Assembly (NCBI GenBank): GCA_025603075.1 | Contig: MU626330.1 | Coordinates: 1 to 64,000 of the forward strand | Direction of reading: 5' to 3' | DNA: 64,000 bases | Origin: Neoconidiobolus thromboides FSU 785 | Taxonomy: Eukaryota > Fungi > Entomophthoromycota | Part shown: positions 1-64,000 of the stretch, in pieces | Position numbering within the stretch: position 1 is the stretch's first letter | Layout: every line of letters begins with the position of its first letter | Notes under the pieces: generated by a model | Seen by the model: only the letters and a program-made list of their open reading frames with translations | Databases searched by the model: none | What the model was told of the DNA's origin: nothing | Translations under genes and position numbers: made by a program

Positions 1-88
1 TTGCTTAAGAAGTTTACTGATAGTTTTTCTGCTCAAATAGCGCTTAAAAATGAAAAAAGTAATGAAACCAAAAAAGGCATCCCCTTAT
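1..88 (+). mobile_element. ~104-bp MITE-like element copy, truncated by window edge
   Basis: Family core CTCAAATAGCGCTTAAAAA-TGAAAAAAGTAATGAAACC and right end CATCCCC. '+' = orientation reading ...TTTACTAACAA...CTCAAATAGCGC... Confidence 0.8.
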
Positions 89-141
89 GTTAATTATAAA
101 AAGCTAAAAAATAAAAGAGGATGTTTAATAAAACTTGAAAT

Positions 142-858
142 TGTGAAATCTGGTGTTCAGTGATTGGAGTCAAAAATAGCTATTGCCTGATCGACTACAC
201 TGTAAGTCGAAAGGTCTTAGTCTATATGACTAAGATAGATTTGACTTATGAGGAAAAGCATGTAATAGGCTACGGGCTATGTAAGACAAATAGAATAGAC
301 AATACTAATGTGAAATCTACGTAAAATACTATCAAGAGAACTTAGTGGGTTTATTAAATGTTTGAGATATCAGGAAATAATTCAGCTGGAAAGCCTTGTG
401 ATAGTATTTTACGTAAATTTTACAGTAGTATTGTCTATTCTATTTGTCTTACATAGCCCGTAGCCTATTACATGCTTTTCCTCATAAGTCAAATCTATCT
501 TAGTCATATAGACTAAGACCTTTCGACTTACAGTGCAGTCAACCAGACGAAGCTGTTTTTGATTCTAATCACTGAGCATCAGATTTCACAGTATTTTACG
601 TACGTTTTGCATTAGTATTGGCTATTATATCTGTCTTACATAGTCTGTAACCTATTATTTGCTATTCTTTATAATTCAAGTCTACCTTAGTCACATAAAC
701 CAAGACCTTTCAATTTACGGCTAGTCAGCCAAGCAAGGACTACTTTTGACTCCAACTATTAAGTACTAGGTTTTATAAATCCACGTAAAATACTATCAGA
801 AAGGCTTAGTGGCTTTATTAAAGGTAGGAGATATTAAGGAATAATTCAGTTAAAAAGC
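142..858. repeat. Large inverted repeat plus degenerate direct copies (cassette array)
   Basis: 198-307 is the exact reverse complement of 426-535 (110 bp). Arms extend imperfectly to 142-334 and 399-590. 591-782 is a diverged direct copy of the right arm; 783-858 repeats 319-396. Confidence 0.9.
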
Positions 859-1068
859 CTCGAGTTACTATACTCTAGTCTCTTCTATACTCCAAAAAAT
901 ATGGAGATCAAAATGAGAGGATAATGTTCTTTAAAATGAGGTTATAAATTCTCATAGAAAATCAAAACAAGAGCATGGAATTGATTATGCTAAACTCGGG
1001 AACACGACAGCTTGGGCGACTATTATGTTGTAATCAATCATGGAGCTGACAAAGCGATATTTTACAGC

Positions 1069-1153
1069 TTTATCACTTTTTCCATTTTTTAAGCGCTATT
1101 TGAGCAGAAAAATTGGTAGTGAAATTCTTAAACACAAAAATGCATTCCCGTAT
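1069..1153 (-). mobile_element. MITE-like element copy (partial)
   Basis: TTTTTAAGCGCTATTTGAGCAGAAAAATTGGTAGTGAAATTCTTAAACAC...CATTCCCGTA. Confidence 0.8.
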
Positions 1154-1705
1154 ATTATAGATTCTTTTTTTTTTCATTTTTTATTTAAATTTTAAATTAT
1201 CATACCTTTTATCAATAAGGTATGTATTTATTGTTTTAAATTTTATGATGTTTCTATTATCATTTTATTTTATTATTTTTAAATGCCAATATATTATTAT
1301 TAAACTTACTCAAAACTAAAAAACTATATAATTATTTATAAATTTATATTCATTTTTACCATATAGTAAAGTTTTACTTAATCAAATGTTATAATGAATT
1401 TAAATTAAATATACATCAAGTAGTATGTCATTCTCAAACTTAACTTTGAAAACTGCGCTTTTTTATGATCAATTAATATTTTATTAGAACACTATCTAAC
1501 TTAAAAACAAATATCATGACAAACCCACCTTAGAAACTTTTAGATTTTTATAATTTTATACAATTTATAACTTGTTTTAATAAATTAGTAGATCGATACA
1601 AGTACACGTTAATCAGAAACATACCTTTGAAGTTGCAGACATATCTATTTATAAATATTTATAAACAAAACAATATCAAATACATTATAATCATAATCTC
1701 ACAAA

Positions 1706-4700
1706 ATGGCAGTACTCGATTTTGAAATTAAAGAATATAGCAACGAACTATCATATAAACAATTTACTAAGCCAATTATTAAAAGCTCAGTAGATGATAG
1801 AGAATATCGATATATCATATTAAACAATGACTTGACTGTATTATTAATTTCAGATCCAAATGGTGATAAAGCAGCCGCTTCTTTAGATATTCATGTTGGT
1901 TCCCAGAATGATCCTGTTGAATTACCAGGTTTAGCTCATTTTTGTGAACATTTGTTATTTATGGGAACAGAAAAATACCCAAAAGAAAATGATTACTCAG
2001 AAGTAATAAAAATAATATAGTAAAATATAACTTAAGAAACTAACAATATTTAAAGTATTTAGCTGAGAATGCTGGTTATTCTAACGCTTATACTTCTTAT
2101 GATCATACCAACTATTACTTTGAAGTAGGCCCAAATCACCTCGAAGGTGCTTTAGATAGGTAATTAAGGATATTTGATTTTGAAACAATAATAATTATGA
2201 ATTGAATAGATTCTCTCAATTCTTTACTTCTTCACTTTTTAGTCCAAGTTGTACTGAAAGAGAAATCAAAGCGGTAGATTCAGGTATTTCATCTTTATAA
2301 AAATGAGATAAAATAATAAGTTGTATAATTAGAGAATAAAAAGAATTTGCAGGAAGATGATTGGAGACTATTACAACTATATAAATCATTTAGTAAAAAA
2401 GACCATCCATATTCTCGTTTTGCTACAGGTAATTGTCGCAAAGATATAATATTTTATAAATATATCGTTTATGCTGTTACTAGGTAACTTGGATACTTTA
2501 CTCGAAGAACCAAAATCAAAAGGAATTGATACAAGAGAAGAGTTATTAAAGTTTTATAATAAATTTTATTCATCAAATATCATGAAACTCGTTGTAAGTG
2601 GAAAAGGTAATCAAATAATATAATATAATATTTTAATGATAAATACTAATTTTATTAAGAATCCCTTGATAAATTAACTGAATGGGTAATTCCTCGTTTC
2701 TCATTAGTTAGAAATCTCAATATTGAGCCACCAATTCATTTTGATTCTCCAACCCCGAAAGAACACTTCAATGTAATTTAAATTTATCGTCATTATATTA
2801 ATTTATTCATGAATATTTGTTAGTCTAGAATTTATGTTGTCCCAGTCAAGGATGCTCGTAGCCTTCAATTGAATTTTGAAATTCCACCCCAAACAAAATT
2901 ATTTGATTCAAAGGTATTTAATTTAATACATCTATTACTTAAAACTTTGTATAACAACTTCTTTTTAGCCTACAAATATTTTATCGCAGCTTATTGGCCA
3001 TGAAGGTCCAGGCTCCATTCTGTCTTTATTGAAAGAAAAAGGATGGGCTATTTCTCTAGAAGCTGGTGCCGTAGAAGACAATCCTGCATTTTGTTTTTTT
3101 GCAATTTCAATCGAAGTAACTTCAATCGGTTTAGGTACTTAAATGTTTGAATTTATGTTATATAACTAATTGTAAAAGAAAATACGGATGATATTGTTTT
3201 AATAGTATTCCAATATATTCATCTATTGTTAAAAGAAGGCGTTAGTAAAACTTATTTTGATGAAGTAAGTTATTTTTCATAGATTTTATGCTTATTAATT
3301 ATTTTCTAGCTTAAATCTATTGAAGACGCAGAATTCAAATTTAGAGAGAATTTTAATGTATCATCTTATGTTTCTCTACTTTCAAGTATTCTTCATTCAG
3401 ATTGTTCTCCTCATGAAATTTTATATACACCTTTTGTTTTAAAGAAATATGATCCAAAGTTAATAATGGAAACCCTTTCTTATATTAATCCAGATCGCTT
3501 GGTGTAAGTATAATTTTATATGATCATATTATTTTTAACATTTTAGTATGCTTTTGGTTTCAAAATCATTTCAAGAAAGAAATGATTTAGTTAAAGAAAG
3601 ATGGTATGGGACAGAATATGCTATTGAAAGGATTTCACAAACCTATATAAACGTAATGTTTATTTATAACTTTAACTTTAATTATTTAATTTTGTAAAAT
3701 AGGGTTTAAAAACAGCTGAGATTAACTCCAAACTTCATTTACCAAAGCCAAATCTATTTATACCTACTAATTTTGGATTATCAAAGCTTAATGGTATAGC
3801 TAAAAAGGTAGTATATTATTTAAAGTAATTAGTTTAACTTATATTTTGTAAGAACCCAATACTTTTGGTTAATGATAAAAAAGGGAGCTTATGGTATAGT
3901 AGAAGTGAATTCAATGTTCCAAAATCATCCATTTTTTTGGTTTTAAGGAATCCTTTTTGTTATGCATCACCACGTCATTTTAGCTACCTAGAACTCATAA
4001 AGGATATTCTAATTGAGAATTTAAATGAAATCACGTATGATGCCCATTTAGCAGGCTTATCCTATTCGATTCATACTACCTACAATGAATTAAATATCAC
4101 AGTACATGGGTTTAATGATAAAATGGAAACACTGTTGTTAGAAATATTAAATAACATTATAAAGTTCAAAATAGACGACGTGATATTTAACAATTGTAAA
4201 GAAAAGGTAATAAAATTAAGACAAATTTACATGAATTAAAACAAGTTGTTATTAAATAGTATTTAAGAGAGCTCCAAAATGCAAAGATGAACCCACCTAA
4301 TGCTCTTGCAAGTTATCAACTTACATGCTTATTACTTGAGAAAGTGTGGAGTAGCGAAGACAAAGAAAAAGAAGTACCAAGTAAAAAATTTATTGATTGT
4401 AATTATGAAACTAATTTTTTAAGCAATTACATCGGATAAATTGATGAAGTTTTCTAACGAATTTTTTTCTCGTGCTTATGTTACCTCATATATCAATGGA
4501 AACTTTAATCATAAGGTAGTAAAGTAGTAGCCATTGTTTTATATAAATTTAGTTTATTTTTATAGGAATCGATCAAAATTTACAATGATATAATGGCCCT
4601 ATTTGATTTTAAACAGCTTTATCCTGCTGAAATGATCTCAAGAAGAAACGTAGTACTCCCGGGACCAAATTGCTCTTATGTTTATCAAAAGAAAGTTCCA

Positions 4701-5501
4701 AATCCAGAAACAACTGATTCATCAATAGAATTTTATCTTGATATATATACCTATAATGATTTAAAAAAAAGAGTCTATTCTCAATTTTTAGGGTACATTA
4801 TTAGTGAGCCAGCTTTTAATCAACTACGTACTGTCGAACAATTAGGTTATATTGTGTATGGTGGAGCAGCTTCAGAATATTCTGTAGGCGGTATCAGTTT
4901 TACCATTCAAAGTGAATTTAATCCTATTTATCTTGAATCAAGGATCGAGGCCTTTTTGGATAAATATCTGGTAAAATTAGCACACTGACATTTATATTTA
5001 ATACTAAACCATTTATTTTAGAATTTATTAGAGAACTATACTGATGAAGAGTTTCAAAATAAAGTACAAGCATTCATTACTATTAAGCTTAAAAAGGATG
5101 ATAATATATTTGAATTTGCCTATAATAAGTGGGCTCCAATTGATTCAGGTTTTTATGATTTTGATGAAGGTAATTCTATAAAAACAAGATTATAATATTA
5201 TGCTAAGCAACATCTTTATTTAATAGCTGAATCTGCCGTTTCTATTTTACGTAATATTACTAAAGATAATATGATTGGCTTTTTCAAAAAGTACGCTATT
5301 CGTGGATCTTCTAATAGACGTAAATTATCAGTACATATGGTTTCTCAAATTACAAAAGAAAATGATGAGAAGCTTGAAAACAATTTTACCTTAAATGATT
5401 GCGGGCAACTTATTGATGATATTGTTGATTTCAAAGCCTCAAACAAACTTTATATACCCCCATTTCCACAAGCATCCATACCTTTATGGCGTGAAGAATA
5501 A
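1706..5501 (+). CDS. IDE: Insulin-degrading enzyme / M16A insulinase (Ste23-like), multi-exon, paralog A
   Basis: Inverted zinc motif HFCEH in [19 protein letters not shown]; later exons GHEGPGS and [17 protein letters not shown]. Short GT-AG introns link ORFs 1706, 3865, 4593 and 5271. Confidence 0.95.
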
Positions 5502-5834
5502 CGAATAAACTTATTGATTTGGAAATTAGAGCTAGCTAATGTTTAAAAAATAAAGTAATAAATTAAAATAAATAACACAACTACTAAGTTTAATTTAGAT
5601 CGTTCTTACAATACCCATTTATGTAATTTAAAAACATATGGCTTTATAATATAATATAAAAGGCTAATTTATTCTATTATTAAAAGTGCCTATATGTTAT
5701 ACAATGCTCAAAATAATTCCATATTATTTATCTTTATAACTTACAATATGAGTCATATAAGCATTTCTCTTACATTCACAAATATAATTAAATCCTTAAA
5801 ATCATCTAATGCACCTTGGTGCTATTTATATTTA

Positions 5835-5938
5835 TATGGTAATATTTTTTTTGGTTTCATACTTTTTCCATTTTAAAAGCACTATTTGAGTAGAAAAATT
5901 GTTGATAAAATTCTTAAATACAAAAATACATCCCCATT
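5835..5938 (-). mobile_element. MITE-like element copy
   Basis: Family core and ACATCCCCA right end; left TIR degenerate. Confidence 0.8.
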
Positions 5939-6244
5939 TATTGTTTTGAAAGTGACATATTATAAAAATCCGCGATAGCAACAGCAGATAGATTTTTTAA
6001 ACCTATAAAAGATGAAATTACATTAACATTTTAAAAATAAACTAAATTGTATTAAATTATCATATGAGTGATTTTTTATTATATTAATAGATTACCAGAA
6101 AATTTATTATATGTGAATATCTAAATTGGTTTCATTTTATCTAATTTTTGAACACTTTATATTAAAAACTGCCCAAAATTCTATAAAAGTAGTTTTTTTA
6201 TTAAAAAGCAAAAGTATCCAACACAGCTTTAAATTATTTTATCA

Positions 6245-6348
6245 TATGGAAGTGTTTTTTTTGGTTTCATACTTTTTCCATTTTTTAAGCGCTATTTGAC
6301 TGGAAAAGCTATTAATAAAATCCTTAAACACAAAAATACATCCCCATA
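6245..6348 (-). mobile_element. MITE-like element copy
   Basis: TA-TGGAAGTG...AAGCGCTATTTGA...ACATCCCCA-TA. Confidence 0.85.
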
Positions 6349-6565
6349 TTTTATATTGTAAGTTAGCTAAATTTCTAACAAATTTAGTAGAAATTTGCAG
6401 ATTAGCAGAGATTTTATTGATATTAATGGAAGTTTTAGTATACAAATAAGTGCATATTCTTATAAAATCCCATTGAAAAATATTTACTATTGACTGTTTA
6501 TAAATAATGTTGCAAATTTGCTATCTAAATAAATTACTTTAATGTTATGATCACAGTGTTGATGT

Positions 6566-6713
6566 ATTACTAAGTTGATAAATAGCTGGATAGGAGAGAG
6601 TGGTTAGCCCCGAAACTATAATCAATCATCTCCACGTAATATAAGCAATATAATAATAATTTTTATTTATTGTTACAACTGTTTACTTTTTAATTATTTA
6701 TCAACTTAGTAAT
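6566..6713. mobile_element. 148-bp element with perfect 19-bp terminal inverted repeats (second MITE-like type)
   Basis: ATTACTAAGTTGATAAATA (6566-6584) and TATTTATCAACTTAGTAAT (6695-6713); single copy in window. Confidence 0.5.
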
Positions 6714-7232
6714 TTAAATAATATCAACATTTAACAGTTCATTTTTATTATTTAATAAAGTATTTAGTAAATTTTTAAAATTTCTGTTATTTTCTTAAAA
6801 TAAGCTGGAGCTAATTTCAATTTTTTTATTTTCTTAGACTTTATAACTCTAATTAATTTTTTGCTTTTTTCTAATTTATCAGATATTAGATAACAATGTA
6901 GTTTGTTACTATATTTAATAAAATGTAAATATTTTTTAGTATCTTATTTTTCTAATACCATTCCTGTATCTTTGTCTCTTTTATATTTTTCAAAAATTAT
7001 ATCCGTTTTCCTATTATTAATAATTGAGTTATTGTTTTATTATTTTTATTATTTTCATAAATAAAAATCTTAATTTTCAAAAATAATTAATGTTTTTTAT
7101 ACTAATTGATGCTTTAAAACTATTTTTCCATTATAAAAAATTCAAAATGTCTATCAACTATATTTTTTCTGTAATGGTTAGCAAAAAAAATTAAATTTAA
7201 ATTTGGGGTACTATTTTATAATTTTTTAAATA

Positions 7233-7335
7233 TATGGGGATGTTTTTTTTGGTTTCATTATTTTTCCATTTCTTAAGCGCTATTTGAGTGGAAAGATATT
7301 GGTAAAATTCTTAAACAAAAAAATACATCCCCATA
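7233..7335 (-). mobile_element. MITE-like element copy, both TIRs intact
   Basis: TA-TGGGGATGT ... ACATCCCCA-TA. Confidence 0.9.
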
Positions 7336-7449
7336 TGATGTAAAAACTTTTAGGATTCAAAATAGTTTTCTTATCTGCATACATATTGATTTTTATAAAC
7401 TTTTTGAATAAAAGCTCTTTAAATGCTAAATTAACCAAAGTTTTCTGCA

Positions 7450-7553
7450 CATGAGAATGTATTTTTTTTGTTTAAGGGCTTTACTAACAATTTTTCCACT
7501 CAAACAGCACTTAAAAAATGGTAAAAGCAATGAAATAAAAAAACATCATTATA
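7450..7553 (+). mobile_element. MITE-like element copy (tandem with next)
   Basis: TTTACTAACAATTTTTCCACTCAAACAGCACTTAAAAAATGG core. Confidence 0.8.
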
Positions 7554-7643
7554 TGGGGATATATTTTTGTGTTTAAGGATTTTTCCACTCAAATAGCGCT
7601 TAAAAAATGGAAAAAGTAATGAAGCCAAAAAAACATCACCAAA
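7552..7643 (+). mobile_element. MITE-like element copy with internal deletion
   Basis: TA-TGGGGATAT...CCACTCAAATAGCGCTTAAAAAATGG; lacks the TACTAACAA segment. Confidence 0.8.
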
Positions 7644-7839
7644 TGTTATATCTTTTTACATAATTATTTAAAATATTATAATTACTAAACCTAAGTTATA
7701 TATATTTAGTTTTTATCCAATTACTTAAATTTTTTATAATATATTATTTATAGTCTAGAGACATGCTTTAGTCAATTTTACCATTGTTTTTTAATTTGTT
7801 TTTTTCCAGTTTTTTTTATTAAAATTAAAAGCTTTAATA

Positions 7840-7943
7840 TATGGGGATGTTTTTTTGATTTATTACTTTTATATTTTTTTTAAGCGCTATTTGAATGGAA
7901 AAATTGTTAGTAAAATTCTTAAACACAAAAATACATCCCCATA
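7840..7943 (-). mobile_element. MITE-like element copy, both TIRs intact
   Basis: TA-TGGGGATGT ... ACATCCCCA-TA. Confidence 0.9.
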
Positions 7944-8444
7944 TCTTGTATAGCATTTTTTCCCTTTATTATAAATAACATCATGTATATATCCTTTATT
8001 AACTGTAACCTGTCTCCTTTGATTTTCTTTATAATAACGATTTAAGGGTACTTTTTTCTGGAATAGACTTTAATTGCATTGTTCATGATTTCAAGGAAAA
8101 CTTGTAGCATCTAAAAAATAGTTAATTTTAAAAAAAGATTATAAAATTTGAGGTTTTTTTATATTATTATTAATTTCCAATTCAATTTCCTTTTCTCAAT
8201 CATTATTAATTGCTTGAAATTGTCTAAAAATTATTAGTATTTCTCTATATAAAAAATAAAATATATACCCCTGTATATTTAATTTAAATCCTCTACATTT
8301 AACAATATTATTAACATCATAAAGTTCTTTTTTATTAAAGCTTTATTTTTTATTTCATTATAGGTTTCGCTCTTAGCCAGAGCAATATACAAACCAATGG
8401 TTAATTTTACTATATTATAATTTTAAGCAGATATGTTTGACTTT

Positions 8445-10985
8445 TTAAACACCGCCACCAGATCTTGTTGTAGAAAATTTGTTAAGAGGGGTTAATGGAA
8501 TATTAGAGCTTGAGTTTTGAGGGGCCTTGATGTATGAAAGGACTTCTAAAAATTCGTAAAATTCTACAGAGCCTAGCTTATTTATATTGGCCTTATTTAT
8601 AACTTGCTCTAATTGAGATGGTGTTAAAGTGGAAAACCCAGAATGTTCTAATACCTTTGAAAGATCTTTATAATCTATATGACCGTCCTTATCACTATCA
8701 TGCTTAGAAAAGGCTTCACGATAGACAGATAATTCTTTTGGTGTAAAATTTCCTCTTGAATAAGATGGAGTCAAACCATTTAACCCTTCAGCATTTTGGG
8801 TGGCTTCATCCTTATTTAATCCCATAGTAGTAAGGAATTTCAAAGCATTATCATATTCTTTGTTTTGTCTGCTCTTATCCCAATTTAATTCAGCACTCAT
8901 TATACTAATTACCCTTGGCAATGCCTCTTTAGCGGCATGAGAATTCAAGAAAGATAAACGCGTACGACGAGCTAAAACATCTACTGCAGTGCATGCATAT
9001 TCATTTTTAACGGCGTAACGTACTTCTGCTTCAAGATAAGGATAAGATGCTGACAATTTTGTGCCAAATAATGGCCAACGTTGCCCAGTAACTTCGCAAT
9101 GAGAAGCAACACCCCATGCTCTATCACCATAATTGGTTGCTAAATGTTTAGCAACATCTGTTTCCAAACCGAAATGCTGTATAAGTTTGATATACATATT
9201 TTTTGAATATCCGTGAGCTCCAATTAATTTCAAAGATTCAGTTGCACATGCATTATTAGGTTTAAGGTTAAATATTTCAACTGCTTTATCTACAGTTTCC
9301 TCAGCCATAGCACGATAAGTTGTCCATTTTCCACCAGCAATAGTGATAAGTTTATTTTTAGATACATTAATCATATGATTACGTACTAATCCTTCAGTAC
9401 TCTTAGCTGATGGGTCTCTTACTAATGGTCGAATACCAGACCAAGCCGATAAGACATCACCACGACGTACATTAATATCTACAATGGATTAAAATTAACC
9501 TTTTTTAGAGCTTTAATATTACCTGAGCTTAAATAACGACGAATTTCATCAAGGATCCATTCAATTTCTTGCTCTTCTGGAATTGGCTCACTAGTAACTG
9601 TTGTAGGGGTATCGGTTGTTCCTGCTACGACATTACCTTCCCATGGCAAGAAAAAGATTACTCTACCATCTGAAGTTGATGGGTCAAGCATACCCATAGA
9701 TGAAGGACTGTAATAGTTTGGTAAAACAATATGTACTCCTGCACTAGGTGCTACTATCTCTTTTGATTCTTTTTCATCCATCTTTCTGAGGCCATCTATT
9801 TTAATTGTCAATTTTCATAATTGTTATTTTTTTTGAAAATACCTGTAAATGGACCAGTTGCATTAATAACGCCCTAAAAAATCAATATCACTTTATTTAC
9901 TAGTTAACTATATCTTTTACCTTAGCTTTAATTGAATATTCTTCACCAGTTAGAACATCCTTAACTTTTGCTCCACGAACAACATCTCCACTCTCGTCTT
10001 TTTCTTTAATTAATTCTATAACTTCAGTGTGATTTACTGAAACTGCACCTTGGAATACAGCAGTAAGAATCAAAGAAATATTCATTCTTGAATCATTATG
10101 TTGTCCTAACAAATTAATTTAAACTATATTTCGTTAATCCTGAATATATATTTACCATCATAATAAACCATAGAACCTACAAGTTCATCTTTTTTCAACA
10201 TTGGGAATGATTCAAGTGTTTTTTTTCTAGACATGAAATAACTACTTTGAAGTCCTTCACCACCAGCTAGTACATCATATACTTTAGAACCAGCCCAGAA
10301 ATAAGGTACTTGCCACCATCTATAAATTAATAACTGTATTTTAGAAACAAATAAAAGTTTACTTATAAATTGGCAACATGATAGGTAATTGTGATGAGAG
10401 ATGTGGCGCAGTATGTAAGAAGATAGATCTTTCATGAAGAGCTTCAACTACAAGTTTGTATTGCTCATAATCTAAGTTCCTAAATGCTTTTTCCAGATAA
10501 CGAACTCCTCCGTGTACTAATTTGGTTGATTTTGACGAAGTTCCTTAATCGAACATGAACAAAACATAGTATAAAAATATAAAAAAAGTACCTGAAGAGT
10601 AATCATCTCTTTCAACTAAACCAACTTTTAAGCCTCTTGATGCAGCATCTAAAGCTATACCTGCACCAGTTGCACCACCTCCAACAATTAATAAATCAAA
10701 CTCTTGACTCTGATCTTTTGAGCTGACTTTAAGTTTTTCAATCATTTCCTCACGAGAAGGAGGGGTCCAAAAGGTATGTATTCCTTCAGGTTCATTTGAG
10801 GAGTCTAAAGAGATGGCACCTTGTGGTCTTTTAAGGATAGGGTGGTCAGGTGAAAGCTGATATGGTTTTTTTTGTGAATTGTTTTTTTGATAGCTAATAT
10901 AAGCTGTAGCACCAGTTACAGCTATAATAGAAGTTATTGCAATAGGCTTGATAGGGATTTTGCCCTTTAATAGTCTCCAAGACAT
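8445..10985 (-). CDS. GUT2: Mitochondrial FAD-dependent glycerol-3-phosphate dehydrogenase with C-terminal EF-hand pair, multi-exon
   Basis: [32 protein letters not shown] motif; [13 protein letters not shown]; DVLARRTRL; EF-like loops [12 protein letters not shown] and [12 protein letters not shown]. Confidence 0.95.
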
Positions 10986-11751
10986 TTGTTTAATTTTTTG
11001 AAATTGAAAAATGGTGATTAAAAAATATTCCAGTTATTTTTATACTTTTAATTTGGTAGCTATTGCATCGAGGTTTTTTTATTTTTATTTTTTATTTTAT
11101 TCTTTAAAATTGCTCAATCATTTAGTTTGTTTAAACGAAGTCACTTTTTTATCTTATCTTATGTTAGCCTTATTCTCTAATAGGGCTAAGGTTTTTTTAT
11201 TTCCAATAAAAATTACATGAATTTAACGTAGATTAAATCCGGATATTCCACAATATAGACACTAAAGATTGTATTAAACTAATGCGGAAAAACATCAAAT
11301 AATTACATAAAACTAAGAATATTTAATAAAACTATTATAAATAATCACTGCTATTAAGATATATTTGAGCCTATACTATTTTTATTAAAAATATATGTTA
11401 TTTTAATATATTGATTAATATATTGTGTACAATAAACATAAAAGTGTATATAGATATAAAGAATAGATATATATATTGTATTAAGTAATTAACTAATAAT
11501 AGAAGCCAATTCTGCTATCGTTATTGTAACTCAGTTTTATACACAATTTTAATAAATTATATACAGTTATTAAGTTTTCCAAATATTCTATTTTTGCGCA
11601 GCTTTGAAAAAAATTGTTTTATTAGTTAGTGGATATAAAATCAAATTTATAAAATTTAACCATTTAAACTTGACTTTAAACGTTTTAACTCTGTATATTA
11701 TGGCACATGTCAAATTATTTTCAACACTCCGCAAAATATATAACATACGAA

Positions 11752-11845
11752 GTTATCTTTTGATTTTATTACTTTCTTATTTTTTTAAGCGCTATTGAGC
11801 AAAAAAGATATTAGTAAAATCCTTAAAAAAGACATCCTCCCTGTA
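11752..11845 (-). mobile_element. Degenerate MITE-like element copy
   Basis: TTTTTTAAGCGCTATTGAGC...TTAGTAAAATCCTTAA...CATCCTCC. Confidence 0.7.
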
Positions 11846-12220
11846 TGAATATTATTATTATAACCCACCTACTAGTAAAACTAATTGCAGTTATGTACCT
11901 TTATTCTTTTAATTTGCTGCCAACTCCTTCTATAATGAGTTCATAAGCTATATATAATCCCTTAATCTGTAAATTCATCATAAAAGGAACTGGTAGTAAA
12001 TTAAAAAAGAACAAAGGCATCTAACTGCACCCAGTCCTAAATGAAAGTGTTCTAATATTTTGCTCACTTTTTAGGTAACTAACTTTTAAACATAGTAAGT
12101 CTCTGCAAAAAACGTAATTATATTAAATGATTTTTGCAAAAAAAGGTGCACAAAATCAATTTATAAAAAAGTTATAGTGATGTATATTATTGTTAGTTTG
12201 TAACAGTTTCAAAATCCATA

Positions 12221-15200
12221 ATGTTTAATAGCTACGGGCATGATATATTATTAACTGAACATTCAGAAGTATCATTTCAAAAATATGATGAATTGATTGA
12301 TAAGCTTCTAGAAGATGAAGAACGACATATTGATAAAAAAGTTGAACTTATAAAGTTGTTTTCATATATTATTAAAAGAAATTGTCTTGTCATTTCTAAA
12401 GAGCCGCAACTCTGGCTTAATGTAATCCCTCTTTCTCTTTATCAATGAGTAATTAAAAACCTTTAAATAGTTCGTTGTTGATTTTTTGTTAAAAAACCAT
12501 CAGCTTATTGAAGGTATTTTACTTCAAAATTCAAAATTCAAAATTAAAACTATCCTCTAGAAATTATAAAGGACCAAAAGTTAAATGGATTCCTTTTTTC
12601 GGCACTTTTGTCTGCGTTTGGACAAACTTTCATAATAGGCGAAAGTGATGAAGGAGAAATAGAGTAATTAAGTTTTTGAGTTAAAAATATTATAACTAAA
12701 CTTCTAGCTATTATAATTTGGTTCCTTTTGAAAAGAAAGATGCCATCTTGCCTAAGTTTATCAAAGTATGTTTTTTTATCTATATCAATATTTATTAAAT
12801 TATTTTTAAGGAGATTTCTATCACATTTAAAAATAATAAAGAGATCGAAGTGTTTTCCTTAAACGTAATAAAAACATTGATAAGTGAATCTCCAAAAAGT
12901 TCACTGCCTTGTTTGCTAATACAATTTATGCAAGTTCAACACGAAAAGATGATAAAGTCGATTAATTTGTATAACACTGTTGAATTTCCTCTTGACTTTG
13001 ATTTTGAAACCGGTGTATTGTATTTGCTTGATAAAGAAGACAAAAATAAGCTAGATGCTCAGTTGGAATATATATTAAAAGCGTTAATTGGTACATATAT
13101 AAATGTATGCAGTAATTCTAAAGAAGATAATTATATGCTTAAAGAAGGTAAAATATTATTTGTTATTTTATCTATAAAAAGTTTGATTGATTTTTAGATT
13201 GGAAACGCTATATACTTCAAACAATAATTAATATCGTTCTAAGGTATAATATTCCAGTTGAAAGTAAAAAACTTTTTATAAGATTTAATATGAAGTTTAC
13301 TTATTTATACTAGTGGTATTGTTATATATTCAGAGTATGGACCTTGAGCAATTAGTAGAAGCAATATCAAAAGATTTTGAATCACAATATTCATTATTTA
13401 CAAATGAGTAATATTATTAAATTTCTCTATTATTAGTTAACATTATTAGTTCCAAAACTGAGCCATTAGTTAGTAACTTTGAAATCATTTTAAAACGTAT
13501 ATTATTGATTGATTCTTCAATTGCAAGAGTTGAAGTATTGGTTGTTTTATATATATCTTTAGATAAAATCTTACAAAATCAAGAATATAATGGAATAACA
13601 CCAATTGTACAATTATCAAAATCAGTTATATTTCACATAGTAAACAATTTATATTTAAAATAAATTTAATATTTATTTAATAGATAAAAGAATTGTTTTC
13701 ATCTCCTTCACGTGTGATAACAATTGATATGAGTCTAGAAAGTTATTTGAGCATAGAAGGATGGGAGCCAGATAGAACAAATATTTATAATAATGAGCAA
13801 GAAACAATTAAAAGATGGATATCCACATTACTTTATTATATAGTAGAAACATTAAATATAAATAAGTCATCAATGAGTAAATTTAGGTTAGATACGTTAA
13901 TTGATTTATTGAGCGAATTACTTGTGAACAACGTTTTTAAAGAGGATTATATTGAGTATCTTTCTTATATTTTAAATAACTTACAATCAAAGCTACCTAT
14001 CGAGTTTCTATTGAATTCGGATAAAGAAAAATTACTCAAAATACCCTCAATATATTTTTCATATACTATTTTTAACAAAATATTACATATGTGTAATTAT
14101 GATGACTCTATGTAAGCTACATATTTATGATATAAATACATATTTATTATTATTTTAATAGAGTAGAAGATGTATTAAACAAGAATGAAACTGGTATAAT
14201 AGGGCTGAAACAGCTAAGTAATATTTTTATACTTAAAGCAACTGGGATAATTTCATATGATAAATTGCCTGAGATCAATCTAAACATTGACTATTCTGTT
14301 AACAATGATTCGATTACTATGTCGTTAATTATAATGTATCATTTTATTAGATACATTGAAATTAACATTAATACTACAACTGTTGTTCCATACTTAACAC
14401 TCTATAATATGACTGGTATATCTCTCCAGCTATTAACTATTGGAATGAAAGTGCGATACCAGCTTAAACAAACTAGTGTATTATATAAAACTCTTATAAA
14501 ATATATTAAAAAAGTGTTATTACATATTCATTATGATTTCAAATGGCATCAATCATTAAGTTTAGTTTATGAATGGGGTATAAAAACCAAGCTTCCTACT
14601 TATGGGATTAAGAGGACAGACACAAAAAGTGGAGTGGAGCAAAGTGATAATAATAAGCGACGTCATTCTTTTTATGAGGAAGCAAAACTTCATGGGTCTA
14701 TTTCCTTTCAAAACCATATTAATTATGCACCTTTTACAAAACAGCTAAGTGAATCAATTGTTAATTTAGATTCACTATATATCATTAACATTGTTAAAGC
14801 ATATATGTAATTATTTTAACTTTTATTTTGCTTAATATTAATTTTGTTTAATAGCTCAAAAGATGAAAATATAGTTAACATAGTCAAATCGAATATTATG
14901 GATTACCTTGATATTATAAATACATTTATTTCTTCAACTGATAATGGTAATTGCTATAATCTTAATACTATTTTCTACTTTTATACTGATTTTTCTCATT
15001 ATAGAGTTAGAAAGAAAAAGGTTATTTTTCCTTATGTGTAAAGATTTTGATCATTTCAGTAGTTCAATCAAAGACGCATTTTACTTGAAAAAAGATGACT
15101 ATAAAAAAAAAATCGAAGCAGATGCCAAAAACGATATGTAATTTTAATAATTTTATATTATAAATAATTAATAATAATTTAGGGATATTTTTGTTTTTGA

Positions 15201-15695
15201 TATCTTTAAAGATAACCCCATATTAATTGAGTTTATTCAGATTCTAAGTTATGGTAAATAGCACTAACAATATGCGTTATCATTTTTTAATATTTTGTTT
15301 CAGATTTTACTTTATTCCATCAGTCTTCTGGTTTTTGGAAAAGACTACTACTTTTAATGATGCAATTCTGGAACATTAAAAGAGAGGGTCCTTCTTCTTC
15401 ATTTCCATCTGAATTGTATTTAACTTGTTCCCTTATTAAATGCTTGAATATTGTTAAAGCGCTGCCAAGTCCATTCAATTACGTTGTTGAATTGTTACCA
15501 CTTATAAATTACAATGAAGTTGGTGCTATTTTATATAAAAGTATTTGGCCAATGTTCCTTGTTTTTGAATTTAAAGAGACTAGGCCTGAGTTTTTACCTA
15601 ATCAAGAGGAAGTTATGAAGCCTATTTTGGATGCGTTAAGAGCCCACCCCTTAAAAGTCAAAAAAATTATCAATTTGTTTCAAAAGAGTTTATAA
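12221..15695 (+). CDS. INTS5: Probable Integrator complex subunit 5 homolog (~900 aa, many short introns)
   Basis: ORF pieces in the 5' part join in frame across ~50-nt GT-AG introns (checked by eye). Last exon WNIKREGPSSSFPSELYLTCSLIKCLNIVKALPSPFNYVVELLPLINYNEVGAILYKSIW has the W..R..P..L..C.L..LP..E..EV..L.S(V/I)W spacing of the animal INTS5 C-terminus as recalled. Confidence 0.68.
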
Positions 15696-15894
15696 TAAAT
15701 ATTAAGTAAATTTATTTTTTTATTAAATTATGAAAAATTATTATCAAAATCAATTAAAACGCTATTAATAAAAGTTTAGAGTAAATACCACTAGTTTATC
15801 ATACAGTACTAGTAATAAATTGAATTGTAACATGTGCTACTACATAATTGAAGTGTAATTATATTAATTAAAATTAAAACTGAAGCATTCTAAC

Positions 15895-17178
15895 CTAAGG
15901 TGACACTGGCTTAGAGGAAGTTGCATTATCTTCCTTTACATCATGAATTATCGTCAAGTTCTTTTTAGAATCAAGCTCATGTAATCCAATCCCTTGCAAA
16001 GCTAGTTCTTCTTCAAGTCTTATACTTGATATATTATTAGATTCATTCAAGTGTTCATCTAATTCTGGCGTTTCCTCTTCCCCTGTTTCGTTTTGACTCC
16101 AACTAGGTTTACGCATCATTTCTCTGAATGTTTCACTAAGCATAATGGCGTCATTAGCAGTGAGATTGGTCTGATTTAATGAAATTGGTGACACGGAATC
16201 TGTTGTTAAGGCACTCGACCTAGAGCCGGTCATCCCAAATCCTGCAGAAGAGGTACTACCAAGCCTTCTAGCACCAACCCCTCCATTCTTGCCCCCATTA
16301 ATAATATAACTTTTTTCTGTATTTTCTGGAATCATTTTGGCTTTTTTACTTTTTCTTCTCCAAATAACAATCAATGGTATTAGCAACAATATTAAACCAG
16401 CTAATGCTAATAAGACAATCCCATAAATTGGAAGTGCAAGTTCATTTGATGGTTGTTTTTCATCAATATTTCCTTGATCATTTGTTGGGGTAGCAAAAAA
16501 AGTACCATTATTTACTTCAGTACTACTAGGTGTAGATGTGCTTTTTGTTTTTGAAGTCATTGTTGTCTCCGTGGAAGTTGATGAAGGTATGGGTGGATTA
16601 GGATCAATTATATTAAAATTAGGGCCTTTTGAAGAAACATCATTAGAACTCGAGCTACTAGATTTGATAACAAACCATGCTGACTTTCGAATTGGACCCT
16701 TAGTATTTTTTCCATCAAGATTGCTATCAAATTGATAAAATTGGGCTTTTGTAATTTTTACTGAAAAAGTTCCATCTTTATTTTGAAGATCCTTTCGGGT
16801 AAATATGGGATCTCTGGAATTATCTGAAATATAAAGGGAGATATCTATAAGGCCATTTGTTTGAATCGACGGGTAATCTTTATTCCACTTAAGTAAATGA
16901 ATGTCATTAACTGCCCATGAGTCATTCTCCTGAGGAGAACAGTAAAGATCAAACCCTCCACAGGAACGAGAAGCTTCTAATAAATATATTAGTACTCATA
17001 TTACATCATACAATATCAACTGCTATATACCTTTATCAACTGGCGTCAAATTTAAGTCTTGTGTATCATTACTCACGCCCAAAATATTACCTTGAAAGAG
17101 ACTTAAAGCTATCAATGTAGCTGATATTATCCGTAGATTAATTGAGTATAATAAATTCGAACCTTTAAATTTAAGCAT
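15895..17178 (-). CDS. Type I single-pass membrane protein (signal peptide, small Cys-containing ectodomain, Ser/Thr stalk, TM helix, cytosolic tail); one intron
   Basis: ATG at 17178 gives MLKFKGSNLL...IIsATLIALSLFQG; after the intron EASRSCGGFDLYCSPQENDSW...KWNKDYP runs in frame into ORF 15895-16560; TM IYGIVLLALAGLILLLIPLIVIW followed by RRKSKK. Confidence 0.8.
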
Positions 17179-18816
17179 TATTAGCAATGTATTGAACTAT
17201 TGAAATTAGATGGGAATCAAAATAACTCTAAAATGTGTAGCTAATTTTTGTATTGATTAGATAAGAGATTGAGTTGATTGTTACTGCTATTGATGTTTTA
17301 TAAAGCTTGTTGAATAAAATGTACCCTAAGTATAGGGATTGTTTTGTACTGGGAACTTTTGATAATTAACTTATAAACAGCCTAGTTTCTAAAATAAAGA
17401 TTAATAAGCGAATACAAAGAATTAATGCAACATACTATTGAAATATTGTGATAATAAAATGATTATTGATTAGACTAATATGGATGGCTTCGGTTAGAAA
17501 TACTGTTTAACAACTAATTAATATTAATCAACAGAAGGAAACCATTCTAATGTGATTTATGATAAAAATGGAAATACTCTTAATGTAAGTTTTATGATGC
17601 ATTTGATTTGCTGTAAGGAAAAAATAAACATATTTGATTGGTTTTTGCTCTTAATTGATCCAATTAATATCGATTCATATATCCCCAAGGTTTATCAGCA
17701 TGATTGACTTTTAAATCCAATTTAGGAACAAGGCAACCAATAAATTTTGAATAACCTAGGAGTTCTAAGTACTAAATCAGCCAATAAAGGTGAGTCAAAA
17801 CTAAAATCCTGAATATCTTAGCATAATTAACAATTAAAAGGTGCTACAATTGGAGTTTTACTTCTACAGTTCCGTTGCGATTCAACTTGCAGTGGTTTTT
17901 AGACTCATTTATTTGTCTGCTTGGTTTTTAAAGCTTCAAATTTAGATTTGACATGATTCTTAAAAATTTTATTCTCAAATGAACTATTAATTAGGTCATA
18001 ATAGAGTTGCAGAAGTTGCAAGTGAGAAATGAATCTATAAAAATAAAATTATGTTCTATTTCTTATATTAGAAATTATAAGTTAATCTATTTTTGATAAT
18101 TATGAATCATACAAAAAACCATACTCTACACGTAAATTAATAATAGAAACAATTACAATTAATACAAATATATGATTATTAAATAGATATTACAATAGTA
18201 TTAATGATATTAATAAGAAATAAAAACAATGTATGTAATAAGAGCAATATTTAATTCTATATTGTTTTGTTAAACAGTAATACAATAATAAATGACAGAA
18301 CTAAAAATAGATTTTACTATTGAATAACATAATTTATTAAGCTATAAAGTTATTTTTAGTAACTAGTCACTAAAGCAATATTTATTATTGTTATGCTATA
18401 TACTTATTTACAACTAAACAATATAAATCTTGTATTATTTAATATCAAACTTGATGTTATAACGAATTAAATATTATAGTATGTAAATATAGCACTAATG
18501 TATTTTATATGTAACCATTGAAGCTAATGAATGATTTAAGATTGTAAATGTTTATTATTTCATACTTTTTCTAGTCTAAATTTTGCTCTGCACATTGCAT
18601 TGACATAGCATTTATAAGTTGGGCTTTACATATAAAAAATCCTTAAACTTATTATCCTTAAACTAGATTTTTATGCTTTAAAATGTTTAATAAAATTGAG
18701 GGATAACGACTCAAGTGCTTTAGAAATGATAGCTAGTCAAAATATTAAAAATAATTTTTTCTCAGTTTATTAAAATAATAATTCATTATACAGAATCTTG
18801 CTATCATTTTATAACA

Positions 18817-18908
18817 TATGGGACTGTTTAGTTTCATTATTTTTCCATTTTTTAAGCACTATTTGAGTGGAAAGATTGTAATAAAATTCTTAAAAAAACA
18901 TCTCCATA
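18817..18908 (-). mobile_element. MITE-like element copy (shares TA with next copy)
   Basis: TA-TGGGAC...AAGCACTATTTGAGTGG...ACATCTCCA-TA. Confidence 0.85.
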
Positions 18909-19011
18909 TGGGAGTGTTTTTTTTGGCTTCATTATTTTTTCCATTTTTTAAGCGCTATTTAAGCGGAAAATTTGTTGATAAAATTCTTAAACGCAAAAAT
19001 ACATCCCCATA
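18907..19011 (-). mobile_element. MITE-like element copy
   Basis: TA-TGGGAGTG...AAGCGCTATTTAAGCGG...ACATCCCCA-TA. Confidence 0.88.
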
Positions 19012-19244
19012 TATCAGAATTTATAAAATCTATTTAATCGTTCCTTATTGTATTTAAATATATATTTTCTAAGAAAACTATTACACTTAAAATTTTATTT
19101 CATTTAAATCTATCAATATCAAATGTTTTACTAAACAATAGCTCAAATTATTATAAGCTTACTTTCTAAACAATGTAATTTTTTTAACTTTTTGTTTCAG
19201 ATCATTCTAAAAATCATAATTAAACAAAAAAATATACTCCCAAA

Positions 19245-19328
19245 TTTCAAGAATTTTACTAACAACCTTTCCACTCAAATAGTGCTTAAAGAATGGAAAA
19301 ATAATGAAATAAAAAAAACACTCCATTT
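19245..19328 (+). mobile_element. MITE-like element copy (5' truncated)
   Basis: AAGAATTTTACTAACAACCTTTCCACTCAAATAGTGCTTAAAGAATGG. Confidence 0.8.
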
Positions 19329-19452
19329 TTTTATGAATATTGAGCTATTCTTTATATCATAATAAATTAAAAAACAAAAGCTTCAAATTACATATTTTAT
19401 TAAAATAAACCATTTTTTCGAATATTATTATTTAATAAAATGTTTTATAGAT

Positions 19453-22908
<3,456 letters not shown>

Positions 22909-23456
22909 TGTATTAAAGCTTCTAATAGTATAAAAATGATGTGATTTATAGTTATAAGATTTATTACGTTTTGATCTTTTTTATTATACACTTTAAGCCA
23001 ATAAAAACTAAAGTTTAGGATTAGTGGATATTAAGAGCATGTTAATAAGGAACACATAAATTTGAGGGGTTTTTTATTGCTTTTTATCTTGTAATTTATT
23101 GCAAAATTTGACTAATATAGAAACAAGCGAATACTATGAGTTCATCAAGTAGTTATATTTTTCCGTTTCAATCTAATTGGATTCTTTTGTCAAAATAAAG
23201 ACAGCAATCACAATAATTTAGATATTATTTATTACTAATAAAGTATTTAAAAATAACTTTTATAATATTGAGTTGAGGTTATACTTTGAGTTAAGTATTT
23301 CACATATGATACAAAATTATTTATAATAAAAATATAAATCAAACATCCTATCATTTATTATTCTTATTTAATTCAAAAAGTATATTTTAGTACCTATTAT
23401 TAAAGCTCTAGACTCATATATATGATGTTTATTAATTTCGTTAGACTCAAATATTT

Positions 23457-24815
23457 TTATTTAAGTTGGAATATAGGCTGGTCTAATAAATTTAAACTAC
23501 CAGATTCTAAAGCTATTACGATTTTGTAGTCTTGTTCAGATACAGCTTTACGAATAACGCCCCAAACTTGATCTTTTAAACTTGTGTCCTAATAATGTTA
23601 TATTAACTTTGTTTACTGCCAAAGGATTGTATTACTTACCTCATCCAAGTTTGATCTAATAGATCCAATACATGTTATATTATCTAAACACCAAAACTTA
23701 ACAGTTGTATCAGAAGACCTTAAAATTAAATATATCGTAAAAATCATCAATATTTCTATTTACCCCGAAATAAGTAAGTTTCCTGCAACATCATCTTTTT
23801 GTATCAATAAAGAATTAATCCATGATTCATGCCCTGTTAATACTCCCAATATATTTTGATGGTGTCTAAAGCAAGGATTAATTTAAATTAATTTAAGATG
23901 TTATCAAACATACGGATTATAAACTGTTATCTTTCCTTCATCTGTGCCTACTGCTAAGCATTGACCATCCTCAGAAAACGATACTGCTCTAATTGAAGAT
24001 TGGCTAACTTATGTATTAAATTAGTAATGATTTAGTACAAAAACAATATTTACCATTAAATTTTCTATATAAAGATTGAGTCTGTATACTCATCAAGTAT
24101 AAGTTCCCTTGATTACTCCCACAACCAATATAATTTCCACAAGGAGACTAATAGGATAAACAATTTATTATATACAATATTCAAAAAGCTAAATTACATA
24201 GGTTATTGATAATAAAAAATCATCAGTAGGTGCTTTTAAATCGAATAACGGTTTTCCATCTTGGATAGAATAAATACTTATTTTTCCTTTTTGGCCACAA
24301 ATAGCTACTTGTGTTGAATCAGGAGAAATTTTACATTTATACGTCGTTACTTTAATAAATATTAATTTTTTGAAAATAAATATCCAAAAAACATTACACT
24401 CTTTAAATTCAATCTTATGGACAATTGATTCAACCTGCATATCATAAATGACCAGTTTATTATCCAAACCAATCGAACAAACATCTAAAAATAATTATTA
24501 AAAGCTAAAATGTTGCTTTAAACTTACATTTATCATTATTAGTAATATCCACTGAAGTTACCCCCCACAAATGTTCTGAGTGTAAAGTTCTTTCTACTTT
24601 AAGATCTTCTTCTATTTTCCTTATTTATCTTAAAGATGGTTATTATATGAAAAATCTTAATTACCATAATTTTACAGTTTTATCTATTGAACCAGTTATT
24701 ATGTTATTTGAAGTTGAAGCAAGGGACCAAATTGCCCCAAGGTGACTATTATTATCTATTTCATATTAAAAGGTTAATTCGAGTAGACAATTTAATTTTT
24801 ACCTTCTTTTTCCAT
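23457..24815 (-). CDS. SKI8: WD40 protein WDR61/Ski8-like, multi-exon
   Basis: N-term HLGAIWSL...TGSIDKTVKLW; ISPDSTQVAICGQKGKISIYS; LTGHESWI...SGSSDCTVKFW; C-term DQVWGV. Start codon tentative. Confidence 0.75.
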
Positions 24816-25152
24816 ACTACAATTTTTTTGAATATATCAAGTTATTGTTTCAAAGTTTTTTTACTATGAAAAAGAATAAACCAAAATTAAAGTTGATTTA
24901 TTTATTTCAACAAATTACGAAATATTATTCACTAGTAACAAATAAAAATAATAATTAATAAAATTTAGTTTTAGAATATGCTACTTCTCGATAAAATTAT
25001 AATAAACGTATCCTTTTTTTTCTATTAGTCTTAACTATGATCACAAACAATTTGCATTTCTAAATTATGATATTTTATTTTAGATCATGAATATCAAATA
25101 TGAATAATGTGGATAATATATATGTAATTAATTATTGAGTAATACACAACAG

Positions 25153-25935
25153 CTATAAAAAACAGCAAGTATTTCTTTTAGAGTTATCGTCTGATCCTTG
25201 GGCTTCTTTTAGTTTGATTTGAGCTGGAGTTAATTGCACCATTGTTTGGGAATACATAGAAGAGGCTTTATCCTCTCTATCATTTTTATACTTTGCGCTT
25301 TCTAAAAACTGGATTTTAGAATGCTCTTCGTATAATTTGTTATTAAGAGGATTAGGTATTAAATCGATTATTGCTTGGAATGCAGTTTCAACATTTGTTC
25401 CAAGTTTGGCAGAAGTTTCTACCCAAGGATATTTCATTGCTTCTGTTGAATATTTATCAAGCCACGCATTTATTTGACGTTTAGAAATAACTCTATCATC
25501 AAGATCAACCTTATTTCCAATAACCGCAAATGGAAAATTGTCTGGATCATGACAACCGCAATATTTTAAAAACTCCAACCTCCATTTTGTTAAGTTTTCA
25601 AAAGTTAAATAATTGTTTACATCATACACCATGATACAAGCATCTGCTCCTCTATAAAATGCTACACCTAAAGATTGAAACCTTTCTTGGCCAGCAGTAT
25701 CCCATATTTGTAATATCACTTTGCGACCATCTTTTTGGAGTTCTTTGGTCACAAAGTCAGCTCCAATAGTAGTTTTATAGTTATTTGTAAATCTCCGGTG
25801 AAGAAATTGATTCCTTAAACTAGTCTTTTAAGATTAGTTAGTTGTAATAAAATCATCAAGTTATGCTTTTACTTTACCAACCCCTCCGTCTCCTATTAAT
25901 ACTATTTTATAAATATCCTTGGAATCTTTTAACAT
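25153..25935 (-). CDS. Rab7/Ypt7-like small GTPase (divergent), one intron near 5' end
   Basis: GDGGVGKTS, YKTTIGADF, WDTAGQERFQSLGVAFYRGAD, GNKVD, ETSAK, C-terminal CCFL. Confidence 0.9.
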
Positions 25936-26642
25936 GAAAATGAATAATTTATTTTTTATGCCTTAATTTAACAAATTTTAACAGCCACTGTTTAAACAGT
26001 TTAAATTGACTAAATGTAAATATTATATTGAAGATAATTGTAATAAAAATTTAATTATATGATTATATAGAAATAGAGTCCTTGGATTATATAAAATAAT
26101 CTAGATAGTTAATATCGAAAATACTAATTGTGAAATAATCTCTTTATCTTTCCCTCATAGTACTAACTATTATAAAAATGTTCTATTTTTATCTTTTTAT
26201 ATTCTAATGTATATAAAGACTTTATTATCGTAGTGGTTTTTTATATGAAGTAATAAAAACTCCCAACATAATATTGGTACGAAGTGCTATTTTTACTTAA
26301 AATTACCAATAAATTTTATTATACTTCTATCATTTTTGAAATATGGAAAATATATTTTAGCACTGGTTAATATTTTTATGAATCAAATTAATTAATCTAA
26401 AAACAATGAATATTATAAGATTTTTATATATATAAAGTTATAAGATGTTAAAATAGCAAATTGAAGGTAATCAAATTTATAGCAAACACAAATTAGATAG
26501 AGGAGAGTATATAAGCTTTAGTATACATAGATGTATTTTTTTATTAGAATTTTAAACAATTTTGTATAAGTTTAATTTAGTTATCATAGTGACTTCAAAC
26601 ACCTTATAAAATAATATTGACAATGGTTTATTCAGTTTGAAA

Positions 26643-26740
26643 TTTGGGGGTGTATTTTTGTATTCAAGTTTTTTACTAACAATTTTTCACTCGAATAGCG
26701 CTTAAAAATGGAAAAAGTAATGAAACCAAAAAACTCCATT
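26643..26740 (+). mobile_element. MITE-like element copy
   Basis: TGGGGGTGTATTTTTG...TTTACTAACAA...AATAGCGCTTAAAAATGG. Confidence 0.82.
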
Positions 26741-26778
26741 TTGTAAACACAACCTAAAAACAATTGTTTAATTCAATA

Positions 26779-26880
26779 AATGGAGATGTGTTTTTTGTTT
26801 AGGAATTTTACTAATAGTCTCTTCGACTAAATAGTGCTTGAAAAAATGGAAAAGTGATGAAATAAAAAACATTCCCAAAT
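26779..26880 (+). mobile_element. MITE-like element copy
   Basis: TGGAGATGTG...TTTACTAATAG...AATAGTGCTTGAAAAAATGG...CATTCCCA. Confidence 0.8.
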
Positions 26881-27174
26881 ACTATGCTTGTATACTTAAA
26901 TAGATACAATAGCAGTTTGAAGATTAAATATTTAAGTAGAATACGTTTAAAGAGTATTTTTACATTGTGATTGACTAAGCTATAAATAATCGAAAGAAAT
27001 AGAAAAGTTAAAATATGTTTTTATGACTATAAGCCTATTTGATATTATTTAATGTATATAAATGATATAATAATAATTATTAGTTTGGTATTTAAAATTT
27101 AGCACATAACAACAATTAATCATAAAGTTTGAAAATTTAATTTGATTGGTTGGATTATATAAATGATGATGTAA

Positions 27175-28521
27175 ATGAATAAATTAACATTTTTTATTCT
27201 ACTTTATTTAATGGAGTTCAAAAAAATATATCTGTGGGCTATATTGTTACTTATAGCTATTTTAGGCGTGGATGCTCACGGTCATCACCATCACCACCAT
27301 CATCATGGTAGTGATACGCCTAAGGATCATGCCCATGCGAATTTTCATAAAGGAGAGATTCCCAAAGATCATTTTCACGCTGGTATACATAAGGATCATG
27401 CTCATGGTCACAGTCATACCCATCATCACGACTCTAAGTTTGAAAGTAAAGTTAACTATATCCTTGACTTATTGTTCCCTAGTCAAAGCCCAATGTTCAA
27501 CTCTTTCTTATCTACATTTTATATCTCGTTTTTTCCAAATATATTATTGCTATTTGTTCCAAGTCAAATTAGAGCCTCAAGCCTTAATGTGTTAGTAAGT
27601 TTTGCTGTAGGCGGATTATTAGGTGATGTTTTTTTACATCTTCTTCCCCATACTTTCATGGATGCTTTTAGTGCTGGTCTCAATCCAGAAGAACTAACTA
27701 TAAGAAATATATGCATTGGGTTGGCAATATTTGCTGGGGCTCTTAGTTTCTATTTTTTGGATAAGCTCTTAAGAATTGTATCTGGAAATAAGGGTCATAG
27801 TCATAGTCATGGACATAGTCATAATCACACTCATTCGCATAAAGGTGAGAAAGATTCAGCTACAAGTACAGGATTAGATTCCAAAGAAGAATCAGGCTCC
27901 TCGTTAAGGAAAAGAAAGGAAGAAAAAAACAATAAAGATGATTCAGATAAGCAAGATAACAAGGAAATCAAACAAGTGAAATTATCGGCTTATCTTAACC
28001 TTATCGCAGATTTTTCACATAATTTTACTGATGGTCTTGCTATTGCTGCTTCTTTTTATTTTTCTCGTTCTATTGGTATTTCTACAACCATTGCTGTTTT
28101 CTTTCATGAGATTCCTCACGAAGTTGGTGATTTCGCTATTTTGTTACAATCTGGCTTTTCTCGTTTAGAAGCTCTCTATTCTCAATTTATAACCGCAATA
28201 GGAGCCATGTTAGGCACAGCAGCTGGAGTTGCAATCCAAGAACTATTAAACAATCAAGAGCAAGTGGATAATAATGAAATTTCAAAACTATTTGGATACT
28301 TACCTATTTCTGCAAGTGATCTTGTATTACCAATTACTGCAGGCGGCTTTTTATATATTGCAACAGTCTCTGTTATACCTGATTTACTTGAAACACCCAA
28401 TGATTTAGAGAATGAAAAGAAAGAAACAAGTAAACTCGCTTTAGGAGTTCAACTTTTTAAAGAAGTGCTAGCTATGTTATTAGGGGTCGCATTGATGGCT
28501 TTAGTATCATTATACGAATAA
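27175..28521 (+). CDS. YKE4: ZIP7/LIV-1-type zinc transporter, intronless (start may be Met at 27211)
   Basis: His-rich N-terminus and loop; SFAVGGLLGDVFLHLLPH; HNFTDGLAI; HEIPHEVGDFAIL. Confidence 0.95.
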   Translation: MNKLTFFILLYLMEFKKIYLWAILLLIAILGVDAHGHHHHHHHHGSDTPKDHAHANFHKGEIPKDHFHAGIHKDHAHGHSHTHHHDSKFESKVNYILDLLFPSQSPMFNSFLSTFYISFFPNILLLFVPSQIRASSLNVLVSFAVGGLLGDVFLHLLPHTFMDAFSAGLNPEELTIRNICIGLAIFAGALSFYFLDKLLRIVSGNKGHSHSHGHSHNHTHSHKGEKDSATSTGLDSKEESGSSLRKRKEEKNNKDDSDKQDNKEIKQVKLSAYLNLIADFSHNFTDGLAIAASFYFSRSIGISTTIAVFFHEIPHEVGDFAILLQSGFSRLEALYSQFITAIGAMLGTAAGVAIQELLNNQEQVDNNEISKLFGYLPISASDLVLPITAGGFLYIATVSVIPDLLETPNDLENEKKETSKLALGVQLFKEVLAMLLGVALMALVSLYE

Positions 28522-28718
28522 TAAATTTATTTTCTAGAACAATTTTAACTTATTGTATATATTATTTAAGGATAGTTCCAATTATAAGTTATATTTGGTA
28601 TGATTAGAAAAATGTTATATAATTGATTGAAAAAACTATGGTATAATACAATATATTTTAATGAGAAGGCATACTTTTTAATGTTATTAATAACATAATA
28701 ACATAATTAATAACATAA

Positions 28719-30593
28719 TTAATTAAGATCTAAATGTGTTTTCGTATTTTCATAAACGACATAAAAAATGGAAACTGATGGAACAACCTAATAATATATA
28801 TTAGTAACTTAATGACTGATAACTAAAAAGAACAAACTTTTAATAGTGTCGGTGTTAATCCTTTATAAAACCCTTTTAAAGCTTCCTTTTCATAAGTAAG
28901 CTGTATGGCATGGAAAGCATTTCTATAAACTTGGGGATGTGTTGGGGTTCCTTGGGCTTGTAGTCTATTCATATTTAAAATCAAGTCATAAACCTTATTA
29001 TTCTATTACCTTGTTCTAATTAATGAAAGAGGATAAACTGCAACTGCACCCAATGTTCCAGACATCATTCCACATGAAAGTGTAACAAGTGGATTGGGTC
29101 TAGTATCAGGAGGTAGTTGCTTATGCTTTAAATAACTTAATTTTAGAGTTTCAAATAAAGCCAAGTCAATAGCAGCAAATGGAAAAACACCAATTAAAGT
29201 TGGTGCAATCCCTTTAAACAAACCTCGTAAGCCATATTGTGCAGTTATGTTTTTACCAGTTTCTAAGACTGAACCAGGCTTTGATAATTCGGACATTCTC
29301 CTAGTTTTAATCAATTCTAATGGATAAATTAGTGTTTGGGAAGCAAGCCCTGCAATTCCACCAGCCAAAAGTCTATCGTAAGAAGTAAGTACTTCATTTT
29401 TGTTTCCACCTTTCAAATGTAATATATAAGATTTTGCTGTTTCAAAAGCATAAAATTTCATAGCTGATTCTGGGATAATTTTTACTATATTTAACCCATT
29501 ACCACGGAAGAAATTAAAAAAACCTCCTTCATTATAGAGTTGAAAGACTGCATATTTTACAGTTGTGATCCACCTAGTAATAGCAGAAACAAAGCTTCTT
29601 TTTGTTACTACAGTTGTGGTATTTTGAGTTGGAAAATTAGCACATGTTTGTAAATAAACCTTTAATCTATCTAAAGGTGCCGTAAAGGTTCTACTCACTG
29701 CTCCAGCAATACCACCTGCTAATAAATAATATACTTTTGACTTGAAATTAAATTGATTGCTGCTTATTACTGATATTTCGCCATCAAACGTCATTAAATT
29801 CATAGCTTGAGTATATTGATATATATTTTGAATAGTCAAATCTCTAGGTAAGAACTAAAAGGACAATTAAATTTTATATAAATATAAATGTTATATTTTA
29901 CTAATAAAAAATTTCTCCATTCTGCGAAATCGATAGAGCCATCCCCATCTGTATCCATTTTTGTTACAATTTCTTCTAATTCTTCGGGGTTTACTTCGAT
30001 ACCTATAACTATTATTAAAGTTGTTTTAAATAATTATAAACTATTACCTGCTCTTTTTAATGAAGAGGAAAGTTCTTGAGGTTGAAGCTTTAAGTCTTGA
30101 GATACATCAATTTGCTTAAAAAGATCCCATAAAGCAGCTTCTTGTGCTAAAACAAACCTTCTAAATTCAATATAATCTATTATGCCATCTCTTGAAGCAT
30201 CAGCTACTTTCAGTAGTTCATGGGCATAAGATTGAATGGGTATCCCAGGTGCTTTTGTAGATGAGCGTTCAAAATACCTATAAATGTGTTTTGAAGTAAT
30301 CCCATCACCTATTTTCTTTCCAGATAATTTTATTTCATTTTCTTCACCTTCAGTTAATTGGGTCATAAAGCCACGAAATAGTTGAATTATCCTTTCTTCT
30401 CTTTCTAATGCATTCTCATGATCAGGTGAAAATGGTGGAACTAAGTCCTTTTTTTTTAATGAAATTAACTTTTCTTCTCCTTTTCTTGATTCTAGTCCAG
30501 TTATTTGACTAATGTTGTTATCTATACAACTAGTATTAACATATTAAATTTATTAGATAAAAATAATAATATACTTTGTGGTCCAGCGCCCAT
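28719..30593 (-). CDS. SAL1: Ca2+-binding mitochondrial ATP-Mg/Pi carrier (SCaMC), multi-exon
   Basis: N-terminal EF hands (DTDGDGSI, DASRDGII, DVSQDLKL); carrier repeats AGAVSRTFTAPLDRLK, YPLELIKTR, YPLSLIRTRLQAQG. Confidence 0.92.
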
Positions 30594-31420
30594 GTTATTT
30601 AATAATAAATAATGTAAATTAAAGTTAAAATTTAAGATTGGAGGGGTAAAGTCTTTTTGAAATTTCTCCTCAAACATGAATAAACGGTTTTTTATGTTCT
30701 TTTACTTCAACTTTATTAATGATCAAAGAAAGTTAACTGTAGTTTTTTATATTTATATTTTTGAGTTTTTTTGATAAATTAGGGATTGAATTTTTAATTT
30801 ATGATTGATCCCAAGATCTCAGATTAATAACACAACCTAATGGTAATTTAATTGATTGGCTATTCTCATAAAAATAAAATTTATTTAATCATAATGAATT
30901 TATCTGTATAAATAATTTATAAATGATTACAAGTCAGCTTACTCTTTTTAATTTTGTATAAATTTATTAACAAAATAATAAGTTCAAAAATTAAAATAAA
31001 AATAAAAAATACTTTTTAGTTTTATTTAATCTTTAAAATAATGGTCAAAGTTATTATTATTATTTTAACCAAAATTAAAATTGTTTTAGGTTTTGATAGT
31101 ATTAACTTATAGACTATCATTTAAATTATGAAATAAAATTAATAGACATAATAATTTAAAGAATTTATTTTTCTTTATTTTTTATTATGTAAAGGCAAAG
31201 TGTAACATTTGTTGATAATGAAAGTGAAGTTTATTATATTTAATAAATTTAATTTTAAATCATAAATTAACAATATGATTATTAATATCATATTATGACT
31301 TAAAAGATTTTATTTATTATCTTTATTAAAACTAATTTTAATAATGAAATCTTAAATTACTGTTTACTATTTAAGTTTAAGTTAAGCAGTGAGGATGTAA
31401 GTCGACATTTAATAAAATAA

Positions 31421-31469
31421 TAAAACAATAATAAAACAATAATAAAACAATAATAAAACAATAATAAAA
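31421..31469. repeat. 11-bp minisatellite (AATAATAAAAC) x~4
   Basis: Direct reading. Confidence 0.8.
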
Positions 31470-31526
31470 TTCAAATTGTGAATAAACGGCAAATAAATTT
31501 TTAGTTTCTATATTTTAATCAAATGT

Positions 31527-33205
31527 CTATTTTTTCTTATTGCTGTCCTTATTAACTTTAAACTTAAAAAACATCATATCCCCATCCTCTACAACATAAT
31601 CTTTACCTTTTTGATATTGTTTTCCAGCAGCTTTTACAGCAGATTCACTTTTAAACAAATACATAAGTTAGGTTTATTTAGACAAACAAAATTATTTTAC
31701 CTTCCGAGTTCTTTCAATTCATTGAATTTAATTACTTCTGCTGCAATAAATCCTTTTTCAAAATCACTATGTATTACTCCTGCTGCTTGAGGAGCTTTGG
31801 ATCCTTTCTGTTAATTATATCAAGTATTATTTTATATTATAGTAATTATAAATTTGTACCAAAATAGTCCATGCTCTAACTTCATCTGAACCAGCAGTAA
31901 AATAATGATCTAAATCAAGTGCAGAATAGCCACATTTAATTATATCAGATAATGCTGATTGAACTTCCATTTCTTTTAATTTGTTTTGCTTTTCTTCCGG
32001 ATTTAATAAGGAAAGCTATATATAAAATTAGAGTGTATAATATAATCATCTTAAAATGTTATACCTCGTGCTCTAATTGTGCACTAAACGTTATTAATTT
32101 ATCACCTGGGTTATTCTTTTCAATCCATGTTTTTAACTTACTTACCCTTAATATTCTTATTAATGTATATTATTAGATATTATACTATTTTACCATGGAT
32201 TATCACCAAGCATATATTCATCCACAGACAAATTTGCTAGATAAATAACTGGTTTCGCTGATATTAAATGCAATGAATTAATAAATTCAATCTATTTTAT
32301 AGAAATTATAATTCGATATAAATATTAGTACAATACTTTTATTACCTCTTTGTTACTCCAGTCTCCTTTTCTAATATCCATTTCTTTATTTTCAACCCAA
32401 TCTAATAATTTTTCTGTAATTTCCTATAACAATTATTAAACAATTTAATTTATTTATTTCAATCTTACAAGTTCATCTTCTCCAATTTTTTCTTTCTTCT
32501 TTATTTTTTTGATAGTTTCAATATGTCTAGTAAGATATTCCATATCTTTAATTCTTAATTCATTATGTATAATATCTAAATCTCTAGTTGGATTAATTTT
32601 ATCTTCAACATGAATAATATTTTCATCTTCAAAAGATCCTAAAATACTTTAATAAGCTGATCAATTTATATATTGGTTGTTCACTTACTACAAACGTGAA
32701 AGATAGCATCTACTGATCTAATATGGTTTAAAAATGCATTTCCTAAACCTGCTCCATTAGCTGCTCCTTTTACTAAACCAGCAATATCTATGACAGTCAA
32801 ATAAGCAGGTATTTTGGATTTTGGATTATAATGTTGGCATAACCAATCAAATCTTTCATCTGGTACTGCTACTCTTGATTCAGCAGGATCTAAAATTTAC
32901 TTATAATAAATGTTGATTTCAATAACTAGATTCATACCAATAGTGCAAAATGGAAAATTTTCAGCAGGTACTGAAGACTCTGTTATAGCATTAAAAAACG
33001 TAGATTTGCCGACATTTGGTAAACCAACTACACCAATTTTAAGGTTATTACTTGGTCTACCTAACCTTAATTTTACTTCTTCGTTGATTATTTCTCCTTT
33101 CCTTTGTTTCTTGGAAAAATTTATTGAAGTATTGGACAAATGACGTATCAAAAAGGATTGTTTTGTATTTATTATAGTATATGTTTTAAATCTATTTAGT
33201 AGCAT
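31527..33205 (-). CDS. OLA1: Obg-like ATPase OLA1/YchF with N-terminal extension, multi-exon
   Basis: [42 protein letters not shown]-term [12 protein letters not shown]; ATG at 33205 (ORF track starts at an upstream TTG). Confidence 0.92.
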
Positions 33206-33328
33206 CCTTATTAATATCGAGATTGTTAGAAAAAAATAAGATACAACTTTAGCCAATAAAAATTATGTAAACTTATAAAATAAATGCTTTAAATTTTTTA
33301 TTGCTTCTTTATTGTCAAAAATCATAAA

Positions 33329-34021
33329 ATGGAGGAAGAAGCAAAAAGAAGAAAAGAAAGATTAGCTAAGCTTAAACAAAAGACACTAGCAAATAGAAAA
33401 AATGATGATGATAATGAAGAAAAGTAAAATATATATTAATATAATAAGTTATGATTTATTGTTTTAGGCCAGTATTAAGGTTTAGAAACTTTGAACCAAC
33501 AAGTGAATTATTAATACAAAAGAGTAATTTAAATTCAACAGAAGAGAATACAAATGAAGGAAATGATTCTGAAGTCAAAATAAGTAAAAAAAGAGAAAGC
33601 GAAGGTATATTAAATGCAAAAACAGTAGAGGAAGAAGTAAAGGGGATAACTGATAAAATAATACAAGAACAAAAGATAAAGATGGAAGAAGAAGTGGTAA
33701 TAGTTATGATAAAATGATTATAATTTGCAAATTAATATTCTTAATAGAATTTAACTAATTTAGCACCATCAAAACCAAATTGGGATTTGAAAAAAGATAT
33801 TATGAAAAAATTAAATAAGTTAGAAAACCAAACTCAACTCAAAATACATCAAATTGTTCGTAAGTTTTTTATTTAGAATAATTTAATTTTCTCTTATATT
33901 TAATTTAGGTGATAGAATTAAATCAAATAATAACAGTAAACAATCAAATACTTCATTGTTAGAAGCCATTAACACGCAAGTACAACTAGACCAAAAGGAA
34001 AGTGAGCAAGAAGAAGATTAA
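33329..34021 (+). CDS. CWF18: Spliceosome factor Cwf18/CCDC12, multi-exon
   Basis: MEEEAKRRKERL, LRFRNFEP, NLAPSKPNWDLKKD. Confidence 0.88.
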
Positions 34022-34191
34022 AATAAATTTTTTTAAATTTAAGAAATAAATTACTTTTTTTATCATTAATTTTTATATACAGTTATAAACAATTAGGAAC
34101 AAAAAATAAGGAAAGAATGAACTATAAAACAACTTGATTTTATTACATCTTAATAGCTATAACTATAGTTTAGGACTAAAATCAAATTCAT

Positions 34192-37100
34192 TTAATCTTT
34201 TTTTTGATATACTTCAAGTGGAATAACAGATTTAGGAGCAGGAGAAAGTTCTTGGGAAGCAATCCAAGCAACAAGGTCTTCAATAACTTCACCACAATCT
34301 TTAAGAGTAAAATTCAATTCGTTATCTTTTTTAACTTTTTGAGACACCATATGAATTGAAATTTTACGTCTGTTTGGTGCTTCACGAATAACACAGTTTT
34401 TAATCATACTAATAAGCTTATCTTTATTTACTTTACGTAAAATAGAAACAACAGATTCGGCTATTAAATAAAATTGAAATCAATATTTTATTAATACTAT
34501 ATAAAAATAAAATTACCTTCATCAAAATCACAAAAATCAGTACTAATAGCATTCCATTTACGATTAGCATATCTTGGTAGATTGTCGTCTTTTTTGAGTT
34601 TGTTAATAATCAAACCTTGTACTTTATTGTTAAATTCTTCTTCAGTATAATTTTCTACAATTTTCTATAATTACTTAATAAATAAATGAATAAATAAATA
34701 TTAATTTTAAATTTACCAAAAAATTTTCCAAAAAATTTTCAATCCTAGATTCTAAGTAAATCGGATCTCTTTCACTTTGAATAATAATACGAATACCACC
34801 TCTACAAGCTAAAGAACGATCTCCACCAAATACAATATAGCCTAATTGTTCAACAGTACGCAATTGATTAAAAGCTGGTTCACTAATTAAATACCCAATA
34901 AGTTCAGAATAACTCCTTCGTTCTAAATCAAAATAAGAATATAAATCAAGATAAAATTCAATTGCTGAATCAAAAGTATCTGGATTAGATACTTGTTTTT
35001 GATGAACATAAGAGCAATTTGGTTTTGGAAGATAAACATTTCTTCTTGGTATTCTTTCTGCTGAATATAATTTATTAAATTTAAACAATTCATGAATATG
35101 TTTATAAATTTTAATTGAATCCTATAATCAAAATTATTATTTAGTCATTAATTAAAAAAATGATAATATAATATAATATAATATAATATGATATAATATA
35201 ACTTACTTCGGCAGTAAAGTTACCACAAATGAATGTATCCGTATAAGCACGAGAAAAGAATTCTTTTGTAAATTCTTTGACTTCATTAGAAGTAATAGCT
35301 ATAGATTGAAAATTTAATATAGTTTATATAAATTATATAAATTATTACATGGTGCTTCAATGTATTTTTCATCATCAGTCCATGCTTTCTCACATAAAGC
35401 ATAATGAGTATAATAAGCTACATGATTATAGGGTGCATTTAACTTAGAATTAAGCAACGTTCTTAAATACTAATAATATTATTTATTATATTTAAATTAA
35501 TAATTGATAATATTGAACTTACTTTTTCTTTACAATTATCAAATATTGCTTCATTAATATCAAATTGAGTTATATGTTTAATGACTTCTAATAATAATGT
35601 CTCAAGTTTATGGCTATAACCATCAACACCTATACTTAATCCATTATATCGATTAGATAAACTATAGCTTAATCCTGCAATTGAAGCATCATAACTGAAT
35701 TCATTTAAATTTTCAGTTAATATTAATTTTAATAACTCTAAACAACAAAAGTGTCTTGGAGATGTATAAACAAATGGATTTTTAACAAATAAAGATAGGC
35801 TTGCTTTTGGTACTTTAAATTTACTACTACGATCATACCATAAGCTACCATTTTCATCCTTTATTAATAATAATGGGTTCTAAATTACAACATATCAGAT
35901 ATAAATTATTATTATAAATTATTACTATAAATTATTACCTTTTGATTTGAAACAAATTCAGTTGATAAATCAAAATTGGTAGGTATAAATGGATTTGATT
36001 TAGGTAGATAAAGTCTTGAGTTTAACTCAATTGAATTTAGTTCCTATTAAAATACAATATTAGCATATTAAATGTATATAAAAAAATTTGTTCTTACTTT
36101 AATAAAATCATTGTCTAACTTTTCAATTGCATAATTTGTACCATACCAAGCCTCTTGCTTTAAATCTTTTCTATCTTTAACTGATTTTGAGACCACAGTA
36201 ATCCTATTAAATAATAAAATGTAAATAATAAAATATAAATAGCAACAAATAGCAACAAATAGCAACAAATAGCTAATTACATCAATTTTTCTGGCTTAAA
36301 ATAATTCAACAATTCATTTACTGCTTCTGGATCATATTTCTTTAATAGGCTAGAGCTGCATAAAACTTCATTTGCTGGAAATGGACGATGAAGTCTATTT
36401 GCTAACCTTGAAACATAACTAGATACATTAGATTTTTCTTGAAATTTGAAATTAGCCTCATGAATTGATTGTATCTAAAAAACAATATCATTAAACGTTA
36501 CTTATGATAGCTACCAATTATTATATTACTTCTTTAAAATGACTTTCATTAACTCCTTCATGGGAAAGTAATTTGATATATTGATAAATTATTTTAATTA
36601 TATTTTCAATATTTTCTATTTTGATAAATTAATAAATTATCATAACTTATTGCATTAAATTACCTAAGCCAGATACAGTCAATTCAACTTCAATTTCAAA
36701 AAAACAAAAGGCAGGGTTATTATGCTGTGAACCAGCATAAAGTGAAGTTACCCAACTCTTTTCTTTTAATAAAGATAATATAGAGCCTGGTCCTTCATGA
36801 CCAATAAAGTGAGATAATATGGTTGCAGGCTAAAGTTTAATTATTATATTATATTATATGAGTAGAAATAAGTTACTCTTGATTCGTAATTATTAGTTTG
36901 CGAGGGAATTTCAAAAGATAATGAAAGGCTACGTGTATCTTTAACTGGTACAACATATACTTTAGTCTAATAAAATAGTTATAATGTAAATATGAATTAT
37001 ATAAAGAGTATTAAAATTGAATTACATTAAAATGTTCTTGTGGAGTTGGAGAGTCGAAATGAATTGGTGGTTCAATATTGAGATTTCTAACTAATGAGAA

Positions 37101-38098
37101 ACGAGGAATTACCCATTCAGTTAATTTATCAAGGGATTCTTAATAAAATTAGTATTTATCATTAAAATATTATATTATATTATTTGATTACCTTTTCCAC
37201 TTACAACGAGTTTCATGATATTTGATGAATAAAATTTATTATAAAACTTTAATAACTCTTCTCTTGTATCAATTCCTTTTGATTTTGGTTCTTCGAGTAA
37301 AGTATCCAAATTACCTATTAAAAATGAATGAGTTTCTATCATAAACTAATATACAACAATTAAAAATACCTGTAGAAAAGCGTGAAAATGGATGGTCTTT
37401 TTTACTAAATGATTTATGAAGTTGCATAAATCTCCAACCGTCATTTTGTAAATTCTTTTTATTTTCTAAAGTTTATAAATTATTATTTTATCCTTATTAT
37501 TTTATAAAAATAAAATACCTGAGTCTACTGCTTTGATTTCTCTTTCAGTACAGCTTGCACTAAAAAGCGAAGAAATAAAGAATTGAGAGAATCTATCAAG
37601 TCATTTATTCATTATTATTAATGTTATATAATATCAAGTAATTACTTATCCAAAGCACCTTCAAGATGGTTGGGACCTACTTCAAAGTAATAGTTGGTAT
37701 GATCATAAGAAGTATAAGCGTTAGAATAACCAGAATTCTCAGCTAAATACTTTAAATACTATTAGTTCCTAAACTACATTTTATTATATTATTTTTATTA
37801 CCTCTGAATAATCATTTTCTTTTGGATATTTTTCTGTTCCCATAAATAACAAATGTTCACAAAAATGAGCTAAACCTGGTAATTCAACAGGATCATTCTG
37901 GGAACCAACATGAACATCTAAAGAAGCGGCTGCTTTATCACCATTTGGATCTGAAATTAATAATACAGTCAAGTCATTGTTTAATATGATATATCGATAT
38001 TCTCTATCATCTACTGAACTTTTAATAACTGGTTCAGTAAGCTGTTTATATGATAATTCGTTGTTAAATTCTTTAGCTTCAAAGTTATTGGAAGTCAT
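34192..38098 (-). CDS. IDE: Insulin-degrading enzyme / M16A insulinase, multi-exon, paralog B
   Basis: HFCEH motif, [27 protein letters not shown]; exon structure parallels paralog A where compared. Confidence 0.95.
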
Positions 38099-38263
38099 GT
38101 TATTTTTTTACTTTTTTAAATAAAAAACTTTATTAAAATTTAAAATTTAATTTAAACTTTTAATTTGATGACGCAGTATTTAATAAAATTTTCATTAAAA
38201 AATTGATGTTTATAAAATATAATTCAATAAAATAAAAAACTAATATAGATAAAATTTATTTAA

Positions 38264-39449
38264 TTAAAGTTTATTATTAATATTATTATAAACTTCATTT
38301 TGATCACCAACAGTGATAACCACTTTAGCATAAGATTTACGATCTTTTAAAAGAGATAATGCTTGTGGTGTTTCAGAAATATCAAAAATGTCTGGATAGA
38401 TTAAAGGAATAAGTTGTTTATCAGTTAACCATTTTAAAATTTGAGTCCAAATTTCAGGTATAACTTTAGGTTGATGTTGAGTATAAGCACCCCAATGTAA
38501 ACCAACAATTGAAATATTTTTTAACAAAATACGATTAGTTTGAACAGCTTCATGTTTCCCAATAGCAAACCCAATGACAATAATTTTACCACTAAACTTT
38601 AGGCATGAAACAGAATCATTGACCAATCCAACAGGATCATAAACACAATCAACTCCTTTTTTATTTGTTATTTCTTTAACTTTATTAATCCATTCTTTCC
38701 CTTCAGTTTTAATATTAACAATATAATCTGCTCCATAATCTTTAACTATCTTTAATTTATTATCATCCGTTCCTGTAGCAATAACTGTAGCGCCTAATAA
38801 CTATATATTCTTTAATATTTGCTATATAAATAAATAAATGGTTTACTTTTGCCATTTTTACAGCAACAATACCGACACCACCAGTTGAACCATGAATTAA
38901 AATACTTTCTCCTATTAAATTATTAACTTCAAGTAATCTAATATTACTATTAATAATAATTACCTTGTTTCAATTCAGCCCTTAATTTAAGAGCAGATAA
39001 AGCAGTGGGATAAGTAATAAATAAACCAGAACCTTGAATATAACTTAAGTTATCTGGTAAATGAAATAAAGCCTTTTCATTAATAGCTATATATTCAGCA
39101 TTGGCGCCTAAGCCACATCCAAACACCCGATCTCCAACTTTATATTTTTTACTATTTTTAACCTGTGTTACTATTCCTGCAAACTAATAAATAAATAACA
39201 TATACATATAATAAGATGCTCAATAGAATGACTTACCTCAGTACCCAAGATAAAAGGAGCTTTTTGTTTAATTTGATAAGTTCCTTTGATCATCAAAATA
39301 TCATAAAAATTCAAACCACATGCTTTGATTTTTACTAACACATCTCCTTCTTTTTTTAATTCTGGTTTAGCTATATCTTGATATTTAATATCCTTAATAT
39401 TGTCACTTAATTTATCAACTATAATAGCTTTCATTTTATAATTTTTCAT
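38264..39449 (-). CDS. NADPH:quinone oxidoreductase (zeta-crystallin-like MDR), multi-exon
   Basis: VKIKACGLNFYDILMIKGTYQ; HGSTGGVGI; GVDCVYDPVG; NRILLKNISIVGLHWG. Confidence 0.9.
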
Positions 39450-39843
39450 AAAACAAAAAGTCCAAAATCTGATTTTTTTGTTAATATATTTTTAAATTAT
39501 CAGGTGACATAATGAATTGAAGTCATTTTAATTCAAAAACTATTGTTTTCATATGGTTTATTTTAATATGCTTAATAAACAATATTTAAGCATTATCCGA
39601 GAGTGCGCGGCAAAGTTAAAGCGACAGTACATTTGATGAAATTTTAATGATATTTATATGTTTTTGAAATGTTAGTGATTTTGTAAAATCTGCTATTTCT
39701 CTGAACTTTATTATACACTCAAAAACAGTATGGTATGGGCACCTTATAAAAAATCATTTACAATAAAAATTAAATAAATAATAAAAATAGTAAATAACAT
39801 AATGATACTTTATATTTTATTTAATAATCATAACAACAAACTA

Positions 39844-40681
39844 TTACCCTTTTTTAGCTGGTTCAACGTAATATGATACTGCTGGTTGAATTTTACCTAA
39901 TGCTTCACAAGCTTTAAGCCAATCTGGTTTAACAATGGCAACATTCCATTGTAAGGCTAACTCATAATTAGGTGATACTGTACTATTACACAATAAATCT
40001 GTAGTTTCAATCGATACTTCAGTCGACCATTTAGCACCAATCCTTTGGACACACTTTTTAAGTTCCTCAATCTCTAAGCTTGATAATGTAGAATCTAAGC
40101 ATACATTAATCCCTGATAAATTAGATAGTGTTAATGTACGTTCTTCTACTTTATTGGATGTATAAACTCCAGAAGATGTACTCATTATAATAGATAAATC
40201 ATATAATGTATCCATATCTAAACCAGATATCTTTAGTTTATTTCCTTGTGTTGGTAAAGAACTTGGCATCTTAATTCCTTTTTTGTAAACAGTAAATGAG
40301 CGTAAATCACAAGAAAATAATTCTAAAGGTTCCCATTCTAAAACAATAGAAGTTTGTGTAATTGCAGATATTTTAATAGCTGGTGGTTTGGGATAATGGG
40401 TTCCATATTGCAATAAAATTTCCTCTTGTAATTCCATAAATGAGTCCAATTTTTCTTTTTCTGTACCATATTCTCTTGATACTTGTACTTTAACTATAGC
40501 TCCAGTAGACACACCCTCAGGTAACAAAATAGAAGGAAACTCAATTAAATGATTATCTTCAGTTAATAAGATTGCCTATTTGAAACTAAGAATGAGTCAA
40601 TTTAAATAAAATTACAAATTAATCAATTACCAAACCAGCGTCTACTTTTCCAACTGTAAATAAGGAACTTGTTGAATCCAT
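39844..40681 (-). CDS. CHS5: Exomer subunit Chs5 (N-domain, FN3, BRCT), one intron
   Basis: FTVGKVDAGL / ILLTEDNHLIEFPSILLP; TQTSIVLEWEPL; WNVAIVKPDWLKACE. Confidence 0.92.
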
Positions 40682-41076
40682 TTTATATTTTATATTTTAT
40701 ATTTTATATTTAATGTATAATAATTTTATTTAAAAATAATCAATTTAGTTAATTCTTAATAAATTTATAAACACTAATTAATGACAAGTTCAACCAATGG
40801 TAAGACATTATGTTCCTATTACAACAACCAATCAATAAAGACACTCTGTAATCATTATAAAAATATTTTGTTATTATTTGTATAAGTAACGAGTCTTATA
40901 ATATTAATTATAATATATATTATTTATTTTTAAGTTTAAATGTTTTAATCCCTTTCTAGTTTAACAATATATAAATAAATTAATATAAAATATTGCTAAA
41001 TATAACGAAATATTACTGTTAATAAGAACTTTATTCAGTGTGTTTTTTTTACTCTTGAAAAATCAAACTTAAGTAT

Positions 41077-41180
41077 TTAGGAATGTGTTTTTGTATCAAA
41101 GAATTTTACTAACAATTTTTCCGCTTAAATAACGCTTAAAAAATGGAAAAAATAATGAAGTCAAAAAAAACACTCCCATT
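41077..41180 (+). mobile_element. MITE-like element copy
   Basis: AAGAATTTTACTAACAATTTTTCCGCTTAAATAACGCTTAAAAAATGG...CACTCCCA. Confidence 0.85.
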
Positions 41181-41230
41181 TTATTAACTAAGATAAAATA
41201 AAATACTTAAGTCAGTAAACTTAAGGGACT

Positions 41231-43175
41231 TCATCCAGTATGTTTAAACGCAAAAACGTTTATAGGCTTTTCTGGTGAGCTAACGATGTATAATTTTGAT
41301 TTAACTTCATTTTTGTCCTTTAATGTAAAACTAAAATTCCTAACTAATGAAGCAGTAGCTAAATAAAGCTCCATCCAAGCTAAGCTAAAAATAAATTAAT
41401 TCTTGATTATGTCTTATTTTATATTATATTACCTTCTACCTAAACACCCCCTTGGACCAACAGAAAAGGGATAAAAATTATCGTTCAATTTAAATTGGCC
41501 GTATTCATCAATCCAACGTTCAGGATCAAACAAATGAGGGTTTTCCCAATTATTAGTAGTATTGTGGAGCGCATTCATACTCAGCGAAACTGTGGTCTAT
41601 ACAAAAATGTATTAGCACAACCGATTATACCATTATTACTAAAATTACATTCTCAGGAAGAAAATAACCATCCACAATTCTTCCACCATTTGGTACACTT
41701 CTTACTAAACTGCCTGCTGTAGCTGGACGAATTCTTAAACTTTCGTAAATTACTGCTCGAAGATAAACGTTCTCTCTACATATATCATAATTTACTGCCT
41801 CTTTGTTTGGAAAAGTAGATATTAACTCCTCTTTGAGTTTATCATAAACCTCTGGATGTTTTGATAAAAGATAAAAAGTCCTAATTGATTAAACTTTAGA
41901 AATAAATTCCAAACTATAAATAAACATACCAAGTTAATGAATTGGAGGTTGTATCTGAACCAGCAATACTAAAAATTAGTTAGCTTATAGTAAATATGTA
42001 ATTAATGTACTACAGTTGAATTATAGACTCTTCTACAATTTCTTTTTCGCTAAGTTTTTTTCCAGTGTCTGGGTCGGAAGCATTAATTAAAGTATTTAAA
42101 ATGGTAACTCTATCCGAACACCCCTTTGCATTTTTAACAGCTTCATATGAAAACTAAACTAACGTAAATAACTTGATAAAAAACATAATTAATATTACTT
42201 TATAAAGTTGAGTTACACTTTCAAATTTATAATGTTTCAAAAATGGAAAGGGTCCAACCTAAATATTTATCAACAATGAATGAAATCTAACTATTATAAA
42301 ATATTACAAAAACAGCTATAACGAAGAAATTTTTAATCCATCCAATAACTGGATGATAACCATTCTTTAACATATCAAAGGATTTACCATATGCTACATC
42401 TCCAATTACATCCTAATAATAAGTTAAAATTAAATCAATAGCATAATAATATTATCGTTACAAATGAAAAGTAATTAAATAAAAGGCCAATATTGAAATA
42501 TTCTCCTTTCAAAGCCTTTTCTTCAATCTTGTTAACTAAAATATTGACATTTTGTTTTACCAGATACTCCACGTTTGATATAGTTTTATCCGAAAAACTA
42601 AAAGCAAGAATTTTTTTCTAAAAGTATACTTTTAGGCAAAATTCATTAATTTCACTAGATTATTTACTCTTTGACGATGGAACTCTTTGTCTCTAAATAA
42701 TTTATAAGTCACATCAGAAACGGCTCAAAAAAATCATTACCTAGTACTAAGGATAGTTTCCCCAACAACTTGAAAACCATTAGTTTTTCTACTTTTTGGA
42801 AAAGTATAAGTGGAATTAATTCGCTTTGCAGCTTCATCAGAGCAAAATGATATGCTATCCCAATCTATTAAACAGAATTGTTTAAAATTTCACTTAAAAT
42901 GATTTCAATGTTTTACTTAATCTAACAGCACTTCCGTATATTTCATGGAGTCCAGTTACATAGAGATGAAAAGTGCCGTTAAATAAATAATATCTTGGCA
43001 AAAAAGGAAAGATTTGATTAATTAATGGTCCAGGAATTTTTCTTAATGGACTAATATATAGATTGTATATTATCTAAAGATTCATTAATGTACAAATAGA
43101 GAAAAATGAGTATACCTTATAACACCAATAGACTAGTACAATAATGAGTATTAAATACACACTTATTATTTCCAT
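41231..43175 (-). CDS. Cytochrome P450, multi-exon
   Basis: N-terminal TM then LRKIPGP; I-helix AGSDTTS; ExxR (ESLR); heme motif FSVGPRGCLG. Confidence 0.93.
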
Positions 43176-43798
43176 TGCTTAAAATTATACTTTTGATCCT
43201 TGATTTTTATATAGCTTATATGCCTTTATACTTTAATGATTCACACTTTTGCTATGTAATGTTTATATAGTTTTTAATCCGATGCTCCTTCTCCCTAACA
43301 ACTTGTAAAAATAAATATTACTGGTTTGAAATGAAGAAAACATTGATTTAAAATTTTCAATTTATAGTACAAATAAATTATCAAAGGATCTCATTAGATA
43401 GGTTGAGTTAGGAAGTCAAAAAACTATGTTATATTATATCATTATTTAACTAAAAGTGTCTATTTAAATAATATTCAATTACTAGGCGACTAAATTTAGA
43501 ACTATTACATTAATACTTTCATGTCATATAATATATAATTTATCATTATTCGATAATATGTCGCGTTATTATATTATTTTTACGAGAAAAATTATACATA
43601 CTCACCATATGAAATTAAAATATTAAATCTACAATTGGTAATAAAGCTAGCATTAGCTTTAAAAAGTTTTCTTAAAGGCAGCAGTATAATTAAATTTTAG
43701 TTAGCAATCTCTAAATTCAGGTCATCAATAATACTTTTAACTCATTAAGATATTTTAAAGTAAACTAATTTCTACTTATTATTTACTACATTGGTAAA

Positions 43799-44119
43799 CT
43801 AGAAAGCTTTGTTGCCCTTGTAATGTGATTTAAGCATAGATTCACGTGCACTATTTAAAGAATAAAGTATGTTTAGTGGAACCATTTTATTGCTTATATT
43901 TTTTGATATTTAGTTATATCTCTTTTTTAAAATCCCAGAAGTGGTAACATTCTTAAATGCCTTATTACTAAAAGGAAATGTATCTCTTTTTAGGCCTAAT
44001 AATTTTTTATATAAAGCAAAGATATTAAGACGTTTGGGTATATGAGTTATATTTGCTGTTGGTAATCTACTACATAAAGGATAGTGTTTATTAACCTTCT
44101 TTTTTCTCCTGAAAGGCAT
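43799..44119 (-). pseudogene. Possible degenerate HMG-box-like ORF with in-frame stop at 43910-43912
   Basis: HIPKRLNIFALYKK resembles the HMG start xIPRPxNxFxLY(R/K); frame stays open 36 codons after the stop; similarity weak. Confidence 0.3.
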
Positions 44120-45510
44120 GAGTTTGAAATGGCTTATTAATTAAAATAAAATATATATACTATAAGCAGCGAATTCTAAAAATTAGTTTATTAATAATGG
44201 CTTTATGGAAGCATAGAAAGAAAGTAAAAACCCTTTTTGTTTTTTGTGAATTGAGTAGAACAAAAATATAATAATTTTGACTCTAATCTCCATAAAGATT
44301 CCTATTGCATGAGGAGAACAGTAGAAATCAATGGGAGGAACCTATGAGCAGGATGGGTAAACTTTGGATTGGTGAACTTTTTTTGAAAGATCCATAATCC
44401 AATGGAAAGAATAGGAGTCTAGCCAAAGACAATATCTAGAAAAAAGAACTAATAATGCAAAAAATGCAAGTGAGTGGGGGAGAGGGTTGGTGAAAATAGT
44501 AAGAAAGGACAATACATATGCCCATAGATACAAGATGAGGACCAAAAAACAAAGCTATAAAAGGAAATTAAACCAAAAGAAGAATGATGAAGACAATAGA
44601 CCTTGTACATGTTTAAACTTAACAATAACAGCTTGAAAGGTGAAGATAATATGTATGTATGTATTACTAACAGAAGAAAAAGGAATTTTAGTTTAGAAAA
44701 TTTTAACATAATAAATTACTATAAGTCAAATAAAGTCAAAACGTAAGTGATACATTTTTTTGAATTTAACAGAATGAATGAACTTTAAAGCAGTTTGTTA
44801 TGACTAAAATAAATAAATCAAATAATGAGGAGGTTGATTATAAAGTAGGAATCCTCTTTCCTGTTTATTATAGAAGATCTTAGCTTTAGTTTAAGAAAAT
44901 CTATGTAATCAAAAAGTTTTCGATCTGACAGAAATGGAAAGCACAAGGGCCTTTTCGTTTCTTATCAAAGTAAGTTCCTTATGGCATTTAGAAATCGTCA
45001 ATAAAGTAGAGGAACAGAAGTCAGCAACAAACCAAGAATAACAATATTGATTTAGTTTTTAACCAAGTAATTCAACATATTTTTTGCATAAAACCTTCAA
45101 CTGATGTTTTGTTCAATTTTCACTCTAAAAGTGGTCAAAATAACAAAAAAGGCATTCTGAATAAAATTGTTGAATAAAAGTCTCAAAGAGTCAAGTGTAA
45201 ATTAGTTTTATCAATCTATGCTTAACCTCTTAGAAAAAAATCTTTAATAATATATAATTTACATAAATATTTGAATATGGTCTTTAGCTTTAGTACTTTA
45301 CTATAAAAGTAAAATAGACCACCATTATTTTAAATTTAAACGCAGACTTTAATTGTTCTATTTTTAATTGTTCAATTTTATTGGTTAAATTTAATAAAAA
45401 TAAATTGCTTACAGATCTTTATATTTTTTAATTGGATATTGAAATAATATCCTTTAACTAAATGAATTGTATTATGTAAATATTCATTTTCATTTCACAT
45501 TTTTTATTTC

Positions 45511-47277
45511 ATGGAGCAACAAGATATGTCAAATTCAAAGAAAATAGGCCATAGATGTGATCAATGTTATCAAAGTCACGTCAAATGCGACAAGTTGCTG
45601 CCTAAATGTTCAAGATGTCTTAGGAGGAAAACTGATTGTACTTTTATAAGAGAGACTGTATATAATAAAGAGATAGACGCTCAGTATGGGTCATATAAAA
45701 GGCAAGTCGCACGCAAAGTTAATGTTAAAACAGAGAAGAAATTTATATATGTAAAGGAAAATAAACTTAGTTTAAAACAACTTCAATCAAAAGGAGAGAT
45801 TGAGTATCAACTATTAAAATTACCTAAAGGTTATAATTTTTCATATAATATCCTTGGGATATTTAATAAGTTCCAAAGAAAACTATTACTGGAAAACTTG
45901 TTAAATTTTATTCAAAATCCGTCTCCATTTTTTCCTAGTAAAGGTCTAAACCTTTTCATCACATTAATAGAAAAACTGAATTTAGTATCATATAAACCTA
46001 TAAAATTGATTTCGATATCCAAGGTACCAGAGGAAACTGAACTCAATATCAGACCAATTTTAAGCCAGGCCATAGTCAACTACTTTAAAGTTATCAACAA
46101 GGTGTTCCCCTTATTCGATGAAACAAGATTCAGTTTCATTTCACGCTCGTTCCATTTAAAACTAGCAATACTTACAGGTGGGCTTTTATGTATGGAGCAA
46201 ACTAAAACAGTAAAGGGTTTAATTAAATATTTTGAGGGAGAAATTTATAGCTTTGTTAAAAATATTCCCAGAATTAAACCCAGTTTAGAAAACATACAAC
46301 TAATTCTTGTATTAGTTGGGAGTATATCTTATTTTCCATGGGTTAATAGTCTTAAAGAGTTTCTTCTATTTCACTGCTATAGAATATCGTTTATAATAGG
46401 ATTAAATCAATCTTCGAGCAAGTTATCAAGAAAAATTAATATAGAAAGGGTTTATACTTATTGCATGTTAAACTTTTATTATAATGGCAATTTAATAACT
46501 TATGGTTCATATGCTGCTGAACCTATACTTCCTTTAGAGTTGAAAAAGATAGAAAATGATTATACGTATAAATTCTCAAATTATAAGTTTAATTTTAGCA
46601 AAAATGATAAAGAGATACAACAATATTGTTTTTTGAAATTACAAGAATTTTATTATATATTGAGTACCCTATTTTTTGATTTACGATTGATTAAAGAGGA
46701 AAGTACAAGGCAAAGGGAAGATCAATTAAAATTTGACAATATTTTAAAAAAACTTTCATTTAAAGTATTGGTTATTAAAGAAAAATATACTAGGATTTTA
46801 GATGATCTTATAGTAAAAGTAGATAGTCAAGGCTTAATAGGATTTATCAAAGAGTATCAGTATTGTATTATTCATTTTTTCCACCAAGTCAATTTTTATA
46901 TTTATACTATCCAGTTTAATATATCTAAAGAAAAAAAGATTTATGAAATGCAAGAATATACAACTGGTAAAAATATTAGCATAAATACATCATATCACAT
47001 TGAAAATATACTTTTAAAGTGTTATTTAGCAATTGATAGTGCTGTTATGAATTGTCATAATTATACACTTGCCTTCGATTGTCCGCTCGTTTCTACTTGT
47101 TTGATCTTTATGATGCGGTTTGGAGGAAATAGTGAGGAGAATTTGATCTACGTTCAAAAAGGAAAAGAATTTCTACACTCTTTATTGAAGTCACCTTCTG
47201 CTATGGGAATATGTGAAATGAATTTAAAGCTCCTTGAAATCACCAGTAAGTCGCTAAATACTATTAAAATTGAATAA
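45511..47277 (+). CDS. Zn(II)2Cys6 transcription factor, intronless
   Basis: CDQCYQSHVKCDKLLPKCSRCLRRKTDC binuclear cluster; 588-aa ORF. Confidence 0.92.
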   Translation: MEQQDMSNSKKIGHRCDQCYQSHVKCDKLLPKCSRCLRRKTDCTFIRETVYNKEIDAQYGSYKRQVARKVNVKTEKKFIYVKENKLSLKQLQSKGEIEYQLLKLPKGYNFSYNILGIFNKFQRKLLLENLLNFIQNPSPFFPSKGLNLFITLIEKLNLVSYKPIKLISISKVPEETELNIRPILSQAIVNYFKVINKVFPLFDETRFSFISRSFHLKLAILTGGLLCMEQTKTVKGLIKYFEGEIYSFVKNIPRIKPSLENIQLILVLVGSISYFPWVNSLKEFLLFHCYRISFIIGLNQSSSKLSRKINIERVYTYCMLNFYYNGNLITYGSYAAEPILPLELKKIENDYTYKFSNYKFNFSKNDKEIQQYCFLKLQEFYYILSTLFFDLRLIKEESTRQREDQLKFDNILKKLSFKVLVIKEKYTRILDDLIVKVDSQGLIGFIKEYQYCIIHFFHQVNFYIYTIQFNISKEKKIYEMQEYTTGKNISINTSYHIENILLKCYLAIDSAVMNCHNYTLAFDCPLVSTCLIFMMRFGGNSEENLIYVQKGKEFLHSLLKSPSAMGICEMNLKLLEITSKSLNTIKIE

Positions 47278-47470
47278 TCAAAATCAAATACTCATTTTTT
47301 ATATTATTGGGGTTCACTTTTTTGACATTAAAATTTACTACTAATACAGTTTAAAGAGCAATTTTTTAATATCCTAAGTCAAGCATTTATAGAATATAAT
47401 ATTATTTCAAAAGAAATTAGCTTGTAGTTGAAAAGCTTGATAAAGTTATTATTTTTTACTAGTTTAAATA

Positions 47471-47570
47471 AATGGGGGTGTTTTTTTTGGTTTCATTGTT
47501 TTTTTCATCTTTTAAGCACTATTTGAGCGGAAAAATTGTTAATAAAAATAAACACAAAATAATCCCCAAA
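47471..47570 (-). mobile_element. MITE-like element copy
   Basis: TGGGGGTGTT...AAGCACTATTTGAGCGG...ATCCCCA. Confidence 0.82.
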
Positions 47571-48555
47571 TACCGTAACTCAGATTCAATAGTTAGATAA
47601 TAAATAATATTTTTTATATTATATTAATAGTTTGAATAATATTGTAATTTTTAAAAAAAATTAATAAAATAGATCTGAAGCCTATTGTTAATTTATTACT
47701 TATTTTTTCACATTTGTTTACTTATTGGCATCAAAATTCAGTAAAGTTACTAAAGTAATAATAGATTTAGTATAATAAATATCAGTTTAAACTATCCTTT
47801 TTTTTGAAATTGTGTGAAATTGAATAATTGTCAAAAAAATTTCAAAGCAGTCATTAAATCTATGGTAAATTTATTGTAGTTTACTTACAGAATAAGGTCC
47901 TAACACCTTTGGATATTTCACATATTTACAAACTCGCTTTGTTTCTGTAATAGAATAATACTTAGCATAATTTTGTTACAACTACTCTTATATAAACAAC
48001 ACAACCCTATCTACAAATAACATTTCTCCACTTTATACACAAGTTTATCCTTATAAATTCACACAGCAATTAACTTTTATTAGTCTAAATTAAACTTAAA
48101 AGCATTAATTATCATGAATTAAATATCCAGAATTCTAATTAGAAGAAGTAAATACTAATTTTGCAAATATGGCTTTTATGTAATAAATAACCATTGAATT
48201 GTTATTGAATCTTTGAGATCTAAATCGAGATTTGTTTGCTAAAATTAAGGTTCGATCTATAAAGAATTTCAAAAAATATAAATAAATAATATTGAAATTT
48301 GTATTTAGAAATTGAAACATGTACTCCAAGATTCTATTATTTCTAATTAAAACTGCCTTTTGACAAAGAAATCAAAGTATAGTATTTTTAAAAGAATTCT
48401 TTAATTTTCTTTTTATTTCTACCCATTTTCCTGGAGTTGTGATTAAAAATTTTACGATCTACAATGGAATGATTTAAGAATTACTCTCCACTTTTTATTT
48501 AAATTTGTTTGAATTTAAACTATTGTTTTAGATTTCAGTTACTAAAAATTGCTTT

Positions 48556-48589
48556 CGGGGATTTACTTTTAATATTTATAGTATATAAA
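48556..48589 (+). promoter_or_regulatory. Conserved upstream motif with TATA-like end, TspO-like copy 1
   Basis: CGGGGATTTACTTTTAATATTTATAGTATATAAA; similar blocks at 50638-50670 and 52653-52685. Confidence 0.5.
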
Positions 48590-48632
48590 GTCAAGGTACT
48601 GTGAATAGAATAATTTATAAAAATAAAATACA

Positions 48633-49484
48633 ATGGTTAATAAAGTGTTGTCTTTAAGAATATTAAACTTCGTCACTGGTTTAGCAGCCATTATTGTAAA
48701 TATTATCACAACTTTAGTTCCATTAAATGGCAGCAGGTTGAGCGATATGGACAATAATGTCAACAAAATTATGCCTGCTGGTACTGCTTTTTCAATCTGG
48801 GCCGTCATTTATATATTTAAGCTATTATTTATGAGCTATCAACTATTCCCAAGAACATATGACTTAAAATACATCAATTATGGCATCACCCCATACTTTA
48901 GTTTATTAGCTTTATTAAATATTACTTGGCTACTCACACAGGCTTATCTTAAAGATGAGTTATATATTGTGCAGCTTATTGTTATTTATGTGATGTTTGT
49001 TGTATTGTTAGTTATGTATTCAATGACCTTTAAATACATCAAGAACGACCTCATATTAAGTACTGAGTCAAATAATAATTTCTATTTGAATTATTGGTTA
49101 GGTAGAGTATGGTTATCCATCTATTTTGCTTGGATTACAGGTGCTATATGCGTTGATTCCTTCTCTGTTTTCTCTGATCTTCCAACAACAACTTATATAA
49201 GTTCTACTATCACTTTATGCTTATTAGCTATACTCACAATAGTGATAGTATTTATCAATCGTGATGTAGCTTTCAGTTTAACTTTTATTTGGACTTCAGC
49301 TTGGATCATTGTTAATCATAAAAATGTTGAAGAAGGGTATCCACTTTTTATTACTGCTTGTGTTGTTATTGCAGTTGTTTCAATTGTTACGGTTGTAGCT
49401 TTTATCTTAAATTTGAAATTTGTTTTTAATCGAAGAAAGATTAGCGAAACAGAAATTGAGAAATTGAATAATGAGATATCTTAG
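48633..49484 (+). CDS. TspO/MBR-related multi-pass membrane protein, copy 1
   Basis: MPAGTAFSIWAVIY, SIYFAWITGAI, RDVAFSLTFIW; ~8 hydrophobic segments. Confidence 0.8.
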   Translation: MVNKVLSLRILNFVTGLAAIIVNIITTLVPLNGSRLSDMDNNVNKIMPAGTAFSIWAVIYIFKLLFMSYQLFPRTYDLKYINYGITPYFSLLALLNITWLLTQAYLKDELYIVQLIVIYVMFVVLLVMYSMTFKYIKNDLILSTESNNNFYLNYWLGRVWLSIYFAWITGAICVDSFSVFSDLPTTTYISSTITLCLLAILTIVIVFINRDVAFSLTFIWTSAWIIVNHKNVEEGYPLFITACVVIAVVSIVTVVAFILNLKFVFNRRKISETEIEKLNNEIS

Positions 49485-49942
49485 AATATATATATGTTTA
49501 TTACTTAAAAGGTTCCCAAGCTGATTCAACTATTTCAAACATCTATCAAACCATAATAATTTTGACTAAATTTTTAGCTCATATTGAAGATAATGTTTTT
49601 ATTATATTTAATAAAACTTAATTAACGAAAAATTTCATTTTGAATTTATTATAATTTTCAATATTAAAAACTTATTTTTATAAAAATTTATCATATGTCC
49701 TAACATAAATTTGTTCTATTTAATTTTATTTTTAACTAATTTCAGAAAATTCTTGTTATTTATATTACTTGTATTTTTTTATTATATTTAATATATTCAA
49801 CGATTATTAAATTTAATAATAAAACTTAAAAAAGTAAAAACATGATATCACAGAGTGTCTAAAATTTTTATAGGAGTATTTATATTGTTATAATTTAAAT
49901 AATAAAAGCAAATAAGATAACAGAATTAGTAGATATACTTCA

Positions 49943-49985
49943 AAATTGTTAGTAAAATTCTTAAACACAAAAATATATCTTCATA
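49943..49985 (-). mobile_element. MITE-like element fragment
   Basis: AAATTGTTAGTAAAATTCTTAAACACAAAAATATATCTTCATA. Confidence 0.6.
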
Positions 49986-50282
49986 TAATAACTTTCTTTT
50001 TGTTTTTTCTACATTATAATATTTATATATAAAGCTTTCAATATGAGTATAAATTTCAAATTAAGAAAATTTGGAAAAGGTTATTTTAAGCTCACTTTGT
50101 TTCGGCCCTAATAACTTTATTACTTTAATTTTATTAATACAGGAGTCAAATATAATAAATTACAGATCATTTTAAACTATATCCATTAGTTTTTCTGTCT
50201 CATTTACTTTTATTGTTCAAACTATAATAATATAAATACTTTCACATAAACTTTAGATACCTTGTACTTTTGTCAATTACTG

Positions 50283-50381
50283 TATGGGGATGTATTTGTG
50301 TTTAAGAATTTTACTAACAAATTTCCCGCTGAAATAGCGCTTAAAAAATGGAAAAAATAATGAAGTCAAAACACTCCCATG
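50283..50381 (+). mobile_element. MITE-like element copy
   Basis: TA-TGGGGATGT...AAATAGCGCTTAAAAAATGG...CACTCCCAT. Confidence 0.88.
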
Positions 50382-50713
50382 TCTATTAATATTAATATAT
50401 TTATCAAATTTCAATTGCTATAATTATACTATAATTTAAATAATACCTTAAAAGTCAAGGCTTACAATATTATATAATACAATATAATCAACATAAGTTA
50501 TAAAAGACAAAACAATGTATAAATCATTTTAATAAACTGTTCATTAAAATAGATTTAAAGATTGTTACAATTTTTTACTATAACTTTATTTAAATTTAAA
50601 ACTAAAATTTTTAGGTGCATTTATTAACAAACGTCTTCGGAGATTTAGGTTTAATATCTAAAATATATAAGGAAGATTAAATTAGATCAATAATTTAATC
50701 TGCAGAAAAAATA

Positions 50714-51671
50714 ATGGCTAACAATATATTGATTTCACGAGTTCTTAACTTCATTATAGGTTTAATAACTATCATTGTAAATGGCATTATAACTGTAGTT
50801 CCAATAAATGGTGGAAGATTAATAGATAGGGATGATAGTTTAAACAAATTTATGCCATCTCCAGTTGCATTTTCGATCTAGGGTATTATTTACATATTTA
50901 AATTAGCCTTTATGATCTACCAATTATTACCAAGGACCTATAACTTAAAATATATCAATTATGGTATTACCCCATATTTCAGCACATTAGCGCTATTGAA
51001 TATGACTTGGCTAATTACAGAAGCTTACCTTAGAAATAGTTACGATTTTATACAACTATTTATCCTTTATACCATGTTTATTGTATTATTTTTCATGTAT
51101 ACAACTACATTTAGCTATATCAAAAAGGACTTCATAATGAGAACTGAATCCAGTAACAATTTTCATTTAAATTATTGGTTTGGTAGAGTATGGTTATCTA
51201 TGTATTTTGCTTGGATTACAGGTGCCATATGTGTTGATTCTTTCTCTGTTTTTTCTGACCTTCCAACATCAACTTATATAAGTTCATCTGCTATCTTGTG
51301 TTTATTAACTATAACTACAATGTTTGTACTTCATGCTAACCGCGATGTTGTTTTCAGTTTAACTTTTATTTGGTTTACGTCTTGGATTATTGTCCACAAC
51401 AAGAGTGTCAAAGAAGCGTATGTTCTTATTATCACCTCTATTATTGTACTTTCGATCATTTTAATAGCTACAGTCATTACATTTGCTTTAAATATCAAGT
51501 TTATTATTAATAGATATAGGGGAATAGAAAGTGAACCAGAAAGTGAAAGTGAAAGTGAAAGTAAAGAATTGAATTTATATTATAAATAAATAATTTTAAT
51601 CATTGTTTATAGGATTTCCAACCTTGCTTGATTACTTTAAACGTTCATCGAATTATAACAGTCTTGATTAA
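50714..51671 (+). pseudogene. TspO-related copy 2 with in-frame TAG at codon 56 (50879-50881); predicted intron 51561-51612 and last exon
   Basis: ATG 50714 gives MANNILISRVLNF...VAFSI*GIIY, in frame with ORF 50912-51589; otherwise intact. Confidence 0.7.
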
Positions 51672-52249
51672 AGTTTAGACAAGATTGAGGATTTCCAATT
51701 CTTTATTATATTTTAATGAAAGTTTAATTTTCAAAATGGACTTTACAAGAAGCTATTCATTATTTGAATTTACTCATCTTAATCAAAGTTCCCCTTTATA
51801 ACTGTCAATTTTATATAATAAACATTATCTTAAACATTTATTTAAAAACTAGTCGTATGAGCTTGCAAACCTTGTATTCTATTTTTATTTTTTATTTATT
51901 TATATAAAATTACTACTACAAATATTAGCTTTATTTGTTGTAGCTAAATTAATTACTTGGTATTTAAATCAACTTTGGGACAAAGATCGTGTTTAACTGG
52001 CTTATAAATACAATAAGGATATTTGGTCAAGGAACTTTACCTTCATAATAAATAATTTTTTAATGTCAGTTTTTATTAATACTTATTTAGAAGATATAAT
52101 ACTTTAATATCTAACTTTCGAAAATAATATTAATTGTATTGAATTTCAAAATATCTGACAGTGCTTAATCTTATATAATAAGTTTCAACAAAAATTTACC
52201 AGCTATTTAACATTCAAATGTTAAACTTGTAGTTGAAGTTTATTTAATA

Positions 52250-52350
52250 TATGGGGATGTTTTTTTTGATTTCATTACTTTTATCATTTTTTAAGCACTG
52301 TTTGAGCAGAAAGATTGTTAGTAAAATTCTTAAGAAAACACACCCCCATA
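52250..52350 (-). mobile_element. MITE-like element copy
   Basis: TA-TGGGGATGT...AAGCACTGTTTGAGC...CACCCCCA-TA. Confidence 0.88.
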
Positions 52351-52732
52351 TTATTCTTTAGAATTTTTATAAATGCACTTTTATAAAAATATAATAAAAA
52401 GTCTAATTGAAATTTATAACTATTAAATAAATTATTATCTCTAATTACAATTTTTAAAAGTGGTGATTTATGTATGATAATAATATTATTAAGTATTATT
52501 CAAGTTATAAAAATGTAAAAAAGAAGATCAAGATTTAACTCATTTTGATTGGAGTGTCCATAATAGGTGTGATAGAATAATACGTCATTTTTTTTATTTT
52601 AAACCAATTTTAATCTCAGTCAAAATTTAAGCATTATTTACTAAAATGCTTATGGAGATTTAGTTTTAATTTTTAAAGTATAAAAACACAAGCAAAATCC
52701 AATTTATTTTATATTTTATATTTTAAATTTAA

Positions 52733-53660
52733 ATGAATAATAAAATATTATTATCAAGAATATTCAACTTTGTTTCTGGTATAATTGCTCTTAGTATCAA
52801 TGGCTTTATAAAAGTAGTACCAATCAAAGGTAATAATCCAAATCAATTGATGCCATCTCCAATTGCATTTTCAATTTGGGGGATTATTTATTTATTTAAA
52901 TTAAGTTTTATGATTTATCAATTATTACCAAGAACATATACTTTAAAATATATTAATAAAGGTATCACTCCTTACTTTAGTATATTAGCTTTATTAAATA
53001 TAACCTGGTTAATTACTCAATCTCAATTTCGAGGTGCTTATTATTTTATTCAACTTATTGTTATATATTTGATGTTTTTAATATTATTTTTTATGTATAC
53101 AACTACGTTTAAGTATATTAAAAATGACCTTATAATGAAAATAGAATCTAATGATAATTTTTATTTAAATTATTGGTTTGGTAGAGTATGGTTATCTATG
53201 TATTTTGCTTGGATTACAGGTGCTATCTGTGTGGATTCCTTTTCTGTATTTTCTAGTTTTTCATCAACAAATTATATAAGTTCATCTTTAACTTTATGCT
53301 TATTAACTATAATTACAATGTTTGTACTTCACATTAACCGTGATGTTGTATTTAGTTTAACTTTTATTTGGTTTACATCTTGGGTATTAATCAATAATAA
53401 GGATATTGAAGGTAGTTATCCACTTTTTATTACTTCTATTATAGCTATTGGCATTATTTCTATTGCTTCTATTATGACTTTAATTTTAAATATTCAATTT
53501 GTTATTAATCGTAATAGAGGTATTGAAATGAATACAGAAAATGAAAGTAAGCGATTAAATTCCTAATATATTAATTAAACAACTAATATTAATATTCATA
53601 GATTTCCAAAGGCTATTCAATTATTTTAAACGTTCATCAAATTATAATAGTTTGGATTAA
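52733..53660 (+). CDS. TspO-related copy 3; predicted intron 53547-53601 and last exon 53602-53660
   Basis: MPSPIAFSIWGIIY; GTAAGC...CTAAT...CATAG intron gives an in-frame tail NFQRLFNYFKRSSNYNSLD*. Confidence 0.8.
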
Positions 53661-54487
53661 ACTTGAAGTTTAAATTGAAAGTTATCCTATTTTAATCTAT
53701 TTATATCTTAATAAGAACTCAATTTTAAAATTTTAGTTTTAAAAAATTATTATTTCTTTTACACACACTCCCTCTTACTTGAAGTTTTCTTATTTGAAAT
53801 ATTATTTTTTAGTATTAATATGATATAATAAACAACCCCTTATACATCTATTTTTAAAAAATAATATACAAGCTTGATAAATAGTAGTATTACACTTTAT
53901 CCAGTTAATTTTTTAAATTTTTATATAGGTTGCTATTAATGAATGTAAGTTAGTTTTTATAATCATGTTAATTATTTATAGTTTTAGATCAGCTTTGAAG
54001 ATAAAGTATTTAAGACTGAATAATAAATATCCTAAATATGAAGAAGAATCGAAGTTTTAATTTTATAAATAATAATTTATTATAATAATACATAGTAAAA
54101 AATAGAACTATGTATTATACAATAATGGTAATATAATATAGTAAATTAATAATTAGTACTTTATAATAATTCAGGGAGGATAAGAGATAACCAATTAAAA
54201 GAAATCAAACTTTTATAAATCCTATAAAACAAAAGATGACGAAAGACAATAATTATGGTAATAAAACTAGTATAAGCCATAAGGTTATAATAAAAATAGA
54301 ATGATAAAGAAACAAACTAATAAGATATTAATTAATAAATATGCTTATATCATCTTAATATTATAATTAAGTTGATCCTTAAAAAAGGGGGAATGTTAAT
54401 GAGTAAGTAAAAAAGAAATAAATAACCCTTTAAATAATCAAAAACATTATAAATAAACGATTAAAAGAAGAAGAAATAAATATCAAT

Positions 54488-55199
54488 ATGTTTCAAAATC
54501 AATTAAGTCCTATTATCAATAATAATTTAAGTTTAATTAAAAGAAATCAATCTGAAGATAACAATGACATTCGAGATATTCCATTTAATTTAATTAATGA
54601 TCCTATTGTTTCTAATAATGATCCTATTGACCCTAATAATATTTCTATTTATAATAGAATGCCAATAAATTATTTTAATATGCCTATCAATAATTTCAAT
54701 AATAATAATAGTAATAGTAAAAAAGCATTATTAATAGGTATCAATTATATAGGAACAGATAATGAATTAAAAGGATGTATTAATGATGTAATGAACATCA
54801 AAAAGTTTTTAATTTATAAATTTAACTTTAATCCCAATAACATCTTAGTATTAACTGATGATCAAGTATATAATCCTATGTGTATGCCAACTAGATATAA
54901 TATATTAAATGCAATGCATTGGTTAGTAAAGGAAGCAAAAGCAGGTGATTCATTGTTCTTTCATTATTCAGGCCATGGTTCACAACAACAAGATACTGAA
55001 GGTGATGAAGAAGATGGATATGATGAAACTATACTACCTTTAGATTTTGAATTGAATGGTGAAATTGTTGATGATCAAATGAATGCTATTATGGTAAGAC
55101 ATCTACCTTTTGGTGCCAAATTAACTTGTATCTTTGATTGTTGTCATTCGGGTACTGCTTTAGATTTACCTTATGTTTATTCTCATTTAGGTAAATGTA

Positions 55200-55230
<31 letters not shown>

Positions 55231-55741
55231 TTAGGTAATCTTAAAAAATTTAATATTTGGAGAACTATTTATAAATCTTTACATCAAATGGGATATTATC
55301 ATTTAACGGATATTCATTCGCCAGAAGCTAAATTAATTATTCATGATTCAATTGATAAATTACATACTACTATGGAAGCAGAAGTAAGATCCAAATTAAC
55401 TCGTGGCTCTTTAGGTATTAACTTAAAATTAATATATATTAAATATTATATTTTTATATTATTATTTATTTATTATTTATTTTCTTTTATTAAAATTAGG
55501 TGAAGTGATTATGTTCTCTGGATGTAAAGATGATCAAACTTCAGCTGATGCTCATGTTTTAGGTTATGGCTCAACTGGTGCTATGTCTCATGCATTAATT
55601 ACTGCTTTAAATTATAATACCAATATGACCTATCTTCAATTATTACGTGCTATTCGTACTTTATTAAAAGATAAATATGAACAATTACCTCAATTATCTT
55701 GTAGTAAGCCAATGAATATTAACTCTACTTTTAGTTTATAA
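54488..55741 (+). CDS. MCA1: Type I metacaspase, two introns
   Basis: KALLIGINY, LKGCINDV, catalytic HYSGHG and DCCHSG, MFSGCKDDQTSAD, QLPQLSCS. Confidence 0.95.
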
Positions 55742-56734
55742 TTGACTAAGTACAATTAATGACTATTCTATTTTATAAAGAGTATTATTTTGTTATTATC
55801 CCCCCTTTATATCTCTATTTCACATAATAAAATATGAAATTTTATTATAAATTAGAGTTTTATTTTAAATTTTATTTTATTTTATTTTATTTTATTTTAT
55901 TTTATTCAAAGTCATTAGTGCTAAGTGTCTTGTTTACAACAGTAAAATAAATTTAATATAAAATCAACTGGTTTAATGAACATAGATCCATCATTAGTAG
56001 GATAGCTTCTAGAAGGGAAAGTATGTTGTCTAAAAAATTTCTCTCCTTAAAAGAGTTAGAAAGGTGCAATATGGGTCACTGAATTTTAGTCTTCCAGAAG
56101 ATTCTTGATTGACTTGTGATAATAATGGAATACAAGTAAAAGATGAAGTTAGGTTTAGAGGGGAAATGTAAGAAAATAAAGCTCTTATAGGTGGCTTATA
56201 AATCTTTAAAAAGGATCAAAGCTCTATTAAGCTAGGTGGAAGAAAAGTTAAAGTAAGAATAATGGGGAACATAGGAATAAGATTGAGGGTAAAGGGGATA
56301 GGCTCAATTGATTAATGATAAATAGTTAGAGGAAGAATTTCATCGTTGAATATGAAGTAAAACGGGGAAGAGGATCAGTATCAAACAGACTGAAGTGGCA
56401 GTAATTAATAAGAATAAGTGAAGATTTTGAAATAATTGATAGTAGCATGAAGGTTGAATGACTAAATCGCCAAAAAATTATAATAAGTTTATGGCTGATG
56501 CCTTGTCTTTGGTAGGTGAGAGTTGGGTTTATTTTAAAGATTAATTATTATTAAAATACGGTTAACTTATTAATACATTTTCTTATTATATTATAAAGTT
56601 TATAAATTACTACATTTATTAGAATAAATTTAAAAATAATTTAAAATTTAAAATTTATTACTTAATATAATCCCACATAAATAAAACTATTCATTAAAAA
56701 GAATACTTTAATACTCACTCATTCATTTTAATAT

Positions 56735-57685
56735 TTATAAATCACTCTTTCTTGATTCTACTACAATATCATTTAATTCAACCTCATTAAATTGAGTATA
56801 AATAATTTCATTTAATTCATTAGTTTGATGTGTTTCTAAAGTATCTACCATAGTTGATTTTGTTTCATTAAAATTATTACTATCTTCTGTTAGTTTAGCT
56901 TTGGAATTTTTACCCATTCTATGGGATAATCTCTTATTACGTAATTTTTGATGTTTTCTTAATTGAAGCACTGTTAAAAGAGATGTAATAGCCCAAGAAA
57001 TATTAAATAGTACAGCGGAATTCTGATTTAAGATTTGAGCAAACGCTAAGATACAGATAAAGATATCAACAAATAAGATAATGAGACTGTAAATAATTCC
57101 ATCTTTCAAAATCATTTTATAAAAAGGTAATTGATTAAATTTATACTGTTTGTAAATTATTATTAGAAAGATGGAAGTCAAATATATATTTAAAATCATT
57201 TGAATTGTTAATGCCATTCCAGCATATAACATATCCATATTAGCAGAACAATTTAATAATGGAGTAATAGTTATGGAAGTGAATACCATATTTAAACAAA
57301 ACAATACTAATTTAATAGCCATTAAAACTAAAGCTAAAGGATAAATGTATTTAGGTAGAGAAGAGAGGACAAGTTTAGCTTTAATTAGAAGTATCAATTC
57401 AATAGAAAGTGTAGATAATAAATTTCCAACGGCAGCAAATTGAATACGAAATAAACAGTAATTATCAAATGAAAAAAAAAAAATAATTATTAATAAATTG
57501 ACTATTAAACCTATCAAACTTTGTATTAAATTTAATTGAAAAATTTGATTTTGATTTTTTAATATTAATTTGATAGAATGAATTGTATTTAATAAAAAAA
57601 TCGTAAAGCTCATTGAATTGATTGTCATGGCTAAATTCGATTCAAATATATAATGAACTGGACTTATTATTATATTATTATCCAT
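56735..57685 (-). CDS. Orphan 7TM-like (GPCR-like) membrane protein, intronless
   Basis: ~7 hydrophobic segments, Cys in two putative extracellular loops, basic then acidic cytosolic tail. Confidence 0.7.
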   Translation of the reverse strand: MDNNIIISPVHYIFESNLAMTINSMSFTIFLLNTIHSIKLILKNQNQIFQLNLIQSLIGLIVNLLIIIFFFSFDNYCLFRIQFAAVGNLLSTLSIELILLIKAKLVLSSLPKYIYPLALVLMAIKLVLFCLNMVFTSITITPLLNCSANMDMLYAGMALTIQMILNIYLTSIFLIIIYKQYKFNQLPFYKMILKDGIIYSLIILFVDIFICILAFAQILNQNSAVLFNISWAITSLLTVLQLRKHQKLRNKRLSHRMGKNSKAKLTEDSNNFNETKSTMVDTLETHQTNELNEIIYTQFNEVELNDIVVESRKSDL

Positions 57686-58738
57686 TTTATATTATTTCAA
57701 TTGATTTTTTATAACAATAATTTACAATTATAAAAATATACTAAATTTTGATATTTTTTCTCTTTTATATATAATTGATTTTATAAGTACTTTTACATTT
57801 ATCCCTAATATTATACTTTAGTTCATTTCTGGCTTAACCCCAACTTTGTTTTATAAGTAAACTAAATTTAAGGAGAGGACGAATTACTATAATTACTCAC
57901 TACTGTATCATTTAATACTTGATTAACTTCTTTTAGCTATTAAAGTTATGTTAGTTATCATTAGTCTCTATATTATATAATTCGATCTATTTGATTATAT
58001 TAAAATTAATATTTTTAATATAGAATATCACCTTTTTCAAATTTCATACTCTAAATTATTATGTTATTTTTTATTTTGATTTATTTATTTATTTATTTAT
58101 TTATTCATTACAAACAATACAACTCTCTAAACCTCCATCATTATAATACACATTCATTCGTTTATTTATTTATTTATTCACTATTATATTTAAAATGTCC
58201 TAACATTTTCTATTTCAATTAATTTCAGCTTATTACCCCCTTCATTAAAATAATGGTTCATCAATTTAAAATGTCTCCTTAAACTAAAAATAAAATAAAA
58301 ATATGAGAAATAAAAAATTAGTTTTATTAATATTTTGTTTTCTTTTTTTATTACGAAAAGTAATTAATTGAAGTATTATAATAAAATTTAAAACCAAATA
58401 TATTTTTTATTAATTGTTAACTTCTACAGTTTTATTATTATTTAAAACTCACTTAATTAAATGGTCTAGATGAAGTATTAAAAATAAAGCCTCAATATAT
58501 ATATATATTAGATCTTTTTTGCTCCAATCGGAGTTCTATTGCTTATTATTTGATATTGAATGAGTATAAAAATAAAAAATAAAAAAACAAGGAAATAAAA
58601 TTCCTATCTGAGTTAGGTTAAAATTTGGAAGAATTAGTTACTTTTTTTTCATTTCATTCTTTTGTTTATTCATTAAATATCATAAATATTAAAAGTAAGC
58701 TCCATTTAAATGCTGCAGTAATTAAAAGTATAAAATAT

Positions 58739-58841
58739 ATAGGGGTATATTTTTGTATCCAAGAGTTTTACTAACAATTTTTCCACTTAAATAGCGCTTG
58801 AAACATGGAAAAAATAATGAAGCCAAAAAAACACCCTCATA
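58739..58841 (+). mobile_element. MITE-like element copy
   Basis: AGGGGTAT...TTTACTAACAATTTTTCCACTTAAATAGCGCTTG...CACCCTCATA. Confidence 0.83.
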
Positions 58842-59613
58842 TCATTATTTACTATATGATATATCTTTGAATTAGTGTCAAAATTTATATAATAACTGAT
58901 ATATTAATATACTAATATTGAAAAAAAGGGAATATTACTTGAATCATTTAAAAAACCTAGCGAAATAACAAAAAGAATCAATTTATAAATATATAAAAAT
59001 ACTAAATATTTATCTAATAAAGAGAAATCATAATCAAAATTCTATGAGGAAAAGAAATTAAAGATTATTTTTTTATTAATTTATACTCAATAAAGTCAAA
59101 AGTTTAATTAAAGATATTTGTTACTTAAAAGTAAAAAGTTATTAAATACAATTATCAAATTTCAATATGGATACTTAGTCATTACTAGAGTATACTTCTT
59201 CTAGATCTCCTAACTTATCATCACAACCTTCATCCTGTAAATTCACCAACCCAATAGCATCTAAATAAAGCAATTTAACTGATTTCTTTTGAAAAGTTTT
59301 AACTTAGAATCTCCAATTTTAAATTTAGTCATAAATTTTGTATAATAATAAATAAATAAAACTATATTTTTTGTTCATTTTTATATTTAACATACTCAGG
59401 ATTTACTTTTCCAATGATTTTTAAGTTTTCTTTTGATAGCTTTAATATCAATATTTTCAACCAAATTATAAACTAAAACATTAATAAAATAATATTATTA
59501 AGAAACTAATTGTTTGATTGTAATAAATATATATTTGATTTTGAAATTATTAAGGAATAGAATAGTTATCTTAAAGAAATTGAAGATATTAAAATTATTT
59601 ATTTTTAATAAAA

Positions 59614-59717
59614 TATGGGGATGTTTTTTTGACTTCATTACTTTTTCCATTCTTTAAGCACTATTTGAGCGGAAATTTTGTTAGTAAAATTCTTAAACAT
59701 AAAAACACATCCCCATA
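59614..59717 (-). mobile_element. MITE-like element copy, both TIRs intact
   Basis: TA-TGGGGATGT ... ACATCCCCA-TA. Confidence 0.9.
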
Positions 59718-60862
59718 CATAGTTACTATTAAGTTGTTTAATTTATGAGTTACTATAAAGAAGATAATTACTTACTTTTTTAATAATAAAATAGGGGCAC
59801 TACTAAACTATCAAGCTTCAAAATACATTTAATCTTTTATCTTAGTAATGACACTAATTAAAGTGATAAATATAAAAAAATAGGACTTTTTTGTCATATC
59901 CCTGTTTTTCCTTTTAAATATTTATTTCTTCATAGAGCATTTCAAAAGAACTTATCAAATAATTAAATGATTTTAATACAAAAAAAAATCTTCAGTTTTA
60001 TTTTAAATTTTAAATTATTTAAACTAAGAAATGGAAATGAAAAAGAAGACTAACTATAACAAACTATTTAAATAAAAACTAGTAGCATACAAATAACAGA
60101 TAAATTACTAATATGCTGTATTACTAATTTAACTATTCTTTCATTATTAAAATTTACTTTTACCGTAAAATTAACCTAAATTAACTAAGAATCCAGGATT
60201 AATTAACCATCACCAATTAAAATACGTCATCTTTAAAGTTAATTGAAGCTGTCAAATAAAACCAAGCTTTTCAGGGATAAAAATAATTTAGTGAAAGTAT
60301 CAAAACTTTAATAATAAGTTATTATTTCAATTAATTATTAATTCATTTATTTATTCTACTTATTTACTATGCAATTCCAATTCAGTTTTAGAATTCAGAT
60401 AGAATTACTAATATGTCATTAATAATAGAATATATATAAAATAACTGAAAACAACAATATAAAAAGTATATTATGATAAATTAAAGTTTATGTATAATTT
60501 TTACAAAAAGCAATGATAAAACTTAGCATTTGATTGAGTTGTTTTATTTAATTGGTTTGTATAAATTTCATAATATCATTATTTTAATAAAGCTTGTTTT
60601 ATAATTTAACCCTTTAAATTTATGTTTTTGAAAAATAGTTATAATACGCCTCATTACAAAGAAAAAAAGGATAATTATTCTTGAGAGTTTCAAAACCATC
60701 ATCATCATTAAATTTGTTTGATGATATAATCAATTGAAAATGCATTATAGCAAAACTTCAAAAAAAATAGTATATAAATACAATGATTTACTTTAACTAA
60801 AGTTTAAAAAATTCAACATTTTATTTTTATAAGAAAAATATACAACAATAACATATTCAACT

Positions 60863-63160
60863 ATGAGTCCATCCAAAATTAAAGACGTATCTATTAATAG
60901 TAATAAAGATGTATCTATTATTGATATTAAAGATGAATCCTTCAAGAACTTTGATCTTGAACCTTTAATATTAGATAATATTAATAAACCATTTAATCAA
61001 AAGAGTATACCAACTTTAGTATTATATGATGATAAAGGTTTACAATTATTTGATAAAATTACCTATTTAGATGAATATTACCTTACTGAAGCAGAGATTG
61101 ATATATTAAAGCGTAAATCGGATGATATCATCAATCTAATTCCTGATGATTCTTATGTTATTGAATTAGGTTCTGGTTCTTTAAGAAAAACTAAGGTAAT
61201 CTTAGATGCTATTGAAAAGAATAGAAAAGGAGTCAATTATTATGCTTTAGATGTCATGGAAAAGGAATTAGTAAAATCTTTACAAAATTTAAAAGATTAT
61301 AGTAATTTAAAATGTCATGGCTTATGTGGTACTTATGACGATGGTATGAAATTTATTCAACAATTGCCAAAAGAAAAGAGAAAGACAATATTATGGTTAG
61401 GCTCTTCTATTGGTAATTATAATCGTATTGAAGCAGAAGAATTTGTTAAAAAAATTCATCAATGTTTAAATCCAGGTGATTTATTTATTATTGGTATTGA
61501 TTTACGTAAAGATAGTAAAAGAATATCATTAGCTTATAATGATCCAAAGGGAGTATCAAGAGATTTTATATTGAACGGTTTAAATAACTGTAATAATATA
61601 TTAGGTTTAGAATTTTTTAATTTAAATAATTTTGAATTTAAAAGTGTAGTTAATGAAGAGAAAGGGTTTCATAATTCTAGATTTATATCAACTTGTAATC
61701 AAACATTAAATCATCCTAAGAAACAATTAAGCATTGAAATTAAAAAAGATGAAGAAATCGATATTGAATATAGTATTAAATATTCACTTAATGAAATTGA
61801 TGGTTTAATAGAAAATACAAAGTTTTTAAAACAATCACAATGGTTTGATACAACTAATAGCTATTCTTTAAATGTTATTTATAAACCTCCCTTTAATTTT
61901 AGTAAAATAATCAATTATTCAATTATACCTAGTATAGTTGAATGGGAAGAAATCTTTCAAGCTTGGGAATATATTGTATTTGATTCAATTAAAGAAGAGG
62001 ATTTATTAAAACAACCTATTTCTTTACGTCATCCTATATTATTTTATTTAGGTCATATCCCTGCCTTTTTAGATATTCAATTATCTAAACATTTAAAATG
62101 GAATTTAATTGAACCAAAAGAATATACTACTCATTTTGAAAGAGGTATTGATCCTGATGTAGATGAACCATCTAAATGTCATTCTCATTCTGAATTACCA
62201 AAAGAATGGCCAACTAGAAATCAAGTAATTGAATACCATGATAAAGTAAAACAACGATTATTTAATATATTAAATAACAAAGAAATGATGGAAGATAAAA
62301 GGTTATTAAGAGTCTTATCTTATGTATTTGAACATCAAGTAATGCATTTAGAAACTTTATTATATATGTTAATACGTTGTGATACTATTCAATATAAAAA
62401 TATTTATAAAACAACCTTTAATAATAAAATTGAAAAAATTAATGAAGCTCAATTACTTCCAATTAATGAAGGACAAGTTATGATTGGTAGAAATGATATT
62501 GAATCTGAAGATTTTAATAAAAACAATAAATCTTTAGATTATTTTGGTTGGGATAATGAATCACCTCAAAGAGAAGTTAAAGTTAAAGAATTTCAAATTC
62601 AATCTAGACCAGTTACTAATGGAGAATTTTTACAATTTTTAAAAGAAACAGTTAATAAAAATCATCCAGCTCAATGGTCTCCAATTAATGATAATAATAA
62701 TGAATTTGAATTTAAAGTAAGAACTTTATTAGGTTATGTAAGTATGGAAGAAGCTGAAAATTGGCCAGTATCTGTAAGTTATGAACAAGCTAAACAATAT
62801 TCTGCATGGAAAAATATGCGATTACCAACAGAAGAAGAATTATTATTATTTTATAAGCAATATAACAATAACAATGATAGTAATATAGGATTTAAAAATT
62901 TTCATCCAAAACCAGTAAATGAAATACAAACTTATGGAGATGGTTGGGAATGGACTAATACGTTATTTAGTAACTATGAGGGTTTTATTAAATCAGAATT
63001 ATATCCCAATTATTCAATTGATTTCTTTGATAATAAACATTATATATTATTAGGTGGTTCATATATTACTCATCCAAGATTAATTCATCGTCAAACATTT
63101 CGTAATTGGTATCATAAATCATATCCTTATATGTTTTCTATTTTTCGTTGTGCTATTTAA
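60863..63160 (+). CDS. EGT1: Ergothioneine biosynthesis protein Egt1 (histidine methyltransferase + sulfoxide synthase fusion), intronless
   Basis: EgtD-like LYDDKGLQLFDKITYLDEYYLT, ELGSGSLRKT, GSSIGN; sulfoxide synthase HPILFYLGH, ERGIDPDVD, HQVMHLET; FGE-type C-terminal domain. Confidence 0.95.
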   Translation: MSPSKIKDVSINSNKDVSIIDIKDESFKNFDLEPLILDNINKPFNQKSIPTLVLYDDKGLQLFDKITYLDEYYLTEAEIDILKRKSDDIINLIPDDSYVIELGSGSLRKTKVILDAIEKNRKGVNYYALDVMEKELVKSLQNLKDYSNLKCHGLCGTYDDGMKFIQQLPKEKRKTILWLGSSIGNYNRIEAEEFVKKIHQCLNPGDLFIIGIDLRKDSKRISLAYNDPKGVSRDFILNGLNNCNNILGLEFFNLNNFEFKSVVNEEKGFHNSRFISTCNQTLNHPKKQLSIEIKKDEEIDIEYSIKYSLNEIDGLIENTKFLKQSQWFDTTNSYSLNVIYKPPFNFSKIINYSIIPSIVEWEEIFQAWEYIVFDSIKEEDLLKQPISLRHPILFYLGHIPAFLDIQLSKHLKWNLIEPKEYTTHFERGIDPDVDEPSKCHSHSELPKEWPTRNQVIEYHDKVKQRLFNILNNKEMMEDKRLLRVLSYVFEHQVMHLETLLYMLIRCDTIQYKNIYKTTFNNKIEKINEAQLLPINEGQVMIGRNDIESEDFNKNNKSLDYFGWDNESPQREVKVKEFQIQSRPVTNGEFLQFLKETVNKNHPAQWSPINDNNNEFEFKVRTLLGYVSMEEAENWPVSVSYEQAKQYSAWKNMRLPTEEELLLFYKQYNNNNDSNIGFKNFHPKPVNEIQTYGDGWEWTNTLFSNYEGFIKSELYPNYSIDFFDNKHYILLGGSYITHPRLIHRQTFRNWYHKSYPYMFSIFRCAI

Positions 63161-63325
63161 TTAATAGTAAGTAATTAATAAGATTGATTTATTATTATTA
63201 TTATTATTATATAAATAGTATATAATATATAGTATATAGTATATAAAAAATAAAAATAAAAATAAGAATAAAAATAGCAAAAACAAAATTAGTTTTGTAT
63301 TCTTTTTTATTTTTTATTTTTTACT

Positions 63326-64000
63326 TTAATTTAATTCAATATTAAATTGAATAGCTAATTCATTCATTGTTGAATATAAATTATATAAAGATGCTTTGGG
63401 CTTTGGATGATTGGTAAATTCATTTAACTAAAATAAATATTAATATTAAATAAATAACATATATAATATATAATATATAATATAATAAATAAGCTTACAA
63501 TTTGCCCAAATAATTGAACATCTAATAATAATTGGAATTGAATCTTTGAATGATCTAAATCTAATTGTATACTCATTGAATTTTCATTTTTATTGTTATT
63601 ATTTAATTGATCTTTCTTTAATTTGTTTAATGAATCTTGTGTTTTTTTAATATTGTTTAATATTTCTAATATATTCTTATTATATCTAAAAAATAAAAAT
63701 AAAAATAAAAATAAAAATAAAAATAAAAATAAAAATAAAAATAAATAAAATTAAAACTTACTCAACACATAATAAATAGAATAATTCATTAATCCAAATT
63801 TGTATTTGTTTCTTATTATTAATATATTCAGCTAATATCTTATCAATAATTTGTTTCATTTCAATAATATATTCACTAGCCTGTTTGGGTTTCTAAAATT
63901 AAATTGAAATATAATTAATATTTTTTCTTTTAAAATATAATAAAATTAAAGACTCACTTCTTTATTAGTATGTCTATAAAACTTAGGTACATTCATTACA
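63326..64000 (-). CDS. COG2: COG complex subunit 2, 3' exons (gene continues past the window)
   Basis: NVPKFYRHTNKE, KKTQDSLNKLKK, DHSKIQFQLLLDVQLFG match the recalled COG2 C-terminus. Confidence 0.8.
63689..63750. repeat. (TAAAAA)n microsatellite in a COG2 intron
   Basis: ~10 units read directly. Confidence 0.85.

Follow-up and report, generated by a model that had tools for sequence, protein, structure and literature searches.

The multi-exon gene described here, from the early-diverging fungus Neoconidiobolus thromboides (Entomophthorales), raises the question of whether a fungus can encode INTS5, a subunit of the Integrator complex. Yeasts use Nrd1-Nab3-Sen1 for snRNA 3' ends. In animals, INTS5 and INTS8 make up the shoulder module of Integrator, which is required for PP2A recruitment (PMC9006982); INTS2, INTS5, INTS6 and INTS8 position PP2A, and INTS15 binds the N-terminal helices of INTS5 (PMC11062913). 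A 2022 review confines Integrator to metazoans (PMC9006982), and according to a 2023 review plants have a smaller version without INTS5 (PMC10533338). A full-text literature search turned up no study of INTS5 in fungi, nor of Integrator in their early-diverging lineages; a similar case has been made for the histone 3'-end machinery of early-diverging fungi in a 2026 preprint (10.64898/2026.10.14.759114).

We analyzed a window comprising the first 64,000 nucleotides of contig MU626330.1 (forward strand). The original prediction, made from the sequence alone, proposed that the open reading frame (ORF) track splits a multi-exon gene of ~900 residues. The ORF listing indeed gives many short + strand pieces, and we find a multi-exon gene on the + strand at exactly the predicted coordinates, 12221-15695. 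The predicted size needs correction, as the spliced model encodes 950 residues, but the length is comparable to that of INTS5 as claimed (about 900-1020 residues expected). The coding region was defined by spliced contigs X1, X2, X3 and X5 and a phase check, and each exon was placed by spliced contigs and phase:

12221..15695, + strand: INTS5-like coding region, 14 exons, 950 codons plus stop
12221-12421, + strand: exon 1
12471-12513, + strand: exon 2
12561-12663, + strand: exon 3
12708-12765, + strand: exon 4
12811-13147, + strand: exon 5
13198-13263, + strand: exon 6
13314-13407, + strand: exon 7
13450-13639, + strand: exon 8
13684-14111, + strand: exon 9
14162-14806, + strand: exon 10
14855-14946, + strand: exon 11
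15005-15137, + strand: exon 12
15183-15253, + strand: exon 13
15304-15695, + strand: exon 14

When phase is tracked exon by exon, the 14 exons (2853 nt) contain zero in-frame stops, split codons included; the alternative two frames of the same exons contain 83 and 127 stops. For exons 1-6 (269 codons), the probability of staying open by chance at the local base composition is ~1e-11. The ATG at 12221 follows an in-frame stop (12194-12196), and contig X1 is collinear with this sequence. The window is very AT-rich, and GC content is 27.5% in the exons, 15.9% in the introns and ~25% around the locus.

Nine public sequencing runs hold part of this stretch, and four of them, from two studies, were aligned to 12100-15800; the RNA label of these runs is a guess only. 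The best runs hold 58-69% of the sampled words of the stretch, as expected of intron-less cDNA. The contigs define 13 joints, each GT..AG and each within a narrow range of 42-58 nt, and the introns so delimited (12422-15303) have mostly GTAA donors. Contig X1 (3751 nt) spans junctions, shows zero mismatches to the window and is collinear with it from 12100 through exons 1-6. Since the contigs lack all 13 introns, they are copies of spliced RNA. The INTS5-like gene is intact, expressed, spliced and present in cDNA-type contigs.

The contigs hold two further observations. X2, X3 and X5 (organism B) each show two transcript versions within 12850-15380, one near-identical to the window and the other ~7% divergent with slightly shifted joints (one stretch of 192 nt, for example, differs at 14 sites, and most of the changes are transitions); examples of such two-version stretches are 12885-12975, 13857-13932, 14270-14327 and 14335-14526. 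The two spliced versions could be alleles, paralogues or mixed strains. Separately, X1 reaches ~814 nt upstream of 12100 (about 11286-12220), and this upstream part could represent a 5' leader of unusual length, or else an overlap with a transcript that arises in the 1.2-kb intergenic region between this gene and a divergent glycerol-3-phosphate dehydrogenase (GPDH) gene. That gene and the other neighbors assigned in the window are:

8445-9371, - strand: large single-exon ORF, C-terminal part of glycerol-3-phosphate dehydrogenase (DAO_C) with an EF-hand pair
15895-17178, - strand: convergent downstream gene (public record), 409-aa protein with a weak Psg1 (PF14610) match
27175-28518, + strand: large single-exon ORF, ZIP zinc transporter
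45511-47274, + strand: large single-exon ORF, Zn(2)-Cys(6) factor
60863-63157, + strand: large single-exon ORF, Egt1-type ergothioneine synthase (Methyltransf_33, DinB_2 and FGE-sulfatase)

The Zn(2)-Cys(6), Egt1-type, ZIP and GPDH neighbors make a fungal origin of the DNA likely. The stop codons of the INTS5-like gene and of the convergent gene for the 409-aa protein are 200 nt apart. Neither an Rfam family nor a tRNA was detected when the whole window was scanned.

In the public record (GCA_025603075.1, MU626330.1), whose coordinates equal those of the window, only 13263-15695 is annotated at this locus, so that the coding region falls into two parts:

12221..13263, + strand: exons 1-6, N-terminal extension of 269 codons (contig X1; open phase), no gene called in GCA_025603075.1
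13263..15695, + strand: exons 7-14, public model K502DRAFT_235221 (NCBI record; P0001, 681 aa, "hypothetical protein")

Each of the eight translations of exons 7-14 has an exact counterpart in P0001, in the same order, and P0001 begins at 13263 with an internal Met whose codon straddles the exon 6/7 junction. In an HMMER search P0001 is identical to exon 14 over the full query. The deposited K502DRAFT_235221 is truncated N-terminally; the RNA-supported model adds 269 residues, and this 950-aa model replaces the truncated 681-aa "hypothetical protein".

We searched for relatives of this protein exon by exon. Among exons of at least 30 aa scanned singly against Pfam, exon 14 gave the sole match, to INTS5_C (PF14838, positions 581-654 of 703, E 1.5e-4); its score does not reach the curated gathering cut-off (21.1 vs 27 bits), and a Pfam scan of the 681-aa P0001 returned no family at E<=0.1. 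In an exhaustive HMMER search of 1.84e9 representatives, exon 14 matched four non-self proteins at E<1e-3, all of which match INTS5_C over the same profile region:

P0003, 965 aa: "Integrator complex subunit 5 [Massospora cicadina]" in NCBI (KAI0244419.1); exon 14 E 3e-8; INTS5_C 33.6 bits
P0004 (with P0006), 356 aa: Entrophospora sp., a glomeromycete; exon 14 E 4.6e-4; INTS5_C 44.6 bits
P0005, 907 aa: unnamed, from a Logan contig of 2890 nt; exon 14 E 9.7e-4; INTS5_N 8.5e-73, INTS5_C 5.6e-154
P0002, 165 aa: unnamed fragment from a Logan contig of 1061 nt; INTS5_C 19.1 bits, sub-threshold

P0005 is a complete canonical INTS5, and P0002 resembles the Massospora sequence. A word-index protein search with exon 14, P0001 and Massospora INTS5 returned the queries themselves and no further relatives. 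Fungal INTS5 is thus not new as a concept but is undocumented: the Massospora protein was named by automatic annotation, and Entrophospora carries INTS5_C.

BLASTP aligns P0001 with Massospora INTS5 over 253 collinear columns (E 3e-22, 26% identity) in an alignment that ends at both C-termini. When five relatives are compared with the locus by tblastn, exons 13-14 alone give significant matches. A profile built from fungal-type C-termini only, with no animal sequence (A2), matches residues 837-953 of human INTS5 (7cun_E, 8rbx_e) at E 1.7e-10; its next match, at 0.1, is noise. Two nested regions can be drawn on the locus:

14775..15680, + strand: C-terminal ~240 residues (P0001 443-677), end of exon 10 to exon 14; BLASTP match to Massospora cicadina INTS5 704-945
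15130..15569, + strand: core INTS5 C-terminal block (P0001 about 526-640), end of exon 12, exon 13 and first two thirds of exon 14

The core block corresponds to about residues 837-953 of human INTS5. Its invariant residues are F573, W574, P586, L589, L605, P606, P608, L615 and W633 (P0001 numbering), and conserved W/P/L positions are common to the fungal protein and human INTS5. The original prediction had aligned the last exon directly with human INTS5. It pointed to the correct region (human ~877-947), but the pairwise similarity alone is insignificant: phmmer searches of PDB chains with exons 1, 5, 9, 10 and 14 did not find INTS5. PLBD1, de novo helical bundles and adenovirus IIIa, which those searches returned, were rejected as chance matches. 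The similarity of exon 14 to human INTS5 becomes significant through profiles and intermediate sequences, and by this sequence evidence the homology of the C-terminal domain to INTS5, including the stretch first singled out, is established. Because homology is established by these other tests, we do not count the missed Pfam cut-off against it; the cut-off is a sensitivity threshold and gives no argument against homology.

Low-complexity, AT-biased proteins can inflate weak matches, and the sole Pfam match is sub-threshold, as might be expected if the resemblance arose by chance or if the gene were a decaying, functionless relic. Against this stand three independent statistics (E 3e-8 in the library of 1.84e9, 3e-22 pairwise and 1.7e-10 for the profile against the PDB), the W/P/L positions held in common with human INTS5, and a 950-codon frame that stays intact over 13 correctly spliced introns, with spliced contigs in four runs from two studies. 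Chance similarity and a pseudogene are effectively refuted, and we give them next to no probability.

The same searches bear on how the gene came to be in this genome. Transfer from an insect host, in place of vertical inheritance among fungi, would fit the insect association of both Neoconidiobolus and Massospora and the usual description of Integrator as metazoan (PMC9006982), and exon 14 is about as similar to animal-type INTS5 (37% identity) as to Massospora (38%). The gene, however, carries 13 introns that are short and AT-rich, as is typical here, and its base composition is host-like, a homologue is found in the glomeromycete Entrophospora, and divergence from animal INTS5 outside the C-terminus is too extreme to suit a recent transfer. 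We reject a recent insect transfer on these four grounds, and consider horizontal acquisition from an insect very improbable.

Upstream of the C-terminal region, the protein is difficult to relate to INTS5. Exons before exon 10 gave no INTS5 match in Pfam, PDB phmmer or tblastn searches, and exons 1-6 together with P0001 1-440 (~710 of 950 residues) gave no unbiased INTS5 signal in Pfam, in PDB phmmer or in tblastn with five relatives. For exons 1-6, Pfam and PDB searches detected no similarity to anything, INTS5_N included; the N-terminal exons, searched singly as pieces of 14-112 aa, matched neither INTS5_N (PF14837) nor human INTS5. Massospora INTS5 behaves in the same way: INTS5_N is likewise undetected by Pfam, the first 700 residues have no match to bona fide INTS5, and the protein matches human INTS5 only at residues 753-890. 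At the level of sequence, INTS5 in this fungal order is evidently recognizable by its C-terminal block alone.

Structure prediction was among the checks named in the original prediction. An AlphaFold2 model of P0001 430-681, built from a fungal-only alignment, has pLDDT of 70-83 over the conserved core. In a Foldseek search with this model the top seven matches are all human INTS5 (probability 0.94-1.00), with weak E-values of 0.2-0.5, and the next matches have probability <=0.21. The model superposes on human INTS5 776-957 with 2.6 A over 117 residues, and the predicted fold of the C-terminal domain is thus superposable on solved INTS5. The original prediction had described the protein as helical, and the model of the whole 681-residue P0001 is indeed all-helical, though poor (mean pLDDT 46). 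In structural comparison this low-confidence model ranks INTS5 far above every other solenoid, with a collinear alignment; since the input alignment contained a true INTS5, this match is not independent, and we treat it as supportive only. The ESM Atlas lists INTS5 at rank 20 (0.88) for whole P0001, with a model pLDDT of 0.43, and we treat this as uninformative. A language-model search with P0001 1-440 returned generic helical scaffolds only, all below 0.9, and INTS5 was absent.

These results can be read in two ways. The protein may be a relative at the level of one domain, namely a lineage-specific helical scaffold that carries an INTS5 C-terminal domain while the rest, and possibly the function, has changed, perhaps outside Integrator. 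The ~710 residues without unbiased INTS5 signal and the sub-threshold Pfam score are compatible with this, as is the match of Massospora INTS5 to human at 753-890 only, in that remodelling of the protein may be common to the entire order. The protein nevertheless agrees with INTS5 in its total length, in being all-helical and in where its conserved block lies, the whole-length model puts INTS5 far above other solenoids and aligns collinearly, and every match among the 1.84e9 representatives is INTS5-like. We know of no other protein family with an INTS5 C-terminal domain, and rapid divergence outside interfaces is common in solenoid scaffolds. We judge the domain-level reading unlikely.

We consider it likely that the gene is a highly diverged INTS5 orthologue of N. 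thromboides, in support of the identity first proposed (profile match E 1.7e-10, BLASTP 3e-22, HMMER 3e-8), with the conserved block at the position equivalent to the INTS5 C-terminal domain in a protein of similar length. N. thromboides very probably keeps part of a Pol II termination machine that yeasts lack. By analogy with animal Integrator (PMC9006982, PMC11062913), the fungal protein would be a non-catalytic scaffold that, together with an INTS8-like protein, makes up the shoulder of an Integrator-type complex. There it would assist in placing the PP2A phosphatase next to the RNA endonuclease INTS4/9/11, whose substrates are nascent Pol II transcripts, both snRNAs and mRNAs that terminate prematurely. 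In this fungal order no part but the C-terminal block is constrained enough to stay recognizable, which suggests that it is probably the surface that anchors the protein in the complex. Whether entomophthoralean fungi keep a working Integrator-PP2A, shoulder included, with INTS5 constrained only over ~120-240 C-terminal residues, we consider evenly balanced.

The immediate gain is that a public protein acquires a defensible name, INTS5. Conservation confined to the C-terminus in this order indicates which part of the scaffold is the most important; if a working Integrator-PP2A is present, the C-terminal block would be an ancient, indispensable INTS5 contact surface, and Integrator-type snRNA processing and promoter-proximal termination could be studied in a fungal system. 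The gene also helps to make testable whether Integrator has, at the snRNA 3' ends of zygomycete-grade fungi, the role that Nrd1-Nab3-Sen1 has in yeasts.

Compared with known systems, the gene, with its corrected model, adds a very divergent member to the known INTS5 family and does not represent a system of a new kind. Human INTS5, a shoulder module subunit of Integrator-PP2A (PDB 7CUN chain E, 7PKS, 8RBX, 9EOF), shares no detectable direct pairwise similarity with the fungal protein, ~75% of which has no sequence-level match; INTS5_N, which in human binds INTS15 (PMC11062913), is unrecognizable in the fungal protein. The closest full-length relative is the 965-aa INTS5 of Massospora cicadina (KAI0244419.1), from the same order, in which likewise the C-terminal block alone is recognizable as INTS5. 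The Massospora protein passes the INTS5_C cut-off (33.6 bits), whereas that of N. thromboides does not, yet exon 14 aligns to the very INTS5_C profile region in which the proteins of Massospora and Entrophospora score above threshold. The two entomophthoralean genes are opposite in coding composition (GC-rich in Massospora, AT-rich in N. thromboides), and nothing significant aligns between them upstream of the last ~250 residues. Outside animals, Integrator-type snRNA 3' processing is represented by the plant DSP1-4/CPSF73-I complex (PMC10533338). That complex contains homologues of INTS7, INTS3, INTS4, INTS9 and INTS11, with INTS5 unlisted (PMC10533338), whereas the fungal gene would belong to the shoulder/PP2A side.
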